Shown in pieces: positions 1 through 64,000 of a stretch of DNA of 64,000 bases. The stretch is taken from the IMG/VR virus record IMGVR_UViG_3300034682_000252, positions 1-64,000 of that record. One strand, 5' to 3'. The notes beneath the pieces were generated by a model. It was not told the origin of the DNA. It made no database searches and worked only from the letters and a program-made list of their open reading frames with translations. Each line of letters opens with the position of its first letter. Within the stretch, counting starts at the first letter, position 1. The position numbers were made by a program, and so were the translations under genes. Source of the DNA: a virus.

Positions 1-391
1 GAATGTCCGCGGCCACAAGTGCCATGCCGGCCGTGACGCGGCCTTTCGCATCGACGGTCACCTTGCCATAGGTGCCAGCAGTGACGCCGGAATTTGCCAG
101 GGTCAGGGCGATCGCGGCGTTGGCGGTACCGTCAAAGCTGGCGGAACCGGTGGCGTCGCCGGTGGCTGAAATGGTCCGGGCGGTGGCCAGCTTGGTGGCG
201 CTGACGGCGTTGGCGCCTGCCGGCAGAGCGGCGGCGGCCAGGTCATAAGCCTTTTTCACCGCGCCCGCGGTGGCGTAGGTGGTATCGCTGGCGAGGTTGA
301 CGGCGCCGCTGGCCGCCCAGTTGTTGACGTTTTCGAGCTTGAGATCCAGCAGCAGGAGCTGGCGAGCCGAGATTTGCGCTACAGCAGCCAT
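1..391 (-). CDS. Tail fibre protein, N-terminal part (runs off the window)
   Basis: Not in the ORF track. ATG at 391 directly follows the upstream TAA. Translation MAAVAQISAR...AVKKAYDLA...ATARTISATGDATGSASFDGTANAAIALTLANSGVTAGTYGKVTVDAKGRVTAG contains typical fibre repeats. Confidence 0.85.
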   Translation of the reverse strand, partial: MAAVAQISARQLLLLDLKLENVNNWAASGAVNLASDTTYATAGAVKKAYDLAAAALPAGANAVSATKLATARTISATGDATGSASFDGTANAAIALTLANSGVTAGTYGKVTVDAKGRVTAGMALVAADI

Positions 392-1363
392 TTAGCACCT
401 CCAGCCGGTTGCGGTTTTGATAAACAGAAATTCATGGGCCACATCCATCAGAACAGCCAGGGTATCGCCGCCCCGGGTAGCAATAGCGGAACCATCAGAG
501 ACGACTACTTTGCAGGCCAGGGCAGCGGCCACGGCGGCAGGAGTCATGCTGACCCGGACGTGCTCGCCGACCTTGGCGGTGGCTGGCAGGGTCAGATTGC
601 CCGCCAGGTTGAATTGGTAGGCGCCCTGGGCCGTGGCAGTCTTTCCCGCCGCCTCGACCACCAGCGCAGCGGGCAGCATTAACCCACCAGCGACCCCCGC
701 CATCCCTACCGCCAGGCGATCGGTGTCGGTTGTCCAAAGGAGCTCACCCTCTTGGCCGGTGTAGCCCTTGAGCTGGGCCTCAGTCCCTCGGCGAACCTGG
801 ATAGTCACGGCGCCAGTGAGGCTGTTGACGTAGTAACCACCGTCAACCTGATTGCCGCGAGCCAAAGAGATTTCCATGCGCGGCGCACCGAGCACATGGC
901 TATCGAGTAACGTGGTTGTGCCGGCTGGCACATTCAGTCCGTACAGGATGACGTGCTGGGGTTGCAGGCTGGCAGTTGGCACCAACTTGATGGCGGCGGC
1001 ATCGATCGTGCTGGCCGAATCCACCTGCTTGGTGACGACGCCGATCCCATAGGTGGCATCGAGGACGACGTAACCGACAAAGCCAGCCGTGACGGTAAGC
1101 TCTACCTTGGCTACCTGGTGAACGTTGATACTCCAGTTCCCCACCTCGACCACCGCGACGCCGTTACCAGTGGCGCCAATGGCAATCTTCATGGCACCAG
1201 GCAGGCTGTACCGGAAGCCCCGGTAAATGCCAGGCGGCACGATCCCGTGGAACTTGCGGTTCAGCGCATCCGTACCGAAAGGCTCCAGGTACTGCATATC
1301 CGCCAGGAGTGGCAGCGCCGAATAATCAGGCCCCGTAGGGGAAACAAGCACTATTTCAGCCAT
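392..1363 (-). CDS. Proximal tail fibre / fibre attachment protein (P1 gpS N-terminus-like + Mtd_N-like)
   Basis: LADMQYLEPFGTDALNRKFHGIVPPGIYRGF resembles the P1 gpS N-terminus; IQVRRGTEAQ...GELLWTTDTDRLAVG resembles the Mtd N-terminal domain. Confidence 0.8.
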   Translation of the reverse strand: MAEIVLVSPTGPDYSALPLLADMQYLEPFGTDALNRKFHGIVPPGIYRGFRYSLPGAMKIAIGATGNGVAVVEVGNWSINVHQVAKVELTVTAGFVGYVVLDATYGIGVVTKQVDSASTIDAAAIKLVPTASLQPQHVILYGLNVPAGTTTLLDSHVLGAPRMEISLARGNQVDGGYYVNSLTGAVTIQVRRGTEAQLKGYTGQEGELLWTTDTDRLAVGMAGVAGGLMLPAALVVEAAGKTATAQGAYQFNLAGNLTLPATAKVGEHVRVSMTPAAVAAALACKVVVSDGSAIATRGGDTLAVLMDVAHEFLFIKTATGWRC

Positions 1364-1372
1364 AAGCCCCCC

Positions 1373-1789
1373 TTACGCGATGTTGGTGTCGATATAGCCC
1401 TCAACGACAAGGGAACGCTTGTCGTGAAGCCACATCGGAGTTGATACCAGCACAGCCACCAGCCCGTTCTTGTCATCCAAGATCCCCAGGGTGGTGAACT
1501 CAAATTGCTGACCTGCTGGAATGTCGCCAGCCTTGAGAGTGGCGCGAACAGTGATTCGACCATTGAGGTAGGTAAATACAGGGGTGTTCGTCAAAAATAC
1601 CCCTTCCACCGCGGCCAGGTTGGAGGGGATGGCGGCCACAGAGGGGACGCCGTTAACGAGGGTGGTGTTGCCCTTCCCCCATACAACTTGGCCGAGTCGG
1701 AAGGTATCCAGGCCAATACTGGCCTTGGCTCGTCTATCGAAATAGCGATAGAGGAGCTTTGCGTCGTAAAACGTGACTGTCGTGGTCAT
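1373..1789 (-). CDS. R: Tail fibre assembly/baseplate protein, P1 gpR-like
   Basis: YDAKLLYRYFDRRAKASI and FTTLGILDDKNGLVAV motifs; synteny between 16 and S. Confidence 0.8.
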   Translation of the reverse strand: MTTTVTFYDAKLLYRYFDRRAKASIGLDTFRLGQVVWGKGNTTLVNGVPSVAAIPSNLAAVEGVFLTNTPVFTYLNGRITVRATLKAGDIPAGQQFEFTTLGILDDKNGLVAVLVSTPMWLHDKRSLVVEGYIDTNIA

Positions 1790-1851
1790 GGCTGCCTCGG
1801 GGCGCGAGGCTAGAGCCGGGGGAAGGGGGGCGTCGTTATGCTATCACAGGG

Positions 1852-2697
1852 TTAGGGCGAGCCGGGGATTGCCCTATCCAGCGTCCAGGAGTCCAGGCGC
1901 TGCGCATCGAGGCGGGCCCGCTGGCTGTATTTGTACTCCACGCCGTTGTTTGCGATCGGCATGGTCTGGACGGCATCGCTCTTTGTCCTGGCCACCTCGA
2001 CCACCTCCAGGACACGCGGGAAGGTCTGATTCGCACTGGTCAGCAGATGCTTAATCACCTCTTCCAGCTCGGGGAGGGTGTATTGCAGGTAGTATTGCGC
2101 CCCCTCGAACACGATATGAAGCGGGATCAGCGGCTCGATGAATCGGTTCATTACCGCTTCAAAGGCGGTAGCTTGGTCATCTATCGAGCTTGCCCCCACA
2201 AAGCTCGATTGCAGGGAGGTGAGAGGCAGCCGGATCACACCCCGGGACGTCAGAAACCACTCGCTTTCCGGTATATCTTCAAACTCGAGCTGACTCTTGA
2301 TGGAGAACCGGCTCCCGTAGGGGAAACGAACCTGATCCTTGGGGGCGTAAAGCGGCTCCCATGTGACCTTCATCCCGCTAAACTCTCGGCTAATCGTACT
2401 CACCAAGGGATAATCGGTTTTCTTGAGGTGGATCTCGTCGTGGCGCTGCATCAAAGCCAGCGGCCAGTCTGTTTCATCCACTCGATCGGAGAGGAGGAAG
2501 AACTCGCCGAGCTCCGATATGCGCAAGGCCAGATCGTCACTGGTCATGGTGTAGGCGCTGGAAAGCCCCCGAAGGCGGGTCAGCAGCGGTTCAATCTGCT
2601 GCTCGAACACCTCTTGCACCGCCTCGGCCAGTTCGGTCCACATGGGGGCGGCCTGCTTGGCCGCCGTCAGTCGTTGCTTTAACCAATCATGCTTCAC
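1852..2697 (-). CDS. 16: Baseplate protein, P1 gp16-like
   Basis: WLKQRLTAAKQ, QRHDEIHLK, WEPLYAP, FLTSRG motifs; synteny. Confidence 0.85.
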   Translation of the reverse strand: MKHDWLKQRLTAAKQAAPMWTELAEAVQEVFEQQIEPLLTRLRGLSSAYTMTSDDLALRISELGEFFLLSDRVDETDWPLALMQRHDEIHLKKTDYPLVSTISREFSGMKVTWEPLYAPKDQVRFPYGSRFSIKSQLEFEDIPESEWFLTSRGVIRLPLTSLQSSFVGASSIDDQATAFEAVMNRFIEPLIPLHIVFEGAQYYLQYTLPELEEVIKHLLTSANQTFPRVLEVVEVARTKSDAVQTMPIANNGVEYKYSQRARLDAQRLDSWTLDRAIPGSP

Positions 2698-4100
2698 GAT
2701 CTGTACTCCAGGTTGTAGGTGCTGTTGGCCGCATCGAGGAACACATATTCATTGAGCAACGGGGTGCGGTCCTGGTTATCAACCGTCAGGGTGAACTCGA
2801 TCACGTTGCCCAGGTCGGTCAGCACTCGCCAAATATCCTTCTCGTAGATGGTGGAATCGCCATTGCCGCCTTTCTTGGCCACCGCATCCTCCCCGAAAGC
2901 CTCGTCCAGCTTATCGATCATGGCCTGGCGCACGATCGCGGGCTCTTGGCGCCCACTCATGACGCCATTCAGGGTAATGGTGAAGGGGCTCCGCAGCACG
3001 GGCACGTACCTGTAGCGGCGGTTCAGCTCGTCACTCGACTCAAACAGCGCGAGTATTTCAGCCTCCAGCACAGCCTGGGATTTGCGGTTGGAGTAGGCGG
3101 AGAAGAAAATCCGGTTGATGTTATCCAGGTTGTAGCCGGTTTCCTTTTCTTGGGCAGTCTCCCCCCACACGTTGACCCACACCAGGTCGGAAATGTGTTG
3201 GGCGATGAAGTGGCGATAGTCGTTGTCCCACACGATCTGCTCATCGTAGGCGGTTGCATACAAGGCACCCTTGCGCACATCCTCGGTGGATTCGCCGGCT
3301 GCGCCTCCCACAATGGAGGTGGTGGTCACGATGGCGACCCCGGCCACCAGCTCACTGTTCAGGCTATCGAGCGTCATCTTCTGCCCCTCGATCAGGGTAG
3401 AGTCCCCTACGGTACACCACACATTGAGGGTGATAACCGACCCCGCGGGCGGCATCTTGCCAGATAGACCATTGCCGAACCGGACGCCGAGCTGTTCGGT
3501 GGGCTTATAGAACTCGGTGTACACCCGGGCTTCACCATCAGCACGGCGGAACTGGTAACGCTTCTCCCACTGCTCCATGGGGCGATTGGGTTGGGTCACG
3601 TACACATCCACCTGGGACGCCGCCTTGGTCATCTCCTTGGTCAGCAGCAGCTCCAGCCACTTCTGTTCGGTGGTGATTGTCGTGGCGAGGACCTTCTCCT
3701 CGAGCTGGGCCACCTTCACGATCTGCGATTCGCCCGGATCAAGCTGAATTGACTCATGCAAAACGTAATTGAGCCGGTTTGGCGCAACCAGGGGGGTCCC
3801 ATAGGGCAGGCTGATGGTCGCCAAGGTGTTGTTGGTGACCCGGGCCTTGCCGGTAGACGGCGAGATCATGCGGCCCACATAGCCCCTATCCTCCGCGGCG
3901 GCGAGGATGGAGGCCCGTTTGGTGGCCGTACTCATGAACGCCTCTTGAAGCAGGCGCCTGGCCAGAAAGTCACTGCGCTCTACCATCTGCCCGATGTAGG
4001 TGGCGATCCCGGTGGCGAACTGTGACCCCAGCAGGCGGGACCACCATGTTTTTTGTGCAACGGCCTCCTCAAAGGCCTTTTCAAACTCTTGATAACTCAC
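2694..4100 (-). CDS. bplA: Baseplate wedge protein BplA
   Basis: GSQF, STATKRASILAAAE, YTEFYKPTEQLGVRFGNG as in P1 BplA (T4 gp6-like). Confidence 0.9.
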   Translation of the reverse strand: MSYQEFEKAFEEAVAQKTWWSRLLGSQFATGIATYIGQMVERSDFLARRLLQEAFMSTATKRASILAAAEDRGYVGRMISPSTGKARVTNNTLATISLPYGTPLVAPNRLNYVLHESIQLDPGESQIVKVAQLEEKVLATTITTEQKWLELLLTKEMTKAASQVDVYVTQPNRPMEQWEKRYQFRRADGEARVYTEFYKPTEQLGVRFGNGLSGKMPPAGSVITLNVWCTVGDSTLIEGQKMTLDSLNSELVAGVAIVTTTSIVGGAAGESTEDVRKGALYATAYDEQIVWDNDYRHFIAQHISDLVWVNVWGETAQEKETGYNLDNINRIFFSAYSNRKSQAVLEAEILALFESSDELNRRYRYVPVLRSPFTITLNGVMSGRQEPAIVRQAMIDKLDEAFGEDAVAKKGGNGDSTIYEKDIWRVLTDLGNVIEFTLTVDNQDRTPLLNEYVFLDAANSTYNLEYRS

Positions 4101-4109
4101 GCTGCCCCC

Positions 4110-4457
4110 TTAGAGCTTGTAAATCGCTTCAACAAAGCCTTCTTGCGTCATGATCTGCACCCGGTACAAATCGGTTTCCTGGGCATCTGGCGAGCACAAG
4201 ATCCCGGTTACCTGGAGGTTCGGCAGATCACGCTGCATCCCTATCAGAATCGAGTTTTCCATTGCCACGGCCGTATCCTCGGTGGGCGGTTCGTGCTTGA
4301 ACAAGGCCAGTTCATTCCCCCAGCCAGGCCGCCCGTAGACGTGCCCCCTGGGGGTGTTCAGCCACTCCGCCACGTTGTTGGCCAGCGCCTCATTGCCGGC
4401 GTAGGTGATGACCCCCGACTCATCGAGCGCCATCAGGTAATCGACTTCATAGGCCAT
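4110..4457 (-). CDS. pmgA: Baseplate/sheath initiator PmgA (gp25-like)
   Basis: EWLNTPRGHVYGRPGWGNELALFKHEP; synteny. Confidence 0.85.
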   Translation of the reverse strand: MAYEVDYLMALDESGVITYAGNEALANNVAEWLNTPRGHVYGRPGWGNELALFKHEPPTEDTAVAMENSILIGMQRDLPNLQVTGILCSPDAQETDLYRVQIMTQEGFVEAIYKL

Positions 4458-4460
4458 GCC

Positions 4461-7400
4461 TTACCCCTTATCGCTATTCGGCCAGCGGACGTAATCGTGA
4501 TCCCCCACGCCGCGAGACTGCCCGTAGTAGTTGTTGGTGGTGCTATTGGTGGTGTTGCTGGCTCCCTTGCTCTCCATGGTGGTGGGTTTCATGCCGTTCA
4601 GGGTCTTGTCCAGCTTCGCCATGACTTCGGTCATCTTGGGGTCCATCTTGGCGGTCAACTCACCATTGGCCGGATTCACCAAGTCGGCCTTGGCCTGTTC
4701 GCGCTGAATATCCAGCACCCCGGAGAAGCCTTGCGGAGTGGGAACCGACTCAGCTTTGGCTGGGGGTTTCTGGTTGGCGGCGCTTTTCAGCACCATGTAA
4801 GGGGCCTCTTTGGCGGCATCGACGGCGGCCTTGTTGGCCTTGTCCAGCGGGATCTGGTTTACCCCGCCGCGCTCTTTGGCGATCTGTATCGCCATAAACT
4901 GCTTGTCGTACTTCGCCATTTGCAGCTCAGCGAACTCTCGAGCTGTCATGTTGAGGTTGCCGCCGTTCCCCGTAATGGCCGCTTCCGCGTTTTTCTGGCC
5001 CCCCAGGCGCAGCGCCTCCACCGCGCTCATGTTGGGGTTCTGCAGCAGCGCTGGGGCGCCCCCCGAGCCTTGTTGGTGCATCAGATAAAGCTCGCGGGCC
5101 TCTGGCGCCCTTCCCATTTTCTTCTGGAACTGGCGGGCATTATCGACGGCAAGGGCGGCCGCACCGGCTGACGCTTGTTGCACGTCATAGGGATCGGTGA
5201 TCCCGTATGCCTTGGCCGTTTTGGGGACGAACTGGTACAGCCCAGCCGCCCCAGATCCGGCGTTGTAGGCAAGCGGATTGCCGCCACTCTCGATCATCGC
5301 CATCGCATTCATGTAGCCAGCCGGCAGCCCGTTAGCCTGCTCCAGGGCGCTAAAGTCATACTGCTTGCCAGCCTTCTTCACATCAGCCTCCGTAATGCCC
5401 TGTCTGGCGCCCGGGGCGTTGTATCGCGCCGAGCTGTTGTTGATGATTACCCGGTCCCCCTCGCCCTTCTTGTCGGCGCCCAGGATGGGGCCGAAGAAGT
5501 CGTATAGGGATTCGGCCAGTTCGCCGGTGTCGAAGGTCAGCGCCTCCTTTGCCCCGTCAAAGCCAAGGTCCTCCGCTATCCCACCCAGGAGGGAGGCGGT
5601 ACCTGACACCATCCCGCCCATGTTGACCGCCCGGGCCACGTTGACGGCCAGGTTCTGGCCGAAGGTACCGGAATCGCCCTCTTCCACGCCCATCGTCGCC
5701 AGCGCCTTATCGTTGCTGAATGCGGCATGGAGCCCTTTCGCCATGTCATCAGAGTTGAAGGTCAGCGACTCTTGCAGGTTCTTCATCCCCAGGGCGCCGG
5801 CCCCATCGGCCAGCAGGCCTGACACCCCGGAGGTGAGGCCACCGAGATCCAGCACCTTGCTGGCCCCCATGGCGATCTTCTGGCTGACGGTCGGGTCCTT
5901 GGCCTGGTCCAGGCCGAACACGCGGCGTTGCCCTTCCTCGTCGGTAAAGCCGGTGTAAGCGTCATAGGCAGTCATGGCAGCACCGATCAGGGGGACCGCT
6001 CGACCACCCAGCGCCATAGCCCCACGCCCAGCCGCCGCAATCGCTCCAGGCGCTGCCGAGAGGGCTCCGCCTGTCATTCCCCCCATAGCGGCCACGGACG
6101 CCAAGGGAGCGCCAACGGCGGGCATACTGGCGGCCATACGGGCAATACGACCAGCGCGGGCCGGGGTGGTAACGGTTCGGGGGGCGGAGACATTCCCACG
6201 CCCAGCAGCGCCCGGGGCGCCCGCGGTACCGACACCTGCAGCGCCAGGAGATCCGCGACCACCCACAGCGCCGGCGCCGCGGCTGCCCGGGACACCACGA
6301 CGACCGCCCTCCCCGCCAGGCACCCCCCTGGCCTCACCCCCAATACTGGGCAGTCTGCCGGTTCGCCCCTGGCCACGACGGGATCGCGGGCCATCTGCCG
6401 ACCCACCAGCATCACGCAGCGAATTGGAACGCCCACGGCTGCCAGGACGCCGCCCCTTGCCTTTGCGCCCTTTCCCCAGCTTCTCCCCCAGGGTGTCCGC
6501 GGCCATGTCCACCAGCCCCTTGGATTGCGGCTTGGACGCTTCGATCAGGGCATCCAGGCGCTCCACAACCTGCTCATGCCGCTCCTCGGTCTTGGCCTCG
6601 GTCTTTTGCTGGACTGCCGCCTGCTGGGCCTCCAGGGCCTCCTGCCGGAACTCTGTTTGACTGCCGGCCTCGGCTTCGGCCTTGGCTTGGTGGTCAGATG
6701 GCTTGGGCTGGGGGCGATCCGCCTTGGCCGTGCCGGCTCGCTCGTCCGCACCCGCTCGCTCACTTCCTCCTGGTTGATCTGCTTGCGCCGGGGGCTCGAT
6801 AGCATCAGGGGAGTCAGTGCGCACGGAATGGGAAGATGCCTCAACCCTCCCAGGCTCCCCCACCACATCGGCGGCCTGGCTGATGGCCTCGGCGGTCGCC
6901 TCGACACGGGCAACCGCATCAGGAGCTATGTGCTCTTGGGGCTGGGCAGGATCTACCCGTTCAACAACAACCGGGGATGGCGTCGCGGCGTCACCCCCCG
7001 CAGCCCCGGGGCCGCCAGCGGCACCAGGCGCAGCCGCCCCGGGACCACCAGCAACTCCGCCAGGCCCAGCGGATCCGGCAGGCCCAGCGGATCCGGCAGG
7101 CCCAGCGGATCCGGCAGCACCGGCAGCACCGGCAGACCCAGCAGCACCGGCAGACCCAGCAGACCCAGCAGACCCAGCGGATCCGCCTGCACCAGCAGAA
7201 CCGGCAGCAGAACCGGCCGCATCAGCAGAGGAAGCAGCAGCGGCAACGGAGGAGGCGGCAGCATTACCAGCAGCGCCGGCAACTCCACCCTGTCCCGCGC
7301 TACCGACCACACCAGCCAATTCAGTGACCTCGACCGCACCTGTCGAGCCAGGCGCAGCGGGCACAGCGGGCACAGCGGGCACAGCGGGCACAGCGGGCAC

Positions 7401-9038
7401 AGCGGGCACAGCGGGCACAGCGGGCACAGCGGGCACAGCAGGCACAGCAGGCACAGCAGGCACAGCGGGAATGGCGGGGGCAGCAGCAGCCGCAGAACTG
7501 GCCGCATCTGCAGAGGCAGAGGCAGAGGCGGCAGCACTACCAGCGGTGCCTGGTCGCCCAGTCGCAGCGGGAGGCGCGGGAGGCTGGTTTGCTATGTCGG
7601 CAGCATCAACCACGATCGGGGTGGTTGTGCTGGTTGAACTCTGCAAGCCCGCATCAGTCACCGCGACCGGAGCGACACCAGGAGCAGGCGCGTCAGGGTC
7701 TGCAGCAGTCGCCCCAGCAGCACCCGGGGCGCCAGCGGTGCCCGCAGATACCCCATCACCCCCAGCTCCACCAGGGGCGCCACTCAGCCAGGCCAGCGGG
7801 TTCTTGATAGCCCCCCATGCCTTAACGAACTTGTCCTTGGCGTAGTCTTTGGCATCCTTGGCGCTGCCGATCTCCCGATCAGCAAGGGCGTCCCTTACCT
7901 CGTCGGCCATGCCCTTGGCCTCTTTGGCCGCCAGCCAGAACGTACTGCCCACCGCGACGCCGGCGCTGTCGGCCGTCTCGGTGTTCGCCAGATCATGCCC
8001 ACCCTTGCCGCCCAAGAGCGCAATGGCGCGGACCAGCAGAGACTGGGGGGCGCCATCGCCCTCTTGCTGCTCGTCGGCGTCCTGGCCCCGTTCACGCTTG
8101 AACCGGCGAGCCTCTATCTTGTTCGCATACTTGCCATCAGGGCGGCGGACCTTGCCATCATCCCCCAGATAGAACCCGTGCATTTTGGCCGGGGTGGGTG
8201 GGTTACCCGGTGAGCCAGCCGATTGCCCGCCATCGGCACCAGGGGAACCTGGTTCGCCCTGGTCGGATTGGATGGCGGCGGGTTGGGTATTGGCCGGCGC
8301 CCCGGGGGTGCCACTTTGGATCGGTGAATTGGCATCACCCGCCTGGGGGGACGTTTCCCGGACAGGGGTCGGCGCGGGCGCTTCGCCCAGGGTAATGGTG
8401 CGACTTTCCCGCACCTCGGCGGCCGTCTTGGTGGGCTTGCGAGGCGCTTTTTCCTTATCGGGCCGCGGCGCCCCCCTTACTTCTCTCGGTGTCTTTTTTT
8501 CCTTTTCGGAGCCTGTTTTCTCCTGCTTTACCTGAATTTCCCTTTTCGGCGCCAATTCGGACAAAACGGGGCGGCGCCCATGGGGGATTTCTTGGTCTGA
8601 ACTTCCCCTTTCGGTGCCGCCATTCTCCGATATTCCCCGAATTTCTCTTTTCGGGTCTTTTTGCTCGGCGCTTATTTTCTCCGATTTTCCCTTTTCGGAG
8701 ATTTCAGGCTCCTGGCCGGCGACCCTTGAATTTCGGCCCAGGCGGTTGTAAATCCCCACCAAGATTTTCTGTTGCTCTACCCCCTGCCGCTCCACCGCCT
8801 CGGTCAGGTTGGCCAGCTCATTGATGATCTGGGTGTCCTTGTCTGACTCGGCAAGTTGGAGGCCTGGCGCACCATTCCCGGGTTGCTCGGCGGCCTCGGT
8901 CAGGCGGGCCAGGTCCTCAATGTTGCGCGGTGCTCGCTCGCCGGCGACGGCCGGGATTGCCTCGGCCTGGTCGCCGTGCTCCCCCTCCCCCTGGCGGCCG
9001 GCCACCTCCGCCAGTTCGTCCTCTGTGTGGTCACGCAT
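4461..9038 (-). CDS. sit: Tape-measure / lytic transglycosylase Sit (about 1525 aa)
   Basis: C-terminal SLT motifs (IESGGNPLAYN, GAAGLYQF, LYLMHQQG); position between pmgA and pmgB. ATG 9038 has an AGAGAGG RBS and is preferred over 9083. Confidence 0.85.
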   Translation of the reverse strand: MRDHTEDELAEVAGRQGEGEHGDQAEAIPAVAGERAPRNIEDLARLTEAAEQPGNGAPGLQLAESDKDTQIINELANLTEAVERQGVEQQKILVGIYNRLGRNSRVAGQEPEISEKGKSEKISAEQKDPKREIRGISENGGTERGSSDQEIPHGRRPVLSELAPKREIQVKQEKTGSEKEKKTPREVRGAPRPDKEKAPRKPTKTAAEVRESRTITLGEAPAPTPVRETSPQAGDANSPIQSGTPGAPANTQPAAIQSDQGEPGSPGADGGQSAGSPGNPPTPAKMHGFYLGDDGKVRRPDGKYANKIEARRFKRERGQDADEQQEGDGAPQSLLVRAIALLGGKGGHDLANTETADSAGVAVGSTFWLAAKEAKGMADEVRDALADREIGSAKDAKDYAKDKFVKAWGAIKNPLAWLSGAPGGAGGDGVSAGTAGAPGAAGATAADPDAPAPGVAPVAVTDAGLQSSTSTTTPIVVDAADIANQPPAPPAATGRPGTAGSAAASASASADAASSAAAAAPAIPAVPAVPAVPAVPAVPAVPAVPAVPAVPAVPAVPAVPAAPGSTGAVEVTELAGVVGSAGQGGVAGAAGNAAASSVAAAASSADAAGSAAGSAGAGGSAGSAGSAGSAGAAGSAGAAGAAGSAGPAGSAGPAGSAGPGGVAGGPGAAAPGAAGGPGAAGGDAATPSPVVVERVDPAQPQEHIAPDAVARVEATAEAISQAADVVGEPGRVEASSHSVRTDSPDAIEPPAQADQPGGSERAGADERAGTAKADRPQPKPSDHQAKAEAEAGSQTEFRQEALEAQQAAVQQKTEAKTEERHEQVVERLDALIEASKPQSKGLVDMAADTLGEKLGKGRKGKGRRPGSRGRSNSLRDAGGSADGPRSRRGQGRTGRLPSIGGEARGVPGGEGGRRGVPGSRGAGAVGGRGSPGAAGVGTAGAPGAAGRGNVSAPRTVTTPARAGRIARMAASMPAVGAPLASVAAMGGMTGGALSAAPGAIAAAGRGAMALGGRAVPLIGAAMTAYDAYTGFTDEEGQRRVFGLDQAKDPTVSQKIAMGASKVLDLGGLTSGVSGLLADGAGALGMKNLQESLTFNSDDMAKGLHAAFSNDKALATMGVEEGDSGTFGQNLAVNVARAVNMGGMVSGTASLLGGIAEDLGFDGAKEALTFDTGELAESLYDFFGPILGADKKGEGDRVIINNSSARYNAPGARQGITEADVKKAGKQYDFSALEQANGLPAGYMNAMAMIESGGNPLAYNAGSGAAGLYQFVPKTAKAYGITDPYDVQQASAGAAALAVDNARQFQKKMGRAPEARELYLMHQQGSGGAPALLQNPNMSAVEALRLGGQKNAEAAITGNGGNLNMTAREFAELQMAKYDKQFMAIQIAKERGGVNQIPLDKANKAAVDAAKEAPYMVLKSAANQKPPAKAESVPTPQGFSGVLDIQREQAKADLVNPANGELTAKMDPKMTEVMAKLDKTLNGMKPTTMESKGASNTTNSTTNNYYGQSRGVGDHDYVRWPNSDKG
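7059..7200. repeat. In-frame 18/9-bp repeats encoding a Gly-X-Y tract in Sit
   Basis: Three copies of CAGGCCCAGCGGATCCGG plus GCAGACCCA/GCAGCACCG units, giving GSA/GAA/GPA triplets. Confidence 0.85.
7357..7464. repeat. 9-bp tandem repeat x12, (PAV)12 in Sit
   Basis: 9x GCGGGCACA followed by 3x GCAGGCACA. Confidence 0.95.
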
Positions 9039-9171
9039 TGCGGCCTCTCTGCTTGGGTTTGAATCGCTCCACCAGCCCCTCATTGATGGTTTCCGCCAGG
9101 CGGGCGCTGGAACTCATAACACTGTCGATTGGCTGACTTCCGTAAACCGTGAGGTTCTTGATGATCGTCAT
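9031..9171 (-). CDS. 46-aa ORF, probable tail-chaperone extension of PmgB
   Basis: MTIIKNLTVYGSQPIDSVMS...; fills the pmgB-sit gap, no clear RBS, frame stays open across the pmgB stop. Confidence 0.55.
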   Translation of the reverse strand: MTIIKNLTVYGSQPIDSVMSSSARLAETINEGLVERFKPKQRGRNA

Positions 9172-9184
9172 CCAGTCGATCAGG

Positions 9185-10003
9185 CTAAATTGCTGGTATG
9201 AACTGGACAGGCCGAAATCGGAGCAGCAGGACGGTTGCTGGTGCCGGTTCGCCCGCTGCCTCCTTTTCGGCTGGATGGTTTTCACAGGGGAGCGCCGGCG
9301 ACACCAGATCCACCCTTCCCTCTCGGATCTCAACGGCCAGGCCGTGGCGGAGCTCGGCGGCGGCCAGCAGGCACTGGGCCACCAGCGGCTGGTATTCGCT
9401 CTCGCGGTCCATGTGTGTGACCAGCTCACGCTTTTTCTCAAGGGCTACTTCCCAAGGCAGGGCGGCCCACTCCAGCACGGTGAAGGAATGCAGCACCTCG
9501 GCCACCTTGATCTCGGCGGTGAGCCGCTTTTGCTTGGCCGGTTCGCTGTTGTCGCGCTGCAGGCGCAGGCCTTCCAGGTGAGCCATGGCGAGGCCATTCA
9601 TCGGGTGGAAGTGCGCCGGCTTGCTCTCGCCATTCACCCGGACCTCCCCCTCGATGTAGGCGGGGCGGTCTAGCATCACCACCGCATCATCGAGATCCAC
9701 CAGGTCAATATCGACATAGTGCGTCTCTCCGCAGTGCTGGCACTCGTAGGAATACGCCAGGGTGGTATCTGCCGAACTGGACACAAAGATCCACCAGAGC
9801 GCGGTACGGCGGTCCTGGGCGGTCCATAGTTCGGCGTTGTCCCGGGTGCCCTCCTGCAATTGATTCAGGTAATCGCTGGTGGATTGCTCCTCGAGCTCGG
9901 GACGCAGGTCGCAGAAGTCCAGGCAATCGGCCACGGTAGGCGCCCGAAAGTGGATCTTCTTGGCTGGGTTGCTGGGGAGCGGGAACGGTTGAATCGAAAT
10001 CAT
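9185..10003 (-). CDS. pmgB: PmgB, baseplate hub/tail assembly chaperone (CxxC)
   Basis: FPLPSNP, WTAQDRRTALWWIF, YECQHCGETHY as in P1 PmgB. Confidence 0.85.
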   Translation of the reverse strand: MISIQPFPLPSNPAKKIHFRAPTVADCLDFCDLRPELEEQSTSDYLNQLQEGTRDNAELWTAQDRRTALWWIFVSSSADTTLAYSYECQHCGETHYVDIDLVDLDDAVVMLDRPAYIEGEVRVNGESKPAHFHPMNGLAMAHLEGLRLQRDNSEPAKQKRLTAEIKVAEVLHSFTVLEWAALPWEVALEKKRELVTHMDRESEYQPLVAQCLLAAAELRHGLAVEIREGRVDLVSPALPCENHPAEKEAAGEPAPATVLLLRFRPVQFIPAI

Positions 10004-10012
10004 GTTGGCCTC

Positions 10013-10501
10013 TTAGGCTTTGTACTTCTGGAAGCTCATCGGGTAGCTGACGAACTCGGACACGGCCGAGCGGTCGCGGGTTATCTCGCCGTACTCGGCG
10101 GCGCTCACGGTCCACTCCTTGTCCAGCACTTCGCTATCGTCCGACTTGAGGCGGTAAAGGCGCATCTTGAACAGGTAATCGATCGGAAGATTGACGGTGC
10201 CGTCATCGTTGACCACCTTCTTGGCCTTCTTGTGAAAGAACTCCGCCACCCGGCCATCCTCGTGATCGCGCACGATCAGGGTGACCAGGCCGGCCGTCTT
10301 GTTCACTGGCGCATTGAGTGTTTGGCTGCCGATCTGCTTGGCCTCGTACTCGATGGTCAGGCCGCCGTAGGTGATTTCTTTGACGTAAATGTCCAGGTCT
10401 GACGGCTGGCCATCGATCTCGACCCGGAATTGCCACCCCTGCTGGAAGGGCGTTTGCACTAGCTGCTTCACCATGCGGCGCTGGCGGTCTAACAGTCCCA
10501 C
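10013..10501 (-). CDS. tub: Tail tube-related protein Tub
   Basis: QGWQFRVEIDG, KEITY, VVNDDGTVNLP. Confidence 0.85.
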   Translation of the reverse strand: MGLLDRQRRMVKQLVQTPFQQGWQFRVEIDGQPSDLDIYVKEITYGGLTIEYEAKQIGSQTLNAPVNKTAGLVTLIVRDHEDGRVAEFFHKKAKKVVNDDGTVNLPIDYLFKMRLYRLKSDDSEVLDKEWTVSAAEYGEITRDRSAVSEFVSYPMSFQKYKA

Positions 10502-10510
10502 AGAGCCCCC

Positions 10511-11068
10511 TTAGCACGGATGGATGGTGATCATGGGCAGGATGGCCCGCTGTGACTTCATGGCTTCACGCAGGGCGGCGAGCTGGGCCTCTCGGTCTGC
10601 AGGTGTCGGCAGGCGGGAGGTATCGAGCTTGCCGGCTTCCTGAATGCGGGCGGTGCGCTCGTCATTCGGGATGGCGATCAGGATCTCCAGGTAGTCCTGA
10701 ATCATCCCCACGGCAGTGGGTGGGATGTGGTAGCTATCCATGGCTACGCCGCGCAGGTTAACCAGGTAGGTGAAGCGCACCGGCAGCACAGCGCCAGGGT
10801 CCAGCTCCAGGGTTTCCTTGCTGTTTTCGTCGGCGGTGATTTCGGTGGGGGTGTAATTGCCCTCGGCATCGCTCGCAACAATGGGCGCGAGATAGTCGGC
10901 GGGAACAGGATAAGCGGTGCGCTCGGACAGCTTGACCGTCTTGGTCACGCCGGCCAGGTCTTGGTATTGACCCATGGCATCAATGAGTAATTGCCGTTGT
11001 TGAGGTTCGCCCACCAGCAGCACTGAAAACCGCTTTTGGACTGCTGATAGCAGCTCAATAGGCGTCAT
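10511..11068 (-). CDS. pmgC: Head-tail adaptor PmgC
   Basis: MTPIELL, YQDLAG, DYLEILIAIPN, GKLD. Confidence 0.85.
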   Translation of the reverse strand: MTPIELLSAVQKRFSVLLVGEPQQRQLLIDAMGQYQDLAGVTKTVKLSERTAYPVPADYLAPIVASDAEGNYTPTEITADENSKETLELDPGAVLPVRFTYLVNLRGVAMDSYHIPPTAVGMIQDYLEILIAIPNDERTARIQEAGKLDTSRLPTPADREAQLAALREAMKSQRAILPMITIHPC

Positions 11069-11116
11069 GAATTACCCCCTTTTGCGCGTGATGAACATGC
11101 CGGTTAGGGCACTATG

Positions 11117-11138
11117 AACCCCGCCTCGCAGCGGGGTT
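11117..11138 (-). terminator. Hairpin after bplB
   Basis: AACCCCGC-ctcgca-GCGGGGTT; weak U tract. Confidence 0.5.
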
Positions 11139-11150
11139 AGGAAGTGGTGG

Positions 11151-11651
11151 TTACGCCCATTCGGACCAGTTATAGGTCACGGTGATGGAGGGTTTGACCA
11201 GGCTCTGCACGTCCTCGGTGCTGAACTCGATCGCGTCAGAGCGCATCTTGCAGTGCTCCATGCGGCAAGTCATACCCTTGGCCGGGGTGCCGCCCAGGGA
11301 TTCAGGGGTCGGCTTGATCGACAGGTTGACGTACTTCTTGCCGCGGATCATGTCTTGCAGCGCACGAACGACCGGACCCTTGATGGTTTCCACGCAGGTG
11401 ACGGTGATCTCGCCCTTGTTCTCGAGCGGCCCGTGCTGGGTGAAGTTAAGACCCATCGGGCCAAAATCTTCTACGTCAGCGCGGCCCATGGCGGGCATCT
11501 GGGCGGTGCGGATAAGCACGGTCAGATCGGGATAGCCATCAAAGACCATTTCAAACTCGGCACCCAGCAGCTTTTCGCCGGCGTCGATGTTCTTACGGAA
11601 CTTGTTGCGCAGCAGGCCCAGGTCGGCCTTGGTATTGGTATGTCCAGGCAT
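11151..11651 (-). CDS. bplB: Tail tube protein BplB
   Basis: GHTNTK, EDFGPMGLNFTQHGP, SDAIEFSTEDV, YNW. Confidence 0.9.
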   Translation of the reverse strand: MPGHTNTKADLGLLRNKFRKNIDAGEKLLGAEFEMVFDGYPDLTVLIRTAQMPAMGRADVEDFGPMGLNFTQHGPLENKGEITVTCVETIKGPVVRALQDMIRGKKYVNLSIKPTPESLGGTPAKGMTCRMEHCKMRSDAIEFSTEDVQSLVKPSITVTYNWSEWA

Positions 11652-11660
11652 AGTGATTCC

Positions 11661-12257
11661 TTATGGGTACATGGAATTGATTTCGGAAGCGTTGATCATG
11701 CGATCCGGGGTGATGGACAACATGACGGTGTTGCGCGTCATGTAGCCGTCTTTGGTCCGGGGCGCGTCCAGTTCGCTGGTTACTTCGGTGATCACCGCAT
11801 TGGTGATCTTGAAGCGGCGGCCAACGTCGATAACCACCAGTTGGGGAGTCCGCCCACCGGGCAGGTACTCCTTGAGCTCGGGTGAAGCCATGGTTTCCAG
11901 CGCCTTGATGGCGTCGTGAACCTCGGCTTTCGCGTCGGCGTAGGCCTGAAAGTAAACGGGCATGTTGATAGTGGGAGGGGTGGTCCCCTCCCACACCATG
12001 ACGGAGTTATGTTGGGTGACGGTGGTCAGCTTGCCGGAGTCCTCGCCAGACTGCCCAGATTGCGCCAGGCCGGCGATACGGCTTGCCCCGCCAGCATTGC
12101 CCAGGGTGTCGCTCTCGAAGGGGCTGGTCCATTGGGAGGAGAGCGTCTTGGCGGCGCCCTCCCCGATATAGCCCACAACGGTGGTGGCGCCCTGGGTGAT
12201 AAACACCTTGAGGCCGCCGCTGATACCGTCCTTTGAACTGACTCCGAACCTTGGCAT
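11661..12257 (-). CDS. pmgG: Tube initiator PmgG
   Basis: NSVMVWEGTTPPT, SPELK, ELDAPRTKDGYMTRNTV. Confidence 0.85.
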   Translation of the reverse strand: MPRFGVSSKDGISGGLKVFITQGATTVVGYIGEGAAKTLSSQWTSPFESDTLGNAGGASRIAGLAQSGQSGEDSGKLTTVTQHNSVMVWEGTTPPTINMPVYFQAYADAKAEVHDAIKALETMASPELKEYLPGGRTPQLVVIDVGRRFKITNAVITEVTSELDAPRTKDGYMTRNTVMLSITPDRMINASEINSMYP

Positions 12258-12276
12258 AACTCCCCCTTCCCGTTAC

Positions 12277-12978
12277 TTACATGCCGCGACTGCTACGGAT
12301 CCGCATCGACTTGCGGCGAGCGGCGCGAGCTGATGCGGTGTTGGCTTTGGCACGGGCCTTTTTCAGGGCGGCGCGTTGGGCGGCGGACAGGCGCTTTTTG
12401 CGAAGTGGTTTGCGGATCATCTTGACCTTGCCGTCCCGGACCACTCTCACCATGGCATCCATCATCATCGACTCGCGCACGGCGAACTCGGCGATCATTT
12501 CGTCCACGTTCACATCGCCACCCAGGAAGTCGCCAGCGGTCACGAATGCCTTGGCGGCGGCGCTATCGTCACCCCCCATGGCATCGGTCGCGACCTGGAC
12601 GGGAACGCCCAGGGACACCAGCGCATCGGCCATCTGGGTCAGAGCCTGCTCATAGGCTTCCTGCTCCTCGTCGCCGGTCACCTCGCCATCCTCGTCCACG
12701 TCGGCCAGGGCTTGGGCGTAAACGTCCAGGCCTTCGGCGGAGTCGTCGCCATCAGCCACCCACTCGACAACCATTGCCATGGCGTCAGCGCGGGCGGCCT
12801 GCATGGCGGCCCCGGCGACCGCATCGAGCATCTGCTCGTCGGTGACCGAATCGAAGAAGGCTTGCTCGGTCATGCTGGCGGGGTCTTTGTTCTTCACCCC
12901 GTCCAGCATGGCCACCGCAGCGCCAAATTCACTGCCGGCAGCGGCGCCGGCAAAGCCTTTTGCATTACGCATACTCAA
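12277..12978 (-). CDS. 21: P1 gp21-like protein (acidic body, basic tail; possible prohead core)
   Basis: C-terminal VVRDGKVKMIRKPLRKKRLSAAQRAALKKARAKA. Confidence 0.85.
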   Translation of the reverse strand: MSMRNAKGFAGAAAGSEFGAAVAMLDGVKNKDPASMTEQAFFDSVTDEQMLDAVAGAAMQAARADAMAMVVEWVADGDDSAEGLDVYAQALADVDEDGEVTGDEEQEAYEQALTQMADALVSLGVPVQVATDAMGGDDSAAAKAFVTAGDFLGGDVNVDEMIAEFAVRESMMMDAMVRVVRDGKVKMIRKPLRKKRLSAAQRAALKKARAKANTASARAARRKSMRIRSSRGM

Positions 12979-12987
12979 ACGCTCCTA

Positions 12988-14574
12988 TTAGCGGATAAGT
13001 GAGGGGGAACCCAGGATCCGGCGAGAGGTGCCTGTCACGCAGCAGCCCCACTGGACTTCCCAGGAGTCGATTTCTCGTTGCGCCACGGTCAGGGTGTACG
13101 GGCTCTCGCCGTCCTCGTCGGGGTTGCGCGGCTTGACCAGGGCGTCAGCGGACACATAACCGCTCAGGATCTCGGTCATGCCACGCTCCAGGCCGTCATA
13201 GGTGAGCCCGTCCGGGGAGTGCTTGAGCTGGTTCGCCAGTTGGTAGAACTGACGGGAGATCGCATTCATGGTCGAGCTGACGTGCTGGAAGCGCAGGTAA
13301 TCCTCGGACTGGCGACAGGTGAGCGCGTCGTCAATCATCAGCTTGCCGGTGGTGGACAGGCCGATCTTGTTGATACGGGCCTTGTACATGGCCTTCTCGT
13401 CGGGTTCGCCAGCGCCAGGCAGCAACTGCACCTCGCGACGGTCGATGATCCCGCGCTCCTCGCCGGCCGGGGAGTAGTGCCAGCCACCCACAGCACCGGT
13501 CGCTTTCGCCACACCGGCCGCCTTGGCGACGAACGCCACGCCGGAGATACCCCAGATGGCACGGCCGCCGCTGTACGGGTCTTTGGCGCTGTACGGGAAG
13601 TGGTACAGGGAAAGGTTGTTGTTGTTGAACGCCATGGAGTTTGATGCTGCCAGGGCCTGCTGGTAGGTCTTGGTCGGCAGAATGTCGATGAACGCATCCA
13701 CGCGACGATCCCGGGCGATGGCACCCAGGGAGGCCATCACATCCTCGTCATAGCAGCCCAGGCCCAGCACGGCGGTATAACCCACCAGCGCGTTGCGCAG
13801 GATGGTGAGCGCCTTCTCATATTGCGCCGGCGCGATGTTTTTCTGGTTGCCCAGGGTGCCACCGGACAGGGTGGTTTTGGTAAAGCCGGTAAAGCCGGTC
13901 CGATCAATTGCCATGTCACATACAGCCTCCAGCACAGTGCTGGTGGATTGCAGGCGATCCAGGATGAAGGTGGACGCCCCCATGTCGTCGGTGGCTTCCG
14001 TATCAAAGGACACTTCCAGCTCCTCGACGGTGTAGTCCACGCCGAACTTATCGGTGGCGGTCACGGTCAGGGTGTAGGAACCGGGCTTGCTGGCGATCGG
14101 GGTCATGGTCAGGTGGCGACCGGTCACGTTGCCATCCTTGACGCCCAGGGCCAGCAGAACGTTACCGCCCTGGGTCAGCTCCAGCGGGGTGCCGAAAGCC
14201 AGTGCCCCAGGCATCACCTCGAAGGTGGCAGCACCTTGGCCGGCCACACGATGAATGTACAGCACGGGGCGACGCGCATCTTCGGCTACCACTCGCACCA
14301 CATAGCCATCACCGCCCTTCACAGCGTCGCCAACATGGCGCAGCGGTTCGGATAAAGTCAGGCCCATTGACGGGTGATAGGGGTTGCCCAGCTTGGATTT
14401 CCAGTTGGTGCCGGTAATGCGGATCAGCTCAAACGGGTTGCCGAGCTCAGAGATAACGATCCCGGCAAAGACGGACTCGCTGCCAGTGCCACCAGCGGAT
14501 TGAGTGGAGGAGGTATCAATAGCCTGAACGGCTACCTGGGCTACCTGACTCAGGGTAAACGGGATAGATGACAT
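12988..14574 (-). CDS. 22: Tail sheath protein
   Basis: 528 aa; GWHYSPAGEERGII, IDDALT, YLRFQHV; synteny. Confidence 0.9.
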   Translation of the reverse strand: MSSIPFTLSQVAQVAVQAIDTSSTQSAGGTGSESVFAGIVISELGNPFELIRITGTNWKSKLGNPYHPSMGLTLSEPLRHVGDAVKGGDGYVVRVVAEDARRPVLYIHRVAGQGAATFEVMPGALAFGTPLELTQGGNVLLALGVKDGNVTGRHLTMTPIASKPGSYTLTVTATDKFGVDYTVEELEVSFDTEATDDMGASTFILDRLQSTSTVLEAVCDMAIDRTGFTGFTKTTLSGGTLGNQKNIAPAQYEKALTILRNALVGYTAVLGLGCYDEDVMASLGAIARDRRVDAFIDILPTKTYQQALAASNSMAFNNNNLSLYHFPYSAKDPYSGGRAIWGISGVAFVAKAAGVAKATGAVGGWHYSPAGEERGIIDRREVQLLPGAGEPDEKAMYKARINKIGLSTTGKLMIDDALTCRQSEDYLRFQHVSSTMNAISRQFYQLANQLKHSPDGLTYDGLERGMTEILSGYVSADALVKPRNPDEDGESPYTLTVAQREIDSWEVQWGCCVTGTSRRILGSPSLIR

Positions 14575-14587
14575 GTCTTGCTCCTAC

Positions 14588-15019
14588 TTACTTGGTTTTG
14601 GTGGACTTGTTGCGCTTGTCCTGCACCACGCCATCACCTGCTTGGGCAGCAGCAGCGGCGGCGGCCTGGGCGGCAGCTTCGGCAGCGGCAGCTTCGGCTT
14701 GCGCAGCGTCGGCGTCTGCCTGGGCTTGGGCCTGGGCGGCTTCTGCTTCGGCGTCTGCCTGGGCTTCGGCGTCTGCCTGGGCTTGGGCGTCTGCCTGGGC
14801 TTGGGCGGCTTCTGCTTCGGCCTGCTCATCCCCCAGTGTCACGACAGCAAGAGGGATGACGGCGTTAACGGAACGGGTGAAATAGCCCACCAGGCTCTCG
14901 GGAACCTCGAACTCTTGCGGGCCGGCATTCTTGGACACGGGCGCAATATCAATGCCGGGGTGGCTGGTGTGGCCGATGAAGCAGTGCGAACCCGTCGGGT
15001 TGGTGACGATCAGTTTCAT
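14588..15019 (-). CDS. Hypothetical protein with Ala/Gln/Glu/Asp repeat tract
   Basis: GAGG RBS; 18-bp GGCGTCTGCCTGGGCTT(C/G) repeats at about 14690-14822. Confidence 0.7.
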   Translation of the reverse strand: MKLIVTNPTGSHCFIGHTSHPGIDIAPVSKNAGPQEFEVPESLVGYFTRSVNAVIPLAVVTLGDEQAEAEAAQAQADAQAQADAEAQADAEAEAAQAQAQADADAAQAEAAAAEAAAQAAAAAAAQAGDGVVQDKRNKSTKTK

Positions 15020-15067
15020 GAGTACCTCGCTAGGTGAGGTGCGGCCGGTGCCGCACCTTTACCGGGA

Positions 15068-16708
15068 TTAGGCCGGGATCATTTTCAGACGGGCGAAGAA
15101 GCGGCTGCCGTTCTTCGGGTGAATGTCGCAGTAGGACAGTTCCCAGATGGTGTTGCGGTCCTTGAGGGCGGCGTTGACGTTGTGGTTGTAGATGGTGGCC
15201 GGGACGGCATCACCCACGACCAAGCCGGCTTCGGCGTGACCTTCGCCACGGGCGTAGCACAGGCAATCGAAGGTGCCGAGCTTGGTTGCAGGCATACCCT
15301 TGATGACCTCGATTTCCACCGGGACCTCGTAGATCTTGAACTGGCCAAACAGCTTGCCGACGTAGTGAACGCGGTTCACCTGGCGGTAGCCCTCGACCAT
15401 CTGGAAGTGCGGCGCACCCAGGGACTTGATGACGGCGCAGGCTTGCGGGCCGCAGAACATGCCGACCAGACCGGAAACCTCGGTCTTAACCTGCATTTCC
15501 TGGGAGATCACCAGCAGCAGCTTGTGCAGCGTCTCGTAGTGCTCCTTGAAATACTGCCCTTCTGCCACGGTCAGGTTGAAGGTGTAGGTCTTGCTCATGG
15601 CCAGGATCATCTTGCGCAGGTTGCGCACGTCTTTCTCGTAGGCCAGGTAGTTGCGCAGCTCGCTCATTTGCATGGAGCGGGTGTCGATACCGAACTCACG
15701 GTTCATGGTCCAGTACGCCTGGACGGTGTGCTCGGCCGCCAGGGCGGATTCGTGCGGACGCAGCTTGAAGGGTTGCATGTCGTTGGCGATGACCGGGATC
15801 AGGTCGGGGGCCTTCTCGATGTCAACGTCATACTCCAGCAGCATGAGCTGGCCGGTTTTCAGCGCGGCGCTGGTGGTCAGTTCGACCTTGCCGGTGGCGG
15901 AGGTAACAGTGCCGTTGATGACGACCTCGGTACCGTCAACGGTGGTAGTGCCGTACAGCTTGCCGATCTGGCCTTCCACTTCGGTAGCCACGACGGCGCC
16001 GTCCAGCCACAGCTTGGCGGAGGCCTTCTTGAAGGGGACGGTGACACCGAAACCAGCAGAGGCGGAGTCGTAGACGAAGGTTTTCTTGGTGCCGTCCGGT
16101 TGCTGGTCAGCATTGAAGCCGTAGATCTGGTTCAGGCTGGAATACTGGCCGAACGCGGAGTTACCCAGCACGTCGCCGACCTCGTAGTCGCCGAAGTTAG
16201 AGCCGGCGACGCGGCGAACGTCGAAGATCTCCACCTCGTTGGCCTGGGCCGGGATGTAGGTCACGGCGTCAGAGGTAGCGCACATGAGCAGGGTCGGCAG
16301 GATCAGAGCAGCTTGCTTGGCGCGGATTTCCACGCCCTCGCTAGAGCTCAGGGACTGGCCGACGGCATCGAGCATCTTGACGCCCTTGGACTTATCCATG
16401 TCCACGGTGATGTTTGCCAGAGCCTGGGCGGCGGAGGCCAGCATGGCCTTGCTGGGCATGGTGCCGTAGGAGTCGTAATAGCAGTTGATCGAGGTGGCCC
16501 AGGCAGTTGCTACCATGGGAGCGAGCTCGCCCAGGGCGTCAAACATCGGGCTCTGGCTGGCAGCCTCGGCGATAGCACTCAGGCGAAGGCCGGAGTCAGA
16601 AATCATCTGGCCGTCGGCCAGTTGCGGGTGGATACAGACTTGTGCAACCTCGCCGCTCAGGTTTTCAATCAGCGCGGCCCGTTTTTCTACGGCTTGCATG
16701 TTAGACAT
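15068..16708 (-). CDS. 23: Major capsid protein (546 aa)
   Basis: P1 gp23-like (ATSDAVTYIPA, YDVDIEKAPDLIP, AGLVVGDAVPA). ATG 16708 has a GGGG RBS. Confidence 0.9.
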   Translation of the reverse strand: MSNMQAVEKRAALIENLSGEVAQVCIHPQLADGQMISDSGLRLSAIAEAASQSPMFDALGELAPMVATAWATSINCYYDSYGTMPSKAMLASAAQALANITVDMDKSKGVKMLDAVGQSLSSSEGVEIRAKQAALILPTLLMCATSDAVTYIPAQANEVEIFDVRRVAGSNFGDYEVGDVLGNSAFGQYSSLNQIYGFNADQQPDGTKKTFVYDSASAGFGVTVPFKKASAKLWLDGAVVATEVEGQIGKLYGTTTVDGTEVVINGTVTSATGKVELTTSAALKTGQLMLLEYDVDIEKAPDLIPVIANDMQPFKLRPHESALAAEHTVQAYWTMNREFGIDTRSMQMSELRNYLAYEKDVRNLRKMILAMSKTYTFNLTVAEGQYFKEHYETLHKLLLVISQEMQVKTEVSGLVGMFCGPQACAVIKSLGAPHFQMVEGYRQVNRVHYVGKLFGQFKIYEVPVEIEVIKGMPATKLGTFDCLCYARGEGHAEAGLVVGDAVPATIYNHNVNAALKDRNTIWELSYCDIHPKNGSRFFARLKMIPA

Positions 16709-16833
16709 GAGGCATTTCCCCTGGTGTGTGGTCGATAGAAAACGCGCGGCAGTAGGCCGCTTAACGCTTTCTTGGCTGGGCAACCAAGGGGGAAGGGTGT
16801 TCAATATCGGGTTAGGATGTTGAGACGGGCAGA

Positions 16834-16864
16834 TCATAGCGGATTTTGTTTTGCCGTTGTCAAA
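16834..16864 (-). promoter_or_regulatory. Sigma70-like promoter of the capsid operon
   Basis: TTGACA-19 bp-TATGAT on the minus strand, followed by the ACATCCTAAC motif. Confidence 0.55.
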
Positions 16865-16926
16865 CCACCCAAAAACGGCATTTTCAGCCGCCTGGTGGCC
16901 TTGCTAGGCTGGTCGCTCGAGCGATG

Positions 16927-16952
16927 AAACCGCCCCCGCCAGGGCGGTTTTT
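16927..16952. terminator. Intrinsic terminator after upfB
   Basis: AAACCGCCC-ccgcca-GGGCGGTTTTT. Confidence 0.7.
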
Positions 16953-16957
16953 CGTTG

Positions 16958-17740
16958 TCAGATACCGAACCCGTCGATCACTGATTTCACTTCATCGGGC
17001 ATGACGGAATCCGCTATATCCCGCAGGCAAGGGTTGTTGATGACGGACGCGATGATGGATGACTGGATCGCCTGGTTGAAACTGGTCTGCAGGTCGCCCC
17101 ACATGGCTTGCGCATCGTCCACCAGCCCCTTTACCTGGTCGCGGGCCAGCTTGATCTGGTTGGTGATGCCATCCAGGGATCTCAGGAGCGCCGCCAGCTT
17201 GTCCTGGTCGGCCTGACTCATCGAGCCGGTCAGGCTGTTGGCGTACTTGGCCACCAGGGCCTCCAGCTCGCCCAGGGGGCCGCTGACCATATCCATGGCT
17301 GCCTTGAGCATGTCTGTCCCGCTGGTGGAAGTGAGCACGGAGAAGGCCGAGCCGAGCGGGCCGCACCCCGCCGAGGCGTCCCCCATCTTCTGGGCCACCC
17401 CAGCCGCCACCCCGAACACGGCAAACTTGCTCGTCACGTCCTCCATGCGCTGATCGATGGCGCCCCCCAGGGCCTCCAGCACCCCGCCAGAGCTGCTTAC
17501 TGCCTGCTGGTAGGTGTTGAACTTGGTGGCGGCGGCCCGGATCTGGGGCGGGATCTTGATGGATGACCCGCCCCCGGTGGAAATGCCATCTTCTGGCAGG
17601 TCAGCCAGGGACGTGAACCGGCCGCTTAGGCTGGTGGCCTGCTCCATGGCATTGGCCGCCTTGCCCGCAGCCGGCGAGGATAAGCCAGCGCTCGAGCGCA
17701 GCGCCCGATAGATGGCTTGGGACTTGGGATCGTCTAGCAT
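16958..17740 (-). CDS. upfB: P1 UpfB-like protein
   Basis: N-terminal YRALRSSAGLSSP and C-terminal VMPDEV resemble P1 UpfB; near upfC. Confidence 0.6.
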   Translation of the reverse strand: MLDDPKSQAIYRALRSSAGLSSPAAGKAANAMEQATSLSGRFTSLADLPEDGISTGGGSSIKIPPQIRAAATKFNTYQQAVSSSGGVLEALGGAIDQRMEDVTSKFAVFGVAAGVAQKMGDASAGCGPLGSAFSVLTSTSGTDMLKAAMDMVSGPLGELEALVAKYANSLTGSMSQADQDKLAALLRSLDGITNQIKLARDQVKGLVDDAQAMWGDLQTSFNQAIQSSIIASVINNPCLRDIADSVMPDEVKSVIDGFGI

Positions 17741-17768
17741 GATGCCCCCTTGTTGCGCTTGTCTGTTG

Positions 17769-17870
17769 TCATTGGGCGGCCTCCACCAGGGCATGGCCCA
17801 GAACGACCGTCAAGAAGATAACCCCCACCAATACGCCCACCAGCAGGCGGCAGCTCTTGGGTTGCTTCAT
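17769..17870 (-). CDS. 33-aa single-TM peptide
   Basis: MKQPKSCRLLVGVLVGVIFLTVVLGHALVEAAQ; ATGA coupling with the upstream stop. Confidence 0.55.
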   Translation of the reverse strand: MKQPKSCRLLVGVLVGVIFLTVVLGHALVEAAQ

Positions 17871-18337
17871 GCCGCCCCCTCTACTGCTGGACCTTCATCA
17901 CCCTCGCAGTTGGGGCAGCCATAGGCGCCCAGGGAAGCGGGGAACTCGCAGCCACAGCCGCACTGATATTGCGCCGGGGCTTCGTCCACCAGCTCGCGCA
18001 GGTTGCCCACCACAGAGCAGATCAAGCGGTCCTTGGCCTGCTGGTGGTCGGGGAGCTCGGCAAACGGCACCATGCACGGGTGCTCTTTCAGTTCGGCGTC
18101 CTTCACCGGGCCATAGATCCAGCCCTCGGCCTGTTTGTGGGCCATCCACGCTTCATGGGAGGCTTGAGGGCCTGCCGATGGGTTGCCCAGGTGCAGGCGT
18201 ACCCCGGCGATCATGGATGCGCGTTGCCAGTCGGGGGCGAGCTCCCAATCAACCTGTGAGTGGTCGCCGCAGGCCTCGCAATAGGCCTTGTTGGTCTGGT
18301 GGCAAACACGGGCCACCGCTTCTATCGAAAATTTCAC
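17867..18337 (-). CDS. RyR-domain protein with C-terminal Zn ribbon
   Basis: HEAWMAHKQAEGWIYGPVKDAELKEHPCMVPFAELP; CGCG...CPNC; GTG start with GGAGG. Confidence 0.8.
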   Translation of the reverse strand: MKFSIEAVARVCHQTNKAYCEACGDHSQVDWELAPDWQRASMIAGVRLHLGNPSAGPQASHEAWMAHKQAEGWIYGPVKDAELKEHPCMVPFAELPDHQQAKDRLICSVVGNLRELVDEAPAQYQCGCGCEFPASLGAYGCPNCEGDEGPAVEGAA

Positions 18338-18389
18338 GTCACATCCTCCAGGTGGGCGACCGGAGGCGAGGAAGGGGAGAGCCAAGGGG

Positions 18390-18791
18390 TTAGCCGGCCA
18401 GGCCGAGCAGACCGCCCAGGAATTTCAGGATGACCACCGGATCGAGCGGCATCACCGGCACCTCCTCGGGCTTGAGGCGCAGCGTCAGCACCAGCACATC
18501 ACGGACCACCAGCCCGTAGAGCACAGACAGCGCCAGGACGTACATCACCGCCGAGCGGCCATAGGCCACGAACCGGCTACCGCTGGCCATGCTGAACGCG
18601 GTGGTCATGGCCTGGATGATCTGGGGCTCTTGCTCCACCTTCTTCATCATCACGGCCCATTGCGCCCGTTCGGCGTCCGAAGTGAACAGCCGATCACCGG
18701 CACTCCCCAGGGCGTCAATAACACCACCTGCAGCGACGGCCGCAGCCTCACCGGTGGCCTTGCCCAGCCCCAACATTGACAGCAAACCCAT
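18390..18791 (-). CDS. 3TM-type holin-like protein
   Basis: DRLFTSDAER...SRFVAYGRSAVMY plus C-terminal hydrophobic segments (GTA_holin_3TM pattern). Confidence 0.65.
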   Translation of the reverse strand: MGLLSMLGLGKATGEAAAVAAGGVIDALGSAGDRLFTSDAERAQWAVMMKKVEQEPQIIQAMTTAFSMASGSRFVAYGRSAVMYVLALSVLYGLVVRDVLVLTLRLKPEEVPVMPLDPVVILKFLGGLLGLAG

Positions 18792-18800
18792 ATAAACCTC

Positions 18801-19085
18801 CTACGTGATTTGAAATGCCCCGTTGCCGGTGACAATCACCGACCCGCAGGACACGTTATCCCCCACCACGCACACCGGAGCGCCGTTGATGGTGAAATTC
18901 TTGGAACCAATCCCGACCCCGGTGTGAGGCGGGTTATCGGGCTTGACGTGGAACGCCCAGAGCATTCCGTCACAGTGAACGGGCGTCCCGTTGACCGTAA
19001 ACAGCGGCTGGCCTTCCACAGCGGGCCGGGGCGGGTAACCGTCATGCCCGGAGCACAGGGACCCCTCGATTGCGACCTCTGCCAT
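18801..19085 (-). CDS. upfC: PAAR-like spike tip UpfC
   Basis: CSGHDGYPPRP...VCVVGDNVSCGS. Confidence 0.85.
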   Translation of the reverse strand: MAEVAIEGSLCSGHDGYPPRPAVEGQPLFTVNGTPVHCDGMLWAFHVKPDNPPHTGVGIGSKNFTINGAPVCVVGDNVSCGSVIVTGNGAFQIT

Positions 19086-19786
19086 CAGCCCAGACTCCAG
19101 GAGGCGCTGGACCCCTTGAAGGAGTAGCTACCGCCCGCCTCGAACGACACGCTCCCGCCCGCCTTGACGGAGTAATCCCCATCCGTCTCGAGAGTGGCAT
19201 TGCCCTTGATGGTCACCTTGAGCGCCCCGCCCACCTCCTGGGTGGTGTCGCCGGCGCTGGATTGGAATATGCCCTTCTCGCCATGGATCACGATCTCGCC
19301 GGCGCTGGTCAGCTCGACCGCCGAGCCGGTGGCCTTGTGGGTGAACCGCAAGGCGCCCTCTTTGGTCAGTTCGGCCAGGATGCCGTACAGGGAGAGGGTG
19401 GCGTTGCCGTGGTAGGTCGCCGCTTCCGGCTTGGGCTGTTTGGCGGTGCGCTTGTGCTTGTGGGCCTGTTTGCCGGCGAAGGCCTCGTGCGGCATGTTCA
19501 GCACCCCATCAGGGGCGTACAGGCAGCCGCCCGTGATGATGGGGCAACGGGTATCGCCGTGATCGAACTCGACCCAGACCAGATCCCCCACCGCGCAGGG
19601 GATGGCGCCGCCCATATTGGCCCGGGTGCCCAGTGGGAGGCGCGGCTCAGCCCAAGGCAGTTCCTCGTTTCTCATGCCATCCCAGAGCCCCAGGACGCGG
19701 ATTTGCACCTTGTAGTGCCCCTGGGGGTGGTTGACGTTGGTCACTATCGCCCGGTGGGAGCCCAGGAGCTTTCTCGGTTCACTCAT
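19085..19786 (-). CDS. 5: Baseplate spike (gp5/gpV OB fold + beta helix)
   Basis: HRAIVTNVNHP, LPWAEP, GDLVWVEFDHGD, repetitive beta C-terminus. Confidence 0.9.
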   Translation of the reverse strand: MSEPRKLLGSHRAIVTNVNHPQGHYKVQIRVLGLWDGMRNEELPWAEPRLPLGTRANMGGAIPCAVGDLVWVEFDHGDTRCPIITGGCLYAPDGVLNMPHEAFAGKQAHKHKRTAKQPKPEAATYHGNATLSLYGILAELTKEGALRFTHKATGSAVELTSAGEIVIHGEKGIFQSSAGDTTQEVGGALKVTIKGNATLETDGDYSVKAGGSVSFEAGGSYSFKGSSASWSLG

Positions 19787-20778
19787 ATCTGGCTCGCCCC
19801 CGTGGTCAGCTTGCAGCGGTATTCGTTGTTCTCGTCGATGTGGCTCACGGTCATGATCACCTGCTTGGCCGGCAGTGACTCATCGAGCACGTAGCCGCGG
19901 TTGATGCGGTGAAGGCGGATCCCGACCGTCATCCCGGCCATGTAGGTGCCATTGCCTGGCATGTCACACACCAGCGCCGGCACGGTATTGGCCCCCATGC
20001 CATCGAGCTCGTCCAGGGTGGCCCCTGGCACGAAACGACGGGGCGCCTCGGGGTTAACCTGACTGACCATCAGGCCGGCCACGGTGTCCCACGACATGTA
20101 ATTGCGCTGCACCTCGCGCTCCGCATTGGGCGCCTCGTACAGGGGCTTGTAGCCCAGGATCGGGTGGGCGGTTCGTTGTGCCTGGTACTCCAGGACGGGG
20201 TATCCGTCCTTCTGGCCACCCAGCATGTTGCGGGGGATGCAGTAGACCGTCCCCCTCGCCACCCAGATCGCCGCGCCAAGGTCACGTTCCATCTTTTTCA
20301 GGACGCTCCCCGGGGTGGCGCTGGCCGTGATGTGGTGCGTCACCTTGCGGGTGGTGAAGGTGGTTTGAATTTTGTAGCCCGGGAACAGGTCGGCCAGCAT
20401 GTCCGCCACCCTCACCCCGATGAAGAAACGGGGCTTGGGGGCGGGCTGCTTGAGGGCGAAGATCCCCGCCTCCAGAGCCTCCACGCGCAGGCGCCGGCCA
20501 TCCGGCTTGATGGACACCACAATGAAGGTGGATTTGAAGTAGGCGCGGCCGCGGCCGTTCACGTCCCCCATGGCCAACTCCAGGGTGGCGCCACTCACTA
20601 GCCTCATGCCGTCCCGCAGGGTGCTATCCAGATCGTTGAGTGTGAGGATCAACTGAGGGCCATCCAGGTTGGTATCCTCGATGTAGACGCCGCGAACCAG
20701 GTTGAAGATCGGCGCCTCTTGGCCGTTTATCTTGAGCTCCTGGAAAAACCGATGTTGGGGCTTCTGACCAGCCATCAC
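19783..20778 (-). CDS. 6: Baseplate hub, P1 gp6-like
   Basis: YIEDTNLDGPQLIL, LDESLP; synteny 24-6-5. Confidence 0.75.
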   Translation of the reverse strand: MMAGQKPQHRFFQELKINGQEAPIFNLVRGVYIEDTNLDGPQLILTLNDLDSTLRDGMRLVSGATLELAMGDVNGRGRAYFKSTFIVVSIKPDGRRLRVEALEAGIFALKQPAPKPRFFIGVRVADMLADLFPGYKIQTTFTTRKVTHHITASATPGSVLKKMERDLGAAIWVARGTVYCIPRNMLGGQKDGYPVLEYQAQRTAHPILGYKPLYEAPNAEREVQRNYMSWDTVAGLMVSQVNPEAPRRFVPGATLDELDGMGANTVPALVCDMPGNGTYMAGMTVGIRLHRINRGYVLDESLPAKQVIMTVSHIDENNEYRCKLTTGASQI

Positions 20779-21539
20779 ACACCCCCGAACAGAGCCACCG
20801 GCTCCAGCAGGGTGTAATTGACGACTTGCTCCCCGATACCTTGGGCCTCGAAGGCTTCCGCGATCACCTCAATGGTGCATGACAGGGCCATTAGGCGGTC
20901 TGTCTCCACCCCGGGGCTCACGTCCTCCCACATCAGGACGCTGGTCAGCACGTCGGCGCCGGCCGGGATCGGGGTGTTGAAGAGGTGGATCTGATAGCCA
21001 AACTTGCGGGCATGGTGGCGGAAGTATGCCCCCAGCAGGGATGAGAGCAGATCCAGCGACTCCAGATCCCACGCCAGGATTGCCACCCGGTAACTCATGG
21101 CCAGGTGATGCTGGTGGATGGTGGCCGCCGAGCCATCGCTGAACCCCAGTTCGTTCCAGTTCCGCACCGGGGCGGCTCGATCCCCCTCATAGACGGAGTG
21201 CCCCAGGTCGCGCTGGAACATCATGATCGGCAGGGCCTGCTTGTTGATGGCCTTCCCCAGCTTGGTTTCTTCCAGCCGGCCACGACCAGCGGCCCGTAAG
21301 GCCTTCATGAAGGCTCTGGGGTCGCTGTATGGTGACTTGATGATCTGCTCGGCTGGTGGACGTGCCAGGAAGGCCCTCACGTCGTTATAGGCGGGGCCAG
21401 GGCGGGATACGGTCACCCCGCGCAGGGCAGCCACCAGCATATTGCCAAAGCCGCGATCCACCCCATCCAGGGTGCTAACCTCGCGCTCCTCGAGCGGGGT
21501 CTTAATTACCTCGCTCCAGGACAGGATAGGGGCGCTCAT
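20775..21539 (-). CDS. 24: Tail terminator, P1 gp24-like
   Basis: STLDGVDRGFG; synteny; ATG 21539 overlaps the upstream stop. Confidence 0.7.
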   Translation of the reverse strand: MSAPILSWSEVIKTPLEEREVSTLDGVDRGFGNMLVAALRGVTVSRPGPAYNDVRAFLARPPAEQIIKSPYSDPRAFMKALRAAGRGRLEETKLGKAINKQALPIMMFQRDLGHSVYEGDRAAPVRNWNELGFSDGSAATIHQHHLAMSYRVAILAWDLESLDLLSSLLGAYFRHHARKFGYQIHLFNTPIPAGADVLTSVLMWEDVSPGVETDRLMALSCTIEVIAEAFEAQGIGEQVVNYTLLEPVALFGGV

Positions 21540-21844
21540 ACCGGCACCCCCACATAATGGATGCGCTTGCCGCTGCAGGTGGCCCACTGGTGTTCCATCA
21601 GGGCACCCTTGCTGTTCACCCAGCCCGGGAGAAAGTGCAGCTCGTCGGCAATCGCCACCATGGGGCGGCACAGCTCCATGTACTGGGCATGGGTCAGCCC
21701 CAGGGGGAAGATGGCCGGGTTCAAGGCAATGTGCCCGGAGGCCTCTATTTTGGCGGCGTAGGCGTGAAACGCCGGGCGGTTGAAATTAGGGAGCCCTGTC
21801 ATTGGGCCCGCCACGTAGATCTTTCGCTGGGTCTGCTCAATCAC
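21536..21844 (-). CDS. DUF4406 (nucleoside deoxyribosyltransferase-like) protein
   Basis: KIYVAGPMTGLPNFNRPAF...NPA...LPGWVNSKGALME. Confidence 0.85.
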   Translation of the reverse strand: MIEQTQRKIYVAGPMTGLPNFNRPAFHAYAAKIEASGHIALNPAIFPLGLTHAQYMELCRPMVAIADELHFLPGWVNSKGALMEHQWATCSGKRIHYVGVPV

Positions 21845-22377
21845 TCCTCACCTCCTGTCAGCACTTCAATGGCAGCCTCTTGGGCCTTCTCCAGGTCACC
21901 GCACGGGATGCAGGTATGCAGCGCTCCCACGGCAGCGGTACCCACGGCCTCTACGTGGTGGATGTACCACCAGACGCGCCGGTTCTGGCCGTCGGCTATC
22001 TCCTCCTCGAACTCCACGATGGAGCCCAGCGGGGCGACGCCGGCAGAGAGCAGCAGGATCAGGGTGTCCCCTGCCCCGGCCCCCATACCGTCCTCCTCGT
22101 CCCACATGGCGGAGAACATCGGATCATCCTGGGCGGCCACCAGGGCGGAGATCAGCGCCGGCTCCTGGTAGGTCACCGCCTGCTGGTGGCGGTCCAGCGA
22201 ACCGAATAGGGCCTCCTCGTCTCCCTCCTGGGGAACCGTGGCGACCCCGGGCATGTAGATCAGCACGTCGAAGGCGTCGGGGTGTCCCTCCACCAGCCGG
22301 CGCCAGTCCTCGCGCACCAGGTCATTGAATGGGGAGTGCCCACTATTGCGGGCACGGGTCAAAACGGGGGTGGTCAC
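21841..22377 (-). CDS. 7: P1 gp7-like neck/tail protein
   Basis: GHSPFNDLVREDW, PDAFD, WYIH...GTAAVGAL. Confidence 0.8.
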   Translation of the reverse strand: MTTPVLTRARNSGHSPFNDLVREDWRRLVEGHPDAFDVLIYMPGVATVPQEGDEEALFGSLDRHQQAVTYQEPALISALVAAQDDPMFSAMWDEEDGMGAGAGDTLILLLSAGVAPLGSIVEFEEEIADGQNRRVWWYIHHVEAVGTAAVGALHTCIPCGDLEKAQEAAIEVLTGGEE

Positions 22378-23591
22378 TTGACGATCTCCTTGAGCTTGGC
22401 GATGGGCATTTTCTGCTGCTTGGCGAAGGCCTCGAGCGCCTGCTCCCGGGGCAGCCCTGCCACCTTGAAGGCGTCGGAAAAGGCCTGGAATTGGTACTTG
22501 AGCCGGTCGCGCAGCAGCTCGGCCGCCTGCTTGCGCAGTGCCTCGTTTTCCTCGGCCAGCTTGCGGGCCTTCTCCTTGGATTTGGTGGCCTGCTTGCGGG
22601 CCTTGGTGGCCTTCTCACGCAGCGTCTCCACCAGCTTCTTGCTGGCCTTGATGCGGTCCTTGGCACCCTGCTGGCGAGCCTGGTACTTCTCCCAGGCGGC
22701 CTTGACCTTCTCGGCGTTGACGCTGGTGGTCTTGTTGCGGGCGAGCTCCTTCTCGTCCTCGTCCTCGAACACCTTTTCTGTTCGGCTATCGTCGCCATAG
22801 CCGGCGCGGCGAGCCTGGTCCGCCATCTGGCGCCCCAGCACCTTCTGCCAGACCGGCGACTGCATCATGGTCATGGCCTTGATGACGTGCTTACAGGCCA
22901 GGCCGGCTAGTTCGGGGTTGGTTATCTTGGGGAAGGCGAACTCTTTGGGCGGCGCAATGGCGTAGTTGCCCAGGGTGGCCATGTAGCGGTACCGGTACTG
23001 GTGATCGCCGCAGTCACAGGCAATCGAGATCCGGCCGGCGCAGGCCTTCTTGGTGGCGAGCTCGTAACTCCTGACCGTGCCGGAGGCGTCGGCCATGTAA
23101 CTCTCCCACTCCTCCAGGCGCAGCATGACGCGGTGCTCCTGGTGGACGGAGATCTCGGAGGCCTTCACCCGGATGGTGGCGACGTTGGCCCGGATGGCCA
23201 GCAGTGCGGCCTTGCTGATCCCGCGGCGGTCATTGGAGCGGTTGCTCGCCCGGTCGATACGGGTCTTGGCGGAGCGGTGCGCCACCTCCAGGTAAGTGAC
23301 CCCCGGCATTCCGCCCATGCGCTTCTTGAACTTCTTGCGCATCTTGTCAAAGCGGATCAAGTCGTCCTGGGTGAACTCGGTCCCGTCAGCCTTGCGGCCC
23401 AGGCGCACCAGGTCCTGGACCTTGTTGCGGCGCCCCTTGCTGAACAGCGCCGGCGTCAGGGTGCGGCGAGCGCTCCGACGCTTGGAATTGTTCTTGCGCT
23501 GGATCTCCTTGAACACCCGCATAAAGTCGCGATGGTCCAGGCCTTCGGTGAGGTAGCGCTCCTTGGCGTCCTGCTCGAAGATGCGGGGCAT
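22374..23591 (-). CDS. 25: P1 gp25-like protein with SWIM-type Zn finger
   Basis: CDCGDHQYRYRY...ACKH; synteny 26-25-7. Confidence 0.8.
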   Translation of the reverse strand: MPRIFEQDAKERYLTEGLDHRDFMRVFKEIQRKNNSKRRSARRTLTPALFSKGRRNKVQDLVRLGRKADGTEFTQDDLIRFDKMRKKFKKRMGGMPGVTYLEVAHRSAKTRIDRASNRSNDRRGISKAALLAIRANVATIRVKASEISVHQEHRVMLRLEEWESYMADASGTVRSYELATKKACAGRISIACDCGDHQYRYRYMATLGNYAIAPPKEFAFPKITNPELAGLACKHVIKAMTMMQSPVWQKVLGRQMADQARRAGYGDDSRTEKVFEDEDEKELARNKTTSVNAEKVKAAWEKYQARQQGAKDRIKASKKLVETLREKATKARKQATKSKEKARKLAEENEALRKQAAELLRDRLKYQFQAFSDAFKVAGLPREQALEAFAKQQKMPIAKLKEIVK

Positions 23592-23593
23592 GG

Positions 23594-23917
23594 CTACAGC
23601 CCCCCGCCATCAGCAAAATGCCGGATGGTTTCCCGCAGCCAGGCGGCGGTAGGCAGGCGCAGCACCACCCCCTCGGGGAGTGGGTCGGCCTCGTCCTCCA
23701 CATCAGCCACAACGGAGAACACCCAGCGGAGATCCGCATTGCCATATACCCGGTATGCGGCCAGGTCGCGGCGATAGACTTCATCCTGGCGGATCTCGTA
23801 CTCCAGGATTTCGGGGCTGGTGACGTCGGCTGAATAGGCGAGCACTTCCGCGAACAGGTACGACCGCAGAATGTCGTCCTCGATGTTGAGGGCGGATAGG
23901 CGGGACAGTTCGGTCAT
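23594..23917 (-). CDS. 26: Baseplate protein, P1 gp26-like
   Basis: DEVYRRDLAAYRVYGNADLRWV, LPTAAWLR. Confidence 0.85.
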   Translation of the reverse strand: MTELSRLSALNIEDDILRSYLFAEVLAYSADVTSPEILEYEIRQDEVYRRDLAAYRVYGNADLRWVFSVVADVEDEADPLPEGVVLRLPTAAWLRETIRHFADGGGL

Positions 23918-24573
23918 GACGGCAGCTCCCAGGATCCTGGTGTCGTGGGCAGTGAGCTCACCCGGGGATCGTCATAGCCCCTGGTGATGGCATGGAAGGA
24001 GGTGATCAGAGCGGTGTCGTCTCTATGCCCCCCAATCTGGCCATAGAGCCGTTCAAGGTAGGTCGAGTGCATCGGCCCCTGGCACATGGCCCCGTAGATG
24101 AGCAGCAGCAGGACGCGGGAAGCGTCTTTGAGTTGGGGCCAGTCGATTTCATAGGCCGCCTTGCCGTTATCGCCCATCTTGATGTTCATGATGGATTCGG
24201 GGATCTGGTACTGGGCGCCACCCTCGCCCGGGTAGACCAGGGCCCCCATGGCGGACAGGGAGCGGTAACGTTCCATCGCCAGGGCCAGCACAGGACGACC
24301 GTCGGCGGTCTTGTCATCGAGACGGATGCGGTAGCCCAGGCCCGCCAGCAAGCCGGTAGGGTCCTCAATCATCAGGGTGGCATCAAACCCACCAGCGGCA
24401 TTTTTGGCGACCATGGCCTCCACCTGCTTTCGGATCTTGGCGATAGAGCGGGGGAGCGTGGTCAGAGAGAGAACGTGTAGGGCGTTGGGCGTCAGCGAAC
24501 CGGCCAGCATGATTGGTGCCTGCTTGGCCTGCAGCGAAATCGCCAAAACGTTGATAGGTGCGGGTTGGCTCAA
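23914..24573 (-). CDS. mat: Maturation control protein Mat
   Basis: ADGRPVLALAMERYR, YQIPESI, YEIDW; follows ref as in P1. Confidence 0.8.
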   Translation of the reverse strand: MSQPAPINVLAISLQAKQAPIMLAGSLTPNALHVLSLTTLPRSIAKIRKQVEAMVAKNAAGGFDATLMIEDPTGLLAGLGYRIRLDDKTADGRPVLALAMERYRSLSAMGALVYPGEGGAQYQIPESIMNIKMGDNGKAAYEIDWPQLKDASRVLLLLIYGAMCQGPMHSTYLERLYGQIGGHRDDTALITSFHAITRGYDDPRVSSLPTTPGSWELPS

Positions 24574-24584
24574 GGTTCACCCCT

Positions 24585-24607
24585 AAAAAAAGCGCCCGGA
24601 GGCGCTT
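24585..24607 (-). terminator. Intrinsic terminator immediately before the mat RBS
   Basis: Minus strand AAGCGCC-TCCG-GGCGC followed by T7. Confidence 0.75.
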
Positions 24608-24664
24608 CAAACATGTAAGGAAGCTGTCAGAGTGCGAAGTGGGTCAACACCCGCACCGGCAGTA

Positions 24665-25375
24665 TTACACGATGAGGTTAGGATGTGTGAAATAGCCTAA
24701 ATTGGCCGCCCTCTCGGTCAGGCTGCCCAGCATGTCCGGGATCTTCTCTTCCAGGCCGGCCATGCACCAGGCCTGGATCAGCATTTCGATCTCGCTCCCG
24801 AATCGCCGTTCCCATGCGGCACGACCGCCCAATGAGCCCTTGGCGTGACGCGGGATAAGGTCCGGGTACTTCTGGCGGGCCTCGGCATCGGCGGGGGTGT
24901 CGTGGTGCCAGATACACATGGGCAGGGTTCGATAGTGGGCGCCCGGTTCGGTGCGCCCGGTGACGTGGTGCAAAGAGATAACGGGATTGGTTCGGCCCTC
25001 GCGCAGGCAGCACAGGCAAGGCAGCGCCCCCAGCTTATCCATGACCCGCTGCTCATCGGCCGTCGGGGTGCGCCCCTTCATGCCGCGGCAGCTTTTCTTG
25101 CTGGTGGATGGTGCCGGCGTCGCCCTGGGGGCCTTCTGCTTGGCGGCCTGCTTCTGCTCTCGCTTGAGCTGCTGGGCGGCCTGGTATTTAGGGTCGGCCA
25201 GCTTGGCCTGGCGCCGCTGGATCTGGCGCTCGACCCTGGCGGCCTCCTTCTCGCGCTGGGCGGCCTGATAGGCGGGATCCGCCTGCTTGGCTCGCTGCCT
25301 GGCAAAAGCCCGGGCTTGTGCGTCCCGGGCCTTCTGTCTGGCCTTCTCAAAATCCACTGATTTGGACAGTGCCAT
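24665..25375 (-). CDS. ref: Ref, RecA-dependent HNH nuclease
   Basis: Basic N-terminus; GMKGRTPTADE, PCLCC, LHH, PMCIWHH, HAKG. Confidence 0.9.
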   Translation of the reverse strand: MALSKSVDFEKARQKARDAQARAFARQRAKQADPAYQAAQREKEAARVERQIQRRQAKLADPKYQAAQQLKREQKQAAKQKAPRATPAPSTSKKSCRGMKGRTPTADEQRVMDKLGALPCLCCLREGRTNPVISLHHVTGRTEPGAHYRTLPMCIWHHDTPADAEARQKYPDLIPRHAKGSLGGRAAWERRFGSEIEMLIQAWCMAGLEEKIPDMLGSLTERAANLGYFTHPNLIV

Positions 25376-25385
25376 GTCCAGCCCC

Positions 25386-26003
25386 TTACGCGGCCACACC
25401 CAGATCGCGCAGCAGGGCTTGCACCTGGGCCAGCTTCTGGATCTTGTCGTTTACCTGGTCCGTCTCCAGAGTGATCTGGATGGCGAGCTCGTCCAGCTCG
25501 GTGGATAGGCTGGTGAGCTGGCGCAGTTGCTGGCGAACCCCCTCCACCACTTCAACCACCTCGCCAGCAATGGCGGCTATGCGGTCGGTGGCGGCCTGGA
25601 TGGGGTTAGGCACCTCTTGCGCTGCTGCCGGGGCGGCCTGGACGCTGGTCGGGGCATACACTGGAACGGTGGCGGCCTGGCGAATGGTGATCTCGAGGGA
25701 GGTAGTCATGCTGGCGGTGTCCTTGTCTGATTCTTGGGATGGTTCATAAGGTTGGCTGGCGTCAAAGGCGGCACGGAACCGGCCGCTATTGGTGACCACC
25801 AGCCCGACGCGGACCAAGCTATGGAGGCAGCCCTCTATGATGTTGTGCGCCATGTGGCGGCCCCTGGCCACCAGCACGGCACGGATTTGATGGATGGTCA
25901 GCGATTCATCGACCAGCAGGGCATCAAAAACCTTACGGGCTTGGATAGTCTGCTCGCGCAGCAGGCGGGAAAGGCGGTGAGGGGTCATTATTTCGCACCC
26001 CAC
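25386..26003 (-). CDS. Hypothetical wHTH + coiled-coil protein
   Basis: GCLHSLVRVGLV wing motif; heptad-rich C-terminus. Confidence 0.65.
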   Translation of the reverse strand: MGCEIMTPHRLSRLLREQTIQARKVFDALLVDESLTIHQIRAVLVARGRHMAHNIIEGCLHSLVRVGLVVTNSGRFRAAFDASQPYEPSQESDKDTASMTTSLEITIRQAATVPVYAPTSVQAAPAAAQEVPNPIQAATDRIAAIAGEVVEVVEGVRQQLRQLTSLSTELDELAIQITLETDQVNDKIQKLAQVQALLRDLGVAA

Positions 26004-26139
26004 AGCAGGACATGAACAAAAACGATTGAGTTAGATTGGCGCATACACTACGATCTCTCTGCTTCTTGAGACGGGAACCCCTTGGGGGCTACCTGAACAA
26101 TTACGAACCCCCTGGCCTCGGCTGGGGGTTTTCGTTTCT

Positions 26140-26164
26140 AAAGCCCGGCCACCAGCCGGGCTTT
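26140..26164. terminator. Terminator hairpin
   Basis: AAAGCCCGGC-cacca-GCCGGGCTTT. Confidence 0.7.
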
Positions 26165-26167
26165 GTC

Positions 26168-26704
26168 TTATTTGGCGTCGCCAGCCTTCGGCTTACGCTT
26201 CGCACCCTGGGGGGCAGCCGGCGCCTTGTCGGCCACCATCGCCGTCAGTTGTTGCATCTGGTTCATGATGAACTGGTTGCGGTCCAGTTCGGCGCGGTCG
26301 CGCAGCTTGCCAAGCATCACATTCAGGCGACCCTGGCGAGCCTGGCTTACTGCCCACACTTCCATCAGCAGCTCTGGCAACGGCTGCTCGCCCACTCTCA
26401 CATCACCCAGCGTTGCGGCCATGGTTTCCAGCACCAGGGAGTTATTGTCCGGGTTCACGTTGAATGCAGTCAGGACCAGGGTGGACATGGCATTGCCAAT
26501 GCCAGTCAGCACGGCCTCGGGACCCTGTTCGGCCACGGCCGCATTAACGCAGTGCTGCAGATAGTTGCGGGCCATGGATTGGCGCAGCAGCTCGGTTTCA
26601 GAAACCTGTTCCTCTGCCCCTGCTTGAGCCTGCTCCTCGGCGAGCTGCTGGGCGGCAAGTTGTTCTTGTTCGGTGGCCAGGGCCTGAGTGTCTTGCATTT
26701 TCAT
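26168..26704 (-). CDS. Hypothetical protein
   Basis: AAGGA RBS, phage-like codon usage, followed by a terminator. Confidence 0.75.
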   Translation of the reverse strand: MKMQDTQALATEQEQLAAQQLAEEQAQAGAEEQVSETELLRQSMARNYLQHCVNAAVAEQGPEAVLTGIGNAMSTLVLTAFNVNPDNNSLVLETMAATLGDVRVGEQPLPELLMEVWAVSQARQGRLNVMLGKLRDRAELDRNQFIMNQMQQLTAMVADKAPAAPQGAKRKPKAGDAK

Positions 26705-26732
26705 TCCTTACATTGGTTGGGGTTGTGATGGG

Positions 26733-27194
26733 TTACAGGGCCTGGTCTAGCTGGTAGCGCACAGCTTCTCGCTGCTGCTCCAGCTCGGCCAAGGCTGATG
26801 TTCTTTGGAGCGGTTCATTCGTCACGATCACCGTGCCGGTATTGGCCGGTGCGGGGCGCCGAGCGGCAGCCACCAGCAAGGGGTGATCGGGAGAGCCCAC
26901 GACCACGACTTGCACCGGGCAGGGTAGCCCCACGGATTCCGCGATATAGCCGCCCCCCTTGGGGTGGTGAATATTGAACAGGGCGGACCCCTCCAGGGAG
27001 CGCACGATGCCCGCCTGGGCGGCGCTATCTACCGCCACCAGCACCGTCAGGGCGCCAGTGGCCTTGTTAACAAGACTCCTGACCAGGTGGGCCACCATGG
27101 AGGCCGGGAAGGGGCGAACTCGCCCAACGGGGGTTGCTGGGTCGCCCAGGGAGTAGGGGTCCGGTGACATGAAATAGCCGCTCCTGTTTAACAC
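26733..27194 (-). CDS. Hypothetical protein
   Basis: First ORF of the leftward operon; alternative start ATG 27170 with GGAG. Confidence 0.6.
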   Translation of the reverse strand: MLNRSGYFMSPDPYSLGDPATPVGRVRPFPASMVAHLVRSLVNKATGALTVLVAVDSAAQAGIVRSLEGSALFNIHHPKGGGYIAESVGLPCPVQVVVVGSPDHPLLVAAARRPAPANTGTVIVTNEPLQRTSALAELEQQREAVRYQLDQAL

Positions 27195-27391
27195 CCTTTA
27201 ATTCAGGGCTTCGGGTTAGGATGTGAGTCCGACAAGGATACCGTTCTGTTCGCGCTAAGCAAGGGGGAATAGCTCACACGCCGGAAAATATTTCACTCCA
27301 ATCTCTTCTTTTCGGAAATATCTTCCTATAGGATGGATTCATACATATACCATAAAACAGGGATAAAGGTTAGGATATGGGGATCAACACC
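27195..27391. promoter_or_regulatory. Divergent promoter region carrying both operator-like motifs
   Basis: GTTAGGATGT 27215, GTTAGGATAT 27369, GGAAAATATTTCA 27283, GGAAATATCTTCC 27314; AT-rich. Confidence 0.7.
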
Positions 27392-27958
27392 ATGAGCATT
27401 ATCAGCGCGGCTGTATCACACCTCAAAGAGCCATCCATGGAGCGAGCAGAAGAGGCGGCCCGCAGCCTGGCCGAGCGTTACATGATAGGCCTAGAGGCGG
27501 CCGGCTGGGATGTGAACGTGGCTTACCCCATGCCCAAATCCACTATGTCACGGATCGACTATCAGCCCCTTATGGCCCGCCACAACCTCGCCAAGCGCCT
27601 GACCACCTACGACAACGAGCGCAACGACATTAAAACCGGAGCGGGTCGCGCCCACTACCGGGTATGGAACAAGGACGCCGTTGAGCGGCTGGTGGCCGAA
27701 GCCCGCGAACAGGCCGCCCAGCAGTACGACGCCTTTGTCGCCAAGCTGGTGGGCAAGGTGGAGGCTGACGGGCCGGTGGTGGAGGCCATCCTCACCGGCG
27801 AGCACGTTTGGGGGCATTCCATCCTGACCGTGTGCCACGCCGACGGCACCACCCACAAATGGCGCACCGAAATGATTATCAACGTCTCGAAACTGGGGAC
27901 CCTGTTCAACCAGTGGCCCACCCGCAAACTCAAGCCGGCCAAGCGCAAAGCAGCCTGA
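27392..27958 (+). CDS. Hypothetical protein
   Basis: First ORF of the plus-strand operon; alternative start 27377. Confidence 0.75.
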   Translation: MSIISAAVSHLKEPSMERAEEAARSLAERYMIGLEAAGWDVNVAYPMPKSTMSRIDYQPLMARHNLAKRLTTYDNERNDIKTGAGRAHYRVWNKDAVERLVAEAREQAAQQYDAFVAKLVGKVEADGPVVEAILTGEHVWGHSILTVCHADGTTHKWRTEMIINVSKLGTLFNQWPTRKLKPAKRKAA

Positions 27959-28003
27959 CCAAGCCGGCCCCGCCCTGGGGCCATCCATTACCAGGAACAC
28001 ACC

Positions 28004-28393
28004 ATGATACCCACCATGACCCCCGAGTTTTTGCAGCAGTTGGCGCTATCCACCCTGCTGGCCGAACGCAGCGAAGAACAGGGGACCGACTACGAAGAAG
28101 GCACCTATGAGCAAGGGGTGCGGGACACCCTGCAATGGGTGGCCGGCATCCTTTCCGCCCCGCCTCACGCAGCAAGCGAATACCCGGAGCTGGCGCTCCC
28201 CCTGGAGGTCATCAGGGAGCACCTGGCGAACCACGGCACCGTCGAGTTCATGCACCTCCTATCGGGCCTCAAGAAAGCCGGGTGCCCCACCCTGGGCCCC
28301 ACCTGCCGGGGCTGCCCGGACTGCGCCGGGCCAGTGATGAGTGATGCCGACTACCAAGCAATGCTTGGCGATTCCAAACCCACCGAAGTTTGA
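28004..28393 (+). CDS. Hypothetical protein (CxxCxxC)
   Basis: AGGA RBS. Confidence 0.7.
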   Translation: MIPTMTPEFLQQLALSTLLAERSEEQGTDYEEGTYEQGVRDTLQWVAGILSAPPHAASEYPELALPLEVIREHLANHGTVEFMHLLSGLKKAGCPTLGPTCRGCPDCAGPVMSDADYQAMLGDSKPTEV

Positions 28394-28409
28394 CCAGGAG
28401 AAACCCAGA

Positions 28410-28733
28410 ATGACCACTTCCGCTGTTATCGCCCTCACACCCGAGGCGCTGAATGTTCTGTTCCCCGAGAGGAAGCTGTGCGCCCACTTCGGCGACCACG
28501 CCAACGGAGTCGGCCGCAATCGCTTCATCCTCACCCAAGACATAAAGGACCGCATCAGGGAGGCCGTCCAGGCGGAAGTACGCCTCAAAGAGGTGGCCGC
28601 AACCACCGCCCGCACCGCCGTTTACAACGTCCTCAAGTCCGAACTGGTCAGCGTCACCCAGCAGGAGCTGGAAGCGCGGGCGGCCGCCCTCAAAGCCGGG
28701 ATCAGCAAGTCACCCGCGGAGCATCAACAATGA
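28410..28733 (+). CDS. Hypothetical protein
   Basis: AGGAG RBS before ATG 28410. Confidence 0.7.
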   Translation: MTTSAVIALTPEALNVLFPERKLCAHFGDHANGVGRNRFILTQDIKDRIREAVQAEVRLKEVAATTARTAVYNVLKSELVSVTQQELEARAAALKAGISKSPAEHQQ

Positions 28734-29632
28734 TCACCACTACCATCCTCTATCACAACGACGCTGACGGGTTCGCTTCTGCCCTGGCCGCCTGGTTGCG
28801 CTACGGTAACAACGCCCACTATATCGAGGTTGCCTATGGTAAGCCGGTCCCCACCATCCCGGCCGGCACCGTCGATCTCTTCATCCTGGATTTCAGCTAC
28901 TCCCGCGAGGTGTGTGACCTGCTGGCCTCCCAGTACCGGCTGGTGGTCCTGGACCACCACAAGACCGCCCAGGCCGCCCTGGCTGATGCTCCCTACGCCA
29001 TCTTTGACATGAGCAAGGCCGGCTGTGAGCTCGCCTGGGAGCACTTCTTTCCGGCCGAGCCGCTGCCGGAGCTGCTGGCCTACGTGGCCGATCGTGACTT
29101 GTGGCTCTGGGAGCTCCCCCTCTCCAAGGAGGTGAACGCCTGGATCTCCACCCTGCCCAAGCGGTTTGATGAGTGGGCGCTCTCCCTTCGCAGCGGGATC
29201 AACCAGGGCATGGTGATGTGCGGCCAGGCTGTTCTGGCCAATCAGGCCAACTTGCTGGAGATCATGGCGAGTGGCGCCAAGTTCATCGAGATCGCCGGCT
29301 TGCCCGCCGTGGTGGTGAACAGCACCCAGGCGCTGCACTCCGAACTGGCCGATTTTCTGGGCCAGCGCTTCCCCGGAGCTGCCGTCGTGGCCATCTACCA
29401 GGACCAGGGGAACGGCACCCGCAAATACTCGCTGCGCACCACCAGCCCCGATGTGGATGTGAGCGCCATTGCTCGCCAGTACGGCGGCGGCGGTCACCGC
29501 AAGGCGGCCGGGTTTGAGTTGCCGCCCTACAGCTACCCGTCCGAGCTCTGCATGGGTGGCGAACTGAGCCGCGCCCTGGAGTCCATGAATCACATGGAGC
29601 AGATGATTAATCTTAGAGGGGGGAAGGTATGA
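28730..29632 (+). CDS. DHH/DHHA1 phosphoesterase
   Basis: YHNDADG, LDFS, LDHH, DRDLW, GGGGHRKAAG. Confidence 0.9.
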   Translation: MITTTILYHNDADGFASALAAWLRYGNNAHYIEVAYGKPVPTIPAGTVDLFILDFSYSREVCDLLASQYRLVVLDHHKTAQAALADAPYAIFDMSKAGCELAWEHFFPAEPLPELLAYVADRDLWLWELPLSKEVNAWISTLPKRFDEWALSLRSGINQGMVMCGQAVLANQANLLEIMASGAKFIEIAGLPAVVVNSTQALHSELADFLGQRFPGAAVVAIYQDQGNGTRKYSLRTTSPDVDVSAIARQYGGGGHRKAAGFELPPYSYPSELCMGGELSRALESMNHMEQMINLRGGKV

Positions 29633-30279
29633 GCCCCCTCGAGCAAGACACCCCACCAGCCCTGGTGAAGGCCATCAAGCCAGCCGTGGCCTGGAAGGTG
29701 GATGACGGCGAGCACAGCAAGATCGTGTTTCATCATCACGGCCTGGCCGCCCGCCGTGAGGGGGCCAACGAGCTGGATGTGGAGTTTGAGCTCGCCATCT
29801 GCACCCGGGCGCGGGAGTTCGACCAGTACGCCAGCCTGGGCGAAGTGCCCACCCAAGTGCTGCTCGATGCCGGCTGGTTCTTCTACTGCCACTATTGTGA
29901 CGCGACCGTGCGCCAGGACGACGACAGCGACGAGGAGCGCGGGCCGCTGGTGGTCGATGGGGATTCCGTCTATTGCAGCCAGGCTTGCCAGGACAACCTG
30001 GCGGCCGAACGGGCCAGGCTGGACAGCAATTTCGCCCGGTTCAAGGAGTCCGTGATCGCACTGCGCCCGGATCTGACCTTCACCTCCTGGCACGGGGGCT
30101 ACCCCATGGCAACCTGCCGCGCTCACTTCCGCTTCCCTGGGAGCGACTACACCGGCACCATTCTTGATTTTGCGGACGGCAGGGGCTTGCTCTGGTCCAT
30201 CCCCAAGGCAGATATGGCGGCCTGGGAAGCCTATGAAGCCACGCGAACTGGCGCGAACAAGGAGCAACCCCATGGCTAA
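29629..30279 (+). CDS. Hypothetical Zn-binding phage protein
   Basis: CHYC...YCSQAC; translationally coupled. Confidence 0.75.
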   Translation: MSPLEQDTPPALVKAIKPAVAWKVDDGEHSKIVFHHHGLAARREGANELDVEFELAICTRAREFDQYASLGEVPTQVLLDAGWFFYCHYCDATVRQDDDSDEERGPLVVDGDSVYCSQACQDNLAAERARLDSNFARFKESVIALRPDLTFTSWHGGYPMATCRAHFRFPGSDYTGTILDFADGRGLLWSIPKADMAAWEAYEATRTGANKEQPHG

Positions 30280-30892
30280 GAAACCCGATCCCGTGCTCGC
30301 CGCGCTCACGCTGTACGAGCAGAAGAATGCTTTCATCCGTCGGCTTATCAACCCCCTGCCGGATCCGGCCTACGCCACGGACGCCCACTTTATGAACCTG
30401 GAGGGAATGCTGGAGAGCTACCGGCGCGACTGGGGGCTGAACCTGGCCCCCGACTTCCAGCGCGGCCACGTCTGGACCAAGGCCCAACGGGTCGCCTATG
30501 TCGAGGGGATCTTGCGGGGGACCGTTGGGGAGAGCCAGCGCATCATCCAGTTCAACGCGCCCCACTGGGAGGACACCAATTATGCCGGCGAGCTGCCGAG
30601 AGAGATCCAGATAGTGGACGGCCTCCAGCGCCTGACCACCGTTCGCCAGTACCTGGCCGGCGAGTTGAAGATCTTTGGTGGCCTGACCGTGGGGGACTTT
30701 GACGGCTCGAGTTACAGCGCCAGGATGGGAATTTACCGATTCAGGGTAAACATCCACACCTTCGCCACCCGCCAGGCGCTGCTGCGCTACTACCTCGAGA
30801 TCAACAGCGGCGGCACCCCGCACAGCAAAGCCGAGATCAAGCGGGTGCAGGCCCTGCTGGTGGCCGCTACCGAGACAAGGAACAACCCATGA
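30272..30892 (+). CDS. Stand-alone DUF262 (ParB/Srx-fold) protein
   Basis: PDFQRGHVW and IVDGLQRLTT motifs. Confidence 0.85.
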   Translation: MAKKPDPVLAALTLYEQKNAFIRRLINPLPDPAYATDAHFMNLEGMLESYRRDWGLNLAPDFQRGHVWTKAQRVAYVEGILRGTVGESQRIIQFNAPHWEDTNYAGELPREIQIVDGLQRLTTVRQYLAGELKIFGGLTVGDFDGSSYSARMGIYRFRVNIHTFATRQALLRYYLEINSGGTPHSKAEIKRVQALLVAATETRNNP

Positions 30893-31119
30893 GCACCACC
30901 GAACAAACCCCCCACGTCACTACCCTTACCTGCATCAGGGAGGGCGAGATCGAGAGCATCAAGCTGGGCCAGACATTCCAGGTGCTGACCGAAGATCAAC
31001 GCAACTGGGAGATAGAGGCGGACGGAGAGCGCTACCTCGTCAGCAAGATCACCAGCCAGGTGCGCTACTACTGGGATTCGCCCTGGCTCACCACCAGCGA
31101 GCAAGGAGACAAGGCATGA
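30889..31119 (+). CDS. Hypothetical protein
   Basis: ATGA-coupled. Confidence 0.65.
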   Translation: MSTTEQTPHVTTLTCIREGEIESIKLGQTFQVLTEDQRNWEIEADGERYLVSKITSQVRYYWDSPWLTTSEQGDKA

Positions 31120-31391
31120 CCATGCTGACCTGGCTGCGCCTTCGGGTGAAGTGGTGGGTTGCCGGCCGGGAACTGGCCGAGCTGCGCCGCTGGCAAGTGC
31201 AATGGCATCTGTACCGGCGCTGGCTGGCCGAGTTCCAGGACGTGGGGGAAGCAATGGACAGCCTACAGGCCGCCGCCAAGGGTGAGGGGCTGAATAGCTG
31301 CCTGCCGGCGCACGGGGATGGCCCCTGGTCGGTGGAGGCACTGAGGGACAGACTACGGGCCAGGCGCGACCGGCCAGACAGAGCAGCATAA
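31116..31391 (+). CDS. Hypothetical protein
   Basis: ATGA-coupled; terminator follows. Confidence 0.65.
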   Translation: MTMLTWLRLRVKWWVAGRELAELRRWQVQWHLYRRWLAEFQDVGEAMDSLQAAAKGEGLNSCLPAHGDGPWSVEALRDRLRARRDRPDRAA

Positions 31392-31396
31392 ACACC

Positions 31397-31420
31397 AGGG
31401 CGCCACAAGGGCGCCCTTTC
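31397..31420 (+). terminator. Intrinsic terminator
   Basis: AGGGCGCC-acaag-GGCGCCCTTT. Confidence 0.7.
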
Positions 31421-31529
31421 TACGCCCGTCGCGGGCTCCTATTTAACATATAAGGGTCAGTCACGCGGTTCAGCATCTGGTCGGCCAGGCTGTAACAACG
31501 TGGCTTTTTTGTCTCATTCTGTCACATGG

Positions 31530-32651
31530 CTACCGTTTTCCAGCCCTACGGCGGGCCATGGCCGATTCGCCGGCCAGAATGTCACGGCAATAGCGGATCA
31601 CCATGCGCTCACTGGTCCAGCGGCCGGCCTGCATGATCTCCAGAGTGTTGTATCCCTCGGCTGCCAGATCCTGGGAGGCGCCCACCCGGGCGGAGTGCCC
31701 AGACCAGCGCGGGATACCCAGGCGCTCGAGATCCAGCTCCATCCACGCCTTGGCGAAGATCTTCTCTACCGTATCCACCGACAGCGGGCCGCCAGCATAG
31801 GCCGGCTTGTTGTGCTTGGTGACCTTGCCGAACAGTTGATCGCCCCCCTCCAGCTTGCGGCCGGCCGCCTCCAGGTACTCCAGGATCAGCCGCATAGCCT
31901 GGCGCGACAGCGGCGCTTTGTCCGGTTCGCCTGAGTGGTTCGTCTTGGTGATGGGGATGGTCAGCACGGCGGTCCCGTCGGGATTGAGCTTGATGTGCTG
32001 GCAGCGAATACGGGCCACCTCGGACGCCCGCAGCAGCGTTTCATAGGCCACTACCAGGAGCGCCAGATCCCGCTTGCGCACCAGGAACGGGGATTGCCCC
32101 CACAGCTCCACCAGGTTATCGAGGTGAACCTCCCGCAGCGCGGAGGCCTGGTCGATCGTCTCCTCGGCCTTCACCTTGGCCCGCACCAGGGCGGCAAAGG
32201 TCCCCTGTAGCCGCTCGTCGGTGGTCGGGTCCGGGCAGCCGGCCGCCCGGTGAACCCGCCCAATGGCCCAGCGGTCAATCGCCAGGGTGTTGCGGTGGAC
32301 GCTGGTGGCCCGCTCGGTCAAGTAGGCTTCCACGTCGGCCACGTCGGCCGGAAGCGGTGACCGGTCACCAGAACTGGCGCACCAGGCCGCGAACCGGGAC
32401 CAGGCGCCGGTGAGGGATTCAATGGTCCGCTCGGAGTAGCGGCCGGCCCGCACCTGGAATTCCTCCAGGAACTGGGCGATGGCCTCCTGGATGCGCGGGT
32501 GTCGGTCGATGCGATGGCCATGCAGGCGAGCGCGGCGGATCAGCTCGCCCAAGTCGCTCGGGGTGAAGGCGTCGAGATCGAGTTGGTCGATAGTGGCGGT
32601 GAGTTCGGCCGGTAACATCTTGTCGCCGGCGAAGATGGCAAGTTGAGTCAT
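31530..32651 (-). CDS. cre: Cre-family tyrosine recombinase (VCre-like)
   Basis: Catalytic motifs LLRASE, TKT, HSARVG, GRW, RY; segments such as HRAAGCPDP and LTIPITKTNHSGEPD recall VCre. Confidence 0.9.
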   Translation of the reverse strand: MTQLAIFAGDKMLPAELTATIDQLDLDAFTPSDLGELIRRARLHGHRIDRHPRIQEAIAQFLEEFQVRAGRYSERTIESLTGAWSRFAAWCASSGDRSPLPADVADVEAYLTERATSVHRNTLAIDRWAIGRVHRAAGCPDPTTDERLQGTFAALVRAKVKAEETIDQASALREVHLDNLVELWGQSPFLVRKRDLALLVVAYETLLRASEVARIRCQHIKLNPDGTAVLTIPITKTNHSGEPDKAPLSRQAMRLILEYLEAAGRKLEGGDQLFGKVTKHNKPAYAGGPLSVDTVEKIFAKAWMELDLERLGIPRWSGHSARVGASQDLAAEGYNTLEIMQAGRWTSERMVIRYCRDILAGESAMARRRAGKR

Positions 32652-32707
32652 GGGAAAGGGTCTTTTCTAGTTGTTTGGGCGCGTCGGTGAGTATAGCCCC
32701 ATTTGCA

Positions 32708-32741
32708 TCAATTCGGAATAATTGTCATTAGTCCGAATTGA
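32708..32741. other. lox-type recombination site (13-8-13)
   Basis: TCAATTCGGAATA-ATTGTCAT-TAGTCCGAATTGA; arms 12/13 complementary; 56 bp upstream of the recombinase start. Confidence 0.85.
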
Positions 32742-32985
32742 TAATTTATGGAAATCGCCAGGTGGTGAGTGCTGGTTTTTTGAAAATCAGCAATGGTACT
32801 CAATGGCGACCCGAAATAAGGGGCGATTGTTGCAACCATCAGGAAAGGGTGGAGTTTTTGATCAAGACATGATCAAGGTAATTTTAAGACCCATAGCAAT
32901 CCTTGCCACTCGCTGAATATGCTGCGAAAATCGCGGCCTAGAAAAAATAACAAGCACGTCGAACTAAATCAGGCGGGATAATGTA

Positions 32986-33240
32986 ATGGCAAGCCAGTTC
33001 TCACTCTCAACAGTGGTTAATCACACGGAATTTATATACTCACCCGCCACGGCGTCAACGCCAGCAAAATTCGAACTGCCAGCCAACATAGATGATGTTG
33101 TGGCAGTTTGTGGGGGCCACGACGACCTATCAGCCTGGATTGTTTATCAGTTCGCCATCCCCAGCGACTATAACGACCAGCTAGAAACAATCCAGCAACT
33201 CTTTATTTCAGCCATGCAGGAACGGCGCCATGGACGATAG
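32986..33240 (+). CDS. Small acidic protein, possible Coi-like C1 inactivator
   Basis: FELPANIDDV..C recalls the P1 Coi N-terminus; upstream of c1 on the same strand. Confidence 0.5.
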   Translation: MASQFSLSTVVNHTEFIYSPATASTPAKFELPANIDDVVAVCGGHDDLSAWIVYQFAIPSDYNDQLETIQQLFISAMQERRHGR

Positions 33241-33571
33241 CCTAACCCCACTGGAGGCCCGCCGGCAGAGTCGGGATCGCCTCATCCAAGCCGTCAGGGT
33301 CACGCTGACCGGCGCGGCGGCTGGCTGGTTGGCGGGCAGGATCACGCTCGAGCCGGCAACTTTAGTCGCAGCCGGCGCGATGTTGATTCTCGTTCCACTC
33401 AACTTCCTAACGGCAAGCCCTGTCCGCCCATTTGTGCGCATCATGGGGGCCACCGTCGCCACCATGGCGGTACATAGTCTGATCGAACCGGGATACTTTA
33501 GTGCCTGTTTGGCCATTTTATGGCTTGTTATTGCTGCTTTCGCGATCAATAGCCACCTAACCCGCCAGTAA
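33230..33571 (+). CDS. Small multi-TM membrane protein in the immunity region
   Basis: Three to four hydrophobic segments. Confidence 0.6.
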   Translation: MDDSLTPLEARRQSRDRLIQAVRVTLTGAAAGWLAGRITLEPATLVAAGAMLILVPLNFLTASPVRPFVRIMGATVATMAVHSLIEPGYFSACLAILWLVIAAFAINSHLTRQ

Positions 33572-33774
33572 TATGCCTTTGAAATGCGTGTAATCAGCCA
33601 GGGCCCCCGCCCTGGCCGCTCCTCCCCTTCATACCGCCCCCTCGTTCAGGTATTGATCTGAGTCCCCTGTCACTTCCTAAGCTATGCCGCATTGACTTGA
33701 ACAGTCCTTTTGTGAGCTACTATGATGGCACCAATTATTTAAACCCCCCCGTAAAAGAGAAGGCGGTCAACGTT

Positions 33775-34614
33775 ATGGCAGTAGATATTTCCCGGTACGA
33801 AAAGTTCTTGGAAGTCCGCAATAACGCAACAAAAATAATTCAGCGTCATTCTATTCACCACGAATTGAAAGGCGATGACGAGAGCGGGCACTATTCAAAA
33901 TTGGATGGCGGCAAGGCAAGTGACACCCTGCCACCCACAGAGAGCGCACGTAATAAAAATGATGATGCCGAGCAAAATATTACAGTGCGCCACGTTGGCG
34001 TTATTACAGATAAGGATGAATTACTTAATTTAAATCAATTTATTCAGCAGTGGCAGAATATGGCCAATGAATTAACCAAGGCTGACCCGCTCCGTTTCCC
34101 AAAGAATGCTGCCGTATTAGCACCGGTCCCCAGTATTATTTATGGTGTCCGCGCTATGTCAATTAGTGTTGGGCCAGCGACCACCAGCAAGAAATTTACC
34201 AAGCAAAGCATTCTGACCCGGTACGACAAAGCCATCAAAAAGGCGCTCCAGAGCGAGCGGGTGAGCCATAACAGCGCACTACGCCTCCAGCTCGAGCGAG
34301 AGCGGGCGTTATTGGTCGCGGACAGCGAAACCCACTACCGGATCCGCAATACATGCGGAACAGAGACAGTTTGCACCGTGACATATAACGACGGCACCAC
34401 GGACAAGGTGAGAGTCCCCCATGTTGGAGTGGCTTTTGCGGCCCCGTTTGGAGGCATTGAGATTAGAAAGCCGCGTGTAATGCGCCCTCGATCAGACCGT
34501 TTGGAGCTGATGGGCATTGAGCCGCTGGATTGTTCCCTGTCTGGCCTGTCTGGCTTTGTTTACCGCGAATCAGAGGTAATTACAGCAAGGGGGCGTCACG
34601 CACGGCGGAAATAA
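33775..34614 (+). CDS. c1: C1-like primary repressor
   Basis: IQQWQNMANELTKADPLRFPKNAAVLAPVPSIIYGVR aligns with the P1 C1 core; convergent with pacB as in P1. Confidence 0.8.
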   Translation: MAVDISRYEKFLEVRNNATKIIQRHSIHHELKGDDESGHYSKLDGGKASDTLPPTESARNKNDDAEQNITVRHVGVITDKDELLNLNQFIQQWQNMANELTKADPLRFPKNAAVLAPVPSIIYGVRAMSISVGPATTSKKFTKQSILTRYDKAIKKALQSERVSHNSALRLQLERERALLVADSETHYRIRNTCGTETVCTVTYNDGTTDKVRVPHVGVAFAAPFGGIEIRKPRVMRPRSDRLELMGIEPLDCSLSGLSGFVYRESEVITARGRHARRK

Positions 34615-34649
34615 CAAAAATTCATCAGCCATGGGGGCGGTTGTCATAT

Positions 34650-36155
34650 TTAGACGTCCTCCGCCACCAGCGCCTGCGCCCATCCTGCCAATGATTCTCG
34701 CTCAGCCACCATATCCGATGTAATGAGCATATTCGCCGGGATGTAGTCGGCCATCATGCTGAAACAGTAGGTATCCCACCGGTCGGGTGAGGGTAAGCCA
34801 AGTTTCTGCCGCATCGTCTCCTTGGGCATCATGCAGTTCTGACCCAGCTCGTTGAGCCTGCAGGGCATACGAGAGGCCTGGTCGAGGGTCTTTTCGTGCC
34901 CATCGAGGCGCATACGGCCGCTTCTCACCGCATCCCGGGCCATGATGTTGGCAAAGGCCCGTTTGTTGATGAAGCGCTTCTTATCCTCCTGGGAGAAGCA
35001 CGGTTGCCCCCACCGAATACGGATAACCTGGCGGCCGGCCTCTTCCAGGATCGTGGCTGTATCAGCCCCTACGCCGTCGCCATCCACAGCAAAGGTCACG
35101 TTGGGATACTGCTCGTTGGGGTACTCCGTGTTGAGCAGGCGGCCGTAATTCACCGGGTCGATAGTGCCGGCCCACTCCTTCACGCTCACTGGCACCACTC
35201 GCCGCTCGAATCGCTCCCCACTCACCCGCACCAGGTTGGCCACCGAGCTATCCCGGCCGTTCCCCACGTCCACCAGCACCAGCCAGCCCCAGCCTTTCGC
35301 CAGCTTGGGCTGGGCCCTGGTGGCCTTCTCGCAGTCATCCCGGGAGAGCAGGTATTCCGACGACGTGCGCGGGAACTCGCCCCGCACCTTGATCATGTAC
35401 TCGGGCGCGTCGCGGCTGCCGCCGTACTCGCGGATCTTGGACCGGATGAATGAGAGCTTTACCAGGGGGGACTGCTCAGAGCTCAACTTGATGGCCGTGT
35501 ACCCGTCCTTGTCACCGGGGTGGCGCTTCTTGAGCTTGTGGTGCGTATCGTAGAAGTAGCCGCTGGGGCGCGTTGGCTGGCTCAGGAGGAGGATCCGGTT
35601 GTCCTCCTCGGTCAGGGCACCGGTCATGACCCCGAACGCCTTGTCAGAGACGCCAGAGGCCTCGTCCACGATGTAGAACAGGTGCGCGGCGTGTTCGCCG
35701 GCGAGGGATTCCTCATTGCCGATACGGCAACCCTTGGGGGAGACGAACCAAACGCCCTTGCTGGACCGCTCGAAGAAGGTGGTTTCGGTCAGGACGAAGT
35801 ATTGCTCTACCCAGGGGTGACGCCGGCACAGCTCGCGATAGTTGATCTTGAGGTACTTCCAGACCACCGTCTGCACCTGGCTTATCTTGTTCGCCACCAC
35901 AATGACGCGAGCGCCCGGGAAGCAGAGCATGAAGATCAGGATCATGATGGATGTCATGTCAGACTTGCCGGTACCGTGACCAGAGGAGACGGAGGTTTTG
36001 GCCCCTGTCTCCTGGGCAGAGTCCAGGATCAGGGCCTGCTGCCAGGTCGGTTCCTTGCCGAACAGCTCCACGGCGGCCGTGGTCCAGTCATAGCGGTACC
36101 GCTTCACCAGGTCGAGGTAACGGGGGTCCTTGGTTATCGAGCGGATACGCCCCAT
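34650..36155 (-). CDS. pacB: Terminase large subunit
   Basis: Walker A SGHGTGKS, Walker B IVDEAS, nuclease VDVG...SPDRWD. Confidence 0.95.
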   Translation of the reverse strand: MGRIRSITKDPRYLDLVKRYRYDWTTAAVELFGKEPTWQQALILDSAQETGAKTSVSSGHGTGKSDMTSIMILIFMLCFPGARVIVVANKISQVQTVVWKYLKINYRELCRRHPWVEQYFVLTETTFFERSSKGVWFVSPKGCRIGNEESLAGEHAAHLFYIVDEASGVSDKAFGVMTGALTEEDNRILLLSQPTRPSGYFYDTHHKLKKRHPGDKDGYTAIKLSSEQSPLVKLSFIRSKIREYGGSRDAPEYMIKVRGEFPRTSSEYLLSRDDCEKATRAQPKLAKGWGWLVLVDVGNGRDSSVANLVRVSGERFERRVVPVSVKEWAGTIDPVNYGRLLNTEYPNEQYPNVTFAVDGDGVGADTATILEEAGRQVIRIRWGQPCFSQEDKKRFINKRAFANIMARDAVRSGRMRLDGHEKTLDQASRMPCRLNELGQNCMMPKETMRQKLGLPSPDRWDTYCFSMMADYIPANMLITSDMVAERESLAGWAQALVAEDV

Positions 36156-37573
36156 TACTCGGCCTCCCAGGATTCTTCATCCCAGTCGCCCGGTTGCGGG
36201 TCGTCATCGAGCGGAAGCGCATCGTCAGGGTGCCAACTGCCATCGTCGCCGGCGAGGATAAGCTCCCCCTCCTGGGCGTCTTTCTTAAAGGCCGCCTCTC
36301 CCAGCAGCTCGCCAGCCTGGTGCGCGGCCTCCTCGGCGATGATGCCCGAAATCTCCTCGTTGCGACCTGACAACCACTCCCCAGTCTGGACGCGCATCTT
36401 CTCCCGGTACGCCCTGGACTCTCGCTCCAACTCCTCTTCGGTGATGCCGCTACCCTGCTCGGCCCGGGGCTCCAGCCACGAGATTTCCTTGATCATTTCG
36501 GCATGGAGGGCATCCGGCAGATCGATACCCTCCCGGTTGAACAGGGTGGCCGTCTCGATGGCGGTCAGGCCTTCCTGGTTGCGGAGCTCCAGCAGCTCGG
36601 CCGTGCGGGCGATACGCTGGGCCAGGGAGAGGGGGTGGCGGCTCCACTCAGCCAGGGCCAGCTTGCGGCGCTCAAGCTCCAGCTTTTCACTGTCCATTGC
36701 GAGCTTGATGTAGGTGGCTTTCTGGCGGTGTATCGACTTCTCAAGTTCGGTGATGGGCTGGCTAGTCCCAAACTCTACTTGCATCAGCGCCTGCTCTTTG
36801 GGCATGGCGGCGCCGTTGTCATCGAGCCAGGGGCCACCCTTGCTGTAGTCCTTGCGGATCTTCTGCAGCGCCTCGCCCCGGGTTTTATACATGCCAGCCA
36901 GGCGGGCCCGGGCGAGTGTCAGCTCGTCGTCTGCATACTCATCCGAGGAAACCATCTCCAGCACCTCGGGATCAATCCCGAACTGGGAGGCATACCGCCC
37001 AAGCAGGACGTTACGGGCGCCGCCGCGCCGGTTTTTTGGGCGCGTCGGCGTTTGATCCTCAGAATTTCCCAGGTACTCGCCGACCACCACGCTCTCGCCT
37101 GCGCCCTCCCCCCTGGCCTGATCTGATCTACCCCCCTTTTTCGCTGCACCCCGCGTCGCGGCTGGCTTTGCGCTCCCTGCCGCTCGCTTTCGCTGCTGAT
37201 CAGGCGATGTGCTCCCGCTCGATGTAATAGGTTGATCAGCGGCCCTCCCACCACCTGATCTGATCACATGATCAGGCCCTCCCTTGGCATCCTTGGCCGC
37301 CTTCTCCTCGCGCTTCTCGGTGACCATCTTGCGCACTTCCCGGCGCACCACCTTACCCATTTTCAGGCCGGCGCCCTGGGCCCCCTCGGCGGTCGCCCTG
37401 GCCGCTGCCCCCTTGGCCTCCAGGGCAGCCGCGACCGCAGCCCCCATCGAGCGGCGGGCCGAATTTCTGTTCAAATCATTGGCAAGGGCGTACTCCACCA
37501 GACTCATAGAGTCGGCGAAGTGATCAACGTAGTTGTTGATATGGAATTGCCAGTCGAAAGTTGCCTTTGCCAA
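36155..37573 (-). CDS. pacA: Terminase small subunit
   Basis: N-terminal HTH (EYALANDLNRNSARR); coupled to pacB; TTG start. Confidence 0.8.
   Translation of the reverse strand: MAKATFDWQFHINNYVDHFADSMSLVEYALANDLNRNSARRSMGAAVAAALEAKGAAARATAEGAQGAGLKMGKVVRREVRKMVTEKREEKAAKDAKGGPDHVIRSGGGRAADQPITSSGSTSPDQQRKRAAGSAKPAATRGAAKKGGRSDQARGEGAGESVVVGEYLGNSEDQTPTRPKNRRGGARNVLLGRYASQFGIDPEVLEMVSSDEYADDELTLARARLAGMYKTRGEALQKIRKDYSKGGPWLDDNGAAMPKEQALMQVEFGTSQPITELEKSIHRQKATYIKLAMDSEKLELERRKLALAEWSRHPLSLAQRIARTAELLELRNQEGLTAIETATLFNREGIDLPDALHAEMIKEISWLEPRAEQGSGITEEELERESRAYREKMRVQTGEWLSGRNEEISGIIAEEAAHQAGELLGEAAFKKDAQEGELILAGDDGSWHPDDALPLDDDPQPGDWDEESWEAE
37119..37274. other. Putative pac site
   Basis: Seven TGATC(A/T) hexamers at 37119, 37124, 37197, 37233, 37256, 37261, 37269 inside pacA. 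Confidence 0.7.
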
Positions 37574-37746
37574 TGAATACGTTCTCGATGATCACATCCT
37601 AACGATTTTGCCTGTTTGTAAGTGTGTAAACCAGCGGCGGGCGCCCTCTGGTGATCAACCGGCCACGACTCGAACAATTAGGGCCCGAATATCTCCGGCT
37701 TTCACCCACAATCACCGATTGGCATTTATTGGCTCCAATTTGGACC

Positions 37747-37775
37747 AAAAAAAAGCCACCTTGGTGAGTGGCTTT
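37747..37775 (-). terminator. Terminator upstream of pacA
   Basis: Minus strand AAAGCCAC-8 nt-GTGGC followed by T8. Confidence 0.6.
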
Positions 37776-37914
37776 ACCATAACGGGTCAAACCCCGGGAA
37801 AATTCGGTACTAATGGGTGATTCTGGGAGTTTTTAGGGTTTAAATGGGGACGATTTGCGCCTATTATTGCCGCTGGCAATCATGCCACCCCCCGTCATCA
37901 AGGAGCCCATGACA

Positions 37915-39054
37915 ATGACTAACAAAGCAGCAGTAAGCCCCGCCGAACATCCTAACCCTTTTGTGGCCCTCGTCGCGCTGGACGATGGCAGCGGCAATAT
38001 CGCCTGTTCATTCCACGACGCCAGCGGCACCGTTTACGAGTCTCACCAGCCCTCCCTCATTGAGAAAGGGGCCGCGGCTGGGCTAGGTGCCTCCCACATG
38101 AGCAACAGCATTTGGGAGACAGAGGAAGGCGACCGCTTCACCGTGCGCCGCAATCCGACCAAGCCGCTCACCACCCTGGACCCGGCCTATCAGCTCGGCC
38201 AAGCCAACCGAGTGCTTGCCATTGACACTATGGCGAAAGCTAACCTGGGCGGCGTGGCCTGTGTTGTGGGCTGCACCCTGCCAGTGGAACAGTTCTACAA
38301 CCGCGGGGATGAAGCCCAGCCAGTCAACGTTGAGCGCATCCAGGCCAAGAAAGCCAACCTTATGAAACGGGCGACCAACGTGTACGGCGCTTATGAGCCC
38401 CCGGTCATCCTGTCTGTGAAGGTGTTCCCGGAAGCCTTCCCGGCCTACTACTATTGCGCCAGCAAGACCCGCAAGGATGGCGCCCAGGACTACCCAGAGG
38501 AGCATAAGACCCTGGTCGTTGACCTGGGCGAGTTCACGGCAGACCTGGCCATCATCAGCACCGGTAACGAGTTCGTGGACTTCTCCACTCATGAGCACGG
38601 CGTACACATGATGGTGTCCCACTTCCGCACCCTGCTGGCGCGGGAGCGTCAACGGTTCTACCTGGACGATGTACAGTCCATGTCTGATGCCGACGTGAAA
38701 GCCATCATCACCCGTGGCTATATCGGCGCCACCCTGGAAACGCCGGCCGCCATCGCCGCCCGCATTGACGTCACCCCACTCATCAAGGAGGCGGCTGAAT
38801 ACCTGAATCAGATGCTGCTGGCCGACATTCGCGAGCTGGCGCGAGGTCAGATGAACACCCTAGACCGCATTGTGTTCGTGGGCGGTGGTGCGAACTGGCT
38901 CCGCGAGCAGGCCATGCAGTGGCACCACACCGTTGATATTCCCTCTGAACCCCACATGGCCGTAGTGCGCGGGGTGCAACTGCTGTTGCAGGCGAACGCC
39001 GCAGAGCTGCAGGCCGAAGCAATCTCTCTCCTAGCAGATAAGGCGGTAGCATGA
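37915..39054 (+). CDS. parM: ParM/StbA actin-like partition ATPase
   Basis: LDDGSGNI, TLPVEQFY, FPEA, VVDLGEFTAD, VGGGA. Confidence 0.9.
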   Translation: MTNKAAVSPAEHPNPFVALVALDDGSGNIACSFHDASGTVYESHQPSLIEKGAAAGLGASHMSNSIWETEEGDRFTVRRNPTKPLTTLDPAYQLGQANRVLAIDTMAKANLGGVACVVGCTLPVEQFYNRGDEAQPVNVERIQAKKANLMKRATNVYGAYEPPVILSVKVFPEAFPAYYYCASKTRKDGAQDYPEEHKTLVVDLGEFTADLAIISTGNEFVDFSTHEHGVHMMVSHFRTLLARERQRFYLDDVQSMSDADVKAIITRGYIGATLETPAAIAARIDVTPLIKEAAEYLNQMLLADIRELARGQMNTLDRIVFVGGGANWLREQAMQWHHTVDIPSEPHMAVVRGVQLLLQANAAELQAEAISLLADKAVA

Positions 39055-39458
39055 ACAAACCAGCAAAATACATGCTGACACCAGAGGCCAATAACGTTCA
39101 CGGCCGGTTCGCCAGGCTCTATGAAACTGGCGCCGCTGGAAAAGGCTCGCTGGTTACCCAGTGCGTAGCCGGGGGGATGATGCTCAAGGAGTGCGGCATC
39201 CTGGAAACCATCAACATGCTGGACCAGCACCCGGCCTACCAGGCCGGCACCCCATCGGTGCGGCGGGCCCTGCTCATTAACGAGCTGGTCGCCCTACTGG
39301 GTAACCAGGCGCCGGCCCACCAGCCCACCAGCGACGTTTTGACGGCGCAGCCGGCCGCCCCCGTGGTAGCGCCCTCCCCAGCCCCGCAAACGCCAGCAGC
39401 GAGCGATACAGCGGCCAAGGATCCGCAAAAGCCAGACCTCCCCAGGCTTGGGGTGTAA
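39051..39458 (+). CDS. Putative ParR-like adaptor
   Basis: Small gene coupled downstream of parM, with a disordered C-terminal tail. Confidence 0.6.
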   Translation: MNKPAKYMLTPEANNVHGRFARLYETGAAGKGSLVTQCVAGGMMLKECGILETINMLDQHPAYQAGTPSVRRALLINELVALLGNQAPAHQPTSDVLTAQPAAPVVAPSPAPQTPAASDTAAKDPQKPDLPRLGV

Positions 39459-39483
39459 AAAAGGCGCCTTCGGGCGCCTTTTT
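39458..39483. terminator. Bidirectional terminator
   Basis: AAAAAGGCGCC-TTCG-GGCGCCTTTTT between convergent genes. Confidence 0.9.
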
Positions 39484-39497
39484 CTTTCCTTGTGAGG

Positions 39498-39893
39498 TCA
39501 GCGGCTTTGCTGCTTGTCCCGGATGGCCGCGACGGCCAGCTCCAGCGTCGCGAATGAACCGCGGTTCGTCGAACGGTCCCAGGCTCCCCCATCGAGACAG
39601 CGCACGTCATAGCGCACCCCTTCCGGCCATGCCGACAACCAGCTCGCCCTGTCCTGCTCGGCAGCAAGGAACTGGGGCGCCGGGGTGTAGGTCTGGATGT
39701 AGTGAACCCCCCACCAGTCCTGGACCTCCAGGGGGTCACGCTGCTCGTTCGGAGTGCAATCGAAGTCATCCCGTTGAGCTGGGTTAAGCGGAATGCCTGG
39801 TGCCGCCCAGGTGGTCTGGTTCTGTAGCCGGTGCGCCTCCAGGTAGTCGTCCACCCACTCCCAGCGCCCATCCACTTCTATCTGTCGTCCCAT
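39498..39893 (-). CDS. Hypothetical protein
   Basis: GGAG RBS; last gene of the operon. Confidence 0.7.
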   Translation of the reverse strand: MGRQIEVDGRWEWVDDYLEAHRLQNQTTWAAPGIPLNPAQRDDFDCTPNEQRDPLEVQDWWGVHYIQTYTPAPQFLAAEQDRASWLSAWPEGVRYDVRCLDGGAWDRSTNRGSFATLELAVAAIRDKQQSR

Positions 39894-39896
39894 GCT

Positions 39897-40178
39897 CTAC
39901 TCCTCCCGGCCTGGCTCAGGGCTCAGGCACTCGTTGATTCGACGCGCAAACTCTTGCTCACAGGCCGCCTTGGCATCCTCCAGGTCAGGATAGGGGCCGA
40001 ATGTCGAGTTGTATCCCTCCCAGGGGACTTCATCCACAGTCGGCCAGTCATCGCCCTTCCACCCCTTCCAGGTGATACCGAATCGCCCGAACGGCGTCAT
40101 GGCCTCCACATGGTTGTATCTGCAGCTCTCCGTCGGGGCTGACTCATCAGTCCAGGCAAGCGGCTTCACTCTGACCAT
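39897..40178 (-). CDS. Hypothetical phage protein
   Basis: VKPLAW...LEDAKAACE pattern. Confidence 0.7.
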   Translation of the reverse strand: MVRVKPLAWTDESAPTESCRYNHVEAMTPFGRFGITWKGWKGDDWPTVDEVPWEGYNSTFGPYPDLEDAKAACEQEFARRINECLSPEPGREE

Positions 40179-40276
40179 TCTCTATCTCCCGGGCTTGACT
40201 CTCATACTCGCCAGCCAAGCCGCCTTGTCTATCAAAAAAGGCCAGGCCTGATAATCAAGCCTGGCCCCGTTCGTCA

Positions 40277-40723
40277 TCAGTCCACCAGCACTGGGGGCGG
40301 CGTGAAGGTCGGTGTATTCACGAACCCGCCTATTCCGTCTCGGCGCCGGCCGTCCTGGATAACCTGGATGTAGCCAGGCTTGTACTTGTTCTCAGCCGGC
40401 GAGAAGTAGCCGCCTTCTGGGAGCTCCCATATCTCGCGGACGGAGTACCCCAGATCGACCAGGTACACCCGCTTGTGCGTGACATTGCCGCCCTCGTTGT
40501 TGCTGAATCGGGCAATGTAGCTGGCCGCTACCTGGTGGATCTCTCCGCCGTAACTCCAGCGCCCGCCGAACGAGCTCCCTGATTCGTCCTGATAGCGGAT
40601 CTCCTCCCCTACCTTGAAAGCCTCCTCGGGCACTCCCAGAGCCTCACAGGTAACGGCTTCATGGTGGTGGTCATAGCTGTGACCACACAGGGAGCACAGG
40701 TAAATCTGTTTGATAATCGGCAT
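40277..40723 (-). CDS. Hypothetical protein with N-terminal CxxC
   Basis: YLCSLCG...AVTCE. Confidence 0.7.
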   Translation of the reverse strand: MPIIKQIYLCSLCGHSYDHHHEAVTCEALGVPEEAFKVGEEIRYQDESGSSFGGRWSYGGEIHQVAASYIARFSNNEGGNVTHKRVYLVDLGYSVREIWELPEGGYFSPAENKYKPGYIQVIQDGRRRDGIGGFVNTPTFTPPPVLVD

Positions 40724-40736
40724 GTCTTGTTATCCC

Positions 40737-40901
40737 TTACTCCTCAGTGCCTGGACAGTCGTCAAGGCTGGTTCCCGCATCACCCCTCAGCACCCGGCAA
40801 TCGCACGGGTCAGGGCCTCCTGGGCCCCACTCGAAGTGGCTGCATCCGTCGCACAGGCTGCCCTGCTCGAAGGTGGCTATCACCTGCTCCTCGGGCGCCA
40901 T
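40737..40901 (-). CDS. 54-aa Cys-rich protein
   Basis: MAPEEQVIATFEQGSLCDGCSHFEW...CDC...DCPG; TGATG coupling. Confidence 0.55.
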   Translation of the reverse strand: MAPEEQVIATFEQGSLCDGCSHFEWGPGGPDPCDCRVLRGDAGTSLDDCPGTEE

Positions 40902-41248
40902 CACTTGCACCTCCCAAACTTCTTCTTGAAGAAAATCTCACTGTTGATGGCGCCTATCTCAATCTCAAGGGTCGTCTGCTCATCCATGTCCTTGAAGGTG
41001 TCCCGCTTGCTCTGCTTGTCCAGGGCAGCCCTGGCCACCCTCTCCCTCTGCGCCAGAGAGTCCAGCTTGGCCAACCCCTCCTTGGTCTTGAAATCAAGGC
41101 CTGCCGCCTCAGCGTGAAGCGCCAGCAAATCCCCGAGCGGGTCAGCCGCTCTAATGGCTTTCAGCTTCTCCAGCCGGCGCGATAGGCGGACCTTCTCCGC
41201 CTCCAGGGCATCTACCAGGATTTGATCATTGCTTCTTGGCTCGGTCAT
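40901..41248 (-). CDS. Hypothetical coiled-coil protein
   Basis: Coupled ORF. Confidence 0.7.
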   Translation of the reverse strand: MTEPRSNDQILVDALEAEKVRLSRRLEKLKAIRAADPLGDLLALHAEAAGLDFKTKEGLAKLDSLAQRERVARAALDKQSKRDTFKDMDEQTTLEIEIGAINSEIFFKKKFGRCK

Positions 41249-41491
41249 CTACTCCCCCCAGAACCGGCCAGTGGCCTTGTTGAAGTGCCTGCATATCCCA
41301 TGGAAGGGGCCCCGGGCCGCGCCCCGCTCGATGTAGTGCGTGACCTCCTTCTTGGCTCGCCGGCGATTGCGGTAACAACCGGACGTTGCCGCCATATCCT
41401 GGTCGCCATAGCACACCAGCCACCGGCCTTTGCCGGCTGGGGCAGGGACTATCCCCCACCCCTCAGTCCACCACTCTTTCAACTCGCTCAC
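41249..41491 (-). CDS. Hypothetical protein
   Basis: GTGA overlap. Confidence 0.55.
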   Translation of the reverse strand: MSELKEWWTEGWGIVPAPAGKGRWLVCYGDQDMAATSGCYRNRRRAKKEVTHYIERGAARGPFHGICRHFNKATGRFWGE

Positions 41492-41787
41492 TCCTGCACC
41501 CAATGACCCTGACTGAACGGGACCACCTTCTCCAACTGCTCCTTGACCCCACCAGAGACCTTGAAGGCCTCCCACTCCTGCAGATGCCCAGGGCAATAGT
41601 GAACCTCCGGCGCAACCTCCGCAGCGTGACGCCCGCACAGGGGGCGATCACATGTCTTGCCCTCTCCCACCGGGAAATCACACAGGTAGCCCGACACACC
41701 GCCGCAGCAGGTGCAGGGCTCCCCAAGGTTTCCGCAGAGGTGGCCTATCGGCTTGCCGTTCTTGTCGTGAAGCGCGTAGCACGGCAT
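41488..41787 (-). CDS. Cys-rich Zn-binding protein
   Basis: CTCC, LCDF, TCDRPLC, YCPGH. Confidence 0.7.
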   Translation of the reverse strand: MPCYALHDKNGKPIGHLCGNLGEPCTCCGGVSGYLCDFPVGEGKTCDRPLCGRHAAEVAPEVHYCPGHLQEWEAFKVSGGVKEQLEKVVPFSQGHWVQE

Positions 41788-41996
41788 CAGCCTTGCCCTC
41801 CCCGCTGCCAGGTGATCACATCCCAGGAATGGCTGACCTCGGACCGGTCATCTGCCGTTCGCCAGGAACAATCATCCTCCTCCACATGGATCAGCTCGAA
41901 CTCACGAACCGAACCGGTGAAGCAGTGCTTGAGCTGGCACAGGACCGGCACCTCTGGCGGTGGCATTTCATCCCAGACACTGACCCATTCAGCCAT
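41787..41996 (-). CDS. DUF551-like protein
   Basis: EWVSVWDEMPP...VITWQ. Confidence 0.6.
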   Translation of the reverse strand: MAEWVSVWDEMPPPEVPVLCQLKHCFTGSVREFELIHVEEDDCSWRTADDRSEVSHSWDVITWQRGGQG

Positions 41997-42550
41997 CAAC
42001 CTTTCTCCTCGATGTACTTGCGCAGCCCGTCGCGCACCGCCTGGATGATGCGGCACAGGTACAGATAATCGGAATTGGCCATGGTCGGGGGATCACGAAA
42101 CCACTCCTCGCCGAAGGCGGCCACCATCAACTTGTGGTCGCTGCAATGCGCCTCGCTGATCTCAATCCCCTCGGCACCCTCCCAGAAGGTTCTAGCCAGC
42201 CCCTTGTCCAGCTCTCGAGCGCGGCGCTGGCGCAGGAACTCGACCCGCAAAAGCCTGGTAAGCTCCTCCCCGTTCGCCAGCACTTCGGCCTTGAAGGAAC
42301 TCAGGTTCTTGGCGAGGTAGTGGTCATTCTGGGCTACAAAGAACTCCTCTACGCTGCGACCAGACAGTCCACGCCAACCAGCCGTCCAACTGGTGTCCCA
42401 GCAACGGATGGTGATCTGACCACGCCCAGGCTCCGGGTTATCCAGGTAAACGGTGATCGGGTCCAGGTTATCGAGCCCGGTCAGGCGCAAGGCCGTCACA
42501 TGGGCGGTGGCGACCTCCACCAGCGGCAAATCCTTATTCATGTGTGACAT
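41996..42550 (-). CDS. Conserved phage hypothetical protein
   Basis: LDPITVYLDNPEPGRGQITIRCW...YLCRIIQAV. Confidence 0.75.
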   Translation of the reverse strand: MSHMNKDLPLVEVATAHVTALRLTGLDNLDPITVYLDNPEPGRGQITIRCWDTSWTAGWRGLSGRSVEEFFVAQNDHYLAKNLSSFKAEVLANGEELTRLLRVEFLRQRRARELDKGLARTFWEGAEGIEISEAHCSDHKLMVAAFGEEWFRDPPTMANSDYLYLCRIIQAVRDGLRKYIEEKG

Positions 42551-42552
42551 GA

Positions 42553-42894
42553 TTAACCCTCTTGCTCGTCGGCCGGGGCTAACGCATTGCGGGCCAGTTC
42601 GCTCAGCTCGGCCCAGCCAGGCAAGGCGCGGTGCTGCTGAACCCATCGAGCTATGTCAGCGGCAAACGTGCCGGCCAGAGCGGTGAACCAGGAGGAGCCC
42701 GCATCAATGCCGTTGAGGGCCGCCGTGCGCTCCAGAACCGGCAGCGCGTCGTCCATGAACCATTCCGGGCGCCAGGCCACACTGCCCCACGGAAATTCAG
42801 TACCTGGATACTCCCGGGCCACTGCCTGGAAAACCTCGGCCATCTGGATCAGGGTGCGAACCTGGCGGCGCGTGAATGTCGTTCTATTCGTCAC
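42553..42894 (-). CDS. Hypothetical protein
   Basis: Coupled ORF. Confidence 0.65.
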   Translation of the reverse strand: MTNRTTFTRRQVRTLIQMAEVFQAVAREYPGTEFPWGSVAWRPEWFMDDALPVLERTAALNGIDAGSSWFTALAGTFAADIARWVQQHRALPGWAELSELARNALAPADEQEG

Positions 42895-43274
42895 TTATTC
42901 CTCCTCATTGGCGCTGCCATATCCAAACCGACGGCTGTCCAGTCGGCGCGTAAATTGGCGGCGTCACATGCGAATCCACCAGCAGGCGGCGGAAAGCCCA
43001 TTTCGGTCAGTTCGCGGGTCAGCTTGGCGATCTCCACTTGCAGCTCCCCCAGCCTTTTCAGCATGACGCTATGCTCTCGCTGCTTGTTCTTGAGTGACCG
43101 CTCGACTTTCTCCACCTGGGTAAGCGGGGCGGTCTGGCCGGAACCTTCCCGCACCTCGTAATCGCACTCGGGATCAGCGGGGCAGAACTCGAACCCGGAT
43201 TCGATGTGTTGCCACAGGCCTCGCAGGCAGAAGGGGCAGAAGCGCCCCGACAGCTTATGGGTTTTTGGGTTCAA
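42891..43274 (-). CDS. Zn ribbon + coiled-coil protein
   Basis: CPFC...C...C followed by heptads. Confidence 0.65.
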   Translation of the reverse strand: MNPKTHKLSGRFCPFCLRGLWQHIESGFEFCPADPECDYEVREGSGQTAPLTQVEKVERSLKNKQREHSVMLKRLGELQVEIAKLTRELTEMGFPPPAGGFACDAANLRADWTAVGLDMAAPMRRNK

Positions 43275-43623
43275 AGCCTGCCCTCTCCAAGAATTTCGTC
43301 ACCAGTGCCAGGGCTTGCCGGCGCTCGGCCTGCACTTCCGGGTTGTCCGGGTTGTTGTGCTCGCCCAGGAACGCCAGCGGGGTCTTTTCCAGGGCTCTGG
43401 CTACCCGGCCGTAGTGCTCCTCGCACTGGTACACGGCGCTACGTGTCAGAAAGGGCGTCATTCCCTCCTTCTCGGCCATATGCAGCCGCTCCAGCGCTAT
43501 CCGGTCGAACGTCATCAGATGGTCCATAGCGCACAGTGCCAGGCGGAGATCGTCATAGTCTGGGCGCTCACCAGAGCGGGCCGCCCTGATGATCTCCCCC
43601 AGCGTCTTGCCGGTCGGTGTCAT
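43255..43623 (-). CDS. Hypothetical protein, paralog of 51710-52108
   Basis: LGEII...DDLRLALCAM...SAVYQ...TPLAFLGE. Confidence 0.7.
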   Translation of the reverse strand: MTPTGKTLGEIIRAARSGERPDYDDLRLALCAMDHLMTFDRIALERLHMAEKEGMTPFLTRSAVYQCEEHYGRVARALEKTPLAFLGEHNNPDNPEVQAERRQALALVTKFLERAGFEPKNP

Positions 43624-44072
43624 ATCGGCTCGTCCTCGCCATCATCATCCTCGATGTACCCCTGGGCATTGTTCGCCACCAGCGCAAAGAGCCCATAGAG
43701 CGCCAGGTTTGCCACCAGGGCGTCATCAAGTGCCCGCTTTGCCTTGAGCGGCTGGTGGGCGAACGGGCCCATACCATCGTCGTCATCCATGGAGTGGAGC
43801 ATGTCGCTACACACGTCCAGGGTGTCACTGAACACCTCGCAGCGACTGATCACGGATTGCGGCGCCAGCTCAGGGTCTGCTGCAAGCCCCTCAAGCGCGT
43901 CCTTCATGTTCAGGTTCGTGATCAGCTCCAGGAGAGAATAGCGAGCATGGAACATCGGCGAGTCAGCCTTGCCACCTTCCATCGCCTCCGCCAGGCGCTC
44001 AAGCGTCGGCTGGTCTATGAGGCAGGCGATCCGCTCCACCAGCGGCTCAATGTTCGGGATCTCGTATGTCAT
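43620..44072 (-). CDS. Acidic hypothetical protein
   Basis: Coupled ORF. Confidence 0.7.
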   Translation of the reverse strand: MTYEIPNIEPLVERIACLIDQPTLERLAEAMEGGKADSPMFHARYSLLELITNLNMKDALEGLAADPELAPQSVISRCEVFSDTLDVCSDMLHSMDDDDGMGPFAHQPLKAKRALDDALVANLALYGLFALVANNAQGYIEDDDGEDEPI

Positions 44073-44452
44073 GACAACTTTCCTTCTTGTGCCCGCCCTG
44101 CTGGCGAATGGATGGAGCCGGTCAGGTGGTAACGATTCAACTCCTTGAGCTGCTCAAACAGTGCGCTCCCTCCCGCCTCGAGCCGGTCAGAAAGAAGCAG
44201 CAAGTCGTGATTGATCACGGGGCGCAGCAGCGCCAGATACGCCAGACCCAGCAGAACCAACTGGCGATCCGCCGCCTCCAGCCGGTTCGTGCCGGCACCG
44301 CCTACCTGGTAGCCCCACCAGGCCGACTGAATCACCGAGCTGGTGTAGCAGTCCCCATCAGCGTCACGCCTGAAAAGCTCCTCGGGGGTGCCCATCTGGC
44401 CGTACAGCGACCGCATGATCGCCGATTCAAAATTCTCTCGTTGGTTTGCCAC
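44069..44452 (-). CDS. Hypothetical phage protein
   Basis: RENFE...IQSAWWGYQ. Confidence 0.6.
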   Translation of the reverse strand: MANQRENFESAIMRSLYGQMGTPEELFRRDADGDCYTSSVIQSAWWGYQVGGAGTNRLEAADRQLVLLGLAYLALLRPVINHDLLLLSDRLEAGGSALFEQLKELNRYHLTGSIHSPAGRAQEGKLS

Positions 44453-44454
44453 CC

Positions 44455-44670
44455 CTATTCCCCCTGCTGCTCGCCGGCATCGCACCGGCAGGACTCTATA
44501 TGTACGCTCCAGGTGCCATCGAAACGCGGTTCGACCGTACACCCATCAGCCAGCCACTCCCCCAGGAGTTTGCCCATGTCAGAGCGGCCAGTTCGGCGAG
44601 CATCAAGGGCTGCCACATAGACGCCGCACTGACACAGAGCCACATACCCGTTGGGCTTACGCTTCTTCAT
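44455..44670 (-). CDS. Small Cys-containing protein
   Basis: CQCG...CRC; GGAGG RBS. Confidence 0.55.
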   Translation of the reverse strand: MKKRKPNGYVALCQCGVYVAALDARRTGRSDMGKLLGEWLADGCTVEPRFDGTWSVHIESCRCDAGEQQGE

Positions 44671-44920
44671 CGCAGGCCTCCCGCTTGACCGGTGCCCCAA
44701 CCACGGGGCAGGAACAGCGACCACCAGCGTGACCCTGAATGCTCACATAACCCGTGCCCTGGCACTGGTCACATCCGGGGTGCGCCTGGTTCGGGGTCTC
44801 CCCCTCGAGCTCGCCCAGGATCACCAGCACCTCCGCAGCGGAGATATGGGGGTGCATGTGCCCCATACCCTTGTCCACCAGCTCAAGGCAATGATTCTTC
44901 AACCACGCGAGGCTCCTCAT
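44657..44920 (-). CDS. Small protein with CxxCxGxG
   Basis: CDQCQGTG...CSC. Confidence 0.6.
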   Translation of the reverse strand: MRSLAWLKNHCLELVDKGMGHMHPHISAAEVLVILGELEGETPNQAHPGCDQCQGTGYVSIQGHAGGRCSCPVVGAPVKREACDEEA

Positions 44921-45420
44921 TGGGCCGGCTCCTTCGGCTGCTCCAGCTCCAGCGGCATGAAAATTTCATGAACGACGGGGGCGCTCAGGAATGTGTCCTT
45001 GATGACCACCCGCAACCCCTCGCCCATAGTTCGGAACAAGCCAAAGCTGGCCCAGTTGCAGACATTGCCGGCTGATGTGACCACCCCGCTATTGCAGCGG
45101 TTAGGGTCTGTAGACTCCCCCTTGCAGCACGGGCAACGGAATTTCCGGCTTGGTATGGCCGCCAGGAACTCATCCCGGGTAGCGTAGATAGATACCTCAG
45201 CCAGCTTAGGGAAGTGCGCCTCCTGGTAGTAATTGGCGGCTGAATGGTCCCGAGCCTTCTCCACGGCCACCAGCACGTCGAACTGGGACAGGCTCAAGGC
45301 CTCCGCATACTCGGCCGTGAACTGGCGAATGAACTCCACCACCTTTTCAGTGGTGCTGTCACCGTGACCGCTACAGGCCGCCTTGATCTGCTCCAGGAGC
45401 TCGTTGAATTGCTGTTCCAT
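44917..45420 (-). CDS. Conserved phage protein with CxxC
   Basis: NYYQEAHFP, FRCPCC, CNWASFGLF. Confidence 0.75.
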   Translation of the reverse strand: MEQQFNELLEQIKAACSGHGDSTTEKVVEFIRQFTAEYAEALSLSQFDVLVAVEKARDHSAANYYQEAHFPKLAEVSIYATRDEFLAAIPSRKFRCPCCKGESTDPNRCNSGVVTSAGNVCNWASFGLFRTMGEGLRVVIKDTFLSAPVVHEIFMPLELEQPKEPAQ

Positions 45421-45475
45421 CTGTTTTTCCTTCGCTTCTTGATGCGGGAGCCCGGCAGCAGCCAGGCCCACCTGA

Positions 45476-45985
45476 TTAGTGTGTCAGCCGGGGCAGCAGG
45501 TCTTGCTTGTCCGCCATATCGTAACCATCCTCGCCAGGCAGGCGGCCTTGGGTATCCGGCCAGCGGATTTGCACCAGGCGAACCGACTTACCCGTCCCCC
45601 GGTAGAACTCCAGGGCCTGGACGATGTAAGAATCACGCACCAGTTCAGAGGTGCAATCTACCTCCACCAGGTCAGCCCGATCCCCCTGACCCAGTACCTC
45701 CTTCGTCTCACCTAGGAACACCCCGCGCTCCTGGTACAGCTCCAGCAGCTTGCCGATCATGTATTGCTGCAACCAGGGCGAGACTGGGCCGCTGATGATG
45801 ATTTCCGGCAGCCCCATGCCCGTCAGCCCCACCGTGTAGATAAAGGGGAGCCCTGGTAAATCAGGCGTCGGGTGGACCCTGAACATGGCAAGGCGCCCCT
45901 CGGCCAACCTGGCGGCTATCTCGTCTTGCATCGAATTACTCACAACAAACTCCTCACACTGAAACTGGAACGGGGGGTGCATCAC
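45476..45985 (-). CDS. DUF4262-like protein
   Basis: FIYTVGLT..GLPEIII...QIRWPDTQGRLP. Confidence 0.75.
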   Translation of the reverse strand: MMHPPFQFQCEEFVVSNSMQDEIAARLAEGRLAMFRVHPTPDLPGLPFIYTVGLTGMGLPEIIISGPVSPWLQQYMIGKLLELYQERGVFLGETKEVLGQGDRADLVEVDCTSELVRDSYIVQALEFYRGTGKSVRLVQIRWPDTQGRLPGEDGYDMADKQDLLPRLTH

Positions 45986-46404
45986 CCCTCCATTGGGGTG
46001 GCGGATTGCTCGGTTGACTCAAGGAACCAGCGATAGCCGGCATGGGTGCCCTGCACCCCTTTCAGGCAACGGCAGATGGCGCCGCAATCAAAGCCGCCCA
46101 CGCTCTCGGCCTTCCCGATACTGGGGAACCGGACGCGCTGCTTGGCCTTGTTCTCCCCCACTACCGGCATGGCCCGCCCATCTTGCACGGGCCTGATTTC
46201 ATCCACGTAGAGGCGCCGCCCCAGGCGGTTGCCGTTGTAATACTCAATGCGAACAGTGAACCACTCGCCCCTCTTGATTTCGTTCATGAAGTTGGAGGCC
46301 TCAGTGGTGGTCAAATCAAAAGCCTCCACCACGTCAGCACTCACCGCTCCATTGGGCCGAGCGTGAATCCACTCGGCGATTTGTTGTGTCAGGCTCGAAC
46401 TCAT
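45982..46404 (-). CDS. CaiF/GrlA-like HTH fused to a NUMOD1-like domain
   Basis: IAEWI...VSADVVEAFDLT; FPSIGKAE...ICRCLKG...HAGYRW. Confidence 0.6.
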   Translation of the reverse strand: MSSSLTQQIAEWIHARPNGAVSADVVEAFDLTTTEASNFMNEIKRGEWFTVRIEYYNGNRLGRRLYVDEIRPVQDGRAMPVVGENKAKQRVRFPSIGKAESVGGFDCGAICRCLKGVQGTHAGYRWFLESTEQSATPMEG

Positions 46405-46465
46405 GACGCCCTCTCTGGGTGCTTGTATGGAGCCAATGATGCGGGAACACACCACCCCAAAACAA

Positions 46466-46498
46466 GAAAAATATTCCCATTTTAAGGAAATATTTTCC
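46466..46498 (-). promoter_or_regulatory. Paired operator-like palindromes flanking a TAAAAT -10
   Basis: GAAAAATATTCCC 46466 and GGAAATATTTTCC 46486. Confidence 0.65.
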
Positions 46499-46510
46499 TT
46501 GCTCGTTTAT

Positions 46511-47596
46511 TCAAAGGGAGGGTGCATTCTGGGGGACGTAAGCACTCCCGGACTGCCCAAGCTCGTTGCTGCCCGTGCAGGCGTGACGATGGTCATTGGC
46601 TCGCGGGCATCGCTTGTTCCCGCAGTCAGGGCACACCACAAAGCGCATGTCCTCCACGGTCACCGGCCGGCAGGCCTGGCACCAGCAAGAAACAGCCGAG
46701 GGCCCCAAGGCCTTCTCTATGCGGTCGATGATGTGGAAATTCCGAACGAACCCTAGACCAGTTCGCAGCGGGCGCAGAGCCTCGCGCAGCAGGTCAGCCA
46801 TATGGTCTTGGCTGGGCGGCAACTGGCAAGCGGCTCTTGACGGTTCGGGCAATCTGCCAGCCAGGGAGCTGGTGATGCGGGCCTCCAGCTCAATGGTGTC
46901 AGCGCCACCAAATGAGAATCGGCTTATCCATTCACCAGCTTCCCGCAGCAGGTCGGCCAGTTCGCCGGCCTGGCGGGTGGCCTCGGCAAGCTGCTGGTGG
47001 TGATTGGCAAGCATCTGCAGACGGGACAATAAGGGGTGTTGCTCGGGCACCTCGCCGGCCGTGATGGCCTTGTCGATGGCAAGGCCGGTTCGGTTGCGCT
47101 CCTCCAGCAGCTCCTGGACCCTGGCTTGCAGGCCTGCAAAGTGGTGGCGGCCGGCCTCCCGCAGCAGCCGCAGCGCCTGGCTGGCGACATAGCCAAACTG
47201 TTCGGCCCGCATTTCTTCCTGGAAGTCGTCCGGGTCAGGGTGACCGGTAACGTGACCTATCTCATGAGCCAGGAAGTGGGCCACCAGCTCGGGATCTGCA
47301 TCAGGCGCCATCCAGGCGTGAATCACGTTCTGCTCAGTGTCCACCCACCCCCAGCAGCCCATGGCCCGCATCCCCTCGAGCACCTGCTCTTGGGTGACGC
47401 TGACCTCCTGCCCGTTCTCGTCCAGGGCGCCGACCTCAGTCCCCTGCAACAGCTCATCGACCGGGACCCCATACTCAGCGGCTGCCTCACTCCACAAGGA
47501 GCGGTGAACCTCCTCCGGGGAGTCATACCAGGTAATGGTCAGTTCTGGCGGGCGGGGCCAGGGCTCAATGCCTGGCGCCTTCTCATTGTTCGTCAA
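46511..47596 (-). CDS. Mosaic protein: HExxH domain, coiled coil, Zn finger
   Basis: LAHEIGH; CWCQAC...CPDCGNKRC. Confidence 0.7.
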   Translation of the reverse strand: MTNNEKAPGIEPWPRPPELTITWYDSPEEVHRSLWSEAAAEYGVPVDELLQGTEVGALDENGQEVSVTQEQVLEGMRAMGCWGWVDTEQNVIHAWMAPDADPELVAHFLAHEIGHVTGHPDPDDFQEEMRAEQFGYVASQALRLLREAGRHHFAGLQARVQELLEERNRTGLAIDKAITAGEVPEQHPLLSRLQMLANHHQQLAEATRQAGELADLLREAGEWISRFSFGGADTIELEARITSSLAGRLPEPSRAACQLPPSQDHMADLLREALRPLRTGLGFVRNFHIIDRIEKALGPSAVSCWCQACRPVTVEDMRFVVCPDCGNKRCPRANDHRHACTGSNELGQSGSAYVPQNAPSL

Positions 47597-47714
47597 TTCA
47601 GTTCACTCCCGTTGTTGTCATGCTCATGGTTTCTTTGGGGGCGTCGCCGGCTGCTTGCTGGAGGCCTGCCGGCAAGGCGAATACCCTCCACCAGCCCGGA
47701 CCCGGCAACAGCTC

Positions 47715-48452
47715 TCACAATTGCACTTTGCTCTCACTGCTTTCCCCCTCCACGCAGCAAAACGCCCGCAGAGAGTGCAGATCCAGCAGCGTGAAATAGC
47801 CGCCCGCCTTGTGGTTCCATCCCGCCGTGTCTATGTGGATCACGTTGCCCAGGGCAGTAGGCTCATTCATGGGGGTATGCCCCACCACCAGGGCCCGAAC
47901 ATGCCCAACGCCAGTCGTGTCCAGCTCCTGGCAACGCCGGCGCGACCACATGCAGGAATTGCGCAGGGCTCGCAACGCCCCACCTTGCATGTTCTCCAAG
48001 CCATGCAGCAGAGCCGGCCAGTTGCGACCAGGGCAATCGGCATGGACTATGCCCACCGGACCAGATGGGGTGGCCACCTCGATCGCAATGGGGAGCTGAC
48101 GGAACCAGGCCGCAAACTCCCCCTTCTCGTAATCCGTCAGCCCCTGGAACCAGAGCCCGCCATTCTCCAGCCAGTTACCCACCATGCAGGAGTCAAAGCG
48201 GCAAACGTAGTCATCGTGGTTACCGCGAACGGGATGGAACCAGGGCTTATTCAGCCACTGCAAAACCTGCTCGCACTCCGGGCCACGGTCCACCAGGTCG
48301 CCGACGGAAAAGAGACGGTCAACCGCGGGATCAAAACCGATCTCGTCCAGCGCGGCTTGCAGCCGGCTAAAGTGCCCGTGAATGTCCCCGACACAGAAAT
48401 CTCGACCCGCCGCATTGAGGGGGAAGCGCTTTACCAATGGTGCCTCTTTCAT
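47715..48452 (-). CDS. Ser/Thr protein phosphatase (NinI/PphA/P1 Ppp family)
   Basis: GDIHG, GDLVDRG, RGNHD, HAD, GHT. Confidence 0.92.
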   Translation of the reverse strand: MKEAPLVKRFPLNAAGRDFCVGDIHGHFSRLQAALDEIGFDPAVDRLFSVGDLVDRGPECEQVLQWLNKPWFHPVRGNHDDYVCRFDSCMVGNWLENGGLWFQGLTDYEKGEFAAWFRQLPIAIEVATPSGPVGIVHADCPGRNWPALLHGLENMQGGALRALRNSCMWSRRRCQELDTTGVGHVRALVVGHTPMNEPTALGNVIHIDTAGWNHKAGGYFTLLDLHSLRAFCCVEGESSESKVQL

Positions 48453-48459
48453 GCCCACC

Positions 48460-48792
48460 TCATCGTTCGTCCGAGTGACGGGCCTTGCCCGACTTGTGCG
48501 AACCCAGCTCCGATATGCCGATCCCGGACAGGCCCACCAGCTCCTGGCCGGTCTTGGTGTCGGTGATGATGTAGATACCGCGGCGCCCGTCGTATGCCAG
48601 GTCATCCTTGAACAGGCCCACCCGCTCCACCTTGAATCGGTTGCTGGGAAAAGCCCCATCCCGGGGCGGCGTGACCACCTGCTCATACATCGGCATAGTC
48701 GCCTCGGGCTTGCACCCTGGCAGCACCAGGGCGGCCAGGAAAATAAAGACCTTGAGACTGCCCGGACGCCCGGGCTTGTTCTGCTTAACCAT
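48460..48792 (-). CDS. Putative lipoprotein
   Basis: Signal peptide with lipobox LPGC. Confidence 0.65.
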   Translation of the reverse strand: MVKQNKPGRPGSLKVFIFLAALVLPGCKPEATMPMYEQVVTPPRDGAFPSNRFKVERVGLFKDDLAYDGRRGIYIITDTKTGQELVGLSGIGISELGSHKSGKARHSDER

Positions 48793-48806
48793 TCCATCCA
48801 TCCCCA

Positions 48807-49109
48807 TCAGTTGTACCCGTTGAATGCCCTGCTGACCTCTCGGTCGTTCGCAATGTCGGTCATCTTCCCGCAGTGCTGACACTTGCACTTGGTCTTGGCC
48901 CTGGTCTCGGCCACCAGCCGCTCGAGCTGGGCCAGATACCGGACGATTCGGGACTCCTTGCGGGTGAACTGCTCCAGCACCCACATAGGGTTCAGGTGCT
49001 CGCCGCAGATGCCGCACTCCACATAGCCCTTCGTCTCGTCGTAAATGAACTTGTTGTGCTGGCAGTTGCCGGCGAACCGGTCGGCCTGCTGAATGACTCG
49101 CTCTGTCAC
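48807..49109 (-). CDS. Zn-binding phage protein
   Basis: CQH, CGIC, CQHC. Confidence 0.7.
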   Translation of the reverse strand: MTERVIQQADRFAGNCQHNKFIYDETKGYVECGICGEHLNPMWVLEQFTRKESRIVRYLAQLERLVAETRAKTKCKCQHCGKMTDIANDREVSRAFNGYN

Positions 49110-49339
49110 AGGATCCGGTCCCCCAGCAGGCTGTAGAGCTCCCGGGCCGCATCGTTGATTGCCTGCTGGCTGTTGCCACCCAGGGCGTAATACAGGCGGT
49201 CAAGAAGGATCTCCATATCCCCCTTCTCCATCGAGGGAAGAACCACTCTCCCGCGGCGCTCAACCTCTGCAACCAGGTCGCTTTCATCAAAATCCGTCAG
49301 GGAAACCTCTACCTCTACCGCTACCGTCACACTCGGCAT
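49106..49339 (-). CDS. Hypothetical phage protein
   Basis: FDESDLVAEVERRG. Confidence 0.65.
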   Translation of the reverse strand: MPSVTVAVEVEVSLTDFDESDLVAEVERRGRVVLPSMEKGDMEILLDRLYYALGGNSQQAINDAARELYSLLGDRIL

Positions 49340-49659
49340 TGCAGCCCATCCTCGTCTTGAACGATCTGCTGCACCGCCATCAGTTGGGCGGCCTGCAGAT
49401 ACTCCTTGGCCGACACCTCCAGCAGCACCGGCACGAAACCAGGGCAGACCGCCCACGATTTGGATAGCCCATCCATTCTCATGGCATGGGGAAAGCGAGC
49501 GCGAAAGTCGCTGAATATCGAGGACGCAGAGATCGGGGAGTTGTACCCAAAGGCCCGCATCAGATGGCAGCGGCGCACCTCCCCGTAGTGCACCAACATG
49601 GCCTCAATGAAACGCAGTTGCGGCAACCGCTTACCCCCTTCCGGGATCGCGCCAATCAT
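49327..49659 (-). CDS. Stand-alone BrxR/CapW-type wHTH protein
   Basis: LRFIEAMLVHYGEVRRCHLMRAFG...ASSIFSDF...FVP; no WYL domain. Confidence 0.65.
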   Translation of the reverse strand: MIGAIPEGGKRLPQLRFIEAMLVHYGEVRRCHLMRAFGYNSPISASSIFSDFRARFPHAMRMDGLSKSWAVCPGFVPVLLEVSAKEYLQAAQLMAVQQIVQDEDGLQCRV

Positions 49660-49886
49660 CCACGCCTCCCTGTCCAGGCCATGAATACGCCCCGGTTCTG
49701 GTCCCGCATCTTCGACGACGGCAGCAGGGGCAGCAGGGCAATCAGGGTCTTGAGCTGGGGGTTGGCCAACTCGCTCTCGATAGTCACCTTGGCGCCCGGG
49801 TTGCGCTGGATGTAGCGCTCTTTCAGCTCGGCTGCCTCAGCCCTGGTCAGGCCGCGCTGAATAATGGGTTCTCTGTAGCGCATCAC
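49656..49886 (-). CDS. Hypothetical protein
   Basis: Coupled ORF. Confidence 0.6.
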   Translation of the reverse strand: MMRYREPIIQRGLTRAEAAELKERYIQRNPGAKVTIESELANPQLKTLIALLPLLPSSKMRDQNRGVFMAWTGRRG

Positions 49887-50266
49887 TTGTTCCCCTCACC
49901 GCTCAGAGCCGACAAGAGATCGGTCGCGGCATCCATCACGCTCTGCTCGCCGAGGTGATCGGCAATAATCCGCCCCGGCACCTCCTGGAATTTGCGCTCC
50001 CAAGAGATCCCGACCCCCAACCAGGAGGCGCGGCGCTGGTACTTGCAGAATTTGGGGCGCCAGGAAAAGCCGCTCGGGCGAATGCTCGCAGTTACCGACC
50101 AGCCATCCGGCTTGTTCTGCATTTCCACCAGCACCGCCCCGTACATGTAGGAACCAGGTTTCAGGTGCCAAGCCTTGTCCTCCTCGTAGGCTCGCCGCGT
50201 CACCAGCACATCCGGGGTCATGAAAAAGGCCGTGAGATCACGGTCCATAATGGCTAACTGGCTCAT
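49883..50266 (-). CDS. Hypothetical protein
   Basis: GGAGG RBS. Confidence 0.65.
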   Translation of the reverse strand: MSQLAIMDRDLTAFFMTPDVLVTRRAYEEDKAWHLKPGSYMYGAVLVEMQNKPDGWSVTASIRPSGFSWRPKFCKYQRRASWLGVGISWERKFQEVPGRIIADHLGEQSVMDAATDLLSALSGEGNK

Positions 50267-50345
50267 GCTGCCTCCTGGGCAATGGTCAAGGTTATTTCGT
50301 ATTTCACAGCGAAGTTAGGATGTATTGGATATGCAGCAGTGACGC

Positions 50346-50729
50346 TCACGCAGCAACCCCCAGGAGGGACTTGTACCCCTGCTTTGCAGCGGCCAGCAGC
50401 ACAGCCTGGCGCAAGGCCGATACAGGGTCAGAGGAGGTGAAAGAGGCCTCATGCCCGCCACTCACAATCGCCGCCTTGGCGGTACGCCCCTCGATCGACA
50501 CAGACATTCCAAGCTGGGCCATCAGCAGCAGGTTGTCGTTGCTGCATGTCAGCGGGCGCCAAAGCCGATAACTGTCCCGGCTACCAACGCGCAAACAGTT
50601 GCGCTGACTCTCGTAACACAGCACCGGACCCACGTTGGCGGCCTGGGCGGCCAGTCTCAACAACTCAGGGACAGGCATGAGCTCAACACACTTCGTTTTA
50701 TCCATCACTTCCACCACTTGCTTGTTCAT
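50346..50729 (-). CDS. Hypothetical phage protein
   Basis: LRLAAQAA...WRPL...LRQAVLLAAA. Confidence 0.65.
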   Translation of the reverse strand: MNKQVVEVMDKTKCVELMPVPELLRLAAQAANVGPVLCYESQRNCLRVGSRDSYRLWRPLTCSNDNLLLMAQLGMSVSIEGRTAKAAIVSGGHEASFTSSDPVSALRQAVLLAAAKQGYKSLLGVAA

Positions 50730-51088
50730 GCCTCCCCCCGGATGGCCGCGCCAGACGGACGGGTGATCAGTTGCCGCCATAGCTGCTTTTCGGTGTCCCC
50801 CATCCCTCGCTCCACAGTCCGCTTTTTGATAATGCCTTTCACATGAACCGACGTTACCCTTGCCCCCTTACCCTCCCGGTAGTGGCGATCGACGCTGTAA
50901 CGGTTGTTCTCGTGCAGCTTGTTGAGGAGAGAGGAGATCGTCTGAATGGTCGTCTCGGCCCCGAACTTGAAGCAGAAACCCGCCTCGAACACCTCCCGGG
51001 CCGTCATAGATTTACCCTGCTCCAGCAGCCAGGCCGCGAGCTGGTCCGTCTTTGTCGGGCTGTCGTGGTAACGATCCTCCGCCATCAC
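50726..51088 (-). CDS. wHTH regulator, CaiF/GrlA- or Lpa-like
   Basis: LAAWLLEQGKSMTAREV...LWRQLI. Confidence 0.55.
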   Translation of the reverse strand: MMAEDRYHDSPTKTDQLAAWLLEQGKSMTAREVFEAGFCFKFGAETTIQTISSLLNKLHENNRYSVDRHYREGKGARVTSVHVKGIIKKRTVERGMGDTEKQLWRQLITRPSGAAIRGEA

Positions 51089-51414
51089 TGCCCCCCTCTC
51101 ATTTTCGCCAGGCTCTTGGTGTAGAACGTGCCGGTAAACTCCACCCAGTCATTGATCTGACTGACCCTCATCGAATAGTCGATCCCGCCGTGGCGGTTCT
51201 TACCCTTGTTCGCCAGCAAGGAGCCTTGGAACGCGGTCAGTTCGCGAAAGCGCTTGGGAACTGGAGAGAAGCGAAGGTGATATTCCGTGCGGTCGCGGTG
51301 AACAATCAGTTTCTCCTTGACGCGCTCACTACCAGCCAAGATCTCCTTGGCGGCCTGGTAGGTGTCTATGTGAGGGTTGATATAGGGCATGGTAACTACC
51401 TTGTTTGAGGCCAA
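51085..51414 (-). CDS. Hypothetical protein
   Basis: Coupled ORF. Confidence 0.6.
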   Translation of the reverse strand: MASNKVVTMPYINPHIDTYQAAKEILAGSERVKEKLIVHRDRTEYHLRFSPVPKRFRELTAFQGSLLANKGKNRHGGIDYSMRVSQINDWVEFTGTFYTKSLAKMRGGQ

Positions 51415-51446
51415 ATCAGAGGCGGCCTAGATGGCTGGCGCGGAGC

Positions 51447-51710
51447 TCAGCCTTTGCAAAAGCGATAAACAATTTCCGGCCAGAACATGGCTTCACGGAA
51501 CACCCAATACATCAGGCGCCAGGCGCTGGGCGGGCCGGGGTAAACGGGGCGGAGCCCCATCATCATGGCAAATCCGAACTGGTGCCAAACCAGGACCCAG
51601 GCAAAGGGATCTGTCGGCAGTAGCACCAGGGCATACAGCTCCAGGAGCAGCACCACCACCATGGGCGCCGGCACCTGGCGATAGAGCACGTTGAGCAGCT
51701 TGCGGATCAC
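51447..51710 (-). CDS. Small membrane protein
   Basis: Hydrophobic segments. Confidence 0.6.
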   Translation of the reverse strand: MIRKLLNVLYRQVPAPMVVVLLLELYALVLLPTDPFAWVLVWHQFGFAMMMGLRPVYPGPPSAWRLMYWVFREAMFWPEIVYRFCKG

Positions 51711-52108
51711 TAGAATGTCGCCCTGTTCGTGAACTTCGCCAGCATGGCCCGCGCCTGGCGGCGAACCCTCATCAAGGGGCTCCCCAGGTCATCGAGCTCG
51801 CCCAGGAAATCCATGGGGGTGCTCGACAAAGCCTCACTCATGCGATTGGCATACGCCTCATTCTGATACACGGCGCTATTCGCCCTCATGGGGGCCCGAC
51901 ACTCGAGCTCGGCAGTGGCGAGGGTCTGCATCGCCTGCTGATCGCGAACCAGCAGGGCTGATAGGGCACACACAGCATGACGCAGCTCGTCAATCTCCAT
52001 GGGGTGCCCAGCCCAACAGGCCTCGACAACATCCCCCAGCGATTTCTGGGCGGCGACCATGTTGAGCTGGTGCTCTGCATGGTCAGCCAAGAGAGCCTTA
52101 TCACTCAT
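51710..52108 (-). CDS. Hypothetical protein, paralog of 43255-43623
   Basis: LGDVV...DELRHAVCAL...SAVYQ...TPMDFLGE. Confidence 0.7.
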   Translation of the reverse strand: MSDKALLADHAEHQLNMVAAQKSLGDVVEACWAGHPMEIDELRHAVCALSALLVRDQQAMQTLATAELECRAPMRANSAVYQNEAYANRMSEALSSTPMDFLGELDDLGSPLMRVRRQARAMLAKFTNRATF

Positions 52109-52394
52109 TGCTCGCATCCCCGACTGGCAGAAACTCGCCATTACCGAGCACGTCGCCCACCCAGGCCATGACCGCGGGGGGCAACCCTTGGGCCACCACT
52201 GCCTCCTGCACGAGGAATTGCCCCTGACGCTCAGGATCTGGCTTGATCAGGCCCGCGTCCAGCATGATGGAAAAGAGACGCAGATTGCGGCTATTGCCCC
52301 AGCCAAACAGGCGATGAATGTTGACTACGGTTATCTTCTGGCGACTCTGCAGCAGCTCCAGCAAGGCGCGGCATTTGGCGTTTTCCATATCCAT
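52101..52394 (-). CDS. Small wHTH-like protein
   Basis: IHRLFGWG...MLDAGLI. Confidence 0.55.
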   Translation of the reverse strand: MDMENAKCRALLELLQSRQKITVVNIHRLFGWGNSRNLRLFSIMLDAGLIKPDPERQGQFLVQEAVVAQGLPPAVMAWVGDVLGNGEFLPVGDASNE

Positions 52395-52684
52395 CAGTTC
52401 GGTTCCTTGGGCTGTTCAGCCTTGTTGATTCGATAGTCCACCCCGAGCCGATCAGCATACTGACGGGACAGGGCCATCAGCAGTTCACAGATGCTCCCGA
52501 AATTTCCCCGGGCTTTCAGCTCATCCAGCATGGCCCGCTCAGTCGTCGATATGCGCATACCTCGCAACTCCTGGATCCCTAGCAGGCGCTCCCGCTCACG
52601 GCGATCGCGCTGATAGTCGGCCTCCTGCTTCCGGTTGCGGTGGCGCGGGCGCCCCGTCCGAATTAGCTCAATCACCATAAACAC
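52394..52684 (-). CDS. Basic protein, possibly RHH-type
   Basis: Arg-rich N-terminus; ERAMLDELKARGNFGSICEL. Confidence 0.55.
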   Translation of the reverse strand: MFMVIELIRTGRPRHRNRKQEADYQRDRRERERLLGIQELRGMRISTTERAMLDELKARGNFGSICELLMALSRQYADRLGVDYRINKAEQPKEPN

Positions 52685-52742
52685 ACCACAAATTAAGGTT
52701 AGGATGTTGGACTCAAAAGGACGCCAGCAAGGCGCCCGGTTA

Positions 52743-53336
52743 TCAGGGTTGGACGGGCAGATTGTTTGTCAGCGCGTTGCGGGTAATCACCTCACGCCAC
52801 TCGGCCATACTAAAATCGTTCAACCTGGCGATCGGCTTGCCATCGGGGTCAGTCAGCGGGATCCGCTCTTTGACCCTGCTTCCCCCTTTCGCGATTGAGA
52901 TCTCCCACCATTTACGGGTGTTGTTGAACTCCAGGCTCGCCCCAAACTCGGCCGCAATCTCATCCAGGTTCTGCCGGAATATGCGCGGGCCCATCTCCGC
53001 ATCCCAGTTCTTGGGGTGGCCGTCAGATGCCATGTCGTCCAGATTCAGGGCCTTTCCGCGCTCACTTAACACATACAGCCGCCCCCATTGCAGGGGGGCC
53101 GGACTTAACGCCAGGTAACCCCCATCAGCCAAGCCAGAGGCCGCCGCACCGTTCAGCGCGGGTACCCCCGGGCACTCAACAGGCTGGCCATCAACAAGAT
53201 GCACAACCCTGGTGCCGGTAAGCAAATCCTGGCGACGATACATTGGTACGGCGGAGACAGGTCGAACCATCAGTAAACTCGCCGGGTGGCGCTGTAGGTA
53301 CTGGATTATCTCGGCCCGTCTCTCTGTCATTCTCAC
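52743..53336 (-). CDS. Hypothetical protein
   Basis: Coupled ORF. Confidence 0.65.
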   Translation of the reverse strand: MRMTERRAEIIQYLQRHPASLLMVRPVSAVPMYRRQDLLTGTRVVHLVDGQPVECPGVPALNGAAASGLADGGYLALSPAPLQWGRLYVLSERGKALNLDDMASDGHPKNWDAEMGPRIFRQNLDEIAAEFGASLEFNNTRKWWEISIAKGGSRVKERIPLTDPDGKPIARLNDFSMAEWREVITRNALTNNLPVQP

Positions 53337-53992
53337 GTTTCAATCTCCTTCTCTTCCCATGTGGCATTTCTCGACCAGGGCGGCATGGCCTCCCCGGCGC
53401 CAAGGCGACGGTACAGCATTAGCACCTCAAAGGCTTCCTCAACTCCAGCCACCAGGGCGCAGTAGTAGCCACGTTCAGACAATAGGCGCAACTTGATGAC
53501 TTGAACGTCACTGACCTTGCCCCCCTCTTTGGCCTTCAACTCCAGGCGGCAACCGTGGTAGATGCCACAGGGCAAATCCACGAGCACATCCGGGTATCCG
53601 TCCTTCTGTCCGCTGGCTTTCATCATCCCGGCCGTTTTGCCTGGACGGTAACCACCGTTTGGAACTGCACTCATCAGCGCGTAGAGCTCGGGGTCTATCA
53701 CCTCCACGCGGGCGAACAGCTCCACCTGTTCGTAATACTCTTGGTTGCCCTTTCGCTGGCTCGGGTCCTTCGCCAGGATGGCCAGGGCCACAGCATGGGG
53801 GGAGACGTAGCCAGGATCCCCCAGCTTCGCCCCAGGGATGGATTTCTTCCCCTTCTTCCCCTTGCTCGGTACCGAACCTGGCGGGTTCGGCATGGTGAAG
53901 CTCTTGCCCGAGCCAGCACGAAACCCCTTGCTCGCCCACCCCTGGCGTTTCGCCACCTGCTCGCTCAGGAAACCCTCGTCGAACCGGGCCAT
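53333..53992 (-). CDS. VRR-NUC nuclease
   Basis: AVPNGG, GYPDV, LELKA...SDVQ. Confidence 0.85.
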   Translation of the reverse strand: MARFDEGFLSEQVAKRQGWASKGFRAGSGKSFTMPNPPGSVPSKGKKGKKSIPGAKLGDPGYVSPHAVALAILAKDPSQRKGNQEYYEQVELFARVEVIDPELYALMSAVPNGGYRPGKTAGMMKASGQKDGYPDVLVDLPCGIYHGCRLELKAKEGGKVSDVQVIKLRLLSERGYYCALVAGVEEAFEVLMLYRRLGAGEAMPPWSRNATWEEKEIET

Positions 53993-53994
53993 GG

Positions 53995-55518
53995 TTAGTG
54001 TCCCTTCTGGGTTGCCTGGCGGGCAGCCTTGGCGGCCTTCTTCGACAGCAGGCGCAGGGCCTTTTCACTGTCTCGTTTCAGGGCAGCCTGGCTGTTCTTG
54101 ATAGCCTGGCGGCGGGCCTGCAGGCGCTTAATGTCGGCTACCGCAGTTCGCAGCAGCGGCTCGACGCGGTAGGCCTCATCATTGGCATGATCGGACGCCT
54201 TTTGCAGCACCGCCTCGATGGCGGGCAGGTCGAGGGACTTGATGTAGTCGGCGATCTCGTCGCGCAAGGCCAGCGGGGGCGCCACCGCGTCCGTGATATT
54301 GATCCGCTTGCCATCGTGTTCCATGTGCAGGGCGGGAGTTATCAGTACCTGCCGGCCGCGCTCATCCCGCCTTTCTGACAGCGCGACCATGCAGCCGGCG
54401 CCGTCCCGGCCGGTCCACCACATCAACGGCTTGGTGAGATCGATAGGGTCATCCCCGGCATCCATCAGGCATTCCGTGCTCAGGCTGAACACCGTCACAT
54501 GCCCTTCGGGGCGCGAGTAGTCAGGAAGGTTGTTGCGGCCGTGGTAGGTGTGGATCAGCATGTTGGCGTAATGCAGACTCCGCTTTTGGTCCTTGATCAG
54601 TAGCGCCTGCTCTTTGATGGTGACGGCGTACAGCTCCAGCTCCAGGGCGGCATGGTCCAGGTCGCGCCCACCCTGCTCGATGGCGTCGGACTGCTCGACC
54701 ACCTGGGCGTTAAGGGCGGTCAGTTCGGCGGAGATCTGCCGGTTGTGCTCGCGCAGGCCATTTATCTCGACCCCCTGACTCCGCAAGCTGGCCAACTCCT
54801 CCAGGCTGATCATCACCATGCCTTCCGGCACGGCAGCCGGCGAACCGGCCAGTTGATCCCGCACCCGCTGCTCAGCAGCAGCCACTGCATTGACCTTGGC
54901 CTTGTCAGCCAGGGCCAGGCTTTCATGCGCACGGCGCAAGTCGTTGCGTAGCTGCTCCTCGGACACCTCCAGGGCACCCAAACTCTTCTGGGCAATCGTC
55001 AGGTCGAGCTGGACCCGATGAAGCTCTTTTTTCAGCTCCTCGAGGCTATCGCAGGTGTGGCGATGGCGGGCCGTCAGATCGGCCAATTGCACACCACGCT
55101 CCGCCGACTTGGCCGCCACCTCTTCGGCAGCAGCAAGGCGGCCTTCCAGGGAGCGGCATTTGTCTTGTTCGGCCACCAGCAGCCCGCCCAGGTGCTCCAG
55201 GGTAAGGGCGTCCGCCTCAGACTCCCCATGGGCCAGTATCCTGGCTTCAAGTTCGGCCTTGGTGCGCTCCAGGCCCGATATGCGGGCCCGAGCTGCCACC
55301 ATGTCACCGTTGAGCTGGATAGATCGCTCCCTCGCCCGCTCGGCTGCAGCCTCCGCCATATCGGCGCGAGCATTGGCCGCGGCCACATCACCCCGAAGGG
55401 AGATCATCATGGCCTCGGCCAGGCGGTCAGAATCCGCGTCTAGCTGCCCGTCGCTGCCCTCGCGAAAGATGGAAAGGGGGACGGAAACCATTTCTTCCGT
55501 TACTGCTTCTTGACTCAT
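53995..55518 (-). CDS. Long coiled-coil protein
   Basis: About 300 aa of heptads plus a globular C-terminal region. Confidence 0.8.
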   Translation of the reverse strand: MSQEAVTEEMVSVPLSIFREGSDGQLDADSDRLAEAMMISLRGDVAAANARADMAEAAAERARERSIQLNGDMVAARARISGLERTKAELEARILAHGESEADALTLEHLGGLLVAEQDKCRSLEGRLAAAEEVAAKSAERGVQLADLTARHRHTCDSLEELKKELHRVQLDLTIAQKSLGALEVSEEQLRNDLRRAHESLALADKAKVNAVAAAEQRVRDQLAGSPAAVPEGMVMISLEELASLRSQGVEINGLREHNRQISAELTALNAQVVEQSDAIEQGGRDLDHAALELELYAVTIKEQALLIKDQKRSLHYANMLIHTYHGRNNLPDYSRPEGHVTVFSLSTECLMDAGDDPIDLTKPLMWWTGRDGAGCMVALSERRDERGRQVLITPALHMEHDGKRINITDAVAPPLALRDEIADYIKSLDLPAIEAVLQKASDHANDEAYRVEPLLRTAVADIKRLQARRQAIKNSQAALKRDSEKALRLLSKKAAKAARQATQKGH

Positions 55519-55720
55519 GGGGGTTCCAAAACACATTTAAGGCGGTTTCAATTAACGCTTAGGATGTTACCAAAACCGACGCGCCAAAAAAACTATTTAG
55601 TTAGCCAATCGGCAACTAATAGCAAAAAAAGAGGGGTCACAGTGGGGAGGACCAGCCAGCCTACAACCAGGCGACGCTGGCCCCGGGGGAGCTCAGGGCA
55701 ATCCTCATCGCCCCAGTCGC

Positions 55721-55942
55721 TCACGAACGCCTCCGCAACCGATTCAGCCCAGCCTTGAACATCCCCAACAGCCCGCCGCCATGGCGGGCATCGACACCCT
55801 CCAGACCCTCCGACAAGGCCGCCGCCAGGCGCTCATGCCTTGCTTGCTCGGCCTCGCGCTCCGCCTGGTCAGCCGCCTCGGTCGCCTGCTTCATCAGGGC
55901 CCACTGCACGGCGCTAGACACCGCTGTCTGTCTATGTCTCAT
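55721..55942 (-). CDS. Hypothetical protein
   Basis: ATGA-coupled. Confidence 0.5.
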   Translation of the reverse strand: MRHRQTAVSSAVQWALMKQATEAADQAEREAEQARHERLAAALSEGLEGVDARHGGGLLGMFKAGLNRLRRRS

Positions 55943-56232
55943 CGTCTCTTCCTCCTCTTGGCTTTCAGCCGCTTGTTGATCCGTTCAAATACCGCATTCC
56001 AGCCAAGACAGATCGCCTCATCCTGCACTGACCAGCACCCCCGCTCGGCGGTCTTGCTGGTCCTTCTCCCGTGCCGCTCCGCTCGCTTCTTTGCAATGCC
56101 TGACGGGGTTCGCAGGGGCAGGAGCAAGGCCAACTGCTCCGCTGACAGATCCAGGTTCTCATCAACGATCAGGAGCTCTTGCGAGCTCCATGATTTTCCT
56201 CTCCTCTGCTTCGCCTTTTGCGACCCGTTCAT
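55939..56232 (-). CDS. Myb/SANT-like DNA-binding protein
   Basis: WSSQELLIV...LRTPSGIAKKR; second repeat WSVQDE. Confidence 0.6.
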   Translation of the reverse strand: MNGSQKAKQRRGKSWSSQELLIVDENLDLSAEQLALLLPLRTPSGIAKKRAERHGRRTSKTAERGCWSVQDEAICLGWNAVFERINKRLKAKRRKRR

Positions 56233-56259
56233 CTTGGCGGCTCCCTCTGCGACGTGGGA

Positions 56260-56541
56260 TTACTCGGCGACCGGCACCAAGCCGCTGGCATTGGCCTCGG
56301 CGGCCGGATTGAGCAGCCAGGAAACGTGTTGGGCGAACTGGCCGGCGTTGATATTGATCAGCAGCTCCAGGGAGGCGGTCCGATAACCCAACTCATAGTT
56401 CTTGAGGGTTGTTTGGGGGATACCCAGCAAATCGGCAAACTTGGGGCGGCTCAGGCCGTAATGCTCACGCATCAGGCGCAGCTTTTTACGGAACAGCTCC
56501 AGGGCGGCGGTCATTTCTGGGGTCACGGTTACTTTACTCAT
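56260..56541 (-). CDS. XRE-family HTH regulator
   Basis: LRLMREHYGLSRPKFADLLGIPQTTLKNYELG. Confidence 0.9.
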   Translation of the reverse strand: MSKVTVTPEMTAALELFRKKLRLMREHYGLSRPKFADLLGIPQTTLKNYELGYRTASLELLININAGQFAQHVSWLLNPAAEANASGLVPVAE

Positions 56542-56987
56542 TGGGCACCTTCTCTATGGGTTGTGGTGAGATCGGCAATGCGCCGGTTCACGCGGTCTAT
56601 CAGTTCTTCCATGGCTGCAAGGGCAGCATCCACGGCCACCCCTTCCGGCTTGTCCAGGTAGAGGGGCAGCACGGCGGGGGAACGCGGGGTGACAACTTCA
56701 CGCAGCAATGGGATTTGGGATAACTCAGGGAACACCCCGGCCGCGCCGGGGATCAGGATCTGGGGGGTCGATAACCCCTGATAACGAAAGCCGATCGTCC
56801 GCCCGTGATTGAGGTAAGCCCTCATGGGTTCGGGCAAGTAGTCGAGTCCTGGCGGTACCGCCTGCTCGACATATCGAGTAGCAGCCGCGGATAACCCGGC
56901 CATCACCTGGCCATGCTCAATGGCGAACTCATCCCTCACCGCCTCCAGCACACTGGAAACGTGTTGGGTGTTGGCAATCATGGTCAT
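56538..56987 (-). CDS. Hypothetical protein
   Basis: Coupled ORF. Confidence 0.65.
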   Translation of the reverse strand: MTMIANTQHVSSVLEAVRDEFAIEHGQVMAGLSAAATRYVEQAVPPGLDYLPEPMRAYLNHGRTIGFRYQGLSTPQILIPGAAGVFPELSQIPLLREVVTPRSPAVLPLYLDKPEGVAVDAALAAMEELIDRVNRRIADLTTTHREGAQ

Positions 56988-57721
56988 GCGGCTTCCTTGT
57001 GGACGATCTGCATCGTGGTTGGGTCGATGTGGTAATCGGTTCGGTCTACCTGGTCCCCCAGGGCAGACCAGCCCGGGCGATTGCGGCGGGTGAACATGTC
57101 CAGGCGCTGAATGTCGTCGCCGTAGAGCCGTGACAGACGCTGATACACCTCGTCAGGCTTCACGCTATGCTCCTGCACCAACTCTTCCAGAATCTGGTGT
57201 ACGCCCTTGTCCAGGCGCTGCAGCACCCTCCCCTTGCCACGCACACCCACGATCACCAGCTCGGCATTCGAACGGGTGTAATGGCCCTGCCCCCAGTTCC
57301 AAAAATCGGCGGACACCTTCTTGATCAGCTCAGGGGTGATCATGCTCAGCATCTGCCCGGTCGTTACCGGTGCCCTCATGGCCTTTTGCGGGGTCACCCC
57401 CAGTTGGGTGGCGATTTGGTACTTGAGCGACCGGCGCAGGCGAAAGGCCACGTTCTCCCAGTGCTTGGGGGTGCGCTTCACCCACACAAAGCCGAGAGTC
57501 CGGTAATTGAATCCCCAGGCCTTCATCAGCTCCAGGGCTTCGGGCAGCAGGGGGCCGGTGGCCCACATCCACAGGACAGACGTCGGCGCGGCCAGTTCGG
57601 CCACGTTCATGGCCTTCATCTGCTCCATAGACATGGTTTCATAATGGCGCTCGGCCCCGCCGCGGTTGCGGCTCTTGTCCTCGTAGCGCCAAGGCGGGTC
57701 GGCATGGATTAGTTGGAACAT
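56984..57721 (-). CDS. MT-A70 family methyltransferase
   Basis: ADPPW, LWMWAT, WGFNY, TRSNAE, HSVKP. Confidence 0.9.
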   Translation of the reverse strand: MFQLIHADPPWRYEDKSRNRGGAERHYETMSMEQMKAMNVAELAAPTSVLWMWATGPLLPEALELMKAWGFNYRTLGFVWVKRTPKHWENVAFRLRRSLKYQIATQLGVTPQKAMRAPVTTGQMLSMITPELIKKVSADFWNWGQGHYTRSNAELVIVGVRGKGRVLQRLDKGVHQILEELVQEHSVKPDEVYQRLSRLYGDDIQRLDMFTRRNRPGWSALGDQVDRTDYHIDPTTMQIVHKEAA

Positions 57722-58143
57722 CAGTCAAACCTCGAATGGTGTTTTTCGACCCACGCCTCTTCCTGGCGGCGCTTGATCTCTTCTTCGCCTATCAGCTCCC
57801 GCAGCACTTTCGTCTCGCGCTGGTGGGCCTGGAATTGCTGGCGCAGTTTTCGACCCCCAGCTAGGAGGTGTTTGATCACTGCCACGGGGTCGGATAGGTC
57901 ATAACCGGTTTCTTCACACACTCCGCACCCGTACTTGCTGAACAGACCGCCCACCATGCCGGTGCCTTCACAGAACGAGCACTTTGCGGGCGCTCCATCC
58001 GGGCGAGGCTCCGAGGTCATTGACGTGTCAATCTCGGCAGTCTGAATTGCCGGGGCGGCAGCCTCTCGAGCCAAGCGGTTGGCTTCGGCCTGGCGGCGTT
58101 TGAAGGCGGCCAGTTCGGCGGCCAGGGAAGGATCGCGATTCAT
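57721..58143 (-). CDS. DnaJ-like Zn-finger protein
   Basis: CSFCEGTG...CGVCEETG. Confidence 0.7.
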   Translation of the reverse strand: MNRDPSLAAELAAFKRRQAEANRLAREAAAPAIQTAEIDTSMTSEPRPDGAPAKCSFCEGTGMVGGLFSKYGCGVCEETGYDLSDPVAVIKHLLAGGRKLRQQFQAHQRETKVLRELIGEEEIKRRQEEAWVEKHHSRFD

Positions 58144-58415
58144 TTCTCAGATGGTTCTGTCGATTTTGCGCGGCGCTTGGCGCGGCGTTGTTCATTGGCG
58201 GTTTGGGCCTTGGCCTCTTTGGCGTCACGCATATCGCGGAGCTCGCGCAGCATGTTTATCCGGTCCTCAATCCACTGGGGGACGCTGTTGCGGCGGTAAT
58301 ACCCTCGGAGTGAATGATGCCCCTTGAGCCCCAGCATCTTGGCGAACTCGCTTTTACTGCCGAACGCGCCACCCACCAGCTCAATTCGCGCCGAGTCCAA
58401 TTCATCCAACGTCAT
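58140..58415 (-). CDS. HTH protein, first gene of the leftward early operon
   Basis: SKSEFAKMLGL...VPQWI; alternative start 58484. Confidence 0.65.
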   Translation of the reverse strand: MTLDELDSARIELVGGAFGSKSEFAKMLGLKGHHSLRGYYRRNSVPQWIEDRINMLRELRDMRDAKEAKAQTANEQRRAKRRAKSTEPSEK

Positions 58416-58524
58416 CCGAACAAGTCCTTTCAGGCAAACCAATGGCGGGTACGATACAGGCTCAAGGGGGTTCCATGCAAACATCCTAAGCTATTTTTGT
58501 GAGCCTATTTACCCTGTAGTTTCG

Positions 58525-58561
58525 ATTGGAAATATTTTCCCACTCATTGGAAATATTTTCC
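58525..58561. promoter_or_regulatory. Tandem ATTGGAAATATTTTCC operator-like sites (21-bp period)
   Basis: Exact 16-bp repeat at 58525 and 58546 in a divergent intergenic region. Confidence 0.75.
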
Positions 58562-58683
58562 TGTTTAGGGGGTGACTTGTTCATAAATTGCGCCTACTCT
58601 TGGGCTACTGGTTTCAGACAAGACCAGCAGGAAGCCCCCAACTGGGTGGCAAAATCTCGAATCAAGAAGCGGATTTAAGAGAT

Positions 58684-58854
58684 ATGAGCAACAAAAAACA
58701 GAGCATTATCAGCGTGTTGAGTGGAATAGACTCTTTCGACAAGCTCAAAGAGTTTGAGGGAATGGTGATGGGCATGAGCATTAACTCCGATCTTCGCAAT
58801 CGGCTGCTCAGACAGGCCACAGAAAACTTCTGCAAGGCCTGCCCAATGAGTTGA
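58684..58854 (+). CDS. 56-aa hypothetical protein
   Basis: ATG 58684; terminator at 58871-58891. Confidence 0.55.
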   Translation: MSNKKQSIISVLSGIDSFDKLKEFEGMVMGMSINSDLRNRLLRQATENFCKACPMS

Positions 58855-58945
58855 TTCCTACATCCTAACAAGGGGCCGAAAGGCCCTTTTTCATGTCTGG
58901 CCGGCCGGGTTCCCGGCGCTCAGGGAGAGGAGCCAGGCGAGCAAG

Positions 58946-59209
58946 TTATCCACAGAAAACGGCCTAGCTAAAACCAATAAGATCCCTCTTTAAGATCCCT
59001 TCTTTAAAGATCCCAAAGATCCCCAGCACTCCAGAAAGCGCACAAACCCCAGGCCTGGCGCGGCCTAGCGGAGCGCCCCCATGACCTCGCGATGTAGTCA
59101 AAATTGGAGGTTGATGTGGTCAAAATTGGAGGAATAGCCCGCCTCGATGTAGTTGAAATTGGAATGGCATGTAGGCAAGATTGGAAGTCGATGTAGTTGG
59201 GATTGGAAG
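58946..59209. other. Plasmid replication origin (P1 oriR-like)
   Basis: DnaA box TTATCCACA 58946; 4x AGATCCC (58980, 58993, 59008, 59017); GC spacer; five iterons; second DnaA box at 59333. Confidence 0.9.
59091..59209 (+). repeat. Five 20-bp iterons
   Basis: Variants of GATGTAGTCAAAATTGGAGG at 59091, 59113, 59146, 59168, 59190 (spacing 22/33/22/22). Confidence 0.9.
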
Positions 59210-59242
59210 CCAACAACAGGTTTCAGCAACCACAAAAATCAA

Positions 59243-60121
59243 ATGGAAAGCGATAAATTGAAAGAAAAAACAAAAGGTTGCGATAGCGTTGTGGAGGCTG
59301 GATCAGCCCTGACAGACGTGCGTCATTCCTCGTTATCCACAGTTCACCCCAACATCATTCTGCGCACTCCCATCTTCACCCCATCAGCCCGCAACCCCCA
59401 CCCCGCAACTGGCTTAGGGCGCACTGCTGATGTATCGGAGGAAATGCAGAAACTGACCTTTGCCAGGTCAGAGGGGTATGACAAGGTGATGATCTCCGGG
59501 TACCGCCTCGACATAGAAACGGATTTCCGGGTCTGGTGCGGCATCACCCAGGCTTTCGAGAGTGCCGGCTTTTGCAGTGAAGGCGTGGTTTTCGACTTCA
59601 AGGAGTTCGCATCACTTTGCGGATACCCGAGCAAGCACCTCACAACCGTTCTGCGAGAGCGGATCGACCGGTCGCTTACCCGCATCATGAGCCAAGTCAT
59701 TTCCTTCTCGCGGGCCGGGAAAGGGTGGGTAAAGACGCACCTGATCCACCGGGCCGAGTACAACTTGGACACCGATGAGATACGACTAATTCCCGACGCC
59801 AGCCTATGGGATCTCTACCGAATCGATCACAACATCCTGCTCTATATCGAGCACCAAGCTCCACTCAAGGGGAAGCCTGTCGCACTCTGCCTGCAAATGT
59901 ACCTAGCTGCCCTCCCCGCCAACCCCGTCCCGATCTCCATGACCAGGCTTCGGGAGCGCGTTGCCCTGAAAACAAGCAAGGTGGCAGAGGCGAACCGGAG
60001 CATTACCAATGCCCTGGCAGAGCTCAAGAAGATCGGGTACCTGGACTACGAGATCGTGACCAAAAACCGCGAGCGATACGTGCTGATACATGAGAGACAT
60101 AAGCAATTGAAATCAAAGTAA
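59243..60121 (+). CDS. repA: Plasmid replication initiator RepA (P1/IncFIB-type Rep_3)
   Basis: ARSEGYDKVMISGYRLDIETDFRVWCGI; directly downstream of the iterons. Confidence 0.9.
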   Translation: MESDKLKEKTKGCDSVVEAGSALTDVRHSSLSTVHPNIILRTPIFTPSARNPHPATGLGRTADVSEEMQKLTFARSEGYDKVMISGYRLDIETDFRVWCGITQAFESAGFCSEGVVFDFKEFASLCGYPSKHLTTVLRERIDRSLTRIMSQVISFSRAGKGWVKTHLIHRAEYNLDTDEIRLIPDASLWDLYRIDHNILLYIEHQAPLKGKPVALCLQMYLAALPANPVPISMTRLRERVALKTSKVAEANRSITNALAELKKIGYLDYEIVTKNRERYVLIHERHKQLKSK

Positions 60122-60570
60122 AAAGCCTTTCAGGATGTGGCCCTAATTGGTAATTCTGTGAGCTATTGGGTGGCGACAAAAACCACCCAACAAGGGGGCC
60201 GGAATCAGGCTGGAAACAGAGGTGACAGCGAGGGCCTGATCATGAATTTCAGGCAAAAGAAAGCCCACCGCGAGGGTGGGCCAAGAGTTCTTTGATCATT
60301 TCGGCAGATGATCATTGATCAGGAGCCTAATGATCCTTTAGGCTATCGGTGTGTTCCAGGGAGTACCACCTCCCCGGGCACCAAATAACCGGTCAGCGCA
60401 CCTCTTACAAAGGCTGCCGACTGCCAAGCTATTATCGCATTCACCTGGCACATGCTAGGGGCTGGATTAAGTCCGCCTGCACGGTTGCACCATCGCGCAA
60501 CTGTGATAAGTGTACCCGACCATGATCCCCCCCTCAAGTGTTTGGTGAATCCAATGTACGGATTTTGCCC

Positions 60571-61194
60571 ATGACATTAACAAACTCCACCAGCGCAATC
60601 GCCCATAGCGATCAGATCGTCGCCGTTCTCGCCAAGATGCCGATCAGCACCTTTGGCTCCCCCGCCGTCCAGCGCGTCGCCATCCAGATAGCCGCCAGCC
60701 TGAACAAGGCGCAAGGGTGGGCCTTCTCCCTGCCGATAAAGTATTTTGCCAAGAAAGCCGAGTGCACCCCTCGCACGGTTCAACGTGCCTTGCAGTCACT
60801 GACTAAGCTCCAGTTCTTCGAGGTGGAGTACCGCAAGGACCCCCATGATGCAAAGTTCAATCTCTCATCGGTATACCGGCTCGGATCAGCCCTGCGCTCA
60901 ATTTGCGAGCGACTTGTCACCAGGGGGCGATCAGGAGATCGTGGTTCTTTAAAACCAAACAAAGACAGACCTACAAGAAAGATCCCCGCTCCCGCAAATT
61001 CAGTTTCGCAGAAGCCCACCAGGAAGCCCTACGGGCCCAGCAAGCCGAGTAAGGCCGTTGGCCCTACCGCAACAGTCCGCACACCCGAAGAGTGGGAAGC
61101 AAGGCGCCTGGAGGGCATAGCGCTGGCCCAGGAGTCACACAAGAGGGCTATGGCCAAGATGGCGGCCATGATGGGTGGTGCCCTCCCCGCTTGA
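60571..61194 (+). CDS. wHTH replication protein, RepL-like (candidate lytic replicon)
   Basis: FAKKAECTPRTVQRALQSL...NLSSVYRL; basic C-terminus. Confidence 0.6.
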   Translation: MTLTNSTSAIAHSDQIVAVLAKMPISTFGSPAVQRVAIQIAASLNKAQGWAFSLPIKYFAKKAECTPRTVQRALQSLTKLQFFEVEYRKDPHDAKFNLSSVYRLGSALRSICERLVTRGRSGDRGSLKPNKDRPTRKIPAPANSVSQKPTRKPYGPSKPSKAVGPTATVRTPEEWEARRLEGIALAQESHKRAMAKMAAMMGGALPA

Positions 61195-61211
61195 CTGGTG
61201 ATGAAGGCTGT

Positions 61212-61234
61212 TTAATCATGCGTGGCATGATTAA
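61212..61234. promoter_or_regulatory. Perfect palindrome upstream of the small wHTH gene
   Basis: TTAATCATGC-GTG-GCATGATTAA. Confidence 0.6.
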
Positions 61235-61248
61235 GAGGTGAGGCACCC

Positions 61249-61530
61249 ATGAGACTATCGGCGATTCAAAAAGACGTGCTATTCGTGCTGTTCGCTATCA
61301 GGACCAAGGGGAAGGCTGGGCCGGTTCCCAGCATGACCCTGTTGGGGATGATCAACCGGGGGAGGTCCACAGAGGTGTTCCCGAGCAACTTCCGTACATC
61401 GTGCCACACCCTGGTTGATAACGGCTTGCTGGGCAAGTATCGAGACGAACAGTTAAACCTGGGCTTCTCTCTGACGGAGGCAGGCGCGGAACTGGGCGGC
61501 CAGATATACCAGGCCCGGATGGAAGGTTGA
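61249..61530 (+). CDS. Small wHTH protein, P1 UpfA-like
   Basis: MRLSAIQKDVLF...NFRTSCHTLVDNGLL...LTEAG. Confidence 0.7.
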   Translation: MRLSAIQKDVLFVLFAIRTKGKAGPVPSMTLLGMINRGRSTEVFPSNFRTSCHTLVDNGLLGKYRDEQLNLGFSLTEAGAELGGQIYQARMEG

Positions 61531-61562
61531 GGGCCACCACATGGCGGCCCTCAGTTGGCGAC

Positions 61563-62528
61563 TCAGCGCAAGCGGAGCTCGTGACCGAAGTCGATAGCAC
61601 CAGGCACGACTGGCGGCCGGCCATGTTGCGGCACGGATACCGGGTCGCGCTTGCCAAGCGGCAGGCTGCCGAGATCAGAGCGTGACAGGCTATCAAGGAA
61701 CTGACGCAAGATCTTGGCATCGTCCGGGGTCGCCATGGTGGCAATGGCCCGACGCTGGTCCTTGGTCAGCATGACCGGGTACGCCTCCAGGGCATCCATC
61801 ATGACCTGTTCGCGCTGCAGAGCGGCCGCCTTTGCCTCCTCCCGGGAGGCCTCCAGATCCTGGGCCAGCTTGGCCGAGTGCTGGCGCTGCTCAGACAGCA
61901 TCCCATCGAGCATCATCACATCGTAGAGGCTGGCCTCCTCAATGCGGCGAGCGGCGGATACCTGCACCCAGCTATCCAGCATCGCCACATAGGCGTCACG
62001 GTCCATGCCAAGCTCAGCGATCATCGCCTCCCCTGCTGAATCCAGCATCGCGCCCTGGCGGGCCAGCGGCACAAAGTTGGGCTGGGCTACGTAGTCGAAC
62101 CCGTACATCACCTGGGGATGGTCCCCGGTGTAGTTGCTGGGGCCGGTTACCGCCCAGGACCAGCCACCAGCATTCGAGTCGAGCATGGAGCACACGATAG
62201 CCCCGGACGGGGTATCCAGGATCTCCTGGGTGTGGTGCAACGTGCCGTCGTCGTCCAGGCTGATGGCCACCAGCCGGTTGCTGGGGACGTTCTGCATGAT
62301 GACCGGCTTCCCGTCGAGCATCACCACCTCCTGCTCGGCCGGCTTCATCTTGCCGGATAGCGAGCGGGCCGTGTGGCCGAAGTAGCCGAACAGCTCGCCC
62401 AGGCGCAGGCCTTCTTGGGTGGCTGCTGAATCCAGCATCTTCTTGACGGAATGGTGAACATAGCGGCGCCCGTTGTGGCCGGAGCGGCCTTCCTTGTGGA
62501 TGTTGATCGAGGTCTCTACGCGCCTCAT
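61563..62528 (-). CDS. pro: Prohead protease
   Basis: TQEGLRLGELFGYFGH, HTQEIL, AGGWSWA as in P1 Pro. Confidence 0.92.
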   Translation of the reverse strand: MRRVETSINIHKEGRSGHNGRRYVHHSVKKMLDSAATQEGLRLGELFGYFGHTARSLSGKMKPAEQEVVMLDGKPVIMQNVPSNRLVAISLDDDGTLHHTQEILDTPSGAIVCSMLDSNAGGWSWAVTGPSNYTGDHPQVMYGFDYVAQPNFVPLARQGAMLDSAGEAMIAELGMDRDAYVAMLDSWVQVSAARRIEEASLYDVMMLDGMLSEQRQHSAKLAQDLEASREEAKAAALQREQVMMDALEAYPVMLTKDQRRAIATMATPDDAKILRQFLDSLSRSDLGSLPLGKRDPVSVPQHGRPPVVPGAIDFGHELRLR

Positions 62529-64000
62529 AGCGGTTCTCCTAGCAGGTTAACGAGTTGGGTGTTGATGACGCCCTCCAGGAATGCCTGGAAGCCATCCCGG
62601 GGGCCCTTGTAGCCGACGGACTCCATGAAGTTCTGCCCGTCGCCGGCCTCCTCTTCGGCTGCATCCTTGGCGGCCTGGGCGAGGTCCTTGATGATCTGGG
62701 CGGCCTTGTCCGGGTCGAGCCGCACAATGTCGGTCAGCACCAGTTCCTTGAATGCGTCCGAACCGGCCAGGCGGCCGTTTTCGATGGTGTCGAGCACAGT
62801 GGCCAGCGCCATGGCGTAGTTGGTGCGCGTCTCCATGGCATCAGCCTGTTCGGCTTCGATCGCGGTGTTGAGGGAGTGGAATTTGATTTCGATGGGACGG
62901 AGCTCGCCGGCGCCGAACACTTTCCCGTACTTGTGGGCCATGTGAATGTCGATGAGCCGGTTCACGGACTGGACCACCCCCACCCGCAGCCAGTTGGCGC
63001 GGATCGCGGCTTGAATGGACGTTCGGAAGAATCCGCCATCCCCCAGCCCGCCAGACATGAGATCCCCCCAGCCGAGCATCGACACATCGATCCCCAGGGA
63101 TGACGCCATGCGCTTGAGGTGAAACATCACATCCTCAATGTGCTGAATGTCCGGGCTGACTGTCTGGGTGTCGATCGTCACGCCGCCCTTGTTGCCAGAC
63201 AGGTTAGGGATGAGCTGGTTCCAGACGGTGGGGATCAGGCCCTTGGCTTTCCCCTTGCGGGCGGCAGCCTCCATGTCCTTGCGCATCTGGGTACCCACGA
63301 GATTTAGGTACTGCGCGGCGCGGGCCGGGTCCAGGTTATCCATGCCGAGCGCCACGAACCGGTCAATACGGCTGGCGTTATAGCGGCTGCCCTTCATCGA
63401 ACGGATGGCATCGCTCAGATCACTCCAGGAGCCATAGGCAAACTCGAGGAACGACGTGCCGTAGTCCTGGGTTTCTATGGGCTTGCGGCGGTGAATGTCG
63501 TCATAGAGCGAGTAGCGGATCCCGGATGTGCCGGTGGGCTCCAGGGAGAGGGACGGTTGCCAGTACGGCACCTTGAGCCCCACCAACTGCCAGGGCTCCA
63601 CCAACTGGATCTCGCCCGGACGGGTGGGCGTCTTGAGGTATTCACCGGTGAAGCCGGCCAGGCGGCCGCCGCGGACGTACTCGCGGATCTGGTGCGCCAT
63701 CGTGTACCAGGACGATTCGAGATCGACGATCCCCTTGCCTGTCTCGCAATAGGGCCGGATGTAGTGGACCCCGTATGCGGCCATGAGCTTGCACCAGGAC
63801 GGCAGGCCGTTGTTGAGCATGGGCCCGAGCTCGGCCATGAGCGACGCGGCGATCTCCTTGGCGTCATCCGTCTTGGCCTCGATTGTGATGATGTTGCCGG
63901 TGCGGCTATCCACGCTCAGGGCGTGTGATATGTGCATATCCAGGGCGGCGGAGAGCACGGGATCGACAACCATCTCCTCGAGCAGGGCGTACTTGGCGAA
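62525..64000 (-). CDS. prt: Portal protein (5' end beyond the window)
   Basis: DIQHIEDVMFH, LGWGDLMSGGLGDGGFFRT; frame open to 64000; precedes pro. Confidence 0.9.
   Translation of the reverse strand, partial: FAKYALLEEMVVDPVLSAALDMHISHALSVDSRTGNIITIEAKTDDAKEIAASLMAELGPMLNNGLPSWCKLMAAYGVHYIRPYCETGKGIVDLESSWYTMAHQIREYVRGGRLAGFTGEYLKTPTRPGEIQLVEPWQLVGLKVPYWQPSLSLEPTGTSGIRYSLYDDIHRRKPIETQDYGTSFLEFAYGSWSDLSDAIRSMKGSRYNASRIDRFVALGMDNLDPARAAQYLNLVGTQMRKDMEAAARKGKAKGLIPTVWNQLIPNLSGNKGGVTIDTQTVSPDIQHIEDVMFHLKRMASSLGIDVSMLGWGDLMSGGLGDGGFFRTSIQAAIRANWLRVGVVQSVNRLIDIHMAHKYGKVFGAGELRPIEIKFHSLNTAIEAEQADAMETRTNYAMALATVLDTIENGRLAGSDAFKELVLTDIVRLDPDKAAQIIKDLAQAAKDAAEEEAGDGQNFMESVGYKGPRDGFQAFLEGVINTQLVNLLGEPL

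What the first reader, a model, noticed from the sequence alone, without database searches (positions are those of the whole stretch)
31530..32741. Candidate new Cre-type recombinase and its cognate 34-bp lox site
Seen: an intact tyrosine recombinase gene with TCAATTCGGAATA-ATTGTCAT-TAGTCCGAATTGA 56 bp upstream, i.e. 13-bp arms (one mismatch) around an asymmetric 8-bp spacer. Known: this is the loxP/rox/VloxP architecture. From memory, VloxP shares the outer TCAATT...AATTGA and a TGTCAT spacer but has different inner arms. Inference: this is the dimer-resolution/circularisation system of the element and may be orthogonal to Cre and VCre, so it could be a usable tool. I cannot tell whether the pair is already published.
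Basis: partly seen in the sequence, partly recalled or inferred. Interest (0 to 1): 0.85.

Follow-up and report, generated by a model that had tools for sequence, protein, structure and literature searches.

The report
Cre-type recombinase with its lox-like site
An Aeromonas P1-like phage-plasmid carries an intact relative of the Cre recombinase beside a 34-bp lox-type target site; this is an untested but ordinary new member of a well-known family of genome-engineering enzymes.

Summary
A 373-aa Cre-family tyrosine recombinase (31530-32651, minus strand) lies 56 nt from a unique 13-8-13 inverted repeat (32708-32741) with one arm mismatch.

- **Protein.** It matches Cre over its full length by sequence and by predicted fold. 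All six catalytic residues are present. It is 46% identical to VCre and 31% to Cre.
- **Site.** Orthologues of 78-97% identity in Aeromonas and Leclercia plasmids keep the site at the same place with 0-3 changes, where 8-18 are expected at the synonymous rate. Homologues of 44-55% identity have the same geometry with different arms. The same scan recovers loxP, VloxP and pox-type sites as positive controls.
- **Host element.** It is a complete 91-kb P1-like phage-plasmid with one site and one recombinase gene. The site is absent from 46 Aeromonas genomes.

The best reading is a P1-style cyclisation and multimer-resolution system. The half-sites differ from VloxP at 5 of 13 positions and from loxP at 6 of 13. 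Activity and orthogonality are untested.

No paper in the searchable library holds this site. About 500 such pairs were predicted in 2023 in a supplementary table I could not read. This is a new member of a known kind, of modest interest.

The parts
31530..32651 (-). Cre-type tyrosine recombinase gene, 373 aa (P0001). Catalytic residues are R208, K236, H319, R322, W345 and Y354.
   Evidence: phmmer against PDB Cre gives E 3.5e-33 over residues 62-367. Pfam PF00589. Alignment A1 and residue mapping. AlphaFold model with pLDDT 87 matches Cre chains at target-normalised TM 0.89. dN/dS is 0.06-0.19 against orthologues.
32708..32741 (.). 34-bp lox-type site: arms 32708-32720 and 32729-32741, asymmetric spacer 32721-32728.
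   Evidence: It is conserved at 31-34 of 34 positions in orthologous loci, where 8-18 changes are expected at the synonymous rate (P 8e-5 to 1e-8).
32652..32707 (-). 56-nt leader between site and start codon. It holds an 11-mer (32678-32688, ACCGACGCGCC on the gene strand) that is invariant in all six orthologous loci.
   Evidence: The 11-mer is not enriched as a repeat in the window. Its function is unknown.
32881..32909 (-). Sigma-70-like promoter hexamers upstream of the site. A transcript from here would carry the site in its leader. Two GATC sites (32860, 32871) lie just downstream.
   Evidence: Consensus scan only; weak evidence.
34650..36155 (-). Large terminase, 55-57% identical to P1 PacB (context).
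36155..37573 (-). PacA-like small terminase gene. It holds a cluster of TGATCA hexamers at about 37120-37275, a candidate P1-type pac site about 4.4 kb from the lox-type site (context).
   Evidence: The pac assignment rests on resemblance to P1 pac recalled from knowledge and was not tested.

Best explanation
This is the Cre/lox-equivalent module of a roughly 91-kb P1-like Aeromonas phage-plasmid. Shown by computation: the protein is an intact, selectively maintained Cre-family enzyme. The adjacent 13-8-13 inverted repeat is the single, conserved, co-varying site of the kind this family uses. Inferred from Cre biochemistry: one monomer binds each 13-bp arm and two bound sites synapse into a tetramer. 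Y354 then cleaves within the 8-bp spacer, and strands are exchanged through a Holliday junction without accessory factors. The asymmetric spacer sets the polarity of the site. Inferred biological role, as in P1: (i) circularising terminally redundant virion DNA after infection when the site lies in the redundancy, since the candidate pac site is only about 4.4 kb away, and (ii) resolving plasmid multimers before partition. Because the site lies between a promoter-like element and the start codon, binding may also repress the gene itself. That last point is speculative.
For: Protein. Full-length similarity to Cre (E 3.5e-33). The fold match to Cre chains (TM 0.89) is far above XerA, IntI or XerH (0.5-0.6). 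The hexad R208/K236/H319/R322/W345/Y354 is invariant. dN/dS is 0.06-0.19. Site. It has one arm mismatch, is unique in the 91-kb record, and 0.15 such palindromes are expected per window. Conservation. The AS3 plasmid has an identical site, and pASP-135, two Leclercia plasmids and one IMG/VR contig show 2-3 changes, mostly in the spacer. Flanks are only 33-44% identical on the far side. Family pattern. Among 160 homologous loci, 80 have a 13-8-13 palindrome with at most one mismatch upstream of the gene, against 1 within or downstream of it. The scan recovers loxP in 30 loci, plus VloxP variants and pox-type sites. Element. It has P1-like PacB, a PacA-like gene and ParM-type partition. Its 70-82% identical relative AS3 carries a RepB-family initiator, Ref, a portal, baseplate genes and a toxin-antitoxin pair. 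Module boundary. Against AS3, the recombinase-plus-site block (31537-32744) is 93% identical while its neighbours are 67-81%. That block ends 3 nt beyond the outer edge of the site. This fits crossover at the site, but it is not proof.
Against: No experiment has been done, and recombination on this site is untested. In Jelicic et al. 2023 only 8 of 17 similarly predicted pairs were active. The homology break at the site could simply reflect a variable intergenic patch, since homology to AS3 resumes about 150 nt further on. The genome is mosaic elsewhere too. The pac assignment and the autoregulation idea rest on motif resemblance only.
Confidence: 0.85

Rival explanations
1. The pair is genuine but already published, as one of the roughly 500 predicted pairs or one of the 17 tested YR candidates of Jelicic et al. 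2023. It would then not be new.
For: Their pipeline ran tblastn with Cre, Vika, Nigri and Panto, then searched for palindromes with 13-15-bp arms, at most 2 mismatches and an 8-bp spacer within 1 kb. It would have picked up the Leclercia W17 record (2 arm mismatches) if that record was in its database. YR1 and YR6 are VCre relatives with VloxP-like sites.
Against: No paper in the library contains either 13-nt arm in a recombinase context. 'Aeromonas' and 'Leclercia' do not occur in the main text. YR1 and YR6 sites are described as highly similar to VloxP. That description fits the Vibrio clade, which has identical VloxP arms and different spacers, better than a site with 5 of 13 half-site differences. 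The supplements are not held, so this remains open.
Confidence: 0.3
2. The palindrome is only a transcriptional operator for the recombinase gene or a neighbouring gene, and the enzyme's real target lies elsewhere.
For: The site lies between a promoter-like element and the start codon. A second conserved motif lies beside it.
Against: The geometry is exactly 13-8-13. Arms co-vary symmetrically with the protein across the family. The same search rule finds the experimentally proven loxP and VloxP sites. No other candidate site exists in the 91-kb genome.
Confidence: 0.05
3. The enzyme is a phage integrase and the palindrome is the core of an attP used for chromosomal integration.
For: Public annotation says only 'tyrosine-type recombinase/integrase'.
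Against: Relatives are closed circular plasmids with replication and partition genes. No copy of the site, allowing up to 3 mismatches, was found in 46 Aeromonas species genomes. The fold and sequence match Cre rather than the lambda-Int or Xer types.
Confidence: 0.03
4. The module is a decaying relic that no longer recombines.
For: C-terminal 80-aa remnants of this same gene occur in other Aeromonas replicons. The module can therefore be lost.
Against: In this element the ORF is intact, the catalytic residues are present and dN/dS is 0.06-0.19. The site is conserved far below the neutral expectation.
Confidence: 0.05

Closest known systems
VCre/VloxP of Vibrio sp. plasmid p0908 (Suzuki & Nakayama 2011, PMC3082901)
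   Same: It is the closest characterised enzyme at 46% identity, and both share an N-terminal extension that Cre lacks. Both sites are 13-8-13 with one arm mismatch. They share the outer arm bases TCAATT and a spacer that differs at one position. Both reside on a P1-like plasmid.
   Different: Five of 13 positions differ in each half-site, all in the inner part. The residue aligned with Cre R259 is D293 here and K288 in VCre. The site is inverted relative to the gene and lies 56 nt upstream, against about 435 nt. There is no small ORF between site and gene.
Cre/loxP of phage P1
   Same: Fold, catalytic hexad and site geometry are shared. The site lies next to the gene on a P1-like phage-plasmid with PacA/PacB-type packaging.
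   Different: Identity is only 31%, and 6 of 13 half-site positions differ. There is no cra-like ORF. This protein has about 35 extra N-terminal residues, modelled as two helices.
Predicted and tested Cre-type pairs YR1-YR12 (Jelicic et al. 2023, PMC10250229)
   Same: The same discovery logic applies: a palindrome with an 8-bp spacer close to a Cre-like gene.
   Different: The sequences of those pairs could not be read because the supplements are not held. Identity with any of them is neither shown nor excluded.
Uncharacterised lox-type pairs on other Aeromonas plasmids (pAeme3, pAsmA, pMC64A, YURI 17, Aero21 p1)
   Same: Proteins are 48-55% identical, with a 13-8-13 site upstream of each gene and inner arm bases ending ATA.
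   Different: The arms are entirely different, with 4-8 of 13 mismatches. Four of these loci (pAeme3, pAsmA, pMC64A, Aero21 p1) keep a small ORF between site and gene.

Membership tests
Cre-type tyrosine site-specific recombinase system | Catalytic residues equivalent to Cre R173, K201, H289, R292, W315 and Y324 | tested here: met
   R208, K236, H319, R322, W345 and Y354 are invariant in alignment A1.
Cre-type tyrosine site-specific recombinase system | Two-domain Cre fold over the full length, including the C-terminal helix that Cre exchanges between subunits | tested here: met
   phmmer covers residues 62-367 against Cre 28-337. The model has pLDDT 87, and Foldseek's top 30 hits are all Cre or Tre, with TM 0.82-0.89 normalised to the target. 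A terminal helix is modelled at 364-372.
Cre-type tyrosine site-specific recombinase system | 34-bp target close to the gene: 13-bp inverted repeats around an asymmetric 8-bp spacer | tested here: met
   32708-32741, one mismatch, 56 nt from the ATG. It is conserved in orthologues.
Cre-type tyrosine site-specific recombinase system | Recombines two such sites without accessory proteins | not testable with these tools
   This needs an excision assay.
VCre/VloxP (same system) | Same enzyme and same half-site as p0908 | tested here: not met
   46% identity, with 5 of 13 half-site mismatches.
Integrative phage integrase (attP/attB) | A matching core site in host chromosomes, or an integrated state | tested here: not met
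   No match with up to 3 mismatches in 46 Aeromonas genomes. Relatives are circular plasmids. An attB that shares only a short core would have been missed.
P1-like phage-plasmid (context) | P1-type packaging and virion genes together with plasmid replication and partition genes | tested here: met
   PacB is 55-57% identical to that of P1. The window has a PacA-like gene and a ParM-like gene. The related AS3 plasmid carries RepB-family, Ref, portal, baseplate and tail-fibre genes. The record is complete with direct terminal repeats.

The most novel reading that the evidence does not exclude
The pair is an active, uncharacterised Cre-type system that does not cross-react with Cre/loxP or VCre/VloxP. 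Its naturally asymmetric half-sites (C versus A at arm position 11) are conserved in all six orthologous loci and may bias the order of strand exchange. That would make it a ready extra orthogonal tool and a natural test case for half-site asymmetry.
Probability: 0.35. Interest if true: 0.45.

Novelty: new member of a known kind. Interest (0 to 1): 0.3.

Why it matters
Orthogonal Cre-type recombinases are used together for multi-step genome engineering, and each validated pair adds a channel. This pair has unusually good comparative support for its target site. Its half-sites are also clearly different from those of VCre, its closest characterised relative. Still, more than a dozen Cre-type systems have been validated and about 500 predicted, so the gain would be incremental. 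Biologically, it shows that the P1 cyclisation and resolution module is kept in GC-rich Aeromonas phage-plasmids. One relative, pASP-135, carries many resistance genes.

Tried and rejected
- **Literature for the site.** A full-text search for the four 13-nt arms found only unrelated primer matches.
- **Jelicic et al. 2023.** The main text mentions neither Aeromonas nor Leclercia and gives no site sequences. Its supplements are not held.
- **Other literature searches.** Searches for YR1/YR6, for Aeromonas P1-like Cre, and for pASP-135 gave nothing on this pair.
- **The look-up of encoding contigs.** Contexts of the 55-76% identical database proteins P0006-P0021 could therefore not be read.
- **Closest relatives elsewhere.** Scans with the single protein found only one viral contig and one truncated Aeromonas rivuli copy.
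- **P1 C1 repressor.** The 305-aa ORF at 33697-34614 has no tblastn match in the phage collection, so a P1 C1-like identity is not supported.
- **The conserved 11-mer as an operator.** It is not enriched in the window.
- **The V. coralliilyticus plasmid homologue (L019).** I first took it for Vika. Its site differs from vox as I recall vox, so I do not call it Vika.
- **Other palindromes.** The two other 2-mismatch palindromes in the window (24018, 38088) are at chance level.

Full report
**Observation**

The minus-strand ORF at 31530-32651 is intact and encodes 373 aa (P0001). On the plus strand, 32708-32741 reads TCAATTCGGAATA / ATTGTCAT / TAGTCCGAATTGA. The 13-nt arms are inverted repeats with one mismatch at arm position 11, and the 8-nt spacer is asymmetric. 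Exactly 56 nt separate the site from the ATG.

The site is unique in the window. It is also unique in the whole record, a complete 91,016-bp IMG/VR virus genome with direct terminal repeats, of which the window is bases 1-64000. Palindromes of this geometry with at most one mismatch are expected 0.15 times per shuffled window.

**The protein**

- phmmer against the PDB finds only Cre and its engineered variants (17 distinct sequences, including Tre). The best E-value is 3.5e-33, covering residues 62-367 against Cre 28-337.
- Pfam gives PF00589.
- An AlphaFold model built on 26 homologues has pLDDT 87. Foldseek's top 30 PDB hits are all Cre or Tre, with target-normalised TM up to 0.89. XerA, IntI, XerH and the Tn1549 integrase reach only about 0.5-0.6.
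- I aligned P0001 with P1 Cre (taken from NC_005856), VCre (p0908) and Aeromonas, Leclercia and Vibrio homologues. The Cre catalytic residues R173, K201, H289, R292, W315 and Y324 correspond to invariant R208, K236, H319, R322, W345 and Y354.
- Identities are 46% to VCre, 31% to Cre and 31% to Dre.
- In the plasmid collection, full-length matches above 60% identity come only from four Aeromonas and Leclercia records. The two other records above 60% are Aeromonas plasmids carrying short remnants of the gene. So no characterised enzyme from Vibrio, Shewanella, Pantoea or coliphages is a close match.
- The gene is under purifying selection, with dN/dS 0.06-0.19 against five orthologues.

**The site is the cognate target: comparative evidence**

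In gene orientation the site has the same position in every orthologue.

| Locus | Protein identity | Site compared with the window |
|---|---|---|
| A. salmonicida AS3 plasmid (L001:3911-3944) | 97% | 34 of 34 identical |
| A. hydrophila pASP-135 (L002:2-35) | 91% | 3 changes |
| Leclercia W17 (L003:323-356) and M17 (L012:1408-1441) | 78-80% | 3 changes each, two in the spacer |
| IMG/VR contig (L009:1906-1939) | 80% | 2 changes, both in the spacer |

At the synonymous divergence of the adjacent gene, 8-18 changes would be expected in 34 nt. The probability of the observed counts is 8e-5 to 1e-8. The site is an island of conservation: the 100 columns beyond it are only 33-44% identical. The C/A asymmetry at arm position 11 is kept in all six loci.

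More distant homologues (44-55% identity) have the same 13-8-13 geometry upstream of the gene but different arms. This holds for five Aeromonas plasmids (L013-L017) and for a Vibrio clade. In the Vibrio clade the outer arm is identical to that of VloxP, the other arm is the same or differs at one position, and the spacers vary.

Across 160 homologous loci from viral and metagenome contigs, 80 have such a palindrome with at most one mismatch upstream of the gene. Only 1 has one within or downstream of the gene. The scan recovers authentic loxP in 30 loci, as well as pox-type and VloxP sites. That serves as a positive control for the rule.

**The element**

- The large terminase (34650-36155) is 55-57% identical to P1 PacB.
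- Next to it lie a PacA-like gene and a ParM-type partition gene.
- The related 88-kb AS3 plasmid is 70-82% identical over most of the window. It carries a RepB-family initiator, ParM, a Phd/YoeB pair, Ref, a 6.7-kb helicase-related gene, and portal, baseplate and tail-fibre genes.
- pASP-135 has been listed as a putative phage-plasmid with 13 resistance genes (PMC9600943).
- The gene order, PacA-like then PacB-like then a 305-aa ORF then site then recombinase, parallels the region around loxP in P1. This comparison rests on my own knowledge of the P1 map and on the P1 annotation.
- A cluster of TGATCA hexamers inside the PacA-like gene (about 37120-37275) resembles the P1 pac site and lies about 4.4 kb from the lox-type site.

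**Mechanism**

Shown by computation: an intact Cre-type enzyme, and a single conserved site that co-varies with the protein. The remaining steps are inferred from Cre biochemistry:

1. One monomer binds each arm.
2. Two bound sites synapse into a tetramer.
3. Y354 cleaves within the spacer, and strands are exchanged through a Holliday junction.
4. The asymmetric spacer sets the polarity of the site.

The likely biological roles are those of Cre in P1. One is circularising terminally redundant virion DNA. The other is resolving plasmid multimers.

One observation fits crossover at the site in nature. Against AS3, the block 31537-32744 (recombinase plus site) is 93% identical, while the flanking genes are 67-81% identical. 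The block ends 3 nt beyond the outer edge of the site. However, homology resumes about 150 nt further on and the genome is mosaic elsewhere, so this is suggestive only.

**Rivals**

- An integrase/attP reading is unlikely. Relatives are circular plasmids, and no copy of the site with up to 3 mismatches exists in 46 Aeromonas species genomes.
- An operator-only reading does not explain the exact geometry and the symmetric co-variation of the arms.
- A relic reading is contradicted by the purifying selection on both the gene and the site.

**Comparison and novelty**

Half-sites differ from VloxP at 5 of 13 positions and from loxP at 6 of 13. By my own count against the SloxM1 sequence quoted, they differ from it at 9 of 13.

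The residue aligned with Cre R259 is D293 here and K288 in VCre. From my knowledge of the Cre-loxP structures, R259 is a base-contacting specificity residue. This is compatible with a different specificity, but published data show that cross-reaction is hard to predict from mismatches alone.

I found no paper that describes this pair. Jelicic et al. 2023 predicted about 500 pairs by the same logic, and their tables could not be read. The pair may therefore be listed there as a prediction. I give about 10% that it is one of the 17 they tested.

**Verdict**

This is a new member of a known kind. Interest is modest (0.3), because the class, the discovery logic and many members are already established. 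Activity and orthogonality remain to be shown at the bench.

Noticed in passing
window 37120-37275 (inside the PacA-like gene 36155-37573, minus strand): There are clusters of TGATCA hexamers at both ends of a stretch of about 150 nt. They resemble the P1 pac site and lie about 4.4 kb from the lox-type site.
   Followed up: partly
window 31537-32744 against NZ_CP110646 (L007/L008): The recombinase-plus-site block is 93% identical to the AS3 plasmid, while most of the genome is 67-82% identical. Other high-identity blocks lie at 40731-43640 (84-92%) and 61530-64000 (87%). The genome is therefore mosaic, with one block boundary at the lox-type site.
   Followed up: partly
L010:1908-2246 (Aeromonas rivuli); L183:2494-2733 (pAh2111-2-KPC); NZ_KX364409; L116; L117: Remnants encoding only the C-terminal 80 aa or so of this recombinase, 88-95% identical, occur in other Aeromonas replicons, including an IncU KPC plasmid. 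A hairpin-like palindrome lies downstream of the remnant in three of these loci (L010, L116, L117) and after the intact AS3 gene.
   Followed up: partly
window 32678-32688 (minus strand), and the same position in L001, L002, L003, L009 and L012: The 11-mer ACCGACGCGCC between the site and the start codon is invariant in all six orthologous loci although the surrounding leader has diverged. Its function is unknown, and it is not enriched as a repeat in the window.
   Followed up: partly
L013:1156-1189, L014:1127-1160, L015:1146-1179, L016:1284-1317, L017:1100-1133, L104:1376-1409, L109:301-334, L113:644-677, L019:1267-1300: A series of further, apparently undescribed 13-8-13 lox-type sites lies upstream of Cre-type genes on Aeromonas and Vibrio plasmids and on metagenome contigs. 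Each has its own arms, and most end in ATA next to the spacer.
   Followed up: partly
L002:1-35 (NZ_CP016381, pASP-135): The public record of this 143-kb resistance-bearing phage-plasmid is linearised one base from the outer edge of its lox-type site. An IS26/blaSHV-12 region begins about 2.3 kb beyond the site.
   Followed up: no
window 32860 and 32871: Two GATC sites within TGATCA motifs lie just downstream of the promoter-like -10 element that faces the site and the recombinase gene. This recalls the Dam sites annotated in the P1 cre regulatory region.
   Followed up: no
window 33697-34614 (+): A 305-aa ORF sits where P1 has c1. It matches only PHROG 1678 (function unknown) and has no tblastn match in the phage collection.
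   Followed up: partly
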